Of a DNA stretch of 64,000 nucleotides, positions 1 to 64,000 are shown piece after piece. Every line of letters begins with the position of its first letter. Positions within the stretch are counted from its first letter, which is position 1. Source of the stretch: the human T2T-CHM13v2.0 reference genome, Homo sapiens. The notes below the pieces were generated by a model. It did no database searches and was not told the origin of the DNA. It saw only the letters and a list, made by a program, of their open reading frames with translations. The stretch lies in the NCBI RefSeq assembly GCF_009914755.1, contig NC_060936.1, one strand, 5' to 3'. The translations under genes were made by a program, and so were the position numbers.

Positions 1-349
1 CCAAAGTTAAAAGCTGGGATATGGGCGTATACTGCAAGACCAAATATTTAGGAAATACCTTTTTCTGGAAAGGAAAGAACACATTTCACAGCTGAAAAGA
101 GAAGTGAAAAATGAAACTAAAGAAGCGTGGAGGTAATATTTACTTGCTAGATTTATACAGTGCCTACCTTTAGAAAAGCTGGGCTATAAATCCTGCACGT
201 GACCCCCTAACACACATACACTCTGTTCCCAGTGACTTGGCTCTTTGTGAATTATCTGCAGCATATTTTGCAATCATTTCACCCTGTTCATCTCCCTGCA
301 GCCCTGCCCCCACCAGCTCACCCACACTTCACCCCTCAGAAGAATGAGT

Positions 350-608
350 AAGATAATAGTAGAGACTGAGTTTGGTGTCAGATATGCCTGGGCTAAGTCC
401 AGGCTCCACATTTACTCAGCTGGGTGACCCTGGACATTGTAATTCAAGTCTCGAAGTCTCAGTTTCCATATCTGTAAAATGGGGATAATCATGACGATAA
501 CACATAGCTTATTGGATCGCAGTGAGGATTAAATAAGATAAAGGCTGTAAAGGGCCTATCACAGTACCTGGCACAGAGCACTCAGTAGTGTTAGCTATTA
601 TTATTATT
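350..608 (+). mobile_element. MIR SINE
   Basis: Core CTCAGTTTCC..ATCTGTAAAATGGGGATAAT, then GTGAGGATTAAAT and CCTGGCACA, with a (TAT)n tail. Confidence 0.85.
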
Positions 609-1024
609 CCTGCACTTGTGTGTAAAGGGGATGCAAACCAATTTTACTATTCATTTAAACAAATTATCAGCTACAGCAGCCTCTGAAACACAGGCCTATA
701 ATGCATCCTAAAGTAAATGCGAAATATTTGAATTTGTGTCATTTCTAATTTTCTCTATTAAGTTGAAAATTGAGTATGAACACACCAGAATGGCAAAGAG
801 GCCAGATTTCTCTTGTAACCAACAAAATTGAGATCGCTATTAACATTAGAATGAAGATGACCGAAACAGCTTAATACTTCTCCCAGGGGCACTTGCATTT
901 TACACTGGGGCCAGAACCACTGGACAAAGGAAGGAAACAGGAGTGGTAAGGTTTCAGGTACCAAGGGACGGACAGATGCATTTTCATAGGGGGAATTGCA
1001 ACACTCCTGAAAGTATCTCAGGCA

Positions 1025-2090
1025 CTCACTCATTTATTCAATACATATTATGTACTTACTATCTGCCAGATACTGCTCTAGGCACTGGTGAACAAAATAG
1101 ATGAGACACCTGCCTTCATGGGGGTTACATTTTAGTGGGGGGATACAGACAATAAGCAATAAAGTTAATGAATAAGTAAACTATATAGTATGTTAGACAG
1201 GATTTCAGTAAGAGTAAGGGGAGATAGGGAGCGCTGTGGGGGTCTGTCAGTACTGAATCAGGATGAGGTCCTGGTGAGCCTCACTGAACAGGTGAGATTT
1301 GCGGAAAGCCTTGAAGAAGCCGAGGGAGTTTGTGTTTCAGGCAGTGGGAATAGCTAGAGCAAAGGCCTTACAATGTGCGTGTGTGTTGAGGGGTCATTCC
1401 TGGAGTGTCTGGGGCCCAGCCAGGAGGCTAGTGTATCCCGAGTGAGGGGGACAGCAGTAGGAGATGATGTAAGGGGATTTGTACTCAGCCATTCCTGTAG
1501 GTCACCACAAGGACCATGGCTTTTACTAAGTGAAATGGGTAACCATGGATGGTTTTGAGCAGAGGAGTGCTGGGATGTGATGTTTTAAATGGGTTACTCC
1601 GACTGCTGTATTGAGAAAATACCAGAGGGGAGAGGGAAGGTAGACCAGGGGGATCAGCCACAGGAGAAACCTGGGTGAAGGATGCTGGTTCAGCCCCAGG
1701 TGGTGGCAGTGCAGGAAATGAGAAGTGGTCAGGTTCTGAATTCACCTGAAGGTAGGGTCAACAGGATCTCCTGATGGACTAGACGTGGAATGATGAGAGA
1801 AAGGAGTCAAGAGTGACTCCAGGATTTTGAACTGAGCAACTAGAAGTATGGGATGGTCATCGACTGCGATGGGGAAGGCTGTGTGAGGAGGAGCAGGCTT
1901 TGAAGAGATCAGGAATCCAGTGTTTGGATGTATTAGGCTTGAAATGTCTATCAGACGGAGTCAGCTGTAGTCTGGAATTCAGGAGAGAGGTCTGGGCTGG
2001 AGATAGACATTTGATATAGACAGCTGCTGAAAGCCACGGGAATGGTTAGGGTCACCCAGGGAATGAGGGTGGATGTGGAGGCGAGGAGGT
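1025..2090 (-). mobile_element. L2 LINE 3' fragment
   Basis: CATTTATTCAA..TACTATCTGCCAG..CTAGGCACTGG start and typical L2 body motifs (TTTTGAGCAGAGGAGTG, GGAGTCAAGAGTGACTCCAGG). Confidence 0.8.
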
Positions 2091-2849
2091 CTTATGTGGA
2101 GGCAGGTAGAGGTTTTCCCCAAGAGGGAGTTGTAGGCCCCCCTGAAAGGGATCACGAAGCCCCACTGGAGGGGAGCCCGGTCCTGCAGGGGGTGCCGTGG
2201 AACTTGCTGTGGTTGCAGGGAGTGATGGAGGGAAGTGTTTGCTTCTCCGGGAAGGAGAGGTGCTGGATAGATTCCTGCCGGAGTTGCAGAAATAATTAAG
2301 AGAAGTAGGTAAGGATATCCTAGTAGAACACGTGCTCGGCTGCCTCCAAGGAATTATTAAACCTGGGTCTAGGAATCTGTTCAGACATCTGGGCACCGCT
2401 GCCTCGCCTACCAGGCTCCGCCTCGCTGCCCCTCCCGCTTCCCCTCCCCTCCTCTATCTGTCACTTCTACAACCGCTCTGATTATAATTGATCAAACAGA
2501 ATCACGGAATCACGGCTCATCTTGCCGTTTTGTTCAGTGGCCCGATCCGAAACGAGACTCTGGTAGTCGGGCAAATTGTATTCCTCCTCCTTGGAATTCC
2601 GCTCACAGAGGCCTTCCCGGCGTGGCCGGCCCAGCAGGGACGCGCCGCCGCAGCGGAGGAGAGAACGCGGGCGGGGGGCTGCAGGCCGGCGCGGGGGGCG
2701 CGACGCCGCCGGCGGGGCGCGAGGGGGTGTGTCCGCGCCGCGGCCACCGCGGCCACCGCGGCTGGCGCCCGGGTGCCCCGCGCGCCCCGGCCTCCCCGGG
2801 GGCTCCTCACGCCGCCCCTCGCCCGCCGGCGGCCGGGGCCCGCTCCCTT

Positions 2850-2857
2850 TGACGTCA
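2850..2857. promoter_or_regulatory. Full palindromic CRE (TGACGTCA)
   Basis: Exact consensus inside the CpG island, 840 bp upstream of the ATG. Confidence 0.7.
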
Positions 2858-3020
2858 TGCGGGCGGAGGGCTCGCTCGGGCGGCGCTGCCGCGGGCGCCG
2901 GGAGGGGGCCCGACTTCGGGCTCCAGTCCGCCGCCGTGCGCCCCGCGCCGTGCGCCCGGCTCCCTGCGCGCCGCCGCAGCCACATCTGGAAGCGTTCAGC
3001 GCGTCTGCCTCCGGCGCGCC

Positions 3021-3083
3021 GGGCGGGCGGGCGGGCGGCGCGGGCAGGGGCGGGCGCGGGCGCGGCGGGGCTGGGCCGGGGGG
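3021..3083 (+). promoter_or_regulatory. GC-box cluster / G-quadruplex-forming tract
   Basis: GGGCGGGCGGGCGGG at 3021-3035 followed by further G3+ runs up to 3083. Confidence 0.65.
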
Positions 3084-3109
3084 AGTGAGCGCGGCGCTCT
3101 CGCGCGCCC

Positions 3110-3688
3110 GGTGTCTCCCTCTCGCTGCCTCTGCAGAAACAGCTCCTGCCAGAGCGGCGCTCGGCGCGGCGCGGCGGGCCCGGAGCGGCGGCGGCGGCTC
3201 TTCCTGCCTCCGCGCCCAGGAGTTGCCGGCTCCCTTTGACAGCAGAGAGCCGGGCAGGGGCCTCAGGAGGACTCGCTGGGAGTGGGCAGAGGCGCCTCGG
3301 CCCCTGCCGGCCCAGGCGGGCCCCGCGCGCCCCCCGCCCCTCCTCTCCGCCTCTTCTCGCCCTGCCTCTCCCGATTTATTTTTTCAAATGGTGTAGCCGC
3401 CGGAGGTGCGGTGCTCAGTTCTTGGAAGGGGCCCGGATGTACTGAGGATGCGTTACAGTTTCACTCGAGGAGGCAGTAGTGGAAAGGAGCAGTTTTTGGG
3501 GTTTGATGCCATAATGGGAATCAGGTAATCGTCGGCGGGGAAGAAGAAACGCTGCAGACCACGGCTTCCTCGAATCTTGCGCGAAAGCCGCCGGCCTCGG
3601 AGGAGGGATTAATCCAGACCCGCCGGGGGGTGTTTTCACATTTCTTCCTCTTCGTGGCTGCTCCTCCTATTAAAACCATTTTTGGTCC
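3110..3688 (+). other. CACNA1C: 5'UTR of CACNA1C exon 1b (5' boundary approximate)
   Basis: Sequence immediately upstream of the start codon within the CpG island. The TSS is inferred from the pyrimidine-rich stretch near 3110-3135 downstream of GC boxes and cannot be read exactly from sequence. Confidence 0.6.
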
Positions 3689-3737
3689 ATGGTCAATGAG
3701 AATACGAGGATGTACATTCCAGAGGAAAACCACCAAG
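3689..3737 (+). CDS. CACNA1C: CACNA1C exon 1b coding portion (N-terminus of Cav1.2 alpha-1C, short N-terminal isoform)
   Basis: ATG at 3689 translates MVNENTRMYIPEENHQ plus the first base of a Gly codon, which I recognise as the human Cav1.2 exon-1b N-terminus. It is 49 nt long, ends at the consensus donor AAG|GTAAGG (GT at 3738) and lies in a CpG island. Confidence 0.97.
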
Positions 3738-4164
3738 GTAAGGCTGGACCCCGCCGCCTCGCCGGGGCTCCCTGCCTTTTCCACCGGGTTCCTGCCCTAC
3801 CCGCGCTCCCCGCGGCCCCGGGGCCGGTCCCTGCGGAGTGGCCCGGGGCCGCGTCCGCGAGGGGCGCCTCCGCCTCGTCGGAGCGCCCGGGAGCCCGGCG
3901 GGACCGGGGCCCGAACCGCCGCGCGAGACGGAGCGGAAAATTCCCGCCCCTCCCCCTCCGGGCCCCAGCTTCTCCAGAGCATGTGTTTCCTATGAAATTC
4001 CAGGCGAGGGGGGAAAAGTTCCCCAAGTGGCTGCCGCCGCCTCGCTTTCTCGCGTCCGCCTGGAGAGCCCGGCTGCCTGGCCAGCCGCGCGGGGGGCAGA
4101 GGGCGCCGGCGCCGCGGAGCCCAGAGGCCCGGGGTCCCTCGCCCGGCTCGGGGCGCGGCTGGGA

Positions 4165-4178
4165 GCGCGCGCGCGCGC
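4165..4178. repeat. (GC)7 tract
   Basis: GCGCGCGCGCGCGC read directly. Confidence 0.9.
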
Positions 4179-6296
4179 ACCCTGCGCCGGCAGAGCCCGG
4201 CGCCCACGGCCGCCCCTGGGGCGCCCTCGCGCTGCCCGGCGTCCACTCTCGTCCAGGCGCCCCTGCCCTGGGCGGCGCGCTCCAGGTGGCGGGTGGGGGC
4301 GGCGGTGCAGATGTGAAGCCCAGCGCGCCCCTCTGGTTCCCCCTCTGTAGGTCCCCTTCTTCCTCTCTCCCTCCCTCCTCCGCCGCTCACCTACACCCAC
4401 CCACCTCTCCACTGCTGTTGACCCCGAGCGCGCCCACGCCGCGTGTGTTCTCATTCGCACCCACATGTGGGCTAGCACCTGAGGATGGAAGCGGCGAGGA
4501 GCCGGGCGGTGTGTGGGCTTTGCTGTTTCGTGTTTGAAGGAGATCATGAAAGGGTGTGCCTGGCTCACGCGGCTCCATACTATTGCCCAGTGTTTTCCGA
4601 GCATCTCCATCCTTGGCCGCGAGTGTCACCAGCTCCCCCTGTGATGGTGAAAGGCAGTCAGGTAACTCCCTACTTCCTGGAAACTTTCTCCCTCACCGCT
4701 CTCCCCCCATATTAACAAGTTGTTTTCTTGGACGTTGCTTAGCATTTAAGGTTTTGGGGACGGGGGGTGCAGACAGGGTGGTCCAGCGGGGCTTTCTGGC
4801 AACCTCCAGGCATGACATCTCTTTCTTCTCGCCACTGCTCTGTCTCTTTGGGTGTAGTCTCTCCCTTTTCTCTCCCAGTTCCCAGAGCCTCCCTGTTTGC
4901 ACTCTTCCTCTTCTCTTCCCCTGAAAGCCTATCTGTCACTGCTGGTCTCTGTTCCTTCCCTGGGTTCTTCCCAGTGATCCTCTGAAGACCAGCCTGGTGG
5001 AAGGAGTTGTCTCCAGGTCTTTTTGTCCAGCTTTTTCCCTCTGTTTGCTCCCAGCTCCACCTTTTGGGGACAGGGCCTTCACTCTTTAGAGCCAGAAGCT
5101 GCCATCCAGCCTGCCTGGTCTCCATCTATCCTGAAACCGATTTTGGGGCCAGTCTTCTCTGCTTTCCAGCATGGGTGGCAGCTTGGGGATTGTGGCCTCC
5201 TTTGGAAGAAAGAATCTTGTCAAGGGTCATGGGTTCTAGGGTGAGCCAGAGCTTTGGGGTCACAAGGGCAGTATCCATGTTTGGATTTCTCTACTGTTGA
5301 CCCCATCCCTCACCTGATCCCCTCTCCCTTCTGTAGCTGATGGGCTAGTGAATGGTTTAGGAGGGAAGGAGTGAGACACAAAAGAGGGTGGTATTTGTGA
5401 AGAGTGGGGATGCAAGATGACTCCCCTCCAGGTTCTGAGACTGCGTGCTTTACCCACCTCCTCAGTCTAAGCAGCATTGAAGAGGAGAGCTCTGTAGTAT
5501 TGCCCTAAGTATCACTGTCAATGGCAATGTACTGTGGTAATAATAGTGATTATTCACCTTATTCACAGGATGATAATCTTAACTAGTTTACAAGGTCTCC
5601 TCTTAGTGCAGGATAAACCCCTTCTGAACCCATTTCCTTACTCTGGTTGTTTTCTTTGGCCCCTTTGCCTCTCAGCATCTCCCTGCTGTATGCTGGGAGC
5701 AGACATTAAAAGTAGGAGTGCCAACCCCAGAGAGGTTCCTGAGAAAGGTAGAGGGGAAGGGAGCAAGGGAGCCAGCGGCTGAGAGCTCTACCTTTCCAGC
5801 AACATGCCAGCAAACGCTATGGCAACCTGAATTCCAGTTCTCTCCCTTGAAGCTGCAGTGATTATATAATTCATGGGAGCAGTTTTGCCTCCATTTCTAG
5901 ATGCGGTTCCCAGGTGGAAGAGCACCAAGATCCCTGTCTCCCCTCTACTCTCCATCTTCTCTTCTTTAGTTGGTTGGCATTGCCGAGGTTGTTGGGGTAG
6001 GAGAGGGGAGGAGGGTGGTGGAGGTGGGAAGGGCAGACCTAGAACAGAATGAATATTGACAAGGAAGAGGTTGCTGTGGCTAATCACTAAAGGGGGCGGG
6101 TGAGCCATCATAGGGGTTAGAGTTTCAGGAGACAGAAGAGGAGTCTAGGACTGCCTCAGAAGATCAGTAATGGTGACGAAACAAAGAGTCGAGAACCAAA
6201 AAAGTTGTCAGTGGCGGGGGCTGTGCATTCCTCTCTTCCCGACATGCTCTGAGATGTGGAATGCACCAGTCCTTGCTCCCTCACCTTTTCCGTGGA

Positions 6297-6316
6297 GTGT
6301 GTGCATGTGTGAGTGT

Positions 6317-6360
<44 letters not shown>
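6297..6360. repeat. (GT)n microsatellite, pure (GT)19 at 6323-6360
   Basis: Read directly. Confidence 0.97.
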
Positions 6361-6361
<1 letters not shown>

Positions 6362-7506
6362 GAGGGTCGAACTGGAGACTGGAGGTCAGTGCCTGGGAAC
6401 AGCCTGGAAGTTCATTGAAGGACCAGCTTCTGACCCTGGGTTTCAGGCTGGGGTGGCACACTCAAGCCTTGCCTCGCCTCTGGTGCCCTGTCTGCTCTGG
6501 GCCTGTGCCAGCCTCCCACTTTTCTGGGCCGATTTTCTATTGCAGGCTCCAGCTAGCAAATGAGTGTCTTAATAGTCAACCATTGAACAAATAAAACACC
6601 AGAATGTCCCTTATCTGCTAGAGACAAGGCAGAGGGGAGAAACATGTGTTTGGGGAGTGCAAGACACACTGTGCTTTTCTTTTAACTACTTAGCGATTCA
6701 GCAGAATAAGAATCACTGTAATAAGGTAATAATAATAATGATCACAGTTAACTTTCTTTACAAATGGTCAGAGAACAACATTGCTCGCACATCAGCTTGA
6801 GCAGGTTAAAGAAAGCTGTGGCAATAGCTTTGCTTTTTCTTGATCCTGCATGGAGAAAACTGGAGGAAAGGGGCTATTGGAGTTCATCATATTATTCCTA
6901 CTATTGGTCAGGCACTTTTTAGTGTTTTAGAATATGACAATATATTAAAAAGAGTCAATTTTTCATTATTTCCATAGAATACACACTAACAGTATTTAAG
7001 TGTGTGTGTGTATACATACACACATGGAATAAGGAAAAGCTATTTTAAATAGATCACACGAGAGGCTAATGCCCTTCAGGGACCTGGGGTGTTGAGAGAG
7101 AAGTATTGATAATGCAGTCTCCTAAGACTGTTTAAAGATTTCTTCTTCATAGTAAAGGGAGACTTGTTCTTACAGGTAGATGCTGCAGGCACAGTGCTTT
7201 GTAAATGAAATGATGAGCCGTTAGCCCCGTGGGACCATCTCTCAGTCTTGGCAATGACCTAGGTCTCTTCAATTTGTTCTTCAAATAAAACTGCTTGAGT
7301 TGGGTTCTTCTGTAAGACCTATCAAAGGGATCCAAGGAGCATACTGACTGGAGATTTCGAGGCCCTGCTCATCTTGGGATCCCTGCTTCCTAGTACAGGC
7401 CGCTGCTCAGTCCAGGGCCTCGATGCAAGGCTGAACAAATAAATGTCTGCGTGAATGAATGAATGCGACCTGGCCAGACCTGCAGTAGATGTGGCTTCTG
7501 CCTCTT

Positions 7507-7520
7507 CCAGTAGGTGGCGC
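7507..7520 (+). promoter_or_regulatory. Candidate CTCF site
   Basis: CCAGTAGGTGGCGC matches the CTCF core CCASYAGRKGGCRS. Confidence 0.6.
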
Positions 7521-10500
7521 CACAGGGCTTAGGAGTCAGGAAAGGGGCTTCAGGGTCCGCCTGGTGATGAAAGGTGTAGGGGGAGTTTAGAGCTTGTGAC
7601 CTGTTGGGGCTGTGCTGCTTCCATCAGGCCCACACCTGCCCCGGCACAGGTAACCCAAAAGACCAGTGTGTCTCCGTGCCGCCGCACACACTGGAGGCCC
7701 TCGCGGCATCACTGAGGGACCCAGGTCCCACAGTGACCTCTCCACCCTGTTGTAATGAGAACTCCTTTGGAGCCCACCCAGTCCGTCGCAGGCTCTTCCC
7801 ACAGACGTCTGTTCCCTTCCAGCACAGACAGCATCCCGCCGAGCCTGGAGGAAGCCTTTTGGGTGAATCGCTGAACTTGGTATGGCCAGATGTTAATTTT
7901 CTCCCTGATTTTTCACTGATGGTTTAGTAACCAGAGGGCCCGGTGGTGCCCAAGCCCAGTGGAGCATGGGGTGACCTGAAGCATGGGATCTGGGAACCCA
8001 GACCTGTGCAGTCACAGAGCTTGCCAGCCAAAGGCAGGAGGACATTTTCCTAACTTTAATAGGGAAAAGAACACAAAAACAACTGGGTGCACTTCACAGT
8101 TGATTTCCGTTTATGAGTCTGCCTGGATCTCCTGCTGGGTAATGGCAGAAAAGCTCAGGAGACCCAGGTTAGGAAGTAACTGAGATTTGTTCTAATTTCC
8201 AGTGATGTTTTCCAGCGCCTGGCATTTTCTTTTCTATTCCTTTCTTCACTCGGTTTTCTTAGTTGTGTGGCAAGTTCCATGAGGTCTGAGAAGCCCTTGG
8301 CACTGTGCTAAGAAGGGGTGAGTGGCTGGCAGCACTTTCTTCCTTTTACAGTAATTCCTCCCGCCTGATACAGCAGCTGTTTGTTCTGTAGGAGGTACAG
8401 GTCAGCCGGCGTCATCTCACCTCTTCCTTGCTGGGACCCTGAAATCAGTGCTGAGCATTCAGATTTAGCAGACAATTTTATTTTCCAATATGGACTACAG
8501 AAAGCTGATAGACTGTTTGCGAAACACCTGGAGACTTAACAACAAGCCTAATTAACAAAATAATCACACTGATTTCATCTGTTTCTAGATTCCATCCTCA
8601 CAGTTGCCTAGGTTAATGTTGGGCACTGTGGAGGAGAACAGAAGATTGGTTTTAAAAAAAAAGGCATGGGGAATTGTTTTGCAACATATCAGGTGCCAAA
8701 TATTTAGGGACAGAAGTGCTAAACATTCTGATAATGAAATAACACTCTGAGCCATGGCTGTCATTATTAAAATAATTTAGTAAACACCTGTTTACATGTA
8801 CCTCAAGGTTAGATACCACGTAAAACAAGTAAAAGTGACAGGATCCCTCGGGGAAAATGGAATGGAATGTTTTTCGGTGTCATTTCGAAGCCGGGTGTGT
8901 AGACTTAAACTGAACCCACTGCAGAAAAAGCAAAATGGAAGGCTGAAATAATGAATGCCATCATTTGAACTGAAACCTGGGCACTCCAGAAGAGCTCTTC
9001 TCTGTGTTTTAATTCCTAGATGGGGTGCTTATTTGCTCAAGACCAGGCTTTCCTGAGCCTGTGTAGACACGGGCCTGGAGCAGGTAGACAGACCCTCTTG
9101 GTTTCTATAGTTGAGGCACCCCTGGAGGCAGCTGTTTATCATGGCAGGAAGGGAAGTGGATGCATTCTCTACTGCCCCCTTTCCCCTGCCGAATTCAGGC
9201 AGGACCCGCGCAGGTCCCTGGAGAACCTTGCTTCAGTGCTAGCTGTGTGTACCGTGTGGGCAGGACCCCAGCTGGGAGATGGGGAGCCCAGGATGACCCC
9301 ACAGAAAAGCAGAGCTGTGAGATGGCTGGAGCCTCCGAGAGCTGAGATGCAGAAGGTGAGGGGAAGCCAGAGGAGCCCCAACTCCCTAGGGTGTCTGGGA
9401 GGGTTTGGGGAACAAGGTCATCAGGGTAGTCAGTTACTCCTTGTGGAGCTGAACTGAATTTAAGTTGGGATTGTAGGGACTGTAGGAGAGAAGTTTGGGC
9501 CTGGAGCTCAGGAGTCGGACCGAGGTTGAAAATAGACCCTTCCTTCCCTGGAAGCCGAGGGAACTAGAGGAAGGGTTCATCTGGCTGAAGCAGAGGGTGA
9601 GGAAAGCGGGGGTTAACTGGCAAGAAACCCAAACCTCTCAGCCCCTCCCCTCCCCAAAACCCCACAGAACAGTTCTCTGCAAAACACCTTCACTTTAAAA
9701 TGGGCTTCTTGTGCTATACCCTGTGTGTATAGGGGGCAAGGGGCTAGGCTCTGGTTCGTTAAAGGGTTTGTCAAACATAGAATAAATGTAATGTCTCTTT
9801 GGGAATTTACTTTCTAGGATCAGGACATTTTATGGGTAAAGGAACCTTAGAGACAATCCTCATTTCCAGTTGAGAAAACAGAGGCCCCTAAAGGTTCATG
9901 GAGGCAGGGATGTAACTAAATACAAGGTCTTCAGTCTCTTCATCCTCCTGCCTGTACCACACTTGGTGCTGGCCCCCTGAGAGAGCATTGTTAGTGCTTC
10001 TGGCTAAATTTTGCTTGGTAGATCTTTCAACCTCTCTATTCTTCCTCCCCCTGCCTCCACCTTTGTACTGCCTTAAAATAATTTCTGCGATGTTAGATTT
10101 AGGAATGGAGTTGGAAGGGTGGGGTGGGGGAAATCTATCATTGGAAAGGTTTAAAAACACTTTCTTAGGCTACAGAGTAGAAGTTCATACATGTCCACAA
10201 GAAACTCCTGCAAAATTCAGATCACGATTTTGTCTGCAAACAGATCTGCCTCTAAGCCTTTTTTATTTGCTCACTTCCTCTCGGCCCCAATCTAGGCTTG
10301 TTTCAGCCCCTTTGCGAGAGTGGGATGGGGATGGGAAGCCGGGCTGTGCTGTGGGACTTCCCTGGTGAGCTGCTGGGATTCTTCATGGACCAGCTGGCAT
10401 TACCAGTAGCTGGGGTATAGACACACAGATCAGCCCCAGGGTAGAGACTGTGAGACAGGCTGCCACAGACTCCACCTGAGCTGGGCGACCAAGGGCGTCT

Positions 10501-12334
10501 TTCTGCTCCCATGTCAGGGTTGGTCTCCTAGGACCCCCGGCCTACTCCCAGGAGACATTCCCAGCAGTGGTGGTAGACTCAGCCCATGGAAGAGAATCAC
10601 TAGGACCTGCCTCTGACATTCCCATCTTCCTTGAAGTGTTCATTGGCTGACTTGTTTCATACTCTTTCAAGTCATCTCTGAGAAACTGGAAGGCCTCTGA
10701 GGCTGACTCGGTCTAGCTTGAAGACGGAGGCATGAGCCAGGCTCATGCTTAGAGATGTGGCTTTTGAGTTCCCTGGAGGAAGCCATCATTTCAGAACATA
10801 GTGTTGTGATAATTTCATGAAATATTCAAGCTGCCAATTTGCCAACAGGGGTTTCTTTTAATACACTCGGCTACACTTGGTGTTGCCCACTTGAACCTAG
10901 CTAAAAGGAAAATAAAATAATCTTGTCTCCTGTCCTTTAGAGAACCAAGCCAAAATCTAGACAGTGAATGAATGTTCTTCTCCATATTGCCTGTGGGCAG
11001 AAATGTTGACTTGAGTACTCAATTAAGCTCTATTTACTTTATAACCATTGTGTCATGTACAGTCATTTATATTCCTTTCTTTCTTCCAAAATAATCTACG
11101 TTGGGCTAAAACCTTTCAAAGACATTAACAAAAGTAACAAAGTAAATAGCTAAAGAATAAATAAGGCTGTAGGCTAGAGAAATGACTTGGGTCTTGGGTC
11201 ACATTCTTTGACTTCATCTCTTTCTCTGAGAGTTCAGAAGGAATCAAATCCCTTTTTTTTTTTTTGTCTGTAAAGTGGAGATAATAATCCTTAGCCAATT
11301 CACTTCGCAGGGCAGCTGTGAGGATCCAAATAGGAGAATGAGTGTATATCGCTGTTCAAACATCAGCTACTCTTATTCTCCCCATCAGCGAGCAGAGCAC
11401 CAGAGTTTGGAAAAGCAACGCCATGAAGTAACATTCACAGCATTTCAAACAACTTTGGAGGTGTTGTGGGAGGGCTGACATTATTCAATATTTTAAAGGT
11501 GAAAATGTAAAACAAAGAGAAACCAGAGTCTGAGGTGGTCTGGCTGATACCAGAATAATCAGGGAGGAAGTGAACCATTGGTTGAGATGGGCCTGGTATT
11601 TTGCCCTCCAGAGAGTCTAGGAGCCTGTGGCCAGTAGGCTCCCAGGACGGTGGAGCCATGTGCACTGCTGGCACTGCTGCTGTTTCCAAGCTGAGGGTGA
11701 GGACATGGGGATGCAGGGTATCCGACGCCTGGCAGCTGTCCACCTGCCATGCTGCTGTCCCCTCACTGCCACCACACATGGCTGCCTGGCTTCGGCCTCA
11801 AGTCCAAAGCCACGCTGGCCTGAAGTCCTTTCATGGCCTGAAAATAGGGCCATTGAGGGCAGGAAGAACACCACCTGGGCAACCAATGTCTCCTCACTTT
11901 TGAACGTGAATTCCCCAAACCTAAACCCAACTTCCCAGTACAGGAGGACGGGCTGGAAAATAAAACTTTGCTTCAAAAGTAAACTTTGGGTTTGGAAAAT
12001 AAACTTATTTATTTTTCATAGCCAAAATGTTGCAGGTTTGGAGATAGAGGGGACAGTTCTGTGTAGCTCCCTAAGACACTGATCAAAATAGGAAAGAGCT
12101 TTAACATTATAGTCTAAGTGACAGGATTAGTTTTAGTTTCCCAAAGCAAAAATAATCCCATCATCAAAAAGTATGCTGGGAAACTTTCGCACTTTCGCAT
12201 TTGTTTGCACCTTGTTCTACCCCCAGCTCTGGTCCTGTGATCTGTGGAGCCATATATGTTTTAATTTTTCTCTAAAGAAAAAAAGCTGTATTGAGGTATA
12301 ACATCTACCTTGTTATAATTTTAAAATAGAGCAA

Positions 12335-12560
12335 GAGTAATAGCCACCATTTATTGAATGCCTAGCATGTGTTAGACAATGTTCTTGGTGCTTCATGTGC
12401 TTAATATGTTTTATCCTTACAGTAATCCTACCACGTGGGTTTTAATTATATTTTTTAGATAAGGAAACTGAGGACCAAAGTCTTAAGCAATGTGGCCACA
12501 GCCACCCAGACAGTGTTGGGGCTGGGAATTAAATTCAGGTCTGTCGGACTTTCAAAACAT
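12335..12560 (-). mobile_element. MIR SINE
   Basis: ATTTATTGAATGCCTA..TAGATAAGGAAACTGAGG..GGCCACAGC antisense MIR motifs. Confidence 0.75.
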
Positions 12561-13049
12561 TTGCTCTTTCTGTTACTTCTCCCCATGGAGAACAGTAGAA
12601 AGAGAAACCCACTATCTCTCTATCCTGGGAAAATGACCTTGTCCTTGCCTTCTGGAACCTGGCTTAGATTTGCCTTGTGGAAGCTCAGAGCTGGAATCCT
12701 TGTTCTTACTTGATGGCTGCATGTTGTCGTGGTACCCCGCCTCCCCTCCTGGTCCCGTCCTCTGGCTTTCTTTCCCCTTATTCCCAGGGTTTCTGCCAGG
12801 GCCCTCCTTGCTTCTTCACATCTCCTCACAGGCCTTCACAGACCACCTAGGTCAGTACACCTTGTCTCCCGGGGGACCCATTTGTGGCATGGCCTTGCTT
12901 CACCACCCATTCTTGGAATATTTCCTCAGTCACTCCCTCCAGGAAAATAGACACTCTCCATTCTCAAACGAGATTCCCGTGAGTCCCGGGGACCATCCCT
13001 GTAAGCTGAGCTCTCCAGACTTCATGCATTATTTATTTATTTATTTTGA

Positions 13050-14040
<991 letters not shown>

Positions 14041-15559
14041 CCTGCAATATGACTTTTTAGCTTTAAGAGCCCACTTCCTTGGGTAGTGCCCCAAATTTGA
14101 AGCCCACGTAGATGAGACTACAGCATTAGGAAATCCTATTGTGTCAGTAGTGAGGGTTTGGTATTTAGTCTGGGCTCCCAGTTCCTATACCAGAAATTTG
14201 ACTTTAATTGGTGTTTCACAATCTGACAGCTGCCTTTTGATGAGGAGTGACTGATACTGCCTCTGTTCAAAAAAACAAAATGAAACAAAAACGAAACAAA
14301 AAAAACCGGTGTCTCTATATCCAGTTCAGCTTTCACCTCGTTGCTGACCTGGCTTCGTAACTCAACAGGAAATTGGTGTTTGGCAAGACAAAGCTATTTA
14401 GTCTGTCTCTGTCTCTCCCTCTGCCTGTGTGTCTAGTCCAGGAGCACCCATGTCTGTGGCTAGAGATGTGGGCCTGATAAGCCTGGGGACTGTTGGGAGA
14501 GGGTGGCTCCCCTCATGTGTGGCTGGGCCGAGTCCTCCCTGGACTGTGAGGGGGAGGCAGCTCTGTGCTCTGTGCTGGCCAGGTGCTGCCTGCCCTGCCC
14601 CAGGCATGACTGATTAATAAGGGATCTCTGCCTTCAGCCTGAAAGCTGCCTTCAGAGGGGAAAAGCAGCTTCCCAGGGCTCTCACCTGCTCCTCATACAT
14701 CTAAAGTCTAGGCAAGAGAGGCAAAAACGTGAGAAGAAAGGTAAACAGTCCGGGGAGAAAATTGGGAAAGGAGGAAGGGGAGAGGGAAGCGAGCAGTGGG
14801 TAGACAGCCAGGGGAAACAGCAGCACGTGGTAGGCTCTTGGCTGTGGATTGATGCCCCAGTTAAATGACTCTGGAAGCCTCTTTCCAGTCTTGGGATAGG
14901 TATTTTCTTGGTGATCATTTTACCTAAGAGTGATAATATCATCGGCTGCATTTCTGTCTTAGCATGTTGAACTCTGCTAATCTGAGGAAGAAACACACAC
15001 ATACATTGATGCCTCAGCTGAACCCATTAATCAGAGACCTGGGTATGGATAAAAAAGCGCACAGGCTCATGGAGGTATGTGAAGCTCAGAAGACTTTGCA
15101 CTTTGAAGGCCAATGTACTTAATTTAATCCAACCGACTATTAGTAAATTCCTCTCCTTTGGGCTCTGCCCTCACACCCCCTCACTGGCCCTGCTCACAGG
15201 TGCCTCTGGGCCGCTGTGCAGAGCTGGAATGTTGCACAGCATTTCTCCAAGGTGGAAGCTTCTGTTGCCATATCTGGCTGCCTGAGACATCCTGGGGATT
15301 CGAGCTATACATCCAAGTGGATTTCAGTGACTCAGAGCTCATATTTGGTCTGTCGTGAATAGGATCTTGTGCCTCTGTTTTTAAAATTATTTAAAAGGCA
15401 AAAATTTTGACCTATGCCCAGCTGTCTGAAAGACCAGGAGATAAGAAGCCTTTTCTAGGATAAATTGACTGTGAAATATCTCTGAAAATGAACTGTCTCA
15501 TGCCAGTTGTGATGAAAACAATTCTAAATAGTTTTTTTTCCTCCAGAATAGGAATGGTT

Positions 15560-16330
15560 AGTCATTAACAAAAAGTTATTGAGCGTCTGCTATCTGCAAG
15601 GCAGTTTGCTTATAGGATCTCTGGATTCAAGGGTATCTTCAAGGTACAGCCCTCAACTATCCCTTCCTTTAAGGGAAGTATCTATTCTAGGAGGTAAGAT
15701 TTATGCCTAGACACACAGACATCCGCAACTGTAATAAAAGGCAGAACATGCTTGATGTTACAAGGATATAAAGATAAAGGCTCACAGATTTAAAGAAGAA
15801 GGGTGGTATGGAAAGATGGAATAAATGGAGGAAGTGTTATATGGAGGTTGTGACTGAGCCGTCCCTTGAAGGGTGGATAGAAATGGGGTGGAGAGGAGAG
15901 GCGCACATTCCCAACAGAAAGGGTGGGATGGCCTGTAATGTATTCACAGGGATGTGCGTTGGATTTCAAAGGAGTAGTGAGTTGAGTTTGGCTGGAGCAA
16001 GGTTTTGCAGGGGGAAGAAGTGGGAGAGAAAGTTGGAATGGCAGGAAGGGGATAATGCGTGGAGCACCCTGTATTGGGCTGAAGAGTTTGCATGGCATTT
16101 GGTAGGCAATGGAGGGCCGTTTAAAGTGTTTGAGTGGAGAGAGGGTATACTCAGAGCTGCTCTTCCAGGCAGCAGGCTAGAGGATAAGGTAGGGGAGTCG
16201 AGGCTGCAGGTAGAGGGGCAGTTCTGAGGCTGTTGCCACTGTCCAGGCAAGAGAGGGAAGGAGTGATTTTCCCAGCAGAAAGCCAGAGACAAGGGAGCCC
16301 TGTGCTGTGATCTGGATGGGAAGGGTAGAG
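15560..16330 (-). mobile_element. L2 LINE fragment
   Basis: TTATTGAGCGTCTGCTATCTGCAAGGCA, CCTTGAAGGGTGGATAG and GTAGGCAATGGAGGGCC motifs. Confidence 0.65.
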
Positions 16331-17565
16331 GTTGTATTTGGAGGCAAGTAGAAGATGCCCAGCATGCACGCAGAATTAGAGTTCTGTCTAAGAAGGTGCT
16401 ATTTGAAGCTGTGGAGGTGGAGCCATTGGGGAGAGAGAGAGCAGAGGGAAGGAACGATGGAGAGCTGAAGACAGACAGGAGGAGGGTAAAATGGAGGAGA
16501 CAATGACAGAGTAGTCAGGGAGGTAGCGGGAGAGCCTTACTACTGCAGGGTCTTGGGGATCAAGGCAGGAGAGCATTTCCAGGAGGCCGTCATTGCTGAA
16601 TGGAGTCGTGAAAGGGAAGATGGGAACTGAGAAGCCCGCTGGATTGAATGATTGGGCTGGAGAGTGGGTTCAGAGTGACTGTTGTCCCGCCGAACTGTGC
16701 AATGATGAGGCGTGGTGGTTGTGAAGCAGGGGCAGCACATGGGGACCACTCTTTCAAGAATTTTGGCTGTGAATAAAAGGAGAGGGGAGGGATTTGTTGG
16801 CACATGAGAGATTGGAAATGCAAGAGAGGGGAGCAGATGGGGAAGAAGGCAGTAGGCAGTGGCGTTGGGGATGGGAGTGGAAGGCTCAACCCCAGCAAAG
16901 GAGGTAGCACTCTGTCTTCAGAGGCAGACATGCAGTAAAGCAGGGGATGAGGAAACGTAGAGGGGCATGGGGGGAGCTGGAAAGGAGGACAGGAGGGGCC
17001 TCGGGCAGGGGTGCTGAATCCTGGGAGGGATGAGGCAGCTGGAGTGGGGCCTGAGCTTGAGGAGACCGGAAGAGGGAACGGTCAGTGGGAAACACTATGA
17101 GACACCCAAAGAAATCCACAAGGGTGCCCAGGTCCCAGAGGCACCGGCCGAGGTCTGGAAGCATGAGTTAGGGGCCAGGAGTGATTGGCATTCCTAGAGA
17201 AAGCTTCCCCAGAAATGAATTTGGCAAAGTGAGACAGCTGCTGACTAGGTCTGGGGGCAAAGGGTTCTAGCTCTGTAGGAGGCGTGCCAAGCTCGAGCTG
17301 GTGTGGGAGAATCAAGGTGGCCAGTGGGATGCAGGAGCCAGGATGCATCGTTTTAGTGGGAGTCAGGGAGTCTGAATCCCCCAGCCTGCCTCCATCCCAG
17401 GTGGATTAGTCATCAGAATAGCCAATGGGCCCCTTGAGCTCTGAGTGGATGCACAAAGGGCCAGGTGGACTTTCTTTGGGGAGCATAACAGGAAGAAGAT
17501 GACAAAAGCCTGGGTGGTGGAGATGGTGGCAGTTTAAGGATGTGGGCTTAGGACTGTGGACTAGG

Positions 17566-17567
17566 AT

Positions 17568-17622
<55 letters not shown>

Positions 17623-17627
17623 CGTGC
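17566..17627. repeat. Compound (TG)19(CG)4 microsatellite in a 62-bp alternating purine-pyrimidine run
   Basis: Read directly. Confidence 0.97.
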
Positions 17628-19946
17628 CTGTATGTAAGGGCAGGCACATGAAGACAGACTTTATTGGTTTCACAGTTTGGCCTCCAGAGGGTCTTCTGGG
17701 TGCTGACACCAAAGCAGAGAGAGCTCGTGGTGTGCAGCCCTGAGGTCACGTTTGTGACGTGGATGGAAGGAAGCAGGGGATGGGAGGACTGGTGGAGGTG
17801 GACGTCAGACACCAGGCTTCCCACAGACTGTCTTGGGCATCAAGGACAAGGAACCTGCACTGTTAACCTCAGTCAGGGCGCAACGGTAGAAAGGAGGAGT
17901 GATGGGGCAATCAAGACCACAAGTGCCAACCTCAGCGCACTCACCTGGAGAATACTTACCTTCACACTGTTCCCACCCCTGTCTTTCCATGCCCTTCCAT
18001 CCAAACCAAGCCCAGCTTCACAGCCTATGATATTGGCTCTCTGGAGAACCGGTTAGCCTTTGTGGAGTGTTAAGCCCTGCGATTTTATATCCTTATAATT
18101 ATATCAGAATATCAAATTCCTGAGAACAGAACATTTTGTTATTTTTTTCTTCATCCTCTCCCCTGTTGTAATCCCACAAGAAAAATGTTACAAACCACTG
18201 GAAAGCCTCTGGTTGGATCCCACTTGAGCTTTACAATGCCTTGATTTCCCTGTAATCAAGAAAAATATGATATCCTGAATGTTTCATGAAAGGATGTGAG
18301 TCTTTGATGCCAAGGACAGTAACACTCCTTGAATGCCATGGAAATATGCTCTGCTGAGTGGCTCTGAGCTTACCCTTGGTGTAGGAAGGTGTGAATGACC
18401 AGCAGGTACCCCCCAGACCCTGCCCCAGTCCCTGTCACATATGCAGAGGACTCTGGTTGGGAGGGGTCTGGTGTGGGGGAGGGTTGTGAGTGGCCTGGAG
18501 GCCTTTCCCGGAGGCAGGCAGAGAGGCGGTGGCTGCAAAGACCTAGTGTCTCTGAGTTGAGGAGGCTGGGCTTCTGCACCTCACTCAAATTCTCTGCAGC
18601 GGCCAGAGCCCCTGCATCCATTCTTATATGTTGGCATTGTTCCCAAAAGAGGCACAGTTGTTGACTTCTCATAGATGCCAATTTTCGTGATGTTTGCAAT
18701 ACTAGCTCCTCATGGTAAAATGCATAGACAGTCCAGTGGCCCCAAGTCCTTGCCTTTGTTCTTCCATTTTTGGCTAGGGAAGTAGCACTAGTCTTCTGTG
18801 TGCCTTGCCTGGAAACAGTGTGTTATGACGGCCCTCGTGGGAGTTGGCATGGCAGGCCCTGTGGCCACCATCTCACCCCGTCTGGCCTCATCTGGAAACC
18901 TACTTGCAGAGTTTGGCCTTATTCTGATGAACCTCAAGGGCAGCGCTGACCCCAGCTTGATCTCTTGCTGGGTCTGGGCAACAAAAGGCTTTGGGATTTT
19001 TCCTTTTTTCCACTCCAGTGAAACTTAGGCGGAATGCAATGTTTTCCTCTGAGGGTATCAGTTGGGGAATGAACTCAGAGTCCAGATGGACAGGGTTCCG
19101 CAGTTCCAGCTGCTGCCATACTCAGACAACTGGTCCTCTGCATTTCTTTGGAGTTTGACTTGGCTTTAATAAAATGAAGGAGAAAAGAAAATTTTGAGGA
19201 AGAAAATGACCAGAAGAAGAATGTCCTTGAGTTGAGGGAAGCCATGGAATGGGCTGGTATCCTGAGAAGTGGACTCAGCTCTTCTTCAGAGACCTGTAGA
19301 CATCACAGCCTGCAATCCCATGCGTCCTTGGCCCTCAGACTGGTACAGCTAGCATCCCTCCTAATGATTTTTCCTGGGTCTGTCTGAAAGGGTGAGGATA
19401 AAATGGCAATCAGGGTCATCAACTTACATCTTTCAGGCCCAGAAGGAAATGAACAGAAAAGTTAAACCAAAGACGGAGCCTTATGGAAAGATTCCTCTAA
19501 CACTTGGGAGCCAAACCCCAAGTTATTTGACTTGCATGTGGGGGGTGTGCCTGTACGTGTGTGGATGTGCATTTGTGTGTGTCAGAGAGAAAATAAGAAG
19601 CAGAGGAGGAGAGAGCAGTGTGACCGAGCTTGTAACCCCTGAAAGACAGCATGTGGTCACAAGATACAGCCATATCTGGGAGCAGGAATTTATGTTTTAG
19701 ATGTATTGTTATCTGTCACATTGGCATTTTGTTCGAACCATTTAATTTTCCCATGTCTAGGATTCTGCATCTGACCTTCCTACCATATGAATCTATTTAT
19801 TCTTGTAACCTCACTTATAATGACCGTTACTTGAGTATTTCAAAGGGATTGATGGAAATATGGCAGGAGAAAACTTTGTGTCTGGTCCTTTACGTACTAT
19901 TGGCTGCATTGGGACATTATAGCATAGACTCAAATGCTTAAAGAGT

Positions 19947-20234
19947 CTTTTCTTTTCTTTTTTTCTTGAGACGGCGTCACTCTGTTGTCCAGGCTGGAGT
20001 GCAGTCATGTGATAATGGCTCACGGCAGCCTCAAATTCCTGGACTCAAGCAATCCTCCTGAGTAGCTGGGACTACAAGTGTCTGCCACCATGCCTGGATA
20101 CATTTTAAATTTTTTGTAGAGGCAGGGTCTCACTGTCTTTTCCAGGCTTGTTTCAAACTCCTGGCCTCAAGTGATCTTCCCGCCTTGGCCTCCCAAAATG
20201 CTGGCATTATAGGCTTGAGCCACCATGCCCAGCC
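19947..20234 (-). mobile_element. Alu (AluJ-like)
   Basis: Diverged antisense Alu flanked by a TTAAAGAG direct repeat. Confidence 0.92.
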
Positions 20235-20934
20235 TTAAAGAGCATTTCTGAGCTAAATTTGCATTAAGAAAGAATGTCTTGGGGGTCGAGCGGGAAGAGT
20301 ATAAAAGAGCCTTGCTCCATGACTTCAAAAATAGTACCAGAGACAAAGGACTTTGGGTCTTAAAGGAATGAGGATGTCCCATGTTTGCCTGGCCTTGCAT
20401 ATGAAACTACTGAGAGAGTCTTAAATCGGGGATGCTTTATCTTACTTGTGGTAGGTGTGACTAAGAAGTCACACCCATTTTCAAGAAAGTCTTTGAGAGG
20501 AAGCTTTATTGCATCTTGCATTCCTTTTCTTCTTTCTGAGTTTCTTTCCTAGTACTGAAGCATATATTTTTTAGTTCTTTCAGCAATGGTCTATGAGTGG
20601 TAAACTTCCTCAGTCTTTGTCTGAAATTTTCTTTTATTCCTTTTGGCTTCTCATTCTAGAATGATAGTTTAGTCAGGTACAGGATTCTGTGTTAGCAGTT
20701 ATCTTTCTTCAGCAGTTTAAAGATATTCCATTATCTTCTGGATTCTATTGTTGCTGATGAGAAGTCTGCTGTCAGTCTAAATGAATAATCAATATTCTAA
20801 TTTTTGAAAAGATATATTAGTGTTACGCAGTTTTACAATGATGTGTTAATTACATAGATTAAAATATATTGCTGGGAGTTGGTGAGATACTTCAACTTGA
20901 AGATTCGTATCACTCACCAGTTCTTAGTCATTAT

Positions 20935-21309
20935 CTCTTTCTTTCTTTCCCTTCCTTTCTTTTTTTTTCTTTCTTTCTCTCTTCCTTTTTCTTTCTTTAT
21001 TTTCTTTCTTTCCCTTCCTTCCTTCCTTCCTTTTCTCTCTCCTTCCTTCCTCCTTCCTTCCCTTTCCCCTTTCCCCTTCCCTCCCTCCCTCCCTGCCTGC
21101 CTGCCTTCCTTCCTTCTCTCTCTCCTTCCTTCCTTCTCTTTCTCCTTCCTTCCTTCCTCCTTCCTTCCCTTTCCCCTTCCCTTCCTCCCTCCCTCCCTTC
21201 CTTCCTTCCTTCTCTTTCTCCTTCCTTCCTCCTTCCTTCCCTTTCCCCTTCCCCCTTCCCGCTTCCCCCTCCTCCCTCCCTCCCTCCCTCCCTCCCTCCC
21301 TCCCTCCCT

Positions 21310-21357
<48 letters not shown>

Positions 21358-21386
21358 TCCTCCTTCCCTTTGCTTCCCTTTCCTTT
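20935..21386. repeat. ~450 bp polypyrimidine compound repeat (TTTC/TTCC/TCCC/CCTG) including (CCTG)11 at 21311-21354
   Basis: Read directly; abuts the tail end of an antisense Alu. Confidence 0.97.
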
Positions 21387-21671
21387 GACAGGGTCTCACT
21401 CTGTTGCCCAGGCTTGAGCACAGTGAGTACTTGGCTCACTGCAGCCTTGACCTCCCAGGCTCAAGCAATTCTTCCACCTCAGCCTCCTGAGTAGCTGGGA
21501 CTAGAGATGTGCGGCACCATGCCCAACTAATTGTTTCATTTTTAGTAGAGATGAGATGAGGTCTTGCTATGTTGCCGAGGCTGATCTTGAACTCCTAAGC
21601 TCCAGTGATGATACCACCTCAGCTTCTTAAAGTGCTGGGATTATAGGCATGAGCTACTACCGCTCCCAGCC
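21385..21671 (-). mobile_element. Alu (AluJ-like)
   Basis: GACAGGGTCTCACTCTGTTGCCCAGGC ... CCCAGCC. Confidence 0.92.
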
Positions 21672-22314
21672 TCACGATCTTTTCAAATATTAACTCTCCC
21701 CTAGTCACTCTATTTTGTTCCTCTGGAACTCTATTATTAAAACATGTATTGATCTTTCTCATTTTACTCTTTCTTTTAAATGTTCTTTCATATTCCATAT
21801 TTTGTTATCTATCCTCTGCTACACTCTGGATAATTTCTTCTGCTTTGCTTTCCAGTTCACCAGTTTCCCCCTCATTTGTATCTGCTGCTTAGCCTTTAAA
21901 TGCATTTGCAATTTCAATGACATTTTATTCCTGGAAGTTCTACTTTTTCAAATATTTTAGTTTTTTCATAGAGTATCTTTTTCCCTTTATAATTTCCATT
22001 GTGAATGATTTCACAATATGTGCGTGAATTCTCCATTCCTTGGTGCTCTGAGCATGGCCTGCCATACTGCCAGAACTGGAAATTTGAACCTGTGTTTTAT
22101 AGTCCACTAATAATACTTTACTACCATCACAAGGATGTTGTGAAGACAAATGAGATAATGGATGTGGACATGCTTTGAAAGTATTCGTATATTTACCGGA
22201 AAGGGGTTATAATAAATATACCTCTGCTTGGCTTGTTAAATAATTCTCTCTTGAATCAGACATTTAATAAAACTGTATTTGTAAGGGGAAACTCTTCAAA
22301 TGTATGCAACAAGA

Positions 22315-22645
22315 TTATATATATACAAATATATATATATACAAAAAATATATATATATTTGGAAACAGAGTCTCGCTGTGTCACCCAGGCTGGAGTGCA
22401 GTGATGCTATCTTGGCTCACTGCAACCTCCACGTTCCGGGTTCAAGCAGTTCTCCTGCCCCAGCCTCCTGAGTAGCTGGGACTACAGGCACACGCCACCG
22501 TGCCTGGCTAATTTTTTTGTATTTTAGTAGAGACGGGGTTTCACTGTGTTGCCCTGGCTGGTCTCAAACTCCTGAGGTCAGGCAATCCGCCCGCCTCGGC
22601 CTCCCAGAGTGCTAGGATTATAGGTATGAGCCACTGCACCCAGCC
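22315..22645 (-). mobile_element. Alu (AluS-like) with an (AT)n-converted tail
   Basis: Antisense Alu body 22358-22645 with ACAAGAT flanking repeats. Confidence 0.93.
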
Positions 22646-23991
22646 TGACAAGATAATATTTAATAGCTTACCTCCTTTATTGCCTCCTATTCATGGCACC
22701 TAATGATTTCTAGTCTGTTCGATGGAACTTACTTATTTACAGAGTGTTTTAAACTTTCAAGATGTTAGTCCATGGTTTCTCCTTTTCAATGTTTTGGTAT
22801 ATAATTTGGTATATGAGGTATATATCAGATCTACATTAAAATATATTTTTGGTACATTAGGTATCTATTAGGTAAATTAGGTTAGGTGTATTGGGTATAT
22901 GTCAGGTATATTAGGCTAACTCATTCTACTACCTTCATTTAGGGAACCGAAGACAGGGCAGACTGTCAATCAACAATCAATCAATCCATGTTAAATGTGT
23001 GCTCACTGTGAGCTTGGCACTGTAATAGCCATTGGCAGAGGGCATAAACAAGCATAACCAATTTTGACAGCCATGTATTAAGTGTCTACTAGATACCAGA
23101 CGGACACAGTGATAGATACGTTGATGAATAAAACAGATGGGCATCTGCTGTGCTAGAGCGGACAGTGGGGCCGCTGGCTGGAAGTGCATCACACATTCTC
23201 AGTGGCGGCAACACGGACCATTGTTAAACCACACTCGTTTGAGAAGTGAGTGAATCTTTCAGCTCTCAAAGTCTTGCACTGTTTTCCATGGAGCTCCAGT
23301 GCACAGGCAGATACCCTGGCTCCATCAAGGACCAAGTGTTTAAAAAAACGTGGTCCAACAGATCAGCAGCTTTTGGTATAAGGGGGTCAAATACAGGATG
23401 AAACATGATATTTTGTGAGGTTGAGTGGCTATCTCTATGTCACTGAAGTTTGTCTTTGGTTGTCATCTTACCCTTCTGTGCCCTTCCATTGCTGTGGAAC
23501 ATTCTCACTTCACCCTCAGGGATCTAGGGCTTCTCCCTTGTATCTCTCCTTCCCTCTGCTGAAACATGACCACAGAGAAAGGGCCCTTGCTGCACTGTTC
23601 TTGCTCATCCTGGCAATGCAGTGCTGGCTGTGTCTTGGAGGAGCTGGGCTGGCCCTCCAGGCCAACTTTGCCAGGAGACAGCACAGGTGGGAGGAGAACG
23701 GTCTTTAGGATGTAGCTGAAAGCCCCACAGGAGCAGAGCCACCTGGAACCTGCTCAGAGGGCGGCTGGAATCAACTATTTACATTTTTGTATAAATTTAA
23801 GTCATTTTGTCTTCCCTCTGAAGTATTTGCATGTTCAGCCTTTTCTCTAATTGTGAAATGAAAGACTGTCTCCTTTCCAAGAATTTCAGGCATCAGCAAA
23901 TAAGTTCAGGAGGAATTAGTAAGATGGAAATCATCCTGTGGATGATTTTGCCGAGCCTATGACTTCCAGTTAAATCCGGCAAAGGAGAAAT

Positions 23992-24187
23992 CTAAGATGA
24001 CAAATAGGTTTCAGATCCTGTGTGGATCCAGGACTGGTTATGGCCACCTGGAGTGCTCTGTTGAAAGGACCCTGAACCATTGCCTAAGCTCCTAGGGGAA
24101 AGTGTTCAGTGATGGATTAGTGATGTCTGCCATAGGCCTAGGCAGGAGTGAAGGTAAGCGGCACCACTGCAATTCTGGCCATTCCTC
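23992..24187 (+). mobile_element. hAT-Charlie DNA transposon relic (MER117-like)
   Basis: CAAATAGGTTTCA..CCTGGAGTGCTCTGTTGA..GATTAGTGATGTCTGCCAT matches my recalled consensus. Confidence 0.6.
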
Positions 24188-25429
24188 ATAGAGTCAGAGA
24201 GTTGCTTAGGTTGTATTTTATACAGCAAGTTGATTCAATCATTGCCATCAAACAAATACCCAATTCAGTGAAAAAAAAATCAGTTGAAGTATGTGTTAGG
24301 ATAATGTAGGAAAAAACATCTGCCCATTAAAAATTATATTCTTCCCTTTTTATTCAGCTAGGTTGGTAAATCATAGACATATTTTTAAAGGTGAATTAAT
24401 TTGAGAGCTTCTAATTTCTGTTCTAGACTCCTGAAGGAGTCTGCAAATAATACTTTATAGTTTTACTGCACCTTCATTCTAAGGATTTTTCAAAACATCT
24501 CATGCATGTTGTCTCATTGCATTGTTTACTTGACCCCATGACAGATTTGTTTCCAGCATACAGGTGGGGAAACTGAGGCTCGGAGATGATCTGACTTGCT
24601 GAAAGTTGAATGGCAAGTCTGAGCAGGTGCAGGCTTGGCCCTGCTCTTCTTCCTTTGTACCATGAACTTGTTGCGACTCCTCTGGGGTCTCCTCTGGGAG
24701 ATGGAAATTTCCATCCAGGGAGTACTGTTATTGATAGGCCCTCTCAGGGGGAGGAGACTGCCAGTGCCGTGACTCAAAATAGCTGTCTCTTCCCTGCTGA
24801 AGATGTTGCCCTTTCCACAGCAAATGGATGAATTAGACCCCCCTGCTTCGATAAAATACTTTAGGGTTTATAGGGTGGAAAATTTTGTTTGGAAATGAAA
24901 ATAGCCCATAGCCATCCATACCCTGAAGCTGTCAGCTAATGCCATCTGAGTCACCCCTCCCCATCTTCTGGCACCTGTGGGGAGCCTCCCTGTGGTCTAC
25001 CTTGCGGGGTCTGAGCTTGGCCATATTTGGCATTCTGGAGCCTGCTGGCTTTGGAAGTGCCTTTCAACCTGCCAACACCCACATGGGGTCCCGGATCAAG
25101 CCATGTGTTTAAATGACTGGGCTGTGGAGGGAGCTCCAGTGGAGACGTCCAAGGGATGTAGGGCCATTTACTTAACATAAATCAGTTCCCTGAGTGTGAG
25201 TGTCTTAATGCATTCCTTCAGTTATAAACAGTTTAGAGCCATGACAGCCAACATCTTTTCACCCCCGCTCTCCTTAGCCCAGGCCTCCATTTGGATTTGT
25301 TTCTACAGCCAGAGACTTTGATGATTGCAAGGGATGATAGGGAGGCCATTCTGAAGACAAATAACCATTGTTTATGGAGCCCTGACTCCTGGGGTGGCAG
25401 CCGCTCACTGGGTGCAGGCATGGGACCTG

Positions 25430-25690
25430 CTCATCAGCTCCTGGTGGGCACTAATCTAAGTGTGTCCCATACTCTATCTTGTTTAATCTTCCCCTCCCAT
25501 TGATGAAGTGGGGACCTCTTACATTTTACATTTTAGAGAAAATTTTACATTTATGGAAACCCATTTTACAGAGAAGAAACCTGACGTTCCCAGGGCCTCA
25601 TTAATTTGCTCAAGGTCACACAGCTATTGAATGGGAGAGCTGGAATTTGAACGTAGGCAGCTTGTTTTCTGAGCTCTGGCTTCTAAAACG
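25430..25690 (-). mobile_element. MIR SINE
   Basis: CCCATTTTACAGAGAAGAAAC..AAGGTCACACAGCTA..GGAATTTGAAC. Confidence 0.75.
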
Positions 25691-28133
25691 CTTTGCCATG
25701 TTTATGTTATTTCCTGTCTAATTTGGAGGCTTTGTTGCTGGGCTTTTGAGATCTTTCTTGCTTGCTTAAATAGCAGTCCATAGGTTGGCAGAACAAGCCT
25801 GTGGATACTGCCCTGACTTCCGGTAGGAATGTTCACAGAAGTGGCGTCAGTACCATGGACTTGTCCTTGTCCCAACCTCAGATGTAGAACAGTGGAGCCA
25901 GGTTCCCAGAGTCCTGGCTTGTGCTGTGCCCCAGGTTTCTCCTGGGAGCGGATGTGCCAGGGCTTGTTCTTGGGAGTCTGCCTGCACCCATGGAGAACTG
26001 ACAGTCAGGGAACCCATTTTGGTATAAACAGGGGTTGGTATATTTAGAAATAATCTCTAGAGACTGTCATATGTGCTTATCTGCATGCTCAGAGATAAAA
26101 GTCAGGGAGGTGGGTCAGTAAGAAAATGCTGGGGTTGACATCCAGTTGACACATGGCTCTTTCCCAGGGACACAGGGCAGCCTGATACATAGGGCCTATT
26201 TTAGGGTCTTTCATTATCGGTTTGGAATTGTCGCTGTCTGCACTGCAGTAAAACAAGACTCGCCTGGATCTGCCTTTCCTGACTTGAGAAAAAAAGATCC
26301 TTACACAGGCTTGCCTTCGATTCCCATCTTTCTCCAACGTGCTCACATGTGCTAGGGTTTTTTGTTTTCTCTCTGCAACCCACCCGCAGACGTAACCTTC
26401 TGATTCACTGTCTAATTTAGGGCAGAAACTTGCAGAGCAATGTCAAATGGGTCTGTTTTCACTTCTGGATATTACACATGCGTAATGTTCTTGCTTTGAA
26501 AGCATTCCAAGAGGATACGATAAATAAAGGGGCTCGTACACATACAGCTCAGTGGCCACGTGGCTCACATGGGTCTGCTGCTTTTGGGAGCGGGCCATGT
26601 TTCTTCTCCCCTTCCTTCCCTCGCCTCACTCCCTCCCTACCTACCTCCCCCCTCCCTTCCTCCCTTCACTTTTCCCCCTCCTTTCTTCCTTTGTTAAGCA
26701 AAATAATTTTTTCATTCATGAGCAAAAACAGTTTTCCAAGGGATGTGAAAAGGCAACAGAGATGGTATCTCTAGTACCCTGTATTTTTCAGTCACAAAAT
26801 TATTTGCCTCTGGCTTTTCTCCCAAGTTCGATTCCCATTTATTCTACACTTGTATCGGAACCATTGCTGTTTTTAATGGGATGACACAGTTAAAATGAGC
26901 CCCTGCTTTATAGAATGGGACTTGTTAGACGGGTCACCCTGGTTGGAAGGCCCGGGAGACCTCTGGCTCTTTAAACACGCAGTTGCTGTGTGTGAAGGAC
27001 ACTGGGTTCTGCTATACGGCACTTTCTACTGAGTGGGAAATTGAGACATGGAACATGAACCAGCCACCCCTGGAATCCAGGAGAGGGCTGAAGCACTGGC
27101 TGGCACGTGCCCTGGAGCGGACGCCATGCTGGGCTCACTAGCTGTGGCTTCATGTTTAGCAATGAGGTCGAGCAACATTCATTACAACGCATTGCCCACT
27201 TAAGTTTGATTTAAGATGTGTACCGTTTATGATCAACAGGGAAATTTAATTTAGGTACAGCTAATAGCTGCATGTGTGAGTATGTGTGTGGTAGGTTGAT
27301 GAGAGTTTCAGGCATGTTGTTTAAATTTGAACATTAGCTAACCTTCTAGGTAAGTGTTTCATAATGGGGTATCCCACATATAAAAATGACATTAGGGTTC
27401 AGACTTTGCAATTGATTGCACATCTCTCTTTTCTAAATGTTTTCTTCTTTCTTTTTCAAGAGAAAGGGGAGATCTTAATGTATGGGTAGTCCAAGGTACA
27501 TAATGTTTTATATCACAGTTTTAAATTTGTATTACTTTTTAAAGAGGAAGGTGAAGTAGTATTGGCTAGACTGGGTTGAGTTGGGATTTGCAAGTAAAAA
27601 TAGCCTTACTTTATTGAGTATCTAGTGTATGCCAGGCCTTATGTCAGGAACTTTATGTGACTTGTATAACTTAATTCTCACAACAACCCTGTGTTGTAGA
27701 TATGAGTGTGAACAAAGGAGAGAATAGGTTCAAAATAGCTAATGCCATGGCAGCCCATAGAAGTTTGGAGCTGGATATAGGGTTTGGGGCTGAGGAGGCA
27801 AGAGTTACGGCCTCAGGCCTATAAAAATTGGGGGAGCTGGAATGGAACCCTTGCATAAAGCCCAGAACCTTAAAGAGCTTCCTGTTCAGAGAAGGGAGAT
27901 GAGAAACTCTGTTTACTGCTTTGGAGTCAACAGCAAGGAAGTGTTCTGTGTGTCCTGGGGCTTGCTGTGTCACCTTTGAGAGAGCAAAACTCTCGGGCTG
28001 TATCAACCACATGTGTGGCACCTGAATTCATACTACTTGCATACTATAGGAAATTTAGGATAACAATTAACATAAAAATGAAATCTAAGACATTGATAGA
28101 TTAATGGATAAAGAAAATGTGGTGTATACATAC

Positions 28134-28508
28134 TGCTGTGGACTGAATAGTGTGTGGAAGCAAATTCATGTGTGGAAGCCCTAGCCTCCAATGTGATGGT
28201 ATTTGGGGATAGGGCCTTTGGGAGTTGATTAGGTTCAGATGAGGCCAGGAGGTGGGCCTTCCTGATGGGATTAGTGCCCTTAGAAGAAGAAACACCAGAG
28301 AGCTTGCTCTCACTTTCTCCCTGCCACGTGAGGACACAGAGAGAAGGTGGCCATCTGCAAGCCAAAAGGAGAGCCCTCACTAGAAATCCATCTGCTGGCA
28401 CCTTGATCTTGGAGTTCCAGCCTCTAGAACTGTGAGGAAATAAATTTTTGTTTCTTAAGCCGGCTAGTCTATGGTATTTTGCTATGACAGCCTGAGCTGA
28501 TTAAGATA
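28134..28508 (+). mobile_element. MaLR solo LTR (MST-type)
   Basis: TGCTGTGGACTGAAT...AAATAAATT...TAAGATA with 5-bp TSD CATAC (28129-28133 / 28509-28513). Confidence 0.88.
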
Positions 28509-28838
28509 CATACAGCGGAGTATTATTCAGCCTGAAAAAAAGAAAGAAATCCTGTCATATGCTACAACGGGGATGAACCTTGAGGACGTTGTGCTAAGTG
28601 AAATAAGCTGGTCACAGAAGGATGAATACTGGATGATCCTATTTATATGAGGTATCTGAAGTAGTCAAACTCTTAGAAGTAGAATTGTGGTTGCCAAGGG
28701 CTGAACGAGGGGTGCAGAGGGGGTTGTTCAATGGATATAGAGTTTCAGTTACACAAGATGAAAAAGTTCTAGAGATCTGATCACAACAATGCACATATAG
28801 TTAACACTAGTTTAACTGTACACCTAAAAACGCTTATC

Positions 28839-29429
28839 GTGGAAGTCGGTGTGGCGATTCCTCAGGGATCTAGAACTAGAAATACCATTTGACCCAGCCA
28901 TCCCATTACTGGGTATATACCCAAAGGATTATAAATCATGCTGCTATAAAGACACATGCACACGTATGTTTATTGCGGCACTATTCACAATAGCAAAGAC
29001 TTGGAACCAACCCAAATGTCCAATAATGATAGACTGGAATAAGAAAATGTGGCACATATACACCATGGAATACTATGCAGCCATAAAAAATGATGAGTTC
29101 ATGTCCTTTGTAGGGACATGGATGAAGCTGGAAACCATCATTCTCAGCAAACTATCACAAGGACAAAAAACCAAACGCCACATGTTCTCACTTATAGGTG
29201 GGAATTGAACAATGAGAACACATGGACACAAGAAGGGGAACATCACACACCAGGGGCTGTTGTGGGATGGGGGGAGGGGGGAGGGATAGCATTAGGAGAT
29301 ATACCTAATATTAAATGAAGAGTTAATGGGTGCAGCACACCAACATGGCACATGTATACATATGTGACAAACCTGCACATTGTGCACATGTACCCTAAAA
29401 CTTAAAATATAATAATAATTAAAAAAAAA
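28839..29429 (+). mobile_element. L1PA 3' end (ORF2 C-terminus plus 3'UTR)
   Basis: ORF 28849-29208 reads WRFLRDLELEIPFDPAIPLLGIYPKDYKSCCYKDTCTRMFIAALFTIAKTWNQPKCP...LIGGN, the ORF2p C-terminus, followed by the 3'UTR and an A tail. Confidence 0.96.
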
Positions 29430-29442
29430 TGGTTAAGATGGT

Positions 29443-29804
29443 TGTCTTAGTCAGTTTGGCTGCCATAACAATTTACCATAGACTGGGTGGCTTAAACAGC
29501 AAGTACTCATTTCTCACAATTCTGGAGGCTGGGAAGTCCAAGATCATGGTGCTAGCAGATTTGATATCTGGTGAGGACCTGCTTCCTGGATGACTGCCTT
29601 CTCATTGTCTCCTCACTGGCAGAGAGTTGAGAACTGAAGAGCTCTCTCATGGCTCTTTCTATAAGGGCACGAATCCTACTCATGAGGAACCATCTTTATG
29701 ACCTAATTACCTCCAGAAGGCCGCACCTCCTCATACCATCACACTGGGAGTCCAGTGCTTCAACATATAAATTTTGGGGAGACACAAACATTTAGTCCAT
29801 AACA
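29443..29804 (-). mobile_element. MaLR solo LTR (MST/MLT1A-type)
   Basis: TGTCTTAGTC...CCATAACA with 5-bp TSD ATGGT (29438-29442 / 29805-29809). Confidence 0.88.
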
Positions 29805-30009
29805 ATGGTAAATTTTATATATATATTTTTGCCTCAATAACAAGAACCCCACAAAACTAGATCTAGGATAACTGATACCCATAGGACCCTTCAAAAATAA
29901 TCACAAAAACTCTGAAGCCTTCTTCCACAGCTCAGGACCCTTCAGACTTTTATAAAATAAGCAGTCCAGGCTGAAGATGAGCTTACAGTAAAAAATAATG
30001 TACACCTCA

Positions 30010-30432
<423 letters not shown>

Positions 30433-30462
30433 ATAAAATAACCTTGTTTAAATCAAAGAGAT

Positions 30463-30859
<397 letters not shown>

Positions 30860-31438
30860 TTAGAAATGAAAAACACATTTAAATAAATAACTTAATGGAT
30901 GGATTAAACATTAGGTTAGATATGGTAGAAGGTAATATCAGTGGATTGGAAGTTAGATCTGAGGAAATTGCATAGAATACAGCCCAGATATTAAAATATT
31001 GCATATATGAAGGAGCCATTGAAAGAATTGGTGGAAAGAATGAAAAAGGTTAACTTACATCTAAATGGAGTTCTAGGAAACAGTGGAGAGAATGATGAAA
31101 AGGCATTACTTTAAAAGATAATGCCAAGAATGTTTTGAAATTTAAGAAAGATATTGATTTTTAGATTATACCAGCACACTGAGTATTGAGTAGGGTAATT
31201 AAAAATACATCTCGATCTAGACACTCAGTGTAGAAAACTGCTTAAATGTCAAAGAAAATCTTAAAAGCAAGCAGGGAGAAAAGACAGATTATTTCTGTAC
31301 AAACACCAGACTTCATCAACCACAACAGACGCCAGAAGACAATGAAATAATATCTTCAAAGTGCTCAGTGAATATCAAACTAGAATTCTATACAAAGCTA
31401 AATTATCATTCAAGAGTTAGGATGGAAAGGCATTTTTC

Positions 31439-31881
<443 letters not shown>

Positions 31882-34319
31882 TTAGGATGATTGAAATTTA
31901 GGATGGGGTGGGTGCAAAGATCAGAATTTAATGTGTTCTAAGGTCTTGGTATTTTTCAGGGAAATAATGAACTATTATTTGAAATATTTCATAATTCAAA
32001 AGAAAGCAGACAGAAATACCCAGACATTGACCTTTGGGCACCATCATTATCACTAGAATAACAACTAATATATGCGGAGTTCTTACTGTGTGCCAAGGTC
32101 TTTTATGATGTTATTCCATTTAATCTCACAGCAACCGTATGAAAAAGGTAACGCTGCCATTTTGAGAGGTAAGAAAACAGGGGGGACAGGGGGGATATTC
32201 ACTTCAGTGCTGCCATCACTGAGGGTAACACACAGCAATAGTCTGTGTTCCGTGAATGTGGATGAACCAAACCAAGCTGAGGTTAAACTATAATAAGCAC
32301 CTTGCTCGTGTCACATGTTAGAGAAGTGATGAAACTGTGGTTCTAACTCAGGCCTGTCTAGCCTGAGACTCCCTGCTCTTTTCCACAGTGTCTGCCCCTC
32401 ACTGTTTCCTTCTCTGAGTAGACGAGTCAGACGCTGGCCCTGCACTTCCTGTGAATTAATGCCCCGCTTTTCCCCTCTCACACATGCTTTGGTCTGTGTG
32501 ACTTGTCCCATTCAGGCCCTGATGTCCTAGTGGTGTCTTTCCAGGTGTCATACAGCCCGGCAGCGTCTCCTGCATCCTTGCTTTGCTTTCAACAAGACTG
32601 GGCCGGCTGTCGCTCCCCAGTTTCTATGTGGCAGTCAGACAACACCCCCCGCATGGTGTTGCTAGGAAATGCAGGAGCGATCATAGCATTTGGAGCAGGG
32701 GCCCTCTCTCCTGCCTCCTGTACACACCTGCCTTTACCATCTGTTCAGGATGCTCCTGGCACCTTGACCCTGCCACACTGAGATGCTCCACCTCATTCTA
32801 GACTGTGGACCTCAGAGCTTGGGTTTTCTTAATGGAGGAATTATCAGGGAGAAAACTGGAGCCTGGGGTTGCTAAGCTACACTGGACCCTGTTCTAGTCA
32901 CACACTGGAGAAGAGGTGCTGAGAGTGGGATGTCTTGCGTTCAAGGAATTTTCATTCAGTTTCCTATATTTTCAACAAAACGCCTATCTCTGCTCAAGTC
33001 TACTTTATATCGTATATTTATATATAGATATGCACACACATATGTGTACATACACACACTGAATAATTAACTCGTTACGCCTGTGAAAATAGTTTTTTGG
33101 TGGTGTTTGTTTTTTGCCCCTTTGGTTCGTTTAATCATGGACTGTGCTGTTTGGTTTCCTGAATTGCCAGTTAATTTCAGGCTAAGGCAGTTAATCAGGT
33201 AGTCCCACATGGCCTGGCTTGAACATAGAAGGAACAGGGAGCTCTGATGCATTTAGGTTCTGATTACTGGCTTCTCACACACTGTCATCATTCTTTGGAG
33301 GGTTTTTCTTGACCTGAGCTCAAATCATTCCATACCAAAGGGATTCCTGATTTAAACTGTCAGTGTTAAAAGGCCTGGTGGACAGATGGTGTCTTACAGG
33401 CAAACAAAGGCTCTTGGCTTGCTGCTGATGGAAGCCATGGACTCCTCCAATTTCTCCTTTTCCCCCAAAGAGGCCCTGGCCGTAGATCCCAGCATTGCCA
33501 GGCAGCCTGTGTTGTTGAGGACTGTGTCCTGTGTTTTGGTGGCCAAGAGCATTTCGACTCTCCCAGGGGTGTGCCAGAGGATCAGGCTATCCCTTTCTTA
33601 GGGACACAGTTGAGGTGGGTGGAAACAGCATGTACCTTGCCATTGGAGAAGCTGGGTTTATGCTGTGATTCACCCAGCCATCTCAGGTTGTGCTCTTGGG
33701 AGAGTCTTTGATCCTCAGTTTCCCCAGCTGTAGATTGGTGATATTTGTCTCCACATTGTAAAGAGAATTTATGATACTGAAGAAAATGCTGTGTAAACTT
33801 TAAAACAATACAAATGTAAGGCATTGCTACTCTCAGTGCTTGGAGGATGTTTTGTGGGAAGTTAATGGCCCTTGCTCTGCCATATTTCAGTGCCAAGAAC
33901 CACAAGAGCTGTCAATAAATACTGATGAATGATGAGGGGGAGAAGCCATTTGACTCTGTGGAAGCCAGTGCTTTATATATTAAATGCATGTATTCATTGG
34001 ATCATTCATTGAGCAAATATTTATTGAGTTCCTACTAAACACGAGGCACTGGGAATAAAACACTGAATAAAACAAGTGGAATCATGACTAATGTTTCCTC
34101 TGGCTTTCACAGAGTTAGAAAAATTAGGTGTGTTGTTTTCATAAAATTAAATTATTCTATATATATAAAGGATTTTAAAATGCTGATAGTATATCTGTCC
34201 TCCTCTTTGGTATTAAAATGTCTCTTCTTTTGTGTGATGATGGTGATAGTTGATTTTTGAAAAACTTTTCACATAGTCAAATTTGAAAAGGTGTTGTTAG
34301 TTGTCCTTGAAATCCAGCT

Positions 34320-35260
34320 TGGGGATGACTGATCTAGCCCAACTCCCCACCCAGGGCAGGCCTGTCTTTAGCATTCTCAACAAGTGGTCATCTAGTTTCT
34401 ACTTGGATAGTTCCAGGGAAGGGGACCTCACTAACTTCAACACGCAGCCATTCAAATGTTAAACAGCCATTATCTTTTGAGTGTTCTTTTTTATATTAAG
34501 TGGAAATCTACCATCCTATAACTTCTGCTCATCAAGCTTGAGTCCTCCATCTGGAGCAAACAAAATATATTTACTTCATTTTCTTATAGCCCTCCAGATT
34601 TTTGAAGCAGACTATTATGTTTCTTCCAAGCATATTTTCCAGACTTCTTGTCCCCACTTTCTTTACCCACGTTCTCCCGTGGCTTCATTCCTCTCCCTCT
34701 TGCCCCACCTCTGCTGGTCAGCTTCTACTTGCCAGTGTTCCTCTTGGAGTCTGTTCCCCAGAAGGGACACAGGGCTTCAGCTGTGTGCCGACTTGGATGG
34801 AGTGCTCAGCCTGCTATGTCCCTGATTCAGAGCTCTGAATGCAGATTAAGGAAGAAGTAAAGATTGCGTTTGCCTTTTTGGCAGCTGTGCTCTACTGTTG
34901 ACTCATATTGAGTCGTAGCCTACTAAAATCCCTAGGGTCCTTGTCATATAAATTGCTGATAAGGCAAGCCAGGGTTCCACCTACCCTATGTTTATGCAGT
35001 GAATTTTTTCATCTAAGTATAGTCCTTTACATTGTGCTTATTCTATTTCATCTCGTTAGTGTGGACCATAGTTTCAGCTTGTTGAGGTCATTTTTATTCT
35101 GACTGAAACTTCCAATTTACTAGCTATTCCTCCCAGATTTGTGTCAGCAGCACATTTGGCAAATTTGTCTTCATCCAACTTTTTAATTTAGTGTTCAAAA
35201 GGCTAGAGCCAAAGACAGAGCCTTGGGTCACATCAGTAGAGACCTCCCAGGGTAAATGTA
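34320..35260 (-). mobile_element. CR1/L3 LINE fragment
   Basis: CCAGGGAAGGGGACCTCACTA..CAGCCATTC and GCCTTTTTGGCAGCTGTG..TGTTGACTCATATTGAG motifs. Confidence 0.65.
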
Positions 35261-35559
35261 TCAGTGAGTCAATCCCTAGGCATCTGTGCATAGAATCAGT
35301 GCACCTATGAATGTGTCAATCATCAGTGCATCTCTGGATCAGCCAACTGCAGACCCTCCTGAGTGTATTAATCACACTGGTGATGTGAGTTCTATTTTCA
35401 GACTCTTCTACTTCTCATTTTTTAAGGCAATGTCAACCTTTTCCATTATTGAACCACCATTGGTAGGATTATGACTTTCAAATTTACCTTTTCAGCCCAG
35501 ATATCTGTCTCTTTTACATTTTTAATTTTTTAATTGAATAGCTGCAGAACGTTTTAATT

Positions 35560-36410
35560 TTTCAAAGTAAATGCACTATCTCCACGTCCTCTGAAACCTT
35601 CTTCTCTTTCTGTGATCAACTTGGTGCCACCAAGTTGGCCAAGCCAGGTACCTGGAAGCCATTCTCAGTGCTTTTGCTTTCTTCTCACTCCACAGCTAAT
35701 TCAATTGAGTGGGGTAATTATAAATACCCTTAGCTGTTCTAAGAGATTCTACCTCCTTAGTACCTCATAATACACCCCTCGGACTCTGATCCGTCTTGCC
35801 TATACAACTGTAAGAACCTTCTAACTAGATTCTGTACTCCTGGCCTGACTCCTTCTAGCCCTCATCCTGTACTGTGTCACCAGGAAACAAAAGCCTCACT
35901 CAGATTATGTCAGTGTACTGCACTGAGGCCTTTGCTAGCACCCTGTCCACTGTAAATGATAGGTGGTCCTGCATCGTCTTACTGTTCTCAGCTTTTACTG
36001 TTTCTTCTACCAACCCTACACTTCAGATGTACTGTCTACTGCTGGTTCCCAACTGCAGCATGTAAATTCATGCTTTGGATATGCCGTTCCCTGTATCTGG
36101 GATGCCTTTCACTCCTTCTAGTCAACTGACTTCTACTGCTTCTTTAGGATTCAGATCAAGCATCCCCTCCTTTGGGACTTCTTCCGCAGATGCAGCGGGT
36201 TGGGCATCCCTTTTCAGCACCACTGCAGCACTCTAAGTGTACCCATTGGAAAACTCATCACTACATGGTAGACTGTTTGTCTGCCTCTCCCACTTGGTGG
36301 AGGGCCCTTGCAGGGCAATGCCTGTGCTCTGTTTACCACTGGAGCCACAGCTCTTAGCACATAGTAGTAGGCACTTGGGATTTGTTGAAAAAATGGATGA
36401 ATGGAGGATT
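35560..36410 (+). mobile_element. L2 LINE fragment
   Basis: Ends CTTAGCACATAGTAGTAGGCAC..TTGTTGAA..GGATGAATG; pyrimidine-rich L2 body. Confidence 0.65.
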
Positions 36411-36659
36411 TGACAAATCATTTCCAATTTGCCTTGAACTGAGTGACCATTACTTCCCTTTTAGCATTACTCTATGATTCTGCATCTGTGGCATCCCTTT
36501 GATGTACTGGCCATATAATTCCATTCAAAAAGTGAAAGTGTACTTGACATTGATTAGGTTTTTTCTCCATAGATGTTCCAAGTCATCCGATTTCTAATCT
36601 ATTCTAGGCTTGTTAAACTCCATTTTTACCACTTAGTTGCATGTTTGTTTCTCTGATCC

Positions 36660-37102
36660 TGTATTAGTTAGGGAAGGCTAGCAGCTGTTACAAGCAGCCC
36701 AAAATCTCACTGGCTTGATGCAATACGAGTTTAATTTTCAGTTACGTGACAGTCCAGTGCAGTTACTCCTGGTCAGGTGGCCTTCCGCATGGTGACTCAG
36801 TGAGCATGGTCCATTTCATTCTGCAGGGCTTCTCTCTTTGTGGTCTTTGACGTTTTCTCCATTCAGCTAATGTATGGAGAAAGAGAAGCAATTGCAGGTG
36901 AGGAAACAGAGGGATGGTGCGTGGGAGCTTCTCACTGGCCCGGCCTGGACTAGCACACCATCACTTCTGTGCACATTTCACTGGCCAGAACTTAGTCATA
37001 TGGTCATGTCTGACTGCCACGGCAGCTGGAAAATGTAGGCTAGCTGTGACCCCAGGAAGAAAAAGGGAACACAGATATTTGTGAGCATGAACAGTTGCCA
37101 TT
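36660..37102 (-). mobile_element. MaLR LTR (MLT1J/K-like)
   Basis: TGTATTAGTTAGG..CAAAATCTCACTGGCTT..CACATTTCACTGGCCAGAACTTAGTCATATGG. Confidence 0.75.
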
Positions 37103-38529
37103 GCACCCATTCTTAGATTCTGGACCTCGTGATTCCCAGGGCTGCCTTCCAGAGCTCTTCTTAGTCAGGGCATTTTCTGTGCTCCAAGCCCTTTGATCTT
37201 CTATCTCCCAGGCTGGGTTTTTTTATCTCTGCCCTTTGCCTCTCTGTTCTCTCAAGCCCTCTTGGCCATTGGTACCTCATTTCTCTTTTCTTGCTGGCCT
37301 GTCTGATCTTGACTCCTCATCGCTCCAGTTTCCCAGCAGCTGATCCTCACTTGCTCACGTGTCTGGGACTGGACCATCTGATTCTTGGTACCTGCTTGCC
37401 ATTGCCAGATGTGTTCCTCAGGGACAGCCCATCCCATTCCAAGTCCTGGCACAATGGGGGAGAGTCCTTTCACTCTGTCCTGTGCTTTGAAGTCCTTCCT
37501 ATGAGTACAGAGTATGGATTTGAACTCTGTTTTTAGAGATAATTAGAGAACTGAGGGAGTTACAGTGAGAGCCACTGGGAGATGTGGGCTTTGGGAAGCC
37601 AAAAGTATCCATGCTGTATGTCCTGAAGCAGATAAGCCTGAAGTTAATGGATAATCTGTACGTATATGTAGAAAAATTGCAAAGGTGGTGATGCTAGAGT
37701 ACATGTTTTTTTGTTACTCTGAAAAAGAAGAAAGTGTCACATTTTAGTGTGAGAATTTTAGGTAAGAGACAAAGAAAAAAATCATAAATTCCAGAATTTG
37801 GGATGCCATTATGGAGAGGTTAAGTAATGTGCTTTCCTAGAAAAAAATGGGAGTGGAAGAGCCCATCTCAGAAGGCTTTGCAGTGACCTGCTGGGTGGCA
37901 GGAGATGGATAAGCAAGCTCAAAATCTCTTCTTCTGCCATGATTCTTTGAAAAAAATAAAAAAGCTGGGTGTTCTGCTTTTGACTCTGACCTTGTTTGAG
38001 AGATGCTCATACTGAACGTGTTTGTCTCTGGGTAATGGTTCCGGATGATTTTGTAAATGGAACGGGTATTGTCTTGTAAGGTTTCAGGAACTATGATGCC
38101 TGAGTTCCATTACCTGTTTTGTCACCCACTCATTCTGCAGGTTACTCACTTGGGTAGGCCACTTCTCCATTCTTTTGATGGTCTGCTTATCTATTAAGTG
38201 GGAATGGGAACAGGATGAATTTTCAGGAGGTTTGAATGAGAAGTAATTCATGTTTCTAACACGCTTCAGAATACATAAGTACAACATCCTATGGGAATTC
38301 AAAATACAATTACACTTTTGTTAGGTTTATTTCTCCGTATGCTGGTTCTTTGGTTCTTGCCTTGAGACATGCAGCTTTTTGCAAATGCTGTTTCCTAGAA
38401 ATAGCTCTTTAAATGTGTGTGCCTCTCCTAGTGAGGGCTGAAATGGTACCCTCTGCTGGGTTGGAGGCTGGGGAGGAAGGAGAGGAGGCTGAAAGTCAAC
38501 ACCCTCAGGCCAGGGCCCTAACTCTAGAG

Positions 38530-38762
38530 GCCGTGAACACGGTGGTTAGAGCACGTACTTTGCTGTCAGGCTGCTTGGTTTGCCGGAGGCTTGGCACAAG
38601 CTGGTTAGTCCCTCTGTGCCTCAGTGTTCTCATCTGTGAAGTGGGCGTCATAATAATGCCTACCTTATGGGGGTGCTGAGAGGATTAAATAAATCAATGT
38701 ATGTAAAATCATGAGAACAGGGTCTGGCCCACAGGGAGTACTCTGCAAGTATTAACTCTTAT
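38530..38762 (+). mobile_element. MIR SINE
   Basis: CCTCTGTGCCTCAGTGTTCTCATCTGTGAAGTGGG..GAGGATTAAAT. Confidence 0.8.
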
Positions 38763-39844
38763 TTTTAAACAGGTATTTTAGAAAGATGCTTTGCCTCAGA
38801 TGCGTTCTCCTTGGTTACTTGCTGACGAAACAACCTCCTCCCATGTATCTGAAGGGCCTCAGAGCAGCCTTCGTGCTTGCAGACATGCGGAGAAGGACCT
38901 TCCCACTGTCCTCGGGTGGGCTCAGCTTACGTTAAGAGATGACCATCAACACACGGGGAAAGCAATTTTTCAGTTCATAGGATTTAGTCGGACTGGTTAC
39001 TATATGTCACTGCAGCGTGGAGGGAATATCAGAGGACTCCACTGCATTAGGCGGGCTGGGCACTTGCTTGCCGTTGATATTCTTAAATGAATCACGTTGT
39101 TAAATGCGGAGGGAGGGCTGTGCGCGCAGACCTATATTCTTACTTCTGGGAGACCCTGTGGGGCTCTGAGACTTTGCACTTCTTAGTCCAACCAACTTGA
39201 AGTGGTCCCTTGCTCCCAGTGATTCATTCTGCTTTTACTGCTGATTCTGTGCTCTTGAGGGATTCATGGTTCGTGCACACGTGGAAGGGTGGGGCAGTGG
39301 GTAAAGGAGTGACATTGCATGAGTGTATAGACAATAGCTGCACTGTGTCACTTACAGCCTGGGCTTCTTCCGTAAGCCCTAAACCACCCCTGTCTGTCCC
39401 CCCGACCCTGAGGTAAGCCATGGATGTGGGGGCGAGTGGTAGACTAAGCATCCCTTTGGAAGAAAAGGATTAATTTGCATGAAGCTAGGAACACACTTTT
39501 GAAATATTAAATACAACAGAGGTCTGCTGAGCACCTCCTATGTGTAAAGCACCATGCTGGACGCCGTGCGAGGTACTTGGAGTAGTAAGACTTGACTCCT
39601 GTCCTCAACGAGCTCAAGATCTCTTGGGGGAGACAAACACAGGAATAAAACAGGTTGTGATGAACATGGCAACAGAGCGTGGTGACAGGATGCCATAAGA
39701 ATCTTGGGGCTCTGCCGGGCCCATCCGGGGCATGTTATGTACCCAGAGACTTGACATTTTTTAATTTTTAAAAACTGTGGTAAAAAGTACGTAACACAGT
39801 TTTCAATCTGAATCATTTTTAAGTGTTACAGTTCAGTAGTGTTA

Positions 39845-40218
<374 letters not shown>

Positions 40219-40454
40219 TTAAACAACTCCCCATTTCTCCCTGCCTCCAGCCCCTGGCAACCACCATTCTACTCTCTGTTTTTATGCATTTGACTACTTT
40301 AGATACCTGATGTTAAAGTGGAATCATTGAATATTTGTCCTTTGTGACTGGTTTATTTCACGTAGCATAATGGACTGAAAGTTCATCTGTCTTACAGTGT
40401 GTGTCAGAATTTCATTGCTTTTAAAGGCTGAATAATAGTCCATTTTATGGATAG

Positions 40455-40829
<375 letters not shown>

Positions 40830-41459
40830 TGAATAGTACTGCTATGAACCTGGGCATGCAAATATCTCTTGGAAATCCTGCTTTGAGTTCTTTTGGATAC
40901 ATATCCAGAAGTAGGATTGCTGGATCATGTAGTAGTTCTATTTTTAATTTTCTGAGGAATCGCCATACAGTTTTCCACGGTGGCTGCTCCATTTTACTTT
41001 CCCGCCAACAGTGCTTAACGTTCTTATTCCTCCACATCCTCGCTGGCTCTTGTTAATTTCTATTTTTTGATAGCAGCCATCCTAATGGGTGTGAAGTGAT
41101 AGCTCATGGTGGTTTGGATTTGTGTTTCTCTGATGATCAGTGATGTTGGCCATGTGTATATCATCTTGGAGAAATAGCTATTCAAGTCTTTTGCCCATTT
41201 TAACATCAATACTCGAGGATTTCTCTTTCTGCTCTGCCCATATCCTCAGATATCGGGACTGGCTTGCTTCTGCAGAGGGGGCCAGATCAACCCTGCACCA
41301 GCAGAGGCATAGGGCAGCAGGGGCTTCTCCCTCTGCAAGTCCCAAAAGTATGCGGGTTACTTGTCCCCATTGGCCATATAACTAGCACCCCTCTGGACTG
41401 CTTAGCTCTGCCCATCCTGCTGTTTCTACCTTGCGATGATTTACATGGATGAGAGGCTG

Positions 41460-41897
41460 GGTATGTTCATTTCTTCTTGCTTCAGTATTAATACATTACC
41501 ACAGACTTAGTGGCTTAAAACAACACAGTTTTATTATCTTATATTTTTGAAGGTCAGATGTCTAAAATGGGTCTGCAGGGCTGCAATACTTCTGGAGGCA
41601 CTTGGAAGACTGTTTCCTTACCTTTTCCAGCTCTAGAGAATGCCCACATTCCTTGGCTCATGGCCCTCTCCTCTACCTGCAAAGAGAACAATGTAGCATC
41701 TTTTGCTCTCCTCTCGTGCCTTCCTCTTCCGAGGACCCTTGTGATGACCTCAGACCCACATGGATAATCCCATCTCAACATCCTTAACTTAATCACATTG
41801 GCAAAGTTTCTTTTGCCACATAAGGTAACTTATTCACAAGTACCAGGGATGAGGACAAGGACGTGTCTGGGGGTGATGGTCATTATTCAGCCCACAC
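41460..41897 (-). mobile_element. MaLR LTR (MLT1B/C-like)
   Basis: TACCACAGACTTAGTGGCTTAAAACAAC..CCTTAACTTAATCACA..ATTCAGCCCAC. Confidence 0.82.
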
Positions 41898-44800
41898 TGG
41901 GCCTCTGCTATGTGGAAGGCAGGGGTAAGAGCATCTTTTGTAGGGAGGGTTCTTATTCTGTGCCTTCTGGACTTAAACTTTACCCTGGGTTAGTAGGAAC
42001 AGCATCTAGGGATCTGAAGGCTTGGGCTTGACTTTGGTTTGGCTTTGCCTGGGTGGGAACCTAGGGGACAAGAGGCTTGCTTTCTCTGAGCTCCTGTGAC
42101 CTCACCTTTTAAAGGAGGTGGGTGGGCCAGGTGCTCTTTAGGTCCCTCTCGCTCTGCCATATCCTCACCTGCTCTCATTTCTCATGTGGTGTCCTCACAT
42201 TGCCTTTTCCCATTGGCTATGGAGAGACTGAGGCTGCCCTGAAGGGTAGAAGAGGAAAGTTATATGAAACTTTGGGGAAATGGCTCCTGGGCACCAGCTA
42301 ATTCAAAGGAGGACAGGAATAGCAGGAATGAAGGGCGCGAAGGCACTGCTTTATTGCCCGCCTCCTTCCTCCAGCCCCTACATAAAGCATCCTTGGAACA
42401 AACAAATGGAAATACTGCACACCCTGTAAGCCTAATTGGGTCATACATAACTTGTACAGTGATTTCCTATGAAACTTCAATTAGCCCCCTCTTCCAGTTC
42501 AAACCTGATAAGCTCAAATATTTGTAAACTGCCAGCCAGATGGAAGATGTGTCTCCTTGTGGCTTGGATATCCTGTAACTCAATATGTGTGGTGACTGGC
42601 ATGGGCATCCGTATTCAAGGAAGGGAAGGAGCCTCGCACCCTGGACGTGGCATTGAGGGGCAAGAAAAGGTGTTGTTTGTTCTCTTTGGGACAGGTGGCC
42701 CGACTCTCCTCTGGAGCAGGCTGGGAGAAGTTGCCAAGGACAGTTGGCGTCCTTCAGTGGCTGGGGAAGGAGAGGGTGACTCTTGGGTCCTTGTGTCATT
42801 CTTCATCACTTCCAACTCAAGGGAGAATGTTGACTTGAAATAGTTAACCTTTAGTAAGCATGCATTAGTATTAATGCACCCTATTTAATCCTTATTATAT
42901 TATCCCTGTTTTACCGATAAGAAAGCTGGGGATCAAAGAGGTTAAGTTAACTTAGCAAAGATCACATGGTCAACAAGTGGAGAGCTGAGACTCAAATGGA
43001 AATGAGTCTCATGTCTAATTAAATGTCGAATTTCAAAATGCATCTCTTTCTACTATGCCACATCATATCTTCTGGCCTCTTCCCTTCACCTAAAACCATT
43101 GCCCTTGGGAGTGGAATGTGGAGCTGTGAATGAAGGAGGAGGCAGTGAGCCACAGCCTGGAGGAGGTGACGGCTGCAAACCCCGCACTCTGGCAGAGGCC
43201 AGTCAACCGCTTTGGAATGCCAGGCTGCCTGGAGCTAACTGTGGGCCAATCTTGTGTTGGCCACTTTCGTTTCAGGCCCAAATTTAGTTACAGAGTCAGA
43301 AAGAGCAAGGCCCCTGGCAGGGCAAAGTTACCAGAGAGTGTACGTGGGTATGTGTCTGTGTGGGTGACTATGCAGTGGGGCCTCTCCTTCCCAGGGAGGC
43401 TAGTGGCTTCTTGTGGCAGGGTAGTATCTTACACAGCCGTGCCTCCCACTCCCCTGTACCAGTGGAGCCCCTGGTAGGCCTGCACCCTGATGCTTCTTGA
43501 CCACTTGTCCTATGCTAGGCATTGTGAGGCCACATAGTGGAATGAGACAGGACTCTGCTCTCAGGGTTATGTTGGAGCAGGAGGAGAAGTTACATGGATA
43601 TAAGAAAGGCAGTGACCAAGGCCATGAGCTGCACAGATGGAAGTGGGTATGCTTTGTGCCTCCGTGTTCCACGCTGGCAACATGTGTTCGTACCTGTACT
43701 CGTGTACCTGCGTGCATGTACTCAAGGGTGACTGTGGGGTCATGTGGGGGACTTGCCTCCTGAGCCCCTTACCCTGGGCAGGTGGTGGCTGCTCCTTTCC
43801 CCCATCGCGGAGCACTTTACACAACTGTATGATCATGGGTGATCTGGGGCCCATGGGGGCAGCTTCGTAACTCTTTGGCTCAACTGGGAAGTTGGAGCAG
43901 GTATTTGCTACCCTGAGTGTGAGCCCTAAGACCATAGTTTTATGCTGGAAACCGCCCCTCTTTCATGACACTCAGTGCCTAGTGCCTGCAGTTGCAGGCT
44001 GCCAGGGGACCACCCAATAACAAAGCTATGTTGAGGCCATCTGTGTTTCGTGCTGAAAGGACATTTTTCTTCAGCAGCATACTGAGTGCATAGAGCAGAC
44101 CAAAGCAGACATCCCATTTTCCCCAGTAACCTCCGCATGTGTGAAAACTGGGCAGCTGTCACCTTGAGAAAGATGCTGCTGGGTCACCCCAAAGATTCCA
44201 CATACATGCTGTTGGGTGCCTCCTTGTATGTGTGTAGCTGTTATTAGCCCCATTTCACAGGTGGGAAAGGCAAAGGCAGGAAGGCTGCCAAAGAGCCTGG
44301 TATTCAAGGGAAATGAATGAGCAGGCAGTTGTAATCTCAGTGGCATCCCACTCCACAATCTGAAGTGCATCCCCAAGGGTTAGGGAGAGCAGCTTAAGAA
44401 ACCAGCAGACATTTCAGAAGCTGAGCCCTATGGACAGTGCACATCCCATGCTCAAGGAGTTCCGGTGGTCCTAGCCCATTAGCCACGTTTGTTGAGACTC
44501 AGCGGAGCACCCCCAGTAAGTGGCTGCCCTATTCAGGAGTACTTTTCAGATTCAAGTCTTTATCAATATTAAGGGAGGAAATTCAGGGGTGGAGGTGGGC
44601 GAGCAGGGGCCTCCTCTCTTTTGGGAAGCCTATTTCTTTGGCCAGCATGTCCTGAATGATAAACTTCTCCAGCACCCACTAGTGAATTGCAGAATCACTG
44701 AATGCCAGAAAAGTGCATAGGACCTTAGAGGTCATTTGGTGAACACCCTCAGTTTACAGATGAGGTGACTGAAGCACAGAGAGGGAGATAAACTTGTCTA

Positions 44801-46699
44801 GAGTCACACAGCTGCTTAGTGGGAAAGGGAGGAAGAGACTCATGCATTCAGCCCCACTCAAAAAAGTGACTCAAGAGGGAGAGCCGACCAGGAAGTGGGA
44901 GTGGCTGGGACTGTCTGTGCTTCAGGGGAAATGTTGGGGGTTGTGAAATGCAGCCACTCTGGATGGGGCCATGCTGGGGTGCCTACAAGGGCCTTCCAGG
45001 TGCTCAGCCCTTCCTGTGCCTCTCCTTCATTGCTGCAGGCCCCAGGGGCTCAACCCCCTTTAACAATAACAAAATGAGACCATTTAATGACTACTTCCCC
45101 CTGAGAACTTAGTCGATGGCTGCACCATGCTAAGTGCTTATAAATGTTTCAAGACTCTTGTCACAACTCAGAGATATCTAAGTCTCAGAAACGTAAATAA
45201 GTTGCCCGGGCTCACAGGGCTAGTAAATGGCAATACAGACGGGAACTTAGGGCTCCTGCTTTTGCTGTTAACCACCAGATCACACTATCTCTTCTTGGAG
45301 GTGGCTGCTGTAATTCACTCAATGTGCTTGCAGTCCTGTCCCCATAAAACTCAGTATTTCTAGATCCTGCACTCCCACCTGTCCACTTTTTCTTTCCTGT
45401 CTTCATAGACCAGAAGCAGGTCCAATTTGTCTTAAAGGTTATGACCCTCCTAATTCCTGTGGGGACACAGACAGAGGAGAGGAACAGAGATAGGGGGACA
45501 GAGTCACAGAGATGATCGAGTGTTACAGCGTTTTTACAGCTCTAGGTTCTGCTCTGTGAATCCTGACTCCATTCTGAGATGAAAAATGGTAGTGCCATTG
45601 ACTTCTGCCTTCTGCTTTCGGGTTCTTAAAGATGGACTTCTCCTGACCTCCCCTTCTTCTCCCTTTTGGCCCAGACTTTCAGTGCAGTTGAGGCTGCGGG
45701 AGAATCCGGGCAGCACTGTAAGTGCCCTCGGCCCGAGTCAGGCCATCCAGTGTTTCGCCAGTCCTTCAAGGACCCTGGAGGAGAAGGGCTAGGCAGGGTC
45801 GGATACCACTGGCTCCAGAGAGTGTCAGAAAAACCTAAGCAGAAAGAAGAGAAGGGGGAGTGCAGGACATAGGAAGATGGCAAACAGACGCCCACAGAAG
45901 AGGAGAGTGCATGCATCCTATGAGGACGGAGCGTGGATTTATGATGCCAGAGAAACTGGAAGGTTTAGGAGTGGAGAGGTCAGTCTTAGCCTGGGTCCCA
46001 CTGGATGGAGGCTGTGTGCTTCTCTCTGCCTTGGTTTCATCATTCACCATCATTGGGAATAATGTCTTTTGTCTCCTTACTTAAAGTGATCAGGCACTGA
46101 GTTGAAATCAGCATTCCTTCAGCAAACACTTCTTTTCATACTGGCTGTGTGCCAGGCTCTGGGCTAGGCACAGAGCCACAGAGATGAGCACGTCATGGCC
46201 TGCCCTGGAGATACTCACAGGTGCCCAGAGTGGAGCTTTTGGACAGGACTGAAACTGTGCAGAGATGAGGGGTTGATCTAACTTCCCATCAAACCAGCTC
46301 TCGCAGCCAGAGGTCCGATGCCTGATTTTTAACGGCGCTTGAGAAAACTGTTGATATATTTGAAGGTGAGTCTGGTTTTACTCAGTTGTGAAGGCATGTT
46401 TGTGCATGTGCACATATGATTTATTTGATATTTGAAAACAATTTATGACCAGAATTCTTTGCATCCTTCTCTGGGCCTATGTCATGTGCTGAGGGCTTGC
46501 CGGAAGCACTTGTATAGGGTAGAGACTTGTCCTGCCACATATCTCTCCTCTGGACTGGCCTAAAGTCTATCCTCCCATCTCCTTCCTGAAGGACAGCTTC
46601 CAAATGCCTTCCCCTCTGGTTCTTTTCCTGAGGACAGACCTCTTTCTCTTTCCTCTTGGGATGTTCTTCCAAGTATTCTGAGTCTCTTTGGCTTTTTAA

Positions 46700-47765
<1,066 letters not shown>

Positions 47766-50019
47766 TCTGGCTTTGAGGATTTCCATGTAAATTACAGTGA
47801 GCCGCCGGGGCTCTCTGTGTGGCTGTTCCTAGCTGGGGGCCCCTTGGGTTGAGCTTGCCCTGTAAGCACAGGTAGATTGGAGGCAGCCGCTCAGCATAGC
47901 TGAGTGTGCTCTCAGGCCACCTCTGCAGCTGGGAGAGCCCAGCCATGGGCAGAGCAGGGTGGCTGCTGGGCTGCACCTGGTTCAGCCCCTGCTTTGAGAT
48001 CAGTAGGGGAGGAGATCCAGGCACCAGACAACTGGGAGTGGGGGATGAGGCCGGCTGGAGAGGCTGAGGGGAGCAGTGAGATGTCTGGACCAATGAGTTC
48101 TAGAACCTGAGCTGTCTGAACTAGAAGGACCTCGTACGGTATCTGGTGGAGCCTCCTCATTCTATGGAAGAGATTGAGAGCCAGAGAAGGAACGTGATTT
48201 GTCTGAGTGCGCAGAGCAAATGAGTGATGGGCCTGGGGCTGGAATTCAGATTTACTGACTTCTGGCCTAGTTCTTTTCCCACCGAACTTGGGGAGGAGTC
48301 AAGATAACTTCATGTCTATATGAAGTTTGATATTTACCAAGGAATGACAGCCTCAGGGGAGACTTGCATATTTTTTCGTTGCCTTCTACCTTCTTGTCTG
48401 CCTGCTGTCTGGTGGGGTTTTGTAGGGATTAATCAGATAAATAGCTTTGACTTTTCTAAATGAAAGAAGCATTGTATTTTATACAAAGCATTGTTATTAA
48501 ACGGCCTGTGAGTGTGTAGAAATAAGCTGATGCTGTTTCTTTTGTCGTGCCTTAGTGAGAATTAGAGACTTCCAGGAGTGGCACAGATAGGCTGTGTGTG
48601 CGTACATTTGTGTATGTAATGTTTTTAGTGTGTACATATGCAGGGTGACCCACCTTCCCCATACAGTGCGATCCCCTGACAATGGAAGAATTTCAGAGCC
48701 TTTTACTAATAGAGGATCCTTGAGGAATGCAGCACCATTTTCAAGGATCTCTGGAATTCTGTGTTCTGAATTATCTGGAGAGATCCATTAATATCTGTGT
48801 ATGGGATATAGCGATTGTTTTTAAGAGTTGGTTGCTTAACATGGAAAATGTGCTTCTGGGAAAAAGAGTTTTAAAAACCCAGCTTTCATGTTTTATTTTA
48901 CTTCATTGAAATGAGGTTCTTCTTGCGTGCCCCGAGGCTTTATCTCTGGAATGATTTTTACTAAATAATTCTTCATATTCAGGTAGTACTTTCATAGACA
49001 TAATCCCTTGTAGTCTTCACCATTGTTCTGTGAGGGGTGTGGTATCATCTCAGTTTTACAGATGGGGACATTGAGGCGTGGAGAGCATGTGTCACTTGGC
49101 ACTGGTAGCACTGCTCACCGTGTGAGGGGCGGCCGTAGAGCTAGGGCCTGCTTGCTGAAGCCGCGTGGCTGTGTGGCTGGGGAAGCCCTCCCTCCCTGGC
49201 ACCTGGTTCTGAGGTTATGTGCATGGTGCACTCTGGACCGGGGCTTAGTCTCGCTGCCGCTCACTCTGGGCGCATAGCCCTGCTCATGCTTCATGGAGGC
49301 GAGCAGATAGGAAACAGAATGGTTTTTAAACAAGACGAAAAGAAAAAGGAAAAGATGAAGAGAAAAAGGAAAGGATCTTGCCCATGTTTCTCAGCTAATT
49401 TTCAAACCAACCGTCTTACTGTGTTACTTTACCCTGAACCTAGATCCTTCTGCAGAGAACCACAGTTGGAAACCCAGGAGTGCAAGTGGCCCTCTGTCCA
49501 GAGCTTAGGCTGGAGTTGAGACGGCTGCCGAGAGGTGTGCTGAGTTCTTATGGGACTTCTTGCTTCTTTCTCTGTGGCTGCAGGGAGCTGCCTCTGTTTG
49601 CCTGCAGTGCTGGGGATGAGGAGGAAGTGGCCTCAGGCAGGTTGGGAGGCAGGCGGCCTGTCTGTCCCCTTCCAGAGGCAGGAATCTGGCACTGGGGTGG
49701 CCACAGTCATATTGGAAGTATACTTAAGCAACAAAACCAAACTGTAACTTGGTTTTCTTTCTGATTACCAAATAATTACTTATTGCACAGAATTTTGGAA
49801 AATTAATCACAAAAATACCTAGTACCATTTATTATATATTGTATTTTCTCTTACTGTGGCCACGCCAGTGCCAGATTCTTGCCCAGCCACGGACAGTCCC
49901 ACTCTGGAAGGGGGCAGACACGCTGCCTGCCTGCCAACCTGCCTGAGGCCGCTTCCCCATTACCCCCAGCACCACAGGGAAACACAGGCAGCTCCTTGCA
50001 GCTCTGTCCTGAGAGTGTG

Positions 50020-50222
50020 ATGTTCATTAACTCATTTGATTGTCACACAGTGCTATGAGATAGGCAGTGTTATTATCTGCTTTTTACAAGTGAGGAAGCT
50101 GAGGCACAGAGAGGCTAGGTACCTTTTCAAGTCTCACAGCTAGCAACTGACAGAGGCTCGAATTTGGATCCATTCTGCCTGGTTTCCAGGTCCATGCCCC
50201 TGAGTGCCAGGCTGTACTGCCT
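50020..50222 (-). mobile_element. MIR SINE
   Basis: TTTTACAAGTGAGGAAGCTGAGGCACAGAGAGG..TCACAGCTAG. Confidence 0.8.
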
Positions 50223-50314
50223 CTCAGCACGTGTATATTACCTGACACTTAAAAATAACACTAGTGTTTCCTTCTAGTATTTCTTCTATGAAAACAAACA
50301 TAAAATTGGATGGG

Positions 50315-50646
50315 GGCCGGGTGCAGTGGCTCACACCTGTAATCCTAGCACTTTTGGAGGCTGAGGTGGGTGGATCACCTGAGGTCAGGACTTCGAGACC
50401 AGCCTGGCCAACATGGCAAAATCCCATCTCTAGTAAAAATACAAAAATTAGCTGGGTGTGGTGGCACGTGCCTGTAATCCCAGCTACTTGGGAGGCTGAG
50501 GAAGGAATTCCTTGAAGGAGGTTCAAGGAATTGCTTGAACCCGGGAGGCAGAAGATGCAGTGAGCCAAGATTGCACCACTACACTCCAGCCTGGGAGACA
50601 GAGCGAGACTCCATCTCAAAAAAAAAAAAACAAAAAAAAAAACAAC
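50315..50646 (+). mobile_element. Alu (AluSx-like) with an internal palindromic insertion
   Basis: Full Alu with TSD AAAATTGGATGGG (50302-50314 / from 50647); extra sequence at 50506-50528. Confidence 0.95.
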
Positions 50647-50657
50647 AAAAATTGGAT

Positions 50658-51183
50658 GGGAGCCTGATGCCGGAGGATCACTTGAGCCTAGGGGTTCAGG
50701 ACTGGCCTGGGCAACATAGCCCTGTTTCTACCAAAAAAAAAAAAAAAAAAAAAAAAATTAGCTGGGCACGGTGACTCATGCCTGTAGTCCCAGCTACTTG
50801 GGAGGCTAAGGTGGGAGGATTGCTTGAGCCCAGGGAGGTTGAGGCTGCAGTGAGCTGTGATCACGGCACTGCATTCCAGCCTGAGTGACAGAACGAGACT
50901 GTCTCAAAAAAAGAAAAAAAGGTCGGGGGCAGTGGCTCATACCTGTAATCCTAGCACTTTGGGAGGCCAAGGTGGATGGATTGCTTGAGCCCAGGAGTTG
51001 GAGACCAGCCTGGGCAACAGGGTGTCTCTACTAAAAACAAAACAAAAATCTGAGGTAGGAGGATCACCTGAGTCTGGGGGAGTCGTGGCTGCAGTGAGCC
51101 GTGATTCTGCCACTGCAGTCTAGCCTGGGCGACAAGGGTGAGACCCATCTCAAAAAAAAAAAAAAAAGAAAAAAGAAAAAAAA
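50658..51183 (+). mobile_element. Two tandem diverged AluJ-like elements (50658-50920; 50921-51183)
   Basis: GGAGGATTGCTTGAGCCCAGG and GAGGCTGCAGTGAGC diagnostics; expanded central A-linker; internal deletion in the second element. Confidence 0.9.
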
Positions 51184-52730
51184 TTGTGGTCCCATTGTAT
51201 ATACTTTTGTGGACCCTGTTTTTGCTTAATATTAGACTGTGGAAACAATTTCTGTATTATTTCATATTTTTCAAAATGTAATTTTCATGGCTTCCTAAAA
51301 TGCTGTCAGTGGATGTGCATTGATTTCTCTAACCAGTTCTCCAGTGACGGGCTTCTAGGTTGTCTTCAATTTGGTACTGGTATCATTCACACCGTGACGA
51401 GTACCCAGGCGCAGAGCTTTGCCAGACTCTTGGATTAGTTCTCTCAGGGTAGCTCCTGAGAAGGGTGGTGAATGTTGGAATTTCTTAACAACTCCCACCA
51501 GAGTGCTGAACTGCTGTCCTGACAGGGTGGAGCAGACCACGCTTCCCCCGGGCAAAGTGCAGGAGGCTCTAGGAGGGGTTAGGGGCTCAACCTCCCCCTC
51601 CCAGGTGGGGCTGTGGGAGCTACAGCTCCATCGTCGTCCTCACCGTGCAGAACAGAAATGCACGCTCCGCCTCCCTGAGTGTCAGGCCTGTGGGTCCGTG
51701 AGCTCCGAGCCTCAGGAGTAGGGGCAGCCTCTGCTGCAGGGACCACTGTGCCATCCCACTGAGTCCCGTGACCCACGAGGCTGGGTGTTCAGAGGCACGA
51801 GGTGGAGTGCGAGCAGGTCCTGCCGGTTCCCAAGGGTGCCCGCCCAGTTCAGTGGGTGACAGTGAATGCGCAGGGTGAGTGAGGATTAGCTGAGGGAGCC
51901 ATTCTCTCGGATGGTGGCAGAAGGAGGCTGGGGCCACCGAGAATACTAAAAACTGCCCTCACAAGGTTGCTGCCTCCTGTGTTCTAGTTCTGCTGCCTCG
52001 GAAAGCTGTACTCACCCTCTGCCTCTGCCCTCCTACCAATAAACTGGGCCAGAGCAACAGAACCCCTGCATCATGGGACCAAAGTCCAAGTAATTACTAT
52101 TATGGGGAAAAAAGCCTTGGGACAGTTATGTTTTGAGTCATCCTTTTATTCAACACATTGGTAGTGTGCACATACCACACTCCAGGCTGCCCTGGGCTCT
52201 GAGAATACAGTGGTGCAAAACAAAGGCTCATGCTTCCTGGGACTTCCCTCCTGTTGGGAACAAGAAACACATATTCATTTAACCAATGATAATAGATACA
52301 TTGAACATATGGCAAACATACTAATTTAAAATAACGGAAGAGCATCTTCCCCGTATACTTCTGCACGGAAACCTTTGAAGGCCAAATTAAAGTTCTGTAA
52401 AAGAACTTCCATGCAGCCAATGTGTTTTGAGTGCCTCCTGGCAACACTGTACTAGGATTTGAGGCCACAGTGCTGTTTCCTGCTCTCAAGGAGCTTGTGA
52501 GTTGCTGGGAAAATAAGAGAAGGACCCAAGTATTAGACTTTAACTCATCTCAGGCGTTCAGCAGCTGAAGGAAAGGGGAGGCTGAGCCAGTGTCTGGGTC
52601 CCCTCAGTGTGGTACCTGGCTCTGGGGCATTCTTCCCCACTGTCTGCACACCCTCCCTTCTCCCCAGACATCAGCAACCTGAAGGATTTCTCCTTTTTGT
52701 AGATGGCTGTCTGTCCTCAGGCAGGCAGAT

Positions 52731-54879
<2,149 letters not shown>

Positions 54880-55704
54880 TCAATAAATGTGAATTAATCC
54901 TTAACTAGGGCCTGTAATTTAGATTTGCTATCACCAGGTGCTGATAGGCGCCTTAGTTCAAGTAGCAAGAGGTCTTGACTTCCTTCCTCTCCATGCTTGG
55001 AAATAAGTGGAGGAAGCATTTGGTTATTATGGCAAAAATTATGGCAATTTGTCATCTTCAGTTGAAGGCCGTGGCTTAGCTGTGTGTCTGTCAGTTTGTT
55101 TTCTTCCCTATGGTCTCTGATGTCAATATGAGAGCCCTCGAGTGCCAAGGGCGTTATATCAGGGTCCTCTCACCGAAGCGGTGTTGGCCTTGTGGTCATC
55201 GCAGGTGGTTTGCTTCCAGGCGTTCCTTACGAGGCTTCCTTTTCCTTTCTTTACCTTCTTTCAGCCAGCTGCCCCATAAATAACAGAGAGCAAGTGTGGT
55301 TTACTGGATCACTAGCAGGTGTGAATGCTGTAGCTTTTCCGCTTTTCCCATTGGCTTGGGCCTCTGAAGTGCTCCAGGCTCTTTGCCTTCTCCAGCCTTC
55401 ATGTAGTCATCAGAGGCAGGTGGGTTGTAGGACAGAAAAGATACAGTTGTATTTGAGGGAGTACTCGTCAGTTGGGTTGGGGAGAGAGCCGCAGATCTCC
55501 TGGCGCCCTCACGGTCTCCTTGTTTTGGAGCACATTTGACTGCTGTGGTCATGGGGCCTGTTCTGGGCACCCCACCTCTCATGAACTGTGTCTGTAGCAG
55601 GATGGGGGAGAGGAGGACCGGCAGAGTGACAGAATGCTGCTGGAAATGGTGTGAAAATAGCTCAGGTAGGAGGAACCGCAGTCAGATGCGGCATGGCGGC
55701 GGGC

Positions 55705-57331
55705 GCATCGGGAAACCACTGGGCGCCCACCCCGGGGAGGGTTTCCACCTCAGCTGGGCGTCCTGAAGCCACTGGGTGCCCACCCCGGGGAGGGTTTCCA
55801 CCTCAGCTGGGCATCGTGAAGCCACTGGGCGCCCACCCCGGGGAGGGTTTCCACCTCAGCTGGGGCGTCCTGAAGCCACTGGGCGCCCACCCCGGGGAGG
55901 GTTTCCACCTCAGCTGGGCATCGTGAAGCCACTGGGCGCCCACCCCGGGGAGGGTTTCCACCTCAGCTGGGCGTCCTGAAGCCACTGGGCGCCCACCCTG
56001 GGGAGGGTTTCCACCTCAGCTGGGGTGTCCTGAAGCCACTGGGAGCCCACCCCGGGGAGGGTTTCCACCTCAGCTGGGCGTCCTGAAGCCACTGGGCGCC
56101 CACCCTGGAGAGGGTTTCCACCTCAGCTGGGCATCCTGAAGCCACTGGGTGCTCACCCTGGAGAGGGTTTCCACCTCAGCTGGGCATCCTGAAGCCACTG
56201 GGCGCCCACCCCGGGGAGGGTTTCCACCTCAGCTGGGCATCGTGAAGCCACTGGGCGCCCACCCCGGGGAGGGTTTCCACCTCAGCTGGGCGTCCTGAAG
56301 CCACTGGGTGCCCACCCCGGGGAGGGTTTCCACCTCAGCTGGGCATCGTGAAGCCACTGGGCGCCCACCCCGGGGAGGGTTTCCACCTCAGCTGGGCGTC
56401 CTGAAGCCACTGGGTGCCCACCCCGGGGAGGGTTTCCACCTCAGCTGGGCGTCCTGAAGCCACTGGGTGCCCACCCCGGGGAGGGTTTCCACCTCAGCTG
56501 GGCATCGTGAAGCCACTGGGCGCCCACCCCGGGGAGGGTTTCCACCTCAGCTGGGCGTCCTGAAGCCACTGGGTGCCCACCCCGGGGAGGGTTTCCACCT
56601 CAGCTGGGCATCGTGAAGCCACTGGGCGCCCACCCCGGGGAGGGTTTCCACCTCAGCTGGGCGTCCTGAAGCCACTGGGTGCTCACCCTGGAGAGGGTTT
56701 CCACCTCAGCTGGGCGTCCTGAAGCCACTGGGTGCTCACCCCGGGGAGGGTTTCCACCTCAGCTGGGCATCCTGAAGCCACTGGGCGCCCACCCTGGAGA
56801 GGGTTTCCACCTCAGCTGGGGCGTCCTGAAGCCACTGGGTGCCCACCCCGGGGAGGGTTTCCACCTCAGCTGGGGTGTCCTGAAGCCACTGGGTGCTCAC
56901 CCCGGGGAGGGTTTCCACCTCAGCTGGGGTGTCCTGAAGCCACTGGGTGCTCACCCCGGGGAGGGTTTCCACTTCAGCTGGGGTGTCCTGAAGCCACTGG
57001 GTGCCCACCCCGGGGAGGGTTTCCACCTCAGCTGGGGTGTCCTGAAGCCACTGGGTGCTCACCCTGGAGAGGGTTTCCACCTCAGCTGGGGTGTCCTGAA
57101 GCCGCTGGGCGTCCTTAAGCCACTGGGCGCCCACCCTGGAGAGAGTTTCCACCTCAGCTGGGCGTCCTGAAGCCACTGGGTGCTCACCCTGGAGAGGGTT
57201 TCCACCTCAGCTGGGGTGTGCTGAAACCACTGGGCGCCCACCCCGGGGAGGGTTTCCACCTCAGCTGGGCGTCCTGAAGCCACTGGGTGCTCACCCTGGA
57301 GAGGGTTTCCACCTCAGCTGGGGTGTCCTGA
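55705..57331. repeat. GC-rich minisatellite/VNTR, 30 units of 53-54 bp
   Basis: Consensus GAAGCCACTGGGCGCCCACCCCGGGGAGGGTTTCCACCTCAGCTGGGCGTCCT; 30 TTTCCAC cores counted; one truncated unit near 57095-57115. Confidence 0.98.
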
Positions 57332-57692
57332 GGATTTCTCTCGCTTAGGCTGGAGGGGAATGCCAGCTTCCCCATTTGGCCATTGAGAAGAAAGTCATCT
57401 CTCATTTATGTGATGAAAATATTAGACACTGAAAAAGGACTTTTGGTTTCTACATTGTTTTTTGGGTCTTAGACTCTCTTATGCTTTGAAAATATGTCTT
57501 TTTGCATAGGGTGGTTAATTCTTGATCAGAAAATCCACCCACCCATCAACATCTGAATTCATTCGCGATTGCCTTTTTAAAAAGTTTTCCCACAATTTTG
57601 AATTCAGTGCTCTGCTCGTTATCTTCCCCACTTCTCACATTTCTTTGTCACCATGCTCTTCCCACAAGGACTTTGTCTTAATACAGCACAAC

Positions 57693-57910
57693 CTGTGTTG
57701 CCCAGTGTGGGCGCCTCTAGCCACATGTGACTATCTGAATGTACCGTAATTGAAAATTAAGTAAAATGCAAAATGCATTTTGTCAGACGTGCTAGCTACA
57801 TTTCAGGTGCTCAGGAGCTGCGTATGACTGGTAGCAAGGGCTCCGTAATCCAGCCTAGGATTATAGAGCATTTCTATTACTGTAAATGTTGTATTGGACA
57901 GTGTTGCTAT
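57693..57910 (-). mobile_element. MER3-like hAT-Charlie relic
   Basis: CTAGCCACATGTG..ACATTTCAGGTGCTCA..TATTGGACAG matches my recalled MER3 consensus. Confidence 0.7.
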
Positions 57911-59129
57911 AGACTGGTCTATATATCTCAGTCAGGGTTCAGGCCTATAACAGAAACTTCTGTAGCCGTGTTTAGAGGAAAGATAGTACAGGAATTTAGG
58001 GGCTTATACAATAATTGGAAATGCTGCAAGAGCAGGCTTTAGGCCGGGTCTGTGGGAATGATTCCCAAAACAGTGCTGCAGAACAGGCCCCCCGAGGGAA
58101 CTGCGGTTCGGGTACAATTATGAGGCTGGGGGACCTGGAAGCCACTGTGCCAAGGGCTGGCTCTGGGATCACACCGCCTTATGCATGATCCAGGAATCAG
58201 GAAGCCACTGGTGTGGCCCTGCCAGCCAGATACCTGCAAAATAGATGCTTCCCCACCTGACGTAGTTTTGATTCAGTTCTTGATTGGCAAAAGTTGTGTC
58301 AGGAATTCTCGCTCCAAGGGAGGTTGGGAGCCATTGTGTTTAGCCCTCTGGCCCCTGCAGTCCAGCGGGGCACCGTAGGAGGAGGGTGGAAGAGCTGCTG
58401 AGACCGCAAGTTTACCAGCCTCCCACCCACCACATGGTGCTCAGCACACACCATCCTTCCAGAGAGGAGTGCCACTGGGGTTGAGATGACAGGGCCTCGG
58501 GTTATCGTCTGAGATCGAGAGACGGTGTCCTCTCTGTTCACGTCCTCCAGCTATCTGTGTACTGCAATAGATAGGGAAGATTAATGGCCCAGCTTTCTAG
58601 TCATTGGGCCTTTACTGGGTGGAGAAAGTCCGGTTTCTGTTCCAGGTTGTCTGCGATACTCTTAAAGGGAATGCAGGCCCCTTGTCACTACAGCAAGATG
58701 ACAGACAGCAAGAGCCAAGTGGGCTTCTGGGTGACATGTTGGCCTGAGAGAAGGCATTTCCTTTGCCCTGCAGAGATTGCTCAGTGGTCAGGACTTTAGG
58801 GAGAAATTTATTTGCAGTTCTTCCCTTTCTAGGTGTGAGCTGCGGCTGCTCACCCTCTCTAAATCGATGTGGGTGTCTGTGTCTACGAAGGTGGAGGAGT
58901 GACCTGCTTTTGTGCTCACAGAAGGCACCAAGGCCAAGCAGGGTGACTGCTGCTGAAGCAGGCTGGCAGCCCCAGACCTTTTCCTACTCACGGCTGATTG
59001 GGGGGTCCCTTTCCAATGCCAGGGGCGTTGGGCATGTTTATTCAACGGTGGCATGGAGGCAGGGAAGTGGGGAGAACACTGGCAGCTAGTGTTTGAGTTC
59101 TGCTTGTTTGGAGTGGGGGCTTGAAGAAG

Positions 59130-59570
59130 GGATCACCTGAGCCCAAACCTGAAACGTGAGAAGGGATTGCCTAGCAAAGGGCAGAGGGAAGAACATGAAG
59201 GACATTCTAAGTACATGCAAAGGCACTGCGGCAGGCAAGAGCTGAGCATGTCTGAGGCATGAAATGAGCCACTGTGTCAGGAGTGCATTGGACCGGGCCC
59301 AGAGGGGAGTGAGGTGAACTCAGAGAAGTGGGCCAGGGCCAGTCTGTGCAGGTGTTGTAAGCTGTTGACAAGGAGTTTGGATTTTGAAGGGATCTAACTA
59401 GGGGAATGACAGGGCCCAATTTACGAGTTCTGTTTTTAAAAGGTGACTTTGGCTGCTGCATGGAGATTGGCTTGGGGATGGCCAAGAGTGGACTGAGGAA
59501 AAGGGCAGGGTGGCTACTGCAGCACTTGTGGGCAAGAGATAGGTAGTGGCCTGGACTAGGATGGAGATCT
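59130..59570 (-). mobile_element. L2 LINE fragment
   Basis: GCAAAGGCAC..GAGCATGTCTGAGG..AAGGAGTTTGGATTTT..GGCCTGGACTAGG motifs. Confidence 0.7.
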
Positions 59571-60698
59571 TCCTCACAACCCCTTTCCTTAGAACTTCTC
59601 CCCCATGGTTACATCCAAGAAATCAGTAGAAGAGCATATGGCTTGAGAATAAGCCCATTCTTTAGGGGTGGCTGGACTGACTCCAGCAGTGTTCCTTCTA
59701 CAGTGTCACTGTAGTCCACCTTCACCTGTATCATGACAGCATTATCGTTACAGTCCTTAGCAAACTGTGTTGAGCATTTTCTGGGATATGGCCCTGAATC
59801 AGGTGCAGAAATAGAGATGGATTAAAGAAAAAAAAATTGTTTCATCACTGAACACCTTCCAAGTCCCCAGCACCAAGCCCCTCACTCACAGGGGACACCC
59901 AGGAGGCACATGCCACTGACTCCTAACTTGGACTCCTCACTTGGACCCTTGCAGAGCAGAATGACACGAGGCTGGCCAGACCGTGCTGGGGTCCTGCCCT
60001 CATCCTGGTCCCCAGCAGCAGCACCTGGGTGCAGGAGGAGGACGCAGATGCTGTCTTCAGGGGAGCTGGGCCATTTGACAGGTGGGAGGCATTTTCTTAT
60101 GACTGGGGATGAGGTCACTGCTGGGGGCACCTACCTGTTGGTGTGTGGCCTGATCTGCGAGGCAGCTGCTCAGGGCCTTGTTCAGGGGTGGGAGCATCCG
60201 TGGAAACAGCCCAGTCAGACAGAGCCAGAGCAGACTTAAATGGTGGCATCCTTTCAGCTGGCAGCCAGGAGGCTGAGCTTTGAATCAGCTTTATAATTTG
60301 AAAATTGATCTCTTTGCATTGGGTGGTGATTTCGTGCTAACAAAAGCCGTCAGGGACACAATGCTGCCTGCCCTACCTTCATGGCACCACTCTGGATTCA
60401 AAACATTGAGCCAGAGATGGGGATTTTCCACTCCTGGGAGTCTTCGGTAGTTGTGCCACCCTGTTGTGGGTGACCCGGAGATACTGGTAGAACATTTCAA
60501 GTGCTCAGGAGCCACATATGACTGGTAGCCAGGGTATTGGACAGCCTAGGATTATAGAACGTTTCCATTACTGTAAGCATTGTATTAGACAGTGTTGCTA
60601 CAGACTGGTCTATATGTCTGAGGTCAGGGTGGGGATCTACCGCAGTGGGTGGGAAAATTACTTGGAGAACGGGAGGCCCAGGCCCGGAGGTGGTCAGT

Positions 60699-60820
60699 CC
60701 CGAGAGGCCATACCTGTCTCACCCGAGAGGCCACACCTGTCTCACCCGAGAGGCCACACCTGTCTCACCCGAGAGGCCACACCTGTCTCACCCGAGAGGC
60801 CATACCTGTCTGTCTCACCT
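60699..60820. repeat. 23-bp minisatellite, 5 units (CCCGAGAGGCCAYACCTGTCTCA)
   Basis: Unit starts at 60699, 60722, 60745, 60768 and 60791. Confidence 0.97.
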
Positions 60821-62514
60821 GTGTGCGGCTCTGCACTCCTGTGCAGGGCCCTAGTCATGTCATGGGACCGCAGCAATGCGCAGAGCTGCCAGGACCAAAA
60901 TAGTGTAGGTTGTTTTCTTGGCCTCTGGCTAGGGAGAGGTTGACATTCCATTTTTCCCCATGGGCTGGTTCATATGTGCTTTCTCCAGATGGTGTGCTCC
61001 AGAAAGGTCCTTGCGCTCTGGGAATGGTTTACAATAAAAATAAGGTCCCTCATGGAGTTTTGGGAGGGCTCAGAAGGCAGCCCACCAGGATGTGGTTTTC
61101 AGAGCTGCCCCAGGGCTCTGCACAGCCAGCTGCCGTCTTGGTAGCTTCTACCTCGTGCTCCGGGTGCAGGGATGCTCCCCTCACGCAGCTTTTCTGGGTG
61201 GTGGATGTGTTCTCAGGCTGGGGCTTCCTGCCCTCTTTCCAAGTGTTGTCCCCAAACTCCTGGGACTCTTGGTTTTTGGAACTGGCAGCCCGTGTGAGAT
61301 GGGGGGATTAAGGGCAATGCAGGGGGGTGAGTACAAAGATTAAGGTCTGGGGACAGCCGTCTCGGGGGAGGCGTGAGCTGTGGAGGGCTTACCATGAGTG
61401 AATTGGGGGCTGGGAATGCCAACAGTTGGGGACAGGGCAGCTTTTATGTATCTGAGGGAAAAGGAGAAGTTAGTCTGGGAACTAAAATAGTCTATTAAAT
61501 TTTGTCAGTGCCAAACAGAGAGTCTAGGAAGAAAAAATTATATACCACAGATTGAATGGAGCAAAATTAGAGTTCCAGCCTTCCCTGGCAAGCCAGAGAA
61601 GCAGGAGTTGCTCAGTGGCTCCAGTACAGCAGATGGAAACAGGGCGCTTTCCACTTTTGCCTAAGAGGCGCCCCGAGGTTACTGCGGGGGCAGGTGGTGT
61701 AGTGGATGCTGTCACGTGGAGATCATAGTAAACAGAAAGAATGTTCTTGGGGTCAGAAATCCAGCCCCTTGTATCTCGAGGCCTGGAGAAGCCCAGGAGG
61801 AGGCGTGCACCTTGTCTGTCACCATGTACACGAGCACATGTGTGCGTGCATGTGGAGTGTGTGAGAGAGGGCTGAGGAGGCAGGGGTAGAGTCTAGCAGC
61901 TCACCGTGAGCCCTGTGCCTGCTGCAGCAACCCTCCGTCGCCCCATTCTGTGACCTTTAGTGAGTCAGACACTCCTTTGTCTTCTTATGTGTTAAATGGA
62001 GACACGCATGCTTGCTGGGTGTTCAAGCAGTTCTCATGCTTTGGGTGCCTTCATTAATTCCAATGCACTCTTTACATCTTTTCCTGCTGGATCTTATGAG
62101 AAAGGTTAAGGTCCCGGCCTTATTGGGGTCTTCCTCACGTTAGGCTTGGGATCTACACAGTGAGTGCAGGGAGGACAGGGACGAGTTACAGGAGAGATGA
62201 GACGTCTCATTGTAGGGAGTGTCACGTCCTCCGTGAGCCTAAATGTTCTGGTTAATGCAGTTTATCCCTGGGGCAGAGAACAGGAGGAAGGTGAAGGGAA
62301 TATATATGGTGAGGTGAGAGTCGGTGTCACATTGAGAATGTGGCTATGAATTGGGTGTGGCAGAGAGGCAATTTTCCAGGCCTTGAGGAGTGGAGGCGGG
62401 GCTGTAATGCTACAGGGGCCAGATGGCGGTAGAGCAGGTGGCAACTGTTGCGGGACAGGAGGCAGCTGACCAGCTGGTCTCCAAGAGGACCTGAGGGGTC
62501 TTCTTGGGATCATG

Positions 62515-62680
62515 CAGGGGTGGTAGCTATGTGGCATGAGTGATGCCATTCCCTGCCCTTTGTGCCCATGGTGGGCAACACTAATCTATCATCCTCAGAG
62601 TCCCTTAAGTATATAGCATTGTGGACAGTGATGTCAATCAATTGGCATAAAAGTTGAAACTTATTGTCTGTCACTGGTGT
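62515..62680 (-). mobile_element. hAT-Charlie relic (MER117-like)
   Basis: CAGGGGTGG..GTGCCCATGG..ACTAATCTATCA..AATCAATTGGCA..GAAACTTATT is the reverse complement of the 23992-24187 type element. Confidence 0.55.
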
Positions 62681-62754
62681 GATGGAAAGGATATAGACTG
62701 GAGTCCAGCAGAAATGACAGCCCCACCAGGTCCAAGCTTTGGGCACCTACCAAG

Positions 62755-63100
62755 CATATTAGCTCGTTTTTCGGTTGCAAGGGACAGAGACCCAATTCAC
62801 ATTAGCTTTAGCTAAGTCACTTAAGTCACTTAAACATCACAGTGTGTGGGGGAAAATCACTTGGAGAAGGGGAGGCTCAGCCAGCCTTGCAGTACAGCCC
62901 TAATGGAGGTCAGCCCCAAGAGGCCACACCTGTCTCACCTGCCTCACCTGCGTGTGGCTCAGGTAAGGGCTAACTTCAGGTGTGGCTGGATGAGGAATCT
63001 GGTGAGGTTGCTCGGGCTCTGCCTCTGGGGCAGGCTCTCTCTAGGTGAAAATGTTCACATGGCTAAGCCAGGTCATGTGCTCTTCACAGGTTCCTATGGG
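62755..63100 (-). mobile_element. Old MaLR LTR (MLT1-like) fragments, apparently interrupted at ~62815-62960
   Basis: GGTTGCAAGGGACAGAGACCCAATTCA and CTTCAGGTGTGGCTGGAT motifs. Confidence 0.5.
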
Positions 63101-63814
63101 GACGGGGTGGAGGTGGGGGTGATAGGTTCTGGAAAGCAGGTCACATGGGGAGCAAAGTTATCTTGGAGGTCAAACATAGAAGGATCAGCCCAAGATAAGA
63201 GTTGGGGAGGTGGCTGGGAGAGGCGCCAAGTGTTCATCTGTGTCTTAACAGGTGAGGAGAGGGAGGGGGTCAATAAGGTTGAGCCAGCAACCTTAGGACC
63301 CAGCAGCTTCCCTGGAAGACCCTGTGCACATGGACCAGAAAAGGCCACTGTGGGCGGCCTTGGGTGTCATGTATGTGCAACTGGTCTGGCTGCTTCGGCC
63401 ACAGTCTCTGGGCAGCTGAAGTGTCCTCAGATGCCAACCTCACCGCCCACAGTAGCACCCTCTTGTCTGCGGCTTTTCTTGATCCTGCGGCACCTGGCCA
63501 ATTGACTAGCGGTAGCACGTCTCAAGGTCATGCATGTGTTCTGGGAGATTCAGGTTTGGGCCAGGCTGAGCTGATCGCTTGGCAAACCTTACAGACTCTA
63601 GAGCGAGGCATCCAGCCTAACAGGCCAAAGAGTGTTTGCCAAGCATATGTGCTGTCTTAGGGACAGTCTCAGAGGCTTCGTTGCCTAGACACCAGAGCAG
63701 GGCAGCTGTCCCTGCGCAGGTTGGAGCCCTGGGTTGCACTGGTTCCAATCAGGTTTCCTTCCTGACACTGTCCCTCTCCCCTACCCCATCAACCCCTGCC
63801 ACTCACAGCTCCTT

Positions 63815-64000
63815 TTCCCAGATAGCAAATGCTGTCTAATGAATCACCCCAAAACAAAGTGGCTCACAACAGCAGACACCCTGTTACTGCTCAGTCTCTG
63901 TGGCTCAGGAATTCAGGAAGTTCTTGTGTGGGTCAGTAATTCAAAAAGTTACTGATTTGGGGCAGTCCTGACTTGGGGTCTCTCCTGGGGTGGCAGTCAG
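63815..64000 (-). mobile_element. MaLR LTR (MLT1-like), runs off the window
   Basis: ATCACCCCAAAAC..GTGGCTCACAACA..CTGTGGCTCAGGAATTCAGG..GGCAGTCAG. Confidence 0.6.

What the first reader, a model, noticed from the sequence alone, without database searches (positions are those of the whole stretch)
55705..57331. Intronic 53/54-bp GC-rich VNTR in CACNA1C: a candidate copy-number-tunable regulatory array
Seen: 30 tandem units over 1.63 kb. Every full unit keeps the E-box CAGCTG and TTTCCA (TGGAAA on the minus strand, the NFAT core). Canonical units also carry GCCCACCCC (KLF/SP CACCC box), CCCCGGGGA (EBF-like) and GCCACTGGGC (TFAP2-like GCCN4GGC). A YY1-core ATGGCGGC (55693-55700) abuts the 5' edge. 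Established: Cav1.2 calcium entry activates calcineurin-NFAT, and a different, 30-bp human-specific repeat in CACNA1C intron 3 has enhancer activity (Song, Lowe and Kingsley 2018). Inference: this is a second tandem array in the same gene that multiplies ~30 NFAT-core and bHLH sites. It could be a length- and sequence-polymorphic enhancer or silencer that short reads resolve poorly. I do not know of a functional description, but I cannot search, and short motifs arise easily by chance.
Basis: partly seen in the sequence, partly recalled or inferred. Interest (0 to 1): 0.8.

Follow-up and report, generated by a model that had tools for sequence, protein, structure and literature searches.

The report
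Ordinary GC-rich minisatellite in CACNA1C intron
This is a real, single-locus array of thirty 53/54-base repeats inside a CACNA1C intron, but nothing in its sequence shows that it regulates the gene, and it looks like an ordinary, probably length-variable minisatellite.

Summary

The array is unique in the T2T genome. A 24-base core of the unit, with up to 2 mismatches, occurs 30 times, all here. It lies about 148 kb upstream of the known 30-bp TRACT repeat. It is the largest tandem array in the 264 kb of the gene's 5' part that I could scan.

The regulatory reading has no support beyond the presence of motifs:
- One unit was copied 30 times, so the 30 sites amount to one observation.
- CpG observed/expected is 0.30, the same as background, so this is not a CpG island.
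- Variation between units sits mainly at CpG positions, which suggests germline methylation. The invariant E-box/TTTCCA stretch has no CpG, so its constancy needs no selection.
- No AP-1 partner site lies beside the NFAT core, and the same bases also fit a kappa-B site at 9 of 10 positions.
- It is not a lead expression-associated repeat in the Lu 2023 tables as held, nor on the Course 2021 human-specific list.

Polymorphism, chromatin state and ape orthologues could not be tested here.

The parts
55705..57331 (.). Whole 53/54-bp minisatellite array: 30 full units plus an 11-base partial unit. GC 0.68, CpG observed/expected 0.30.
55705..56235 (.). 5' block, units 1-10: mixed unit variants in 53- and 54-bp register. 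The first unit is degenerate at the array edge.
   Evidence: identity 0.81 at lag 53
56236..56659 (.). Central homogenised block, units 11-18: two unit types alternate (C B C B B C B C) as a 106-bp dimer. Within 56236-56712, identity is 0.976 at lag 106 and 0.943 at lag 53; exact self-matches reach 214 bp.
56660..57331 (.). 3' diverged block, units 19-30, poorer in CpG. It includes a run of 54-bp units (56819-57088) and the truncated last unit.
57089..57160 (.). Unit 27: 72 bp, a normal unit with an 18-bp internal duplication of its first part.
   Evidence: (period-18 row at 57089-57129)
55693..55700 (+). A single occurrence at chance level; I do not count it as part of the array.

Best explanation
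This is a single-locus, GC-rich intronic minisatellite (VNTR) about 2.1 Mb from the 12p end of the chromosome. It arose when one roughly 53-bp stretch was duplicated in tandem, and it keeps changing by replication slippage, unequal exchange and gene conversion. This shows in the homogenised 106-bp dimer core, the more diverged ends and the partial-unit duplication. It appears to be methylated in the germline like bulk DNA, so its CpGs decay to TpG/CpA and supply most of the differences between units. The E-box, TTTCCA/GGAAA, CACCC, CCCNNGGGA and GCCN4GGC matches are incidental content of the founding unit, multiplied by copying. The most likely effect on CACNA1C is none or small. The array structure, its uniqueness, its composition and the pattern of variation are shown. 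The mutational mechanism, germline methylation, copy-number polymorphism and lack of function are inferred.
For: Array anatomy. Genome-wide uniqueness: a 212-bp query found one candidate place, and the 24-mer core with up to 2 mismatches hit 30 of 30 times inside the array, with 0 elsewhere and 0 for the reversed control. It is therefore not a dispersed or transposon-derived family. GC is 0.68 but CpG observed/expected is 0.303, against 0.297 for the window and 0.29-0.30 for the 2-kb flanks. Of 54 aligned columns, 9 vary in two or more units. Five of the 8 columns that lie in a CpG vary, against 4 of 46 others (Fisher p = 0.0018); four of the five are C/T or G/A changes at CpG. CpGs per unit fall from 34 in the first 15 units to 24 in the last 15. 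The central block has identity 0.976 at lag 106 and exact repeats up to 214 bp, which points to recent multi-unit duplication. No canonical G-quadruplex motif was found (loops of 1-7: 0 on either strand). Folding is unremarkable (z = -1.0 as DNA, -0.9 as RNA). No Rfam match reaches its gathering score (best 23.1 bits against 78). The + strand has no ATG, and every frame carries 9-16 stops. No AP-1 site lies beside the GGAAA core (0 of 30 units), and the same bases fit a kappa-B consensus at 9 of 10 positions in 30 of 30 units, so the TF label is arbitrary. In the Lu 2023 lead eVNTR table, all 3 CACNA1C rows point to other repeats, and no chr12 row starts or ends at coordinate prefixes 21058-21075. 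A passage in the Garg preprint notes that VNTRs are enriched in subtelomeric regions.
Against: This happened in 0 of 5000 dinucleotide shuffles of the unit (at most 4 classes, in 14 shuffles). It also happened in 0 of 632 natural 65-bp windows with GC of at least 0.60 elsewhere in the window (at most 4 classes, in 3 windows). The classes were picked after looking at the unit, so this is not a fair test, but I could not run an unbiased motif-library scan. It is the largest tandem array in the 264 kb of CACNA1C scanned. Another intronic VNTR in the same gene has experimental effects (abstract). Base rates for some expression or methylation association are not small: 9,422 of 39,125 VNTRs in Lu 2023 (abstract), and methylation-associated VNTRs tend to be GC-rich (Garg preprint passage). 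The Lu tables list only lead associations, one file was cut when stored and one was not searchable, and I do not know whether this locus was among the loci tested.
Confidence: 0.75

Rival explanations
1. The array is a copy-number-tunable cis-regulatory element (enhancer, silencer or methylation-sensitive block). Its length or unit composition shifts CACNA1C expression, promoter choice or isoform use. bHLH factors at CAGCTG and NFAT/Rel-type factors at TGGAAA would be multiplied about 30-fold.
For: All 30 units keep CAGCTG and TTTCCA. The five named motif classes co-occur in 0 of 5000 shuffles and 0 of 632 natural GC-rich windows, though the list was chosen post hoc. There is a precedent in the same gene: the TRACT repeat alters calcium responses and the abundance of specific isoforms (abstract and section headings only). 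GC-rich VNTRs are over-represented among methylation-associated VNTRs. About a quarter of tested VNTRs show some expression association.
Against: The 30 sites are one ancestral site copied, so they are not independent. CpG observed/expected is at background level, and CpG-decay variants argue against a germline-unmethylated regulatory island. The motif stretch is invariant, but it is also the CpG-free part of the unit. There is no AP-1 partner for a composite NFAT element in any of the 30 units, and GGAAAA is absent. It is not a lead eVNTR or eMotif in the Lu 2023 tables as held. The hub's RefSeq table lists no functional element here. No paper describing it was found.
Confidence: 0.17
2. The array acts through nucleic-acid structure or transcription rather than TF binding. 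A 1.6-kb GC-rich repeat in the pre-mRNA or template could slow elongation, form R-loops or hairpins, or bind RNA-binding proteins, and so shift isoform ratios.
For: GC is 0.68 in a block flanked by DNA of 0.35-0.56 GC. Each unit holds three short palindromes: GGGCGCCC, CCCCGGGG and CAGCTG (read directly). A section heading in the TRACT preprint reports shifts in isoform abundance for another CACNA1C repeat.
Against: Predicted folding of three units is no better than shuffles (z = -1.0 as DNA, -0.9 as RNA). No canonical G4 motif was found. GC skew is near zero across the array (-0.02 to 0.05), so it has no R-loop-type strand asymmetry. No Rfam family matches.
Confidence: 0.05

Closest known systems
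TRACT, the 30-bp human-specific VNTR in CACNA1C intron 3 (Song et al. 2018, recalled and cited; Moya et al. 2025 PMC12452837, passages; Song et al. 2025 bioRxiv 10.1101/2025.09.15.676436, abstract)
   Same: Both are intronic tandem arrays in the same gene on the same strand. Both have interspersed unit variants and kilobase size.
   Different: The place differs: TRACT lies about 148 kb downstream in T2T. The unit differs in length (30 against 53/54 bp) and sequence. TRACT is AT-richer. TRACT has experimental and disease-association evidence; this array has none. TRACT is on the Course 2021 human-specific list and this array is not.
Classical GC-rich, chromosome-end-proximal human minisatellites (Jeffreys-type hypervariable loci; recalled from general knowledge, not from a call)
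   Same: Unit length of 10-100 bp, kilobase array, GC-rich, interspersed unit variants with a homogenised core and diverged ends. It lies 2.1 Mb from the end of a 133-Mb chromosome.
   Different: Hypervariability is not shown here. The 13-base PRDM9 hotspot motif is absent from the array: 9 matches in the window, none inside it.
Expression- or methylation-associated VNTRs (eVNTR/mVNTR) from genome-wide surveys (Lu et al. 2023 PMC10234305; Garg et al. preprint 10.1101/2020.12.16.423078)
   Same: Right size class and GC content for such surveys. The k-mers are locus-specific, so depth-based genotyping should work.
   Different: It was not found among the lead eVNTR or eMotif rows of Lu 2023 as held. 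The main text of the Garg preprint does not mention CACNA1C (0 occurrences), and its supplements are closed.
Other catalogued CACNA1C VNTRs: the 51-mer at hg38 chr12:2520070 and the 41-mer at chr12:2539201 (Course et al. 2021, Table S1)
   Same: Intronic minisatellites of similar unit size and array length in the same gene.
   Different: Those two are scored as human-specific expansions. This array is not on that list of 467 loci, so it either is not human-specific or failed their filters.

Membership tests
Minisatellite / VNTR | Head-to-tail tandem units of about 10-100 bp | tested here: met
   30 units of 53, 54 or 72 bp
Minisatellite / VNTR | Interspersed unit variants and higher-order blocks produced by unequal exchange or conversion | tested here: met
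   19 unit types in the order ABCDCEFGHICBCBBCBCJKLMNOPQRJSJ. The central 106-bp dimer block has identity 0.976 at lag 106.
Minisatellite / VNTR | Copy number varies between individuals | not testable with these tools
   Only one human assembly is held. There is a weak hint: the hg38-minus-T2T offset is about 5.1 kb at the gene start (hub table plus Lu table) but about 4.0-4.3 kb at 2.19 Mb and at TRACT. T2T therefore holds about 1 kb more than hg38 somewhere in the interval that contains the array. The two gene starts come from different annotations, and other indels are possible.
Minisatellite / VNTR | Single locus, not a dispersed repeat family | tested here: met
   30 of 30 genome-wide hits of the 24-mer core (up to 2 mismatches) lie in the array. 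The 212-bp query gave one candidate place.
CpG island | GC at least 0.5, length at least 200 bp and CpG observed/expected at least 0.6 (criteria recalled) | tested here: not met
   GC is 0.68 and length 1627 bp, but CpG observed/expected is 0.303, against 0.297 for the window.
Composite NFAT:AP-1 response element | GGAAA core with an adjacent AP-1 site (TGASTCA; consensus recalled) | tested here: not met
   WGGAAA occurs in 30 of 30 units on the minus strand. TGASTCA and TGANTCA occur 0 times on either strand. The bases 3' of GGAAA are CCCTCCCC.
Functional enhancer or silencer VNTR (TRACT-like) | Measured regulatory activity or a fine-mapped association with expression | tested here: inconclusive
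   No row for this locus appears in the Lu 2023 lead eVNTR or eMotif tables as held. One file was cut, one was not searchable, and it is unknown whether the locus was in the tested set. No reporter or chromatin data are reachable.
Human-specific VNTR expansion | Expanded in humans and single-copy or short in other apes | tested here: inconclusive
   It is absent from the 467-locus Table S1 of Course 2021, which does list three other CACNA1C repeats. No ape genome is held here.
Structured RNA or miRNA locus | Match to a curated RNA family, or a fold better than shuffles | tested here: not met
   The best Rfam hit scores 23.1 bits against a gathering score of 78. The RNA fold z-score is -0.9.

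The most novel reading that the evidence does not exclude
The array is a length- and composition-polymorphic, methylation-sensitive regulatory block. It presents about 30 bHLH (CAGCTG) and NFAT/Rel-type (TGGAAAC) sites 52 kb downstream of the exon that carries the NM_000719.7 start codon. It would tune CACNA1C output or promoter and isoform choice in an activity-dependent way, as a second functional VNTR in this gene beside TRACT.
Probability: 0.05. Interest if true: 0.7.

Novelty: new member of a known kind. Interest (0 to 1): 0.22.

Why it matters
CACNA1C is a leading psychiatric and cardiac risk gene, and one of its intronic repeats (TRACT) already has experimental effects. A second large repeat is therefore a fair candidate to genotype in long-read panels. 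As the evidence stands, this is one of tens of thousands of human minisatellites. Its transcription-factor motifs say nothing by themselves, because a tandem array multiplies whatever its founding unit happened to contain. The practical point is that the array is unique genome-wide, so its copy number can be read from existing short-read depth data as well as from long reads.

Tried and rejected
- **Dispersed or transposon-derived repeat:** rejected, since there are no copies elsewhere in the genome.
- **CpG island:** rejected, observed/expected is 0.30.
- **Coding or peptide repeat:** rejected. The + strand of the array has no ATG, and every frame carries 9-16 stops. The longest stop-free runs (up to 166 codons) follow from the run of 54-bp units, which keeps the unit's TGA in one frame.
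- **Structured RNA or miRNA:** only sub-threshold Rfam hits, such as mir-7180 at 23 bits against 78. Fold z-scores are about -1.
- **G-quadruplex array:** no canonical motif.
- **PRDM9 hotspot motif in the unit:** none of the window's 9 matches lies in the array.
- **Inverted relic copy downstream:** a 15-base inverted match at 57701-57715 pairs with many units. The surrounding sequence shows no wider similarity to the unit, so I treat it as chance.
- **YY1 core at the 5' edge:** chance level.
- **Literature:** nine searches and passages or supplements of 12 papers found no description of this array. Every CACNA1C VNTR passage I saw concerns the intron-3 repeat or the 51- and 41-mers. The published AJHG version of Garg et al. 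is not held, and bioRxiv supplements are closed, so their eVNTR and mVNTR tables could not be checked.
- **Unbiased TF-motif enrichment:** not possible, since no motif library is available here.

Full report
**What is there.** The stretch 55705-57331 is a clean tandem array. TRF reports period 53 (26.2 copies, 94% matches), a 3' part of 4.3 copies, and an alternative period of 159. With the invariant CAGCTG as anchor I count 30 anchors. The 29 spacings are 53 bp (20), 54 bp (8) and 72 bp (1). The 72-bp unit is a normal unit with an 18-bp duplication of its first part, and the array ends in an 11-base partial unit. That flanking 8-mer is at chance level, with 0.72 expected and 52 of 100 shuffles holding at least one.

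**Place and uniqueness.** The window's own assembly is held. A 212-bp piece of the array finds only the array. A 24-base core of the unit, with up to 2 mismatches, occurs 30 times in 3.1 Gb, all inside the array, against 0 for the reversed control. So this is a single-locus minisatellite, not a dispersed or transposon-derived family. The commonest unit of the known 30-bp intron-3 repeat (sequence from the passage) maps to chr12:2,251,685-2,257,264, about 148 kb downstream, so the two arrays are distinct. I ran TRF over the 264 kb I could assemble (T2T chr12:1,966,001-2,230,000). This is the largest tandem array there, at 1,620 bp. The next multi-copy arrays are a degenerate CA-rich array of about 570 bp and several under 250 bp. 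The rest of the gene could not be fetched. The array sits 2.1 Mb from the end of a 133-Mb chromosome. A passage in the Garg preprint says VNTRs are known to be enriched in such subtelomeric regions.

**Internal anatomy.** I aligned 29 units, leaving out the 72-bp one. This gives 54 columns, of which 13 vary and 9 vary in two or more units. There are 19 unit types in the order ABCDCEFGHICBCBBCBCJKLMNOPQRJSJ. Units 11-18 alternate two types as a 106-bp dimer. In 56236-56712, identity is 0.976 at lag 106 against 0.943 at lag 53, and exact self-matches reach 214 bp. The 3' third is more diverged and mostly in 54-bp register. A young homogenised core with older edges is the usual mark of unequal exchange, slippage and conversion. 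It predicts length polymorphism, though I could not test that.

**Composition and what it implies.** The array has GC 0.68, in flanks of 0.35-0.56. Its CpG observed/expected is 0.303, indistinguishable from the window (0.297) and from the 2-kb flanks. It therefore fails the CpG-island criterion. Five of the 8 columns that lie in a CpG vary recurrently, against 4 of 46 other columns (Fisher p = 0.0018). Four of the five are C/T or G/A changes at CpG; the fifth is a C/G transversion. CpGs per unit fall from 34 in the first 15 units to 24 in the last 15. The simplest reading is methyl-CpG deamination, which means the array is methylated in the germline like bulk DNA. The stretch that never varies (GGGTTTCCACCTCAGCTGGG, with two singleton changes) contains no CpG. 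Its constancy follows from lacking the hypermutable dinucleotide and from recent copying, and does not call for selection.

**The motifs.** Thirty copies of a site in a tandem array are one ancestral site amplified, so the effective sample is one 53-bp unit. All five occurred together in 0 of 5000 dinucleotide shuffles of the unit (at most 4, in 14 shuffles). The same held for 0 of 632 natural GC-rich 65-bp windows elsewhere in the window (at most 4, in 3 windows). The classes were chosen after reading the unit, so any five labels fitted to any unit would look equally rare. An unbiased library scan is needed, and I could not run one. On specifics, no AP-1 site accompanies the GGAAA core in any unit. 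GGAAAA is absent. The same bases fit a kappa-B consensus at 9 of 10 positions in all 30 units, which shows how loose such labels are (consensus patterns recalled).

**Other readings checked.**
- No Rfam family reaches its gathering score.
- Three units fold no better than shuffles, either as DNA or as RNA.
- No canonical G4 motif is present.
- GC skew is about zero across the array.
- The PRDM9 13-mer does not occur in the array.
- The + strand has no ATG, and every frame has stops.
- A 15-base inverted match at 57701-57715 has no wider similarity to the unit.

**Literature.** Nine searches found no description of this array. That includes a search for an 18-base string of the unit (0 papers) and one for CACNA1C with '53-bp' (0 papers). 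The passages I read in Lu 2021 and 2023, Moya 2025, the two Song preprints, a 2025 HiFi genotyping paper and a 2026 review all concern the intron-3 repeat. Course 2021 Table S1 lists three human-specific CACNA1C repeats, at hg38 2255791 (30-mer), 2520070 (51-mer) and 2539201 (41-mer), and not this one. In the Lu 2023 lead-eVNTR table, all 3 CACNA1C rows point to repeats at 2255789 (two rows) and 2191612. The num_var column shows 29 repeats tested for the gene. No chr12 row begins or ends with coordinate prefixes 21058-21075, which span my estimate of the hg38 position. There are caveats. That estimate is inferred from offsets. The tables hold lead associations only. One file was cut and one was not searchable. 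The Garg preprint's supplements are closed and the published version is not held.

**A weak lead on polymorphism.** The hg38-minus-T2T offset is about 5.1 kb at the gene start (hub table against the Lu table). It is about 4.0-4.3 kb at the 2.19-Mb repeat and at TRACT. T2T therefore carries roughly 1 kb more than GRCh38 somewhere in the 220 kb that contains this array. That would equal about 19 units, but the gene starts come from different annotations and other indels could account for it. A direct comparison of the two assemblies would settle the question.

**Verdict.** It is best explained as an ordinary GC-rich, germline-methylated intronic minisatellite whose motif content is incidental (confidence about 0.75). 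A regulatory role of some kind keeps about 0.17, mostly from base rates and the TRACT precedent. The specific NFAT feedback idea is a small part of that. It is a new member of a well-known kind, and interest is low to moderate.

Noticed in passing
window 60699-60811: A small, very clean tandem repeat: 23-bp unit, 4.9 copies, 97% matches (CCCGAGAGGCCACACCTGTCTCA), about 3.4 kb downstream of the main array.
   Followed up: no
window 21025-21289: A CT-rich, low-complexity array that TRF scores with period 76, about 3 copies, 77-78% matches.
   Followed up: no
window 30113-30772: TRF gives period 348 and 1.9 copies. The consensus begins GGCCGGGCGTGGTGGC, which looks like two adjacent Alu-type elements (label recalled) rather than a true tandem array.
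   Followed up: no
whole window: The 13-base PRDM9 hotspot motif CCNCCNTNNCCNC occurs 9 times against 2.89 expected, and 0 of 100 shuffles reach 9. None of the 9 lies in the array. Several look Alu-derived, e.g. CCACCTTGGCCTC at 50963 (recalled).
   Followed up: no
L034, T2T chr12:2,187,350-2,187,917 (outside the window): A degenerate CA-rich array. By position it appears to match the repeat at hg38 chr12:2,191,612-2,191,929 that Lu 2023 lists as the lead eVNTR for CACNA1C in cerebellum.
   Followed up: partly
window 59000-59499: A local G-over-C strand asymmetry: GC skew 0.374, against -0.09 to 0.15 in the other bins.
   Followed up: no
interval T2T chr12:1.966-2.187 Mb: Offsets to hg38 coordinates differ by about 1 kb between the gene start and 2.19 Mb. 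T2T therefore holds about 1 kb more sequence than GRCh38 in the interval that contains the array. This is possibly, though not demonstrably, a copy-number difference at the array (hub table).
   Followed up: partly
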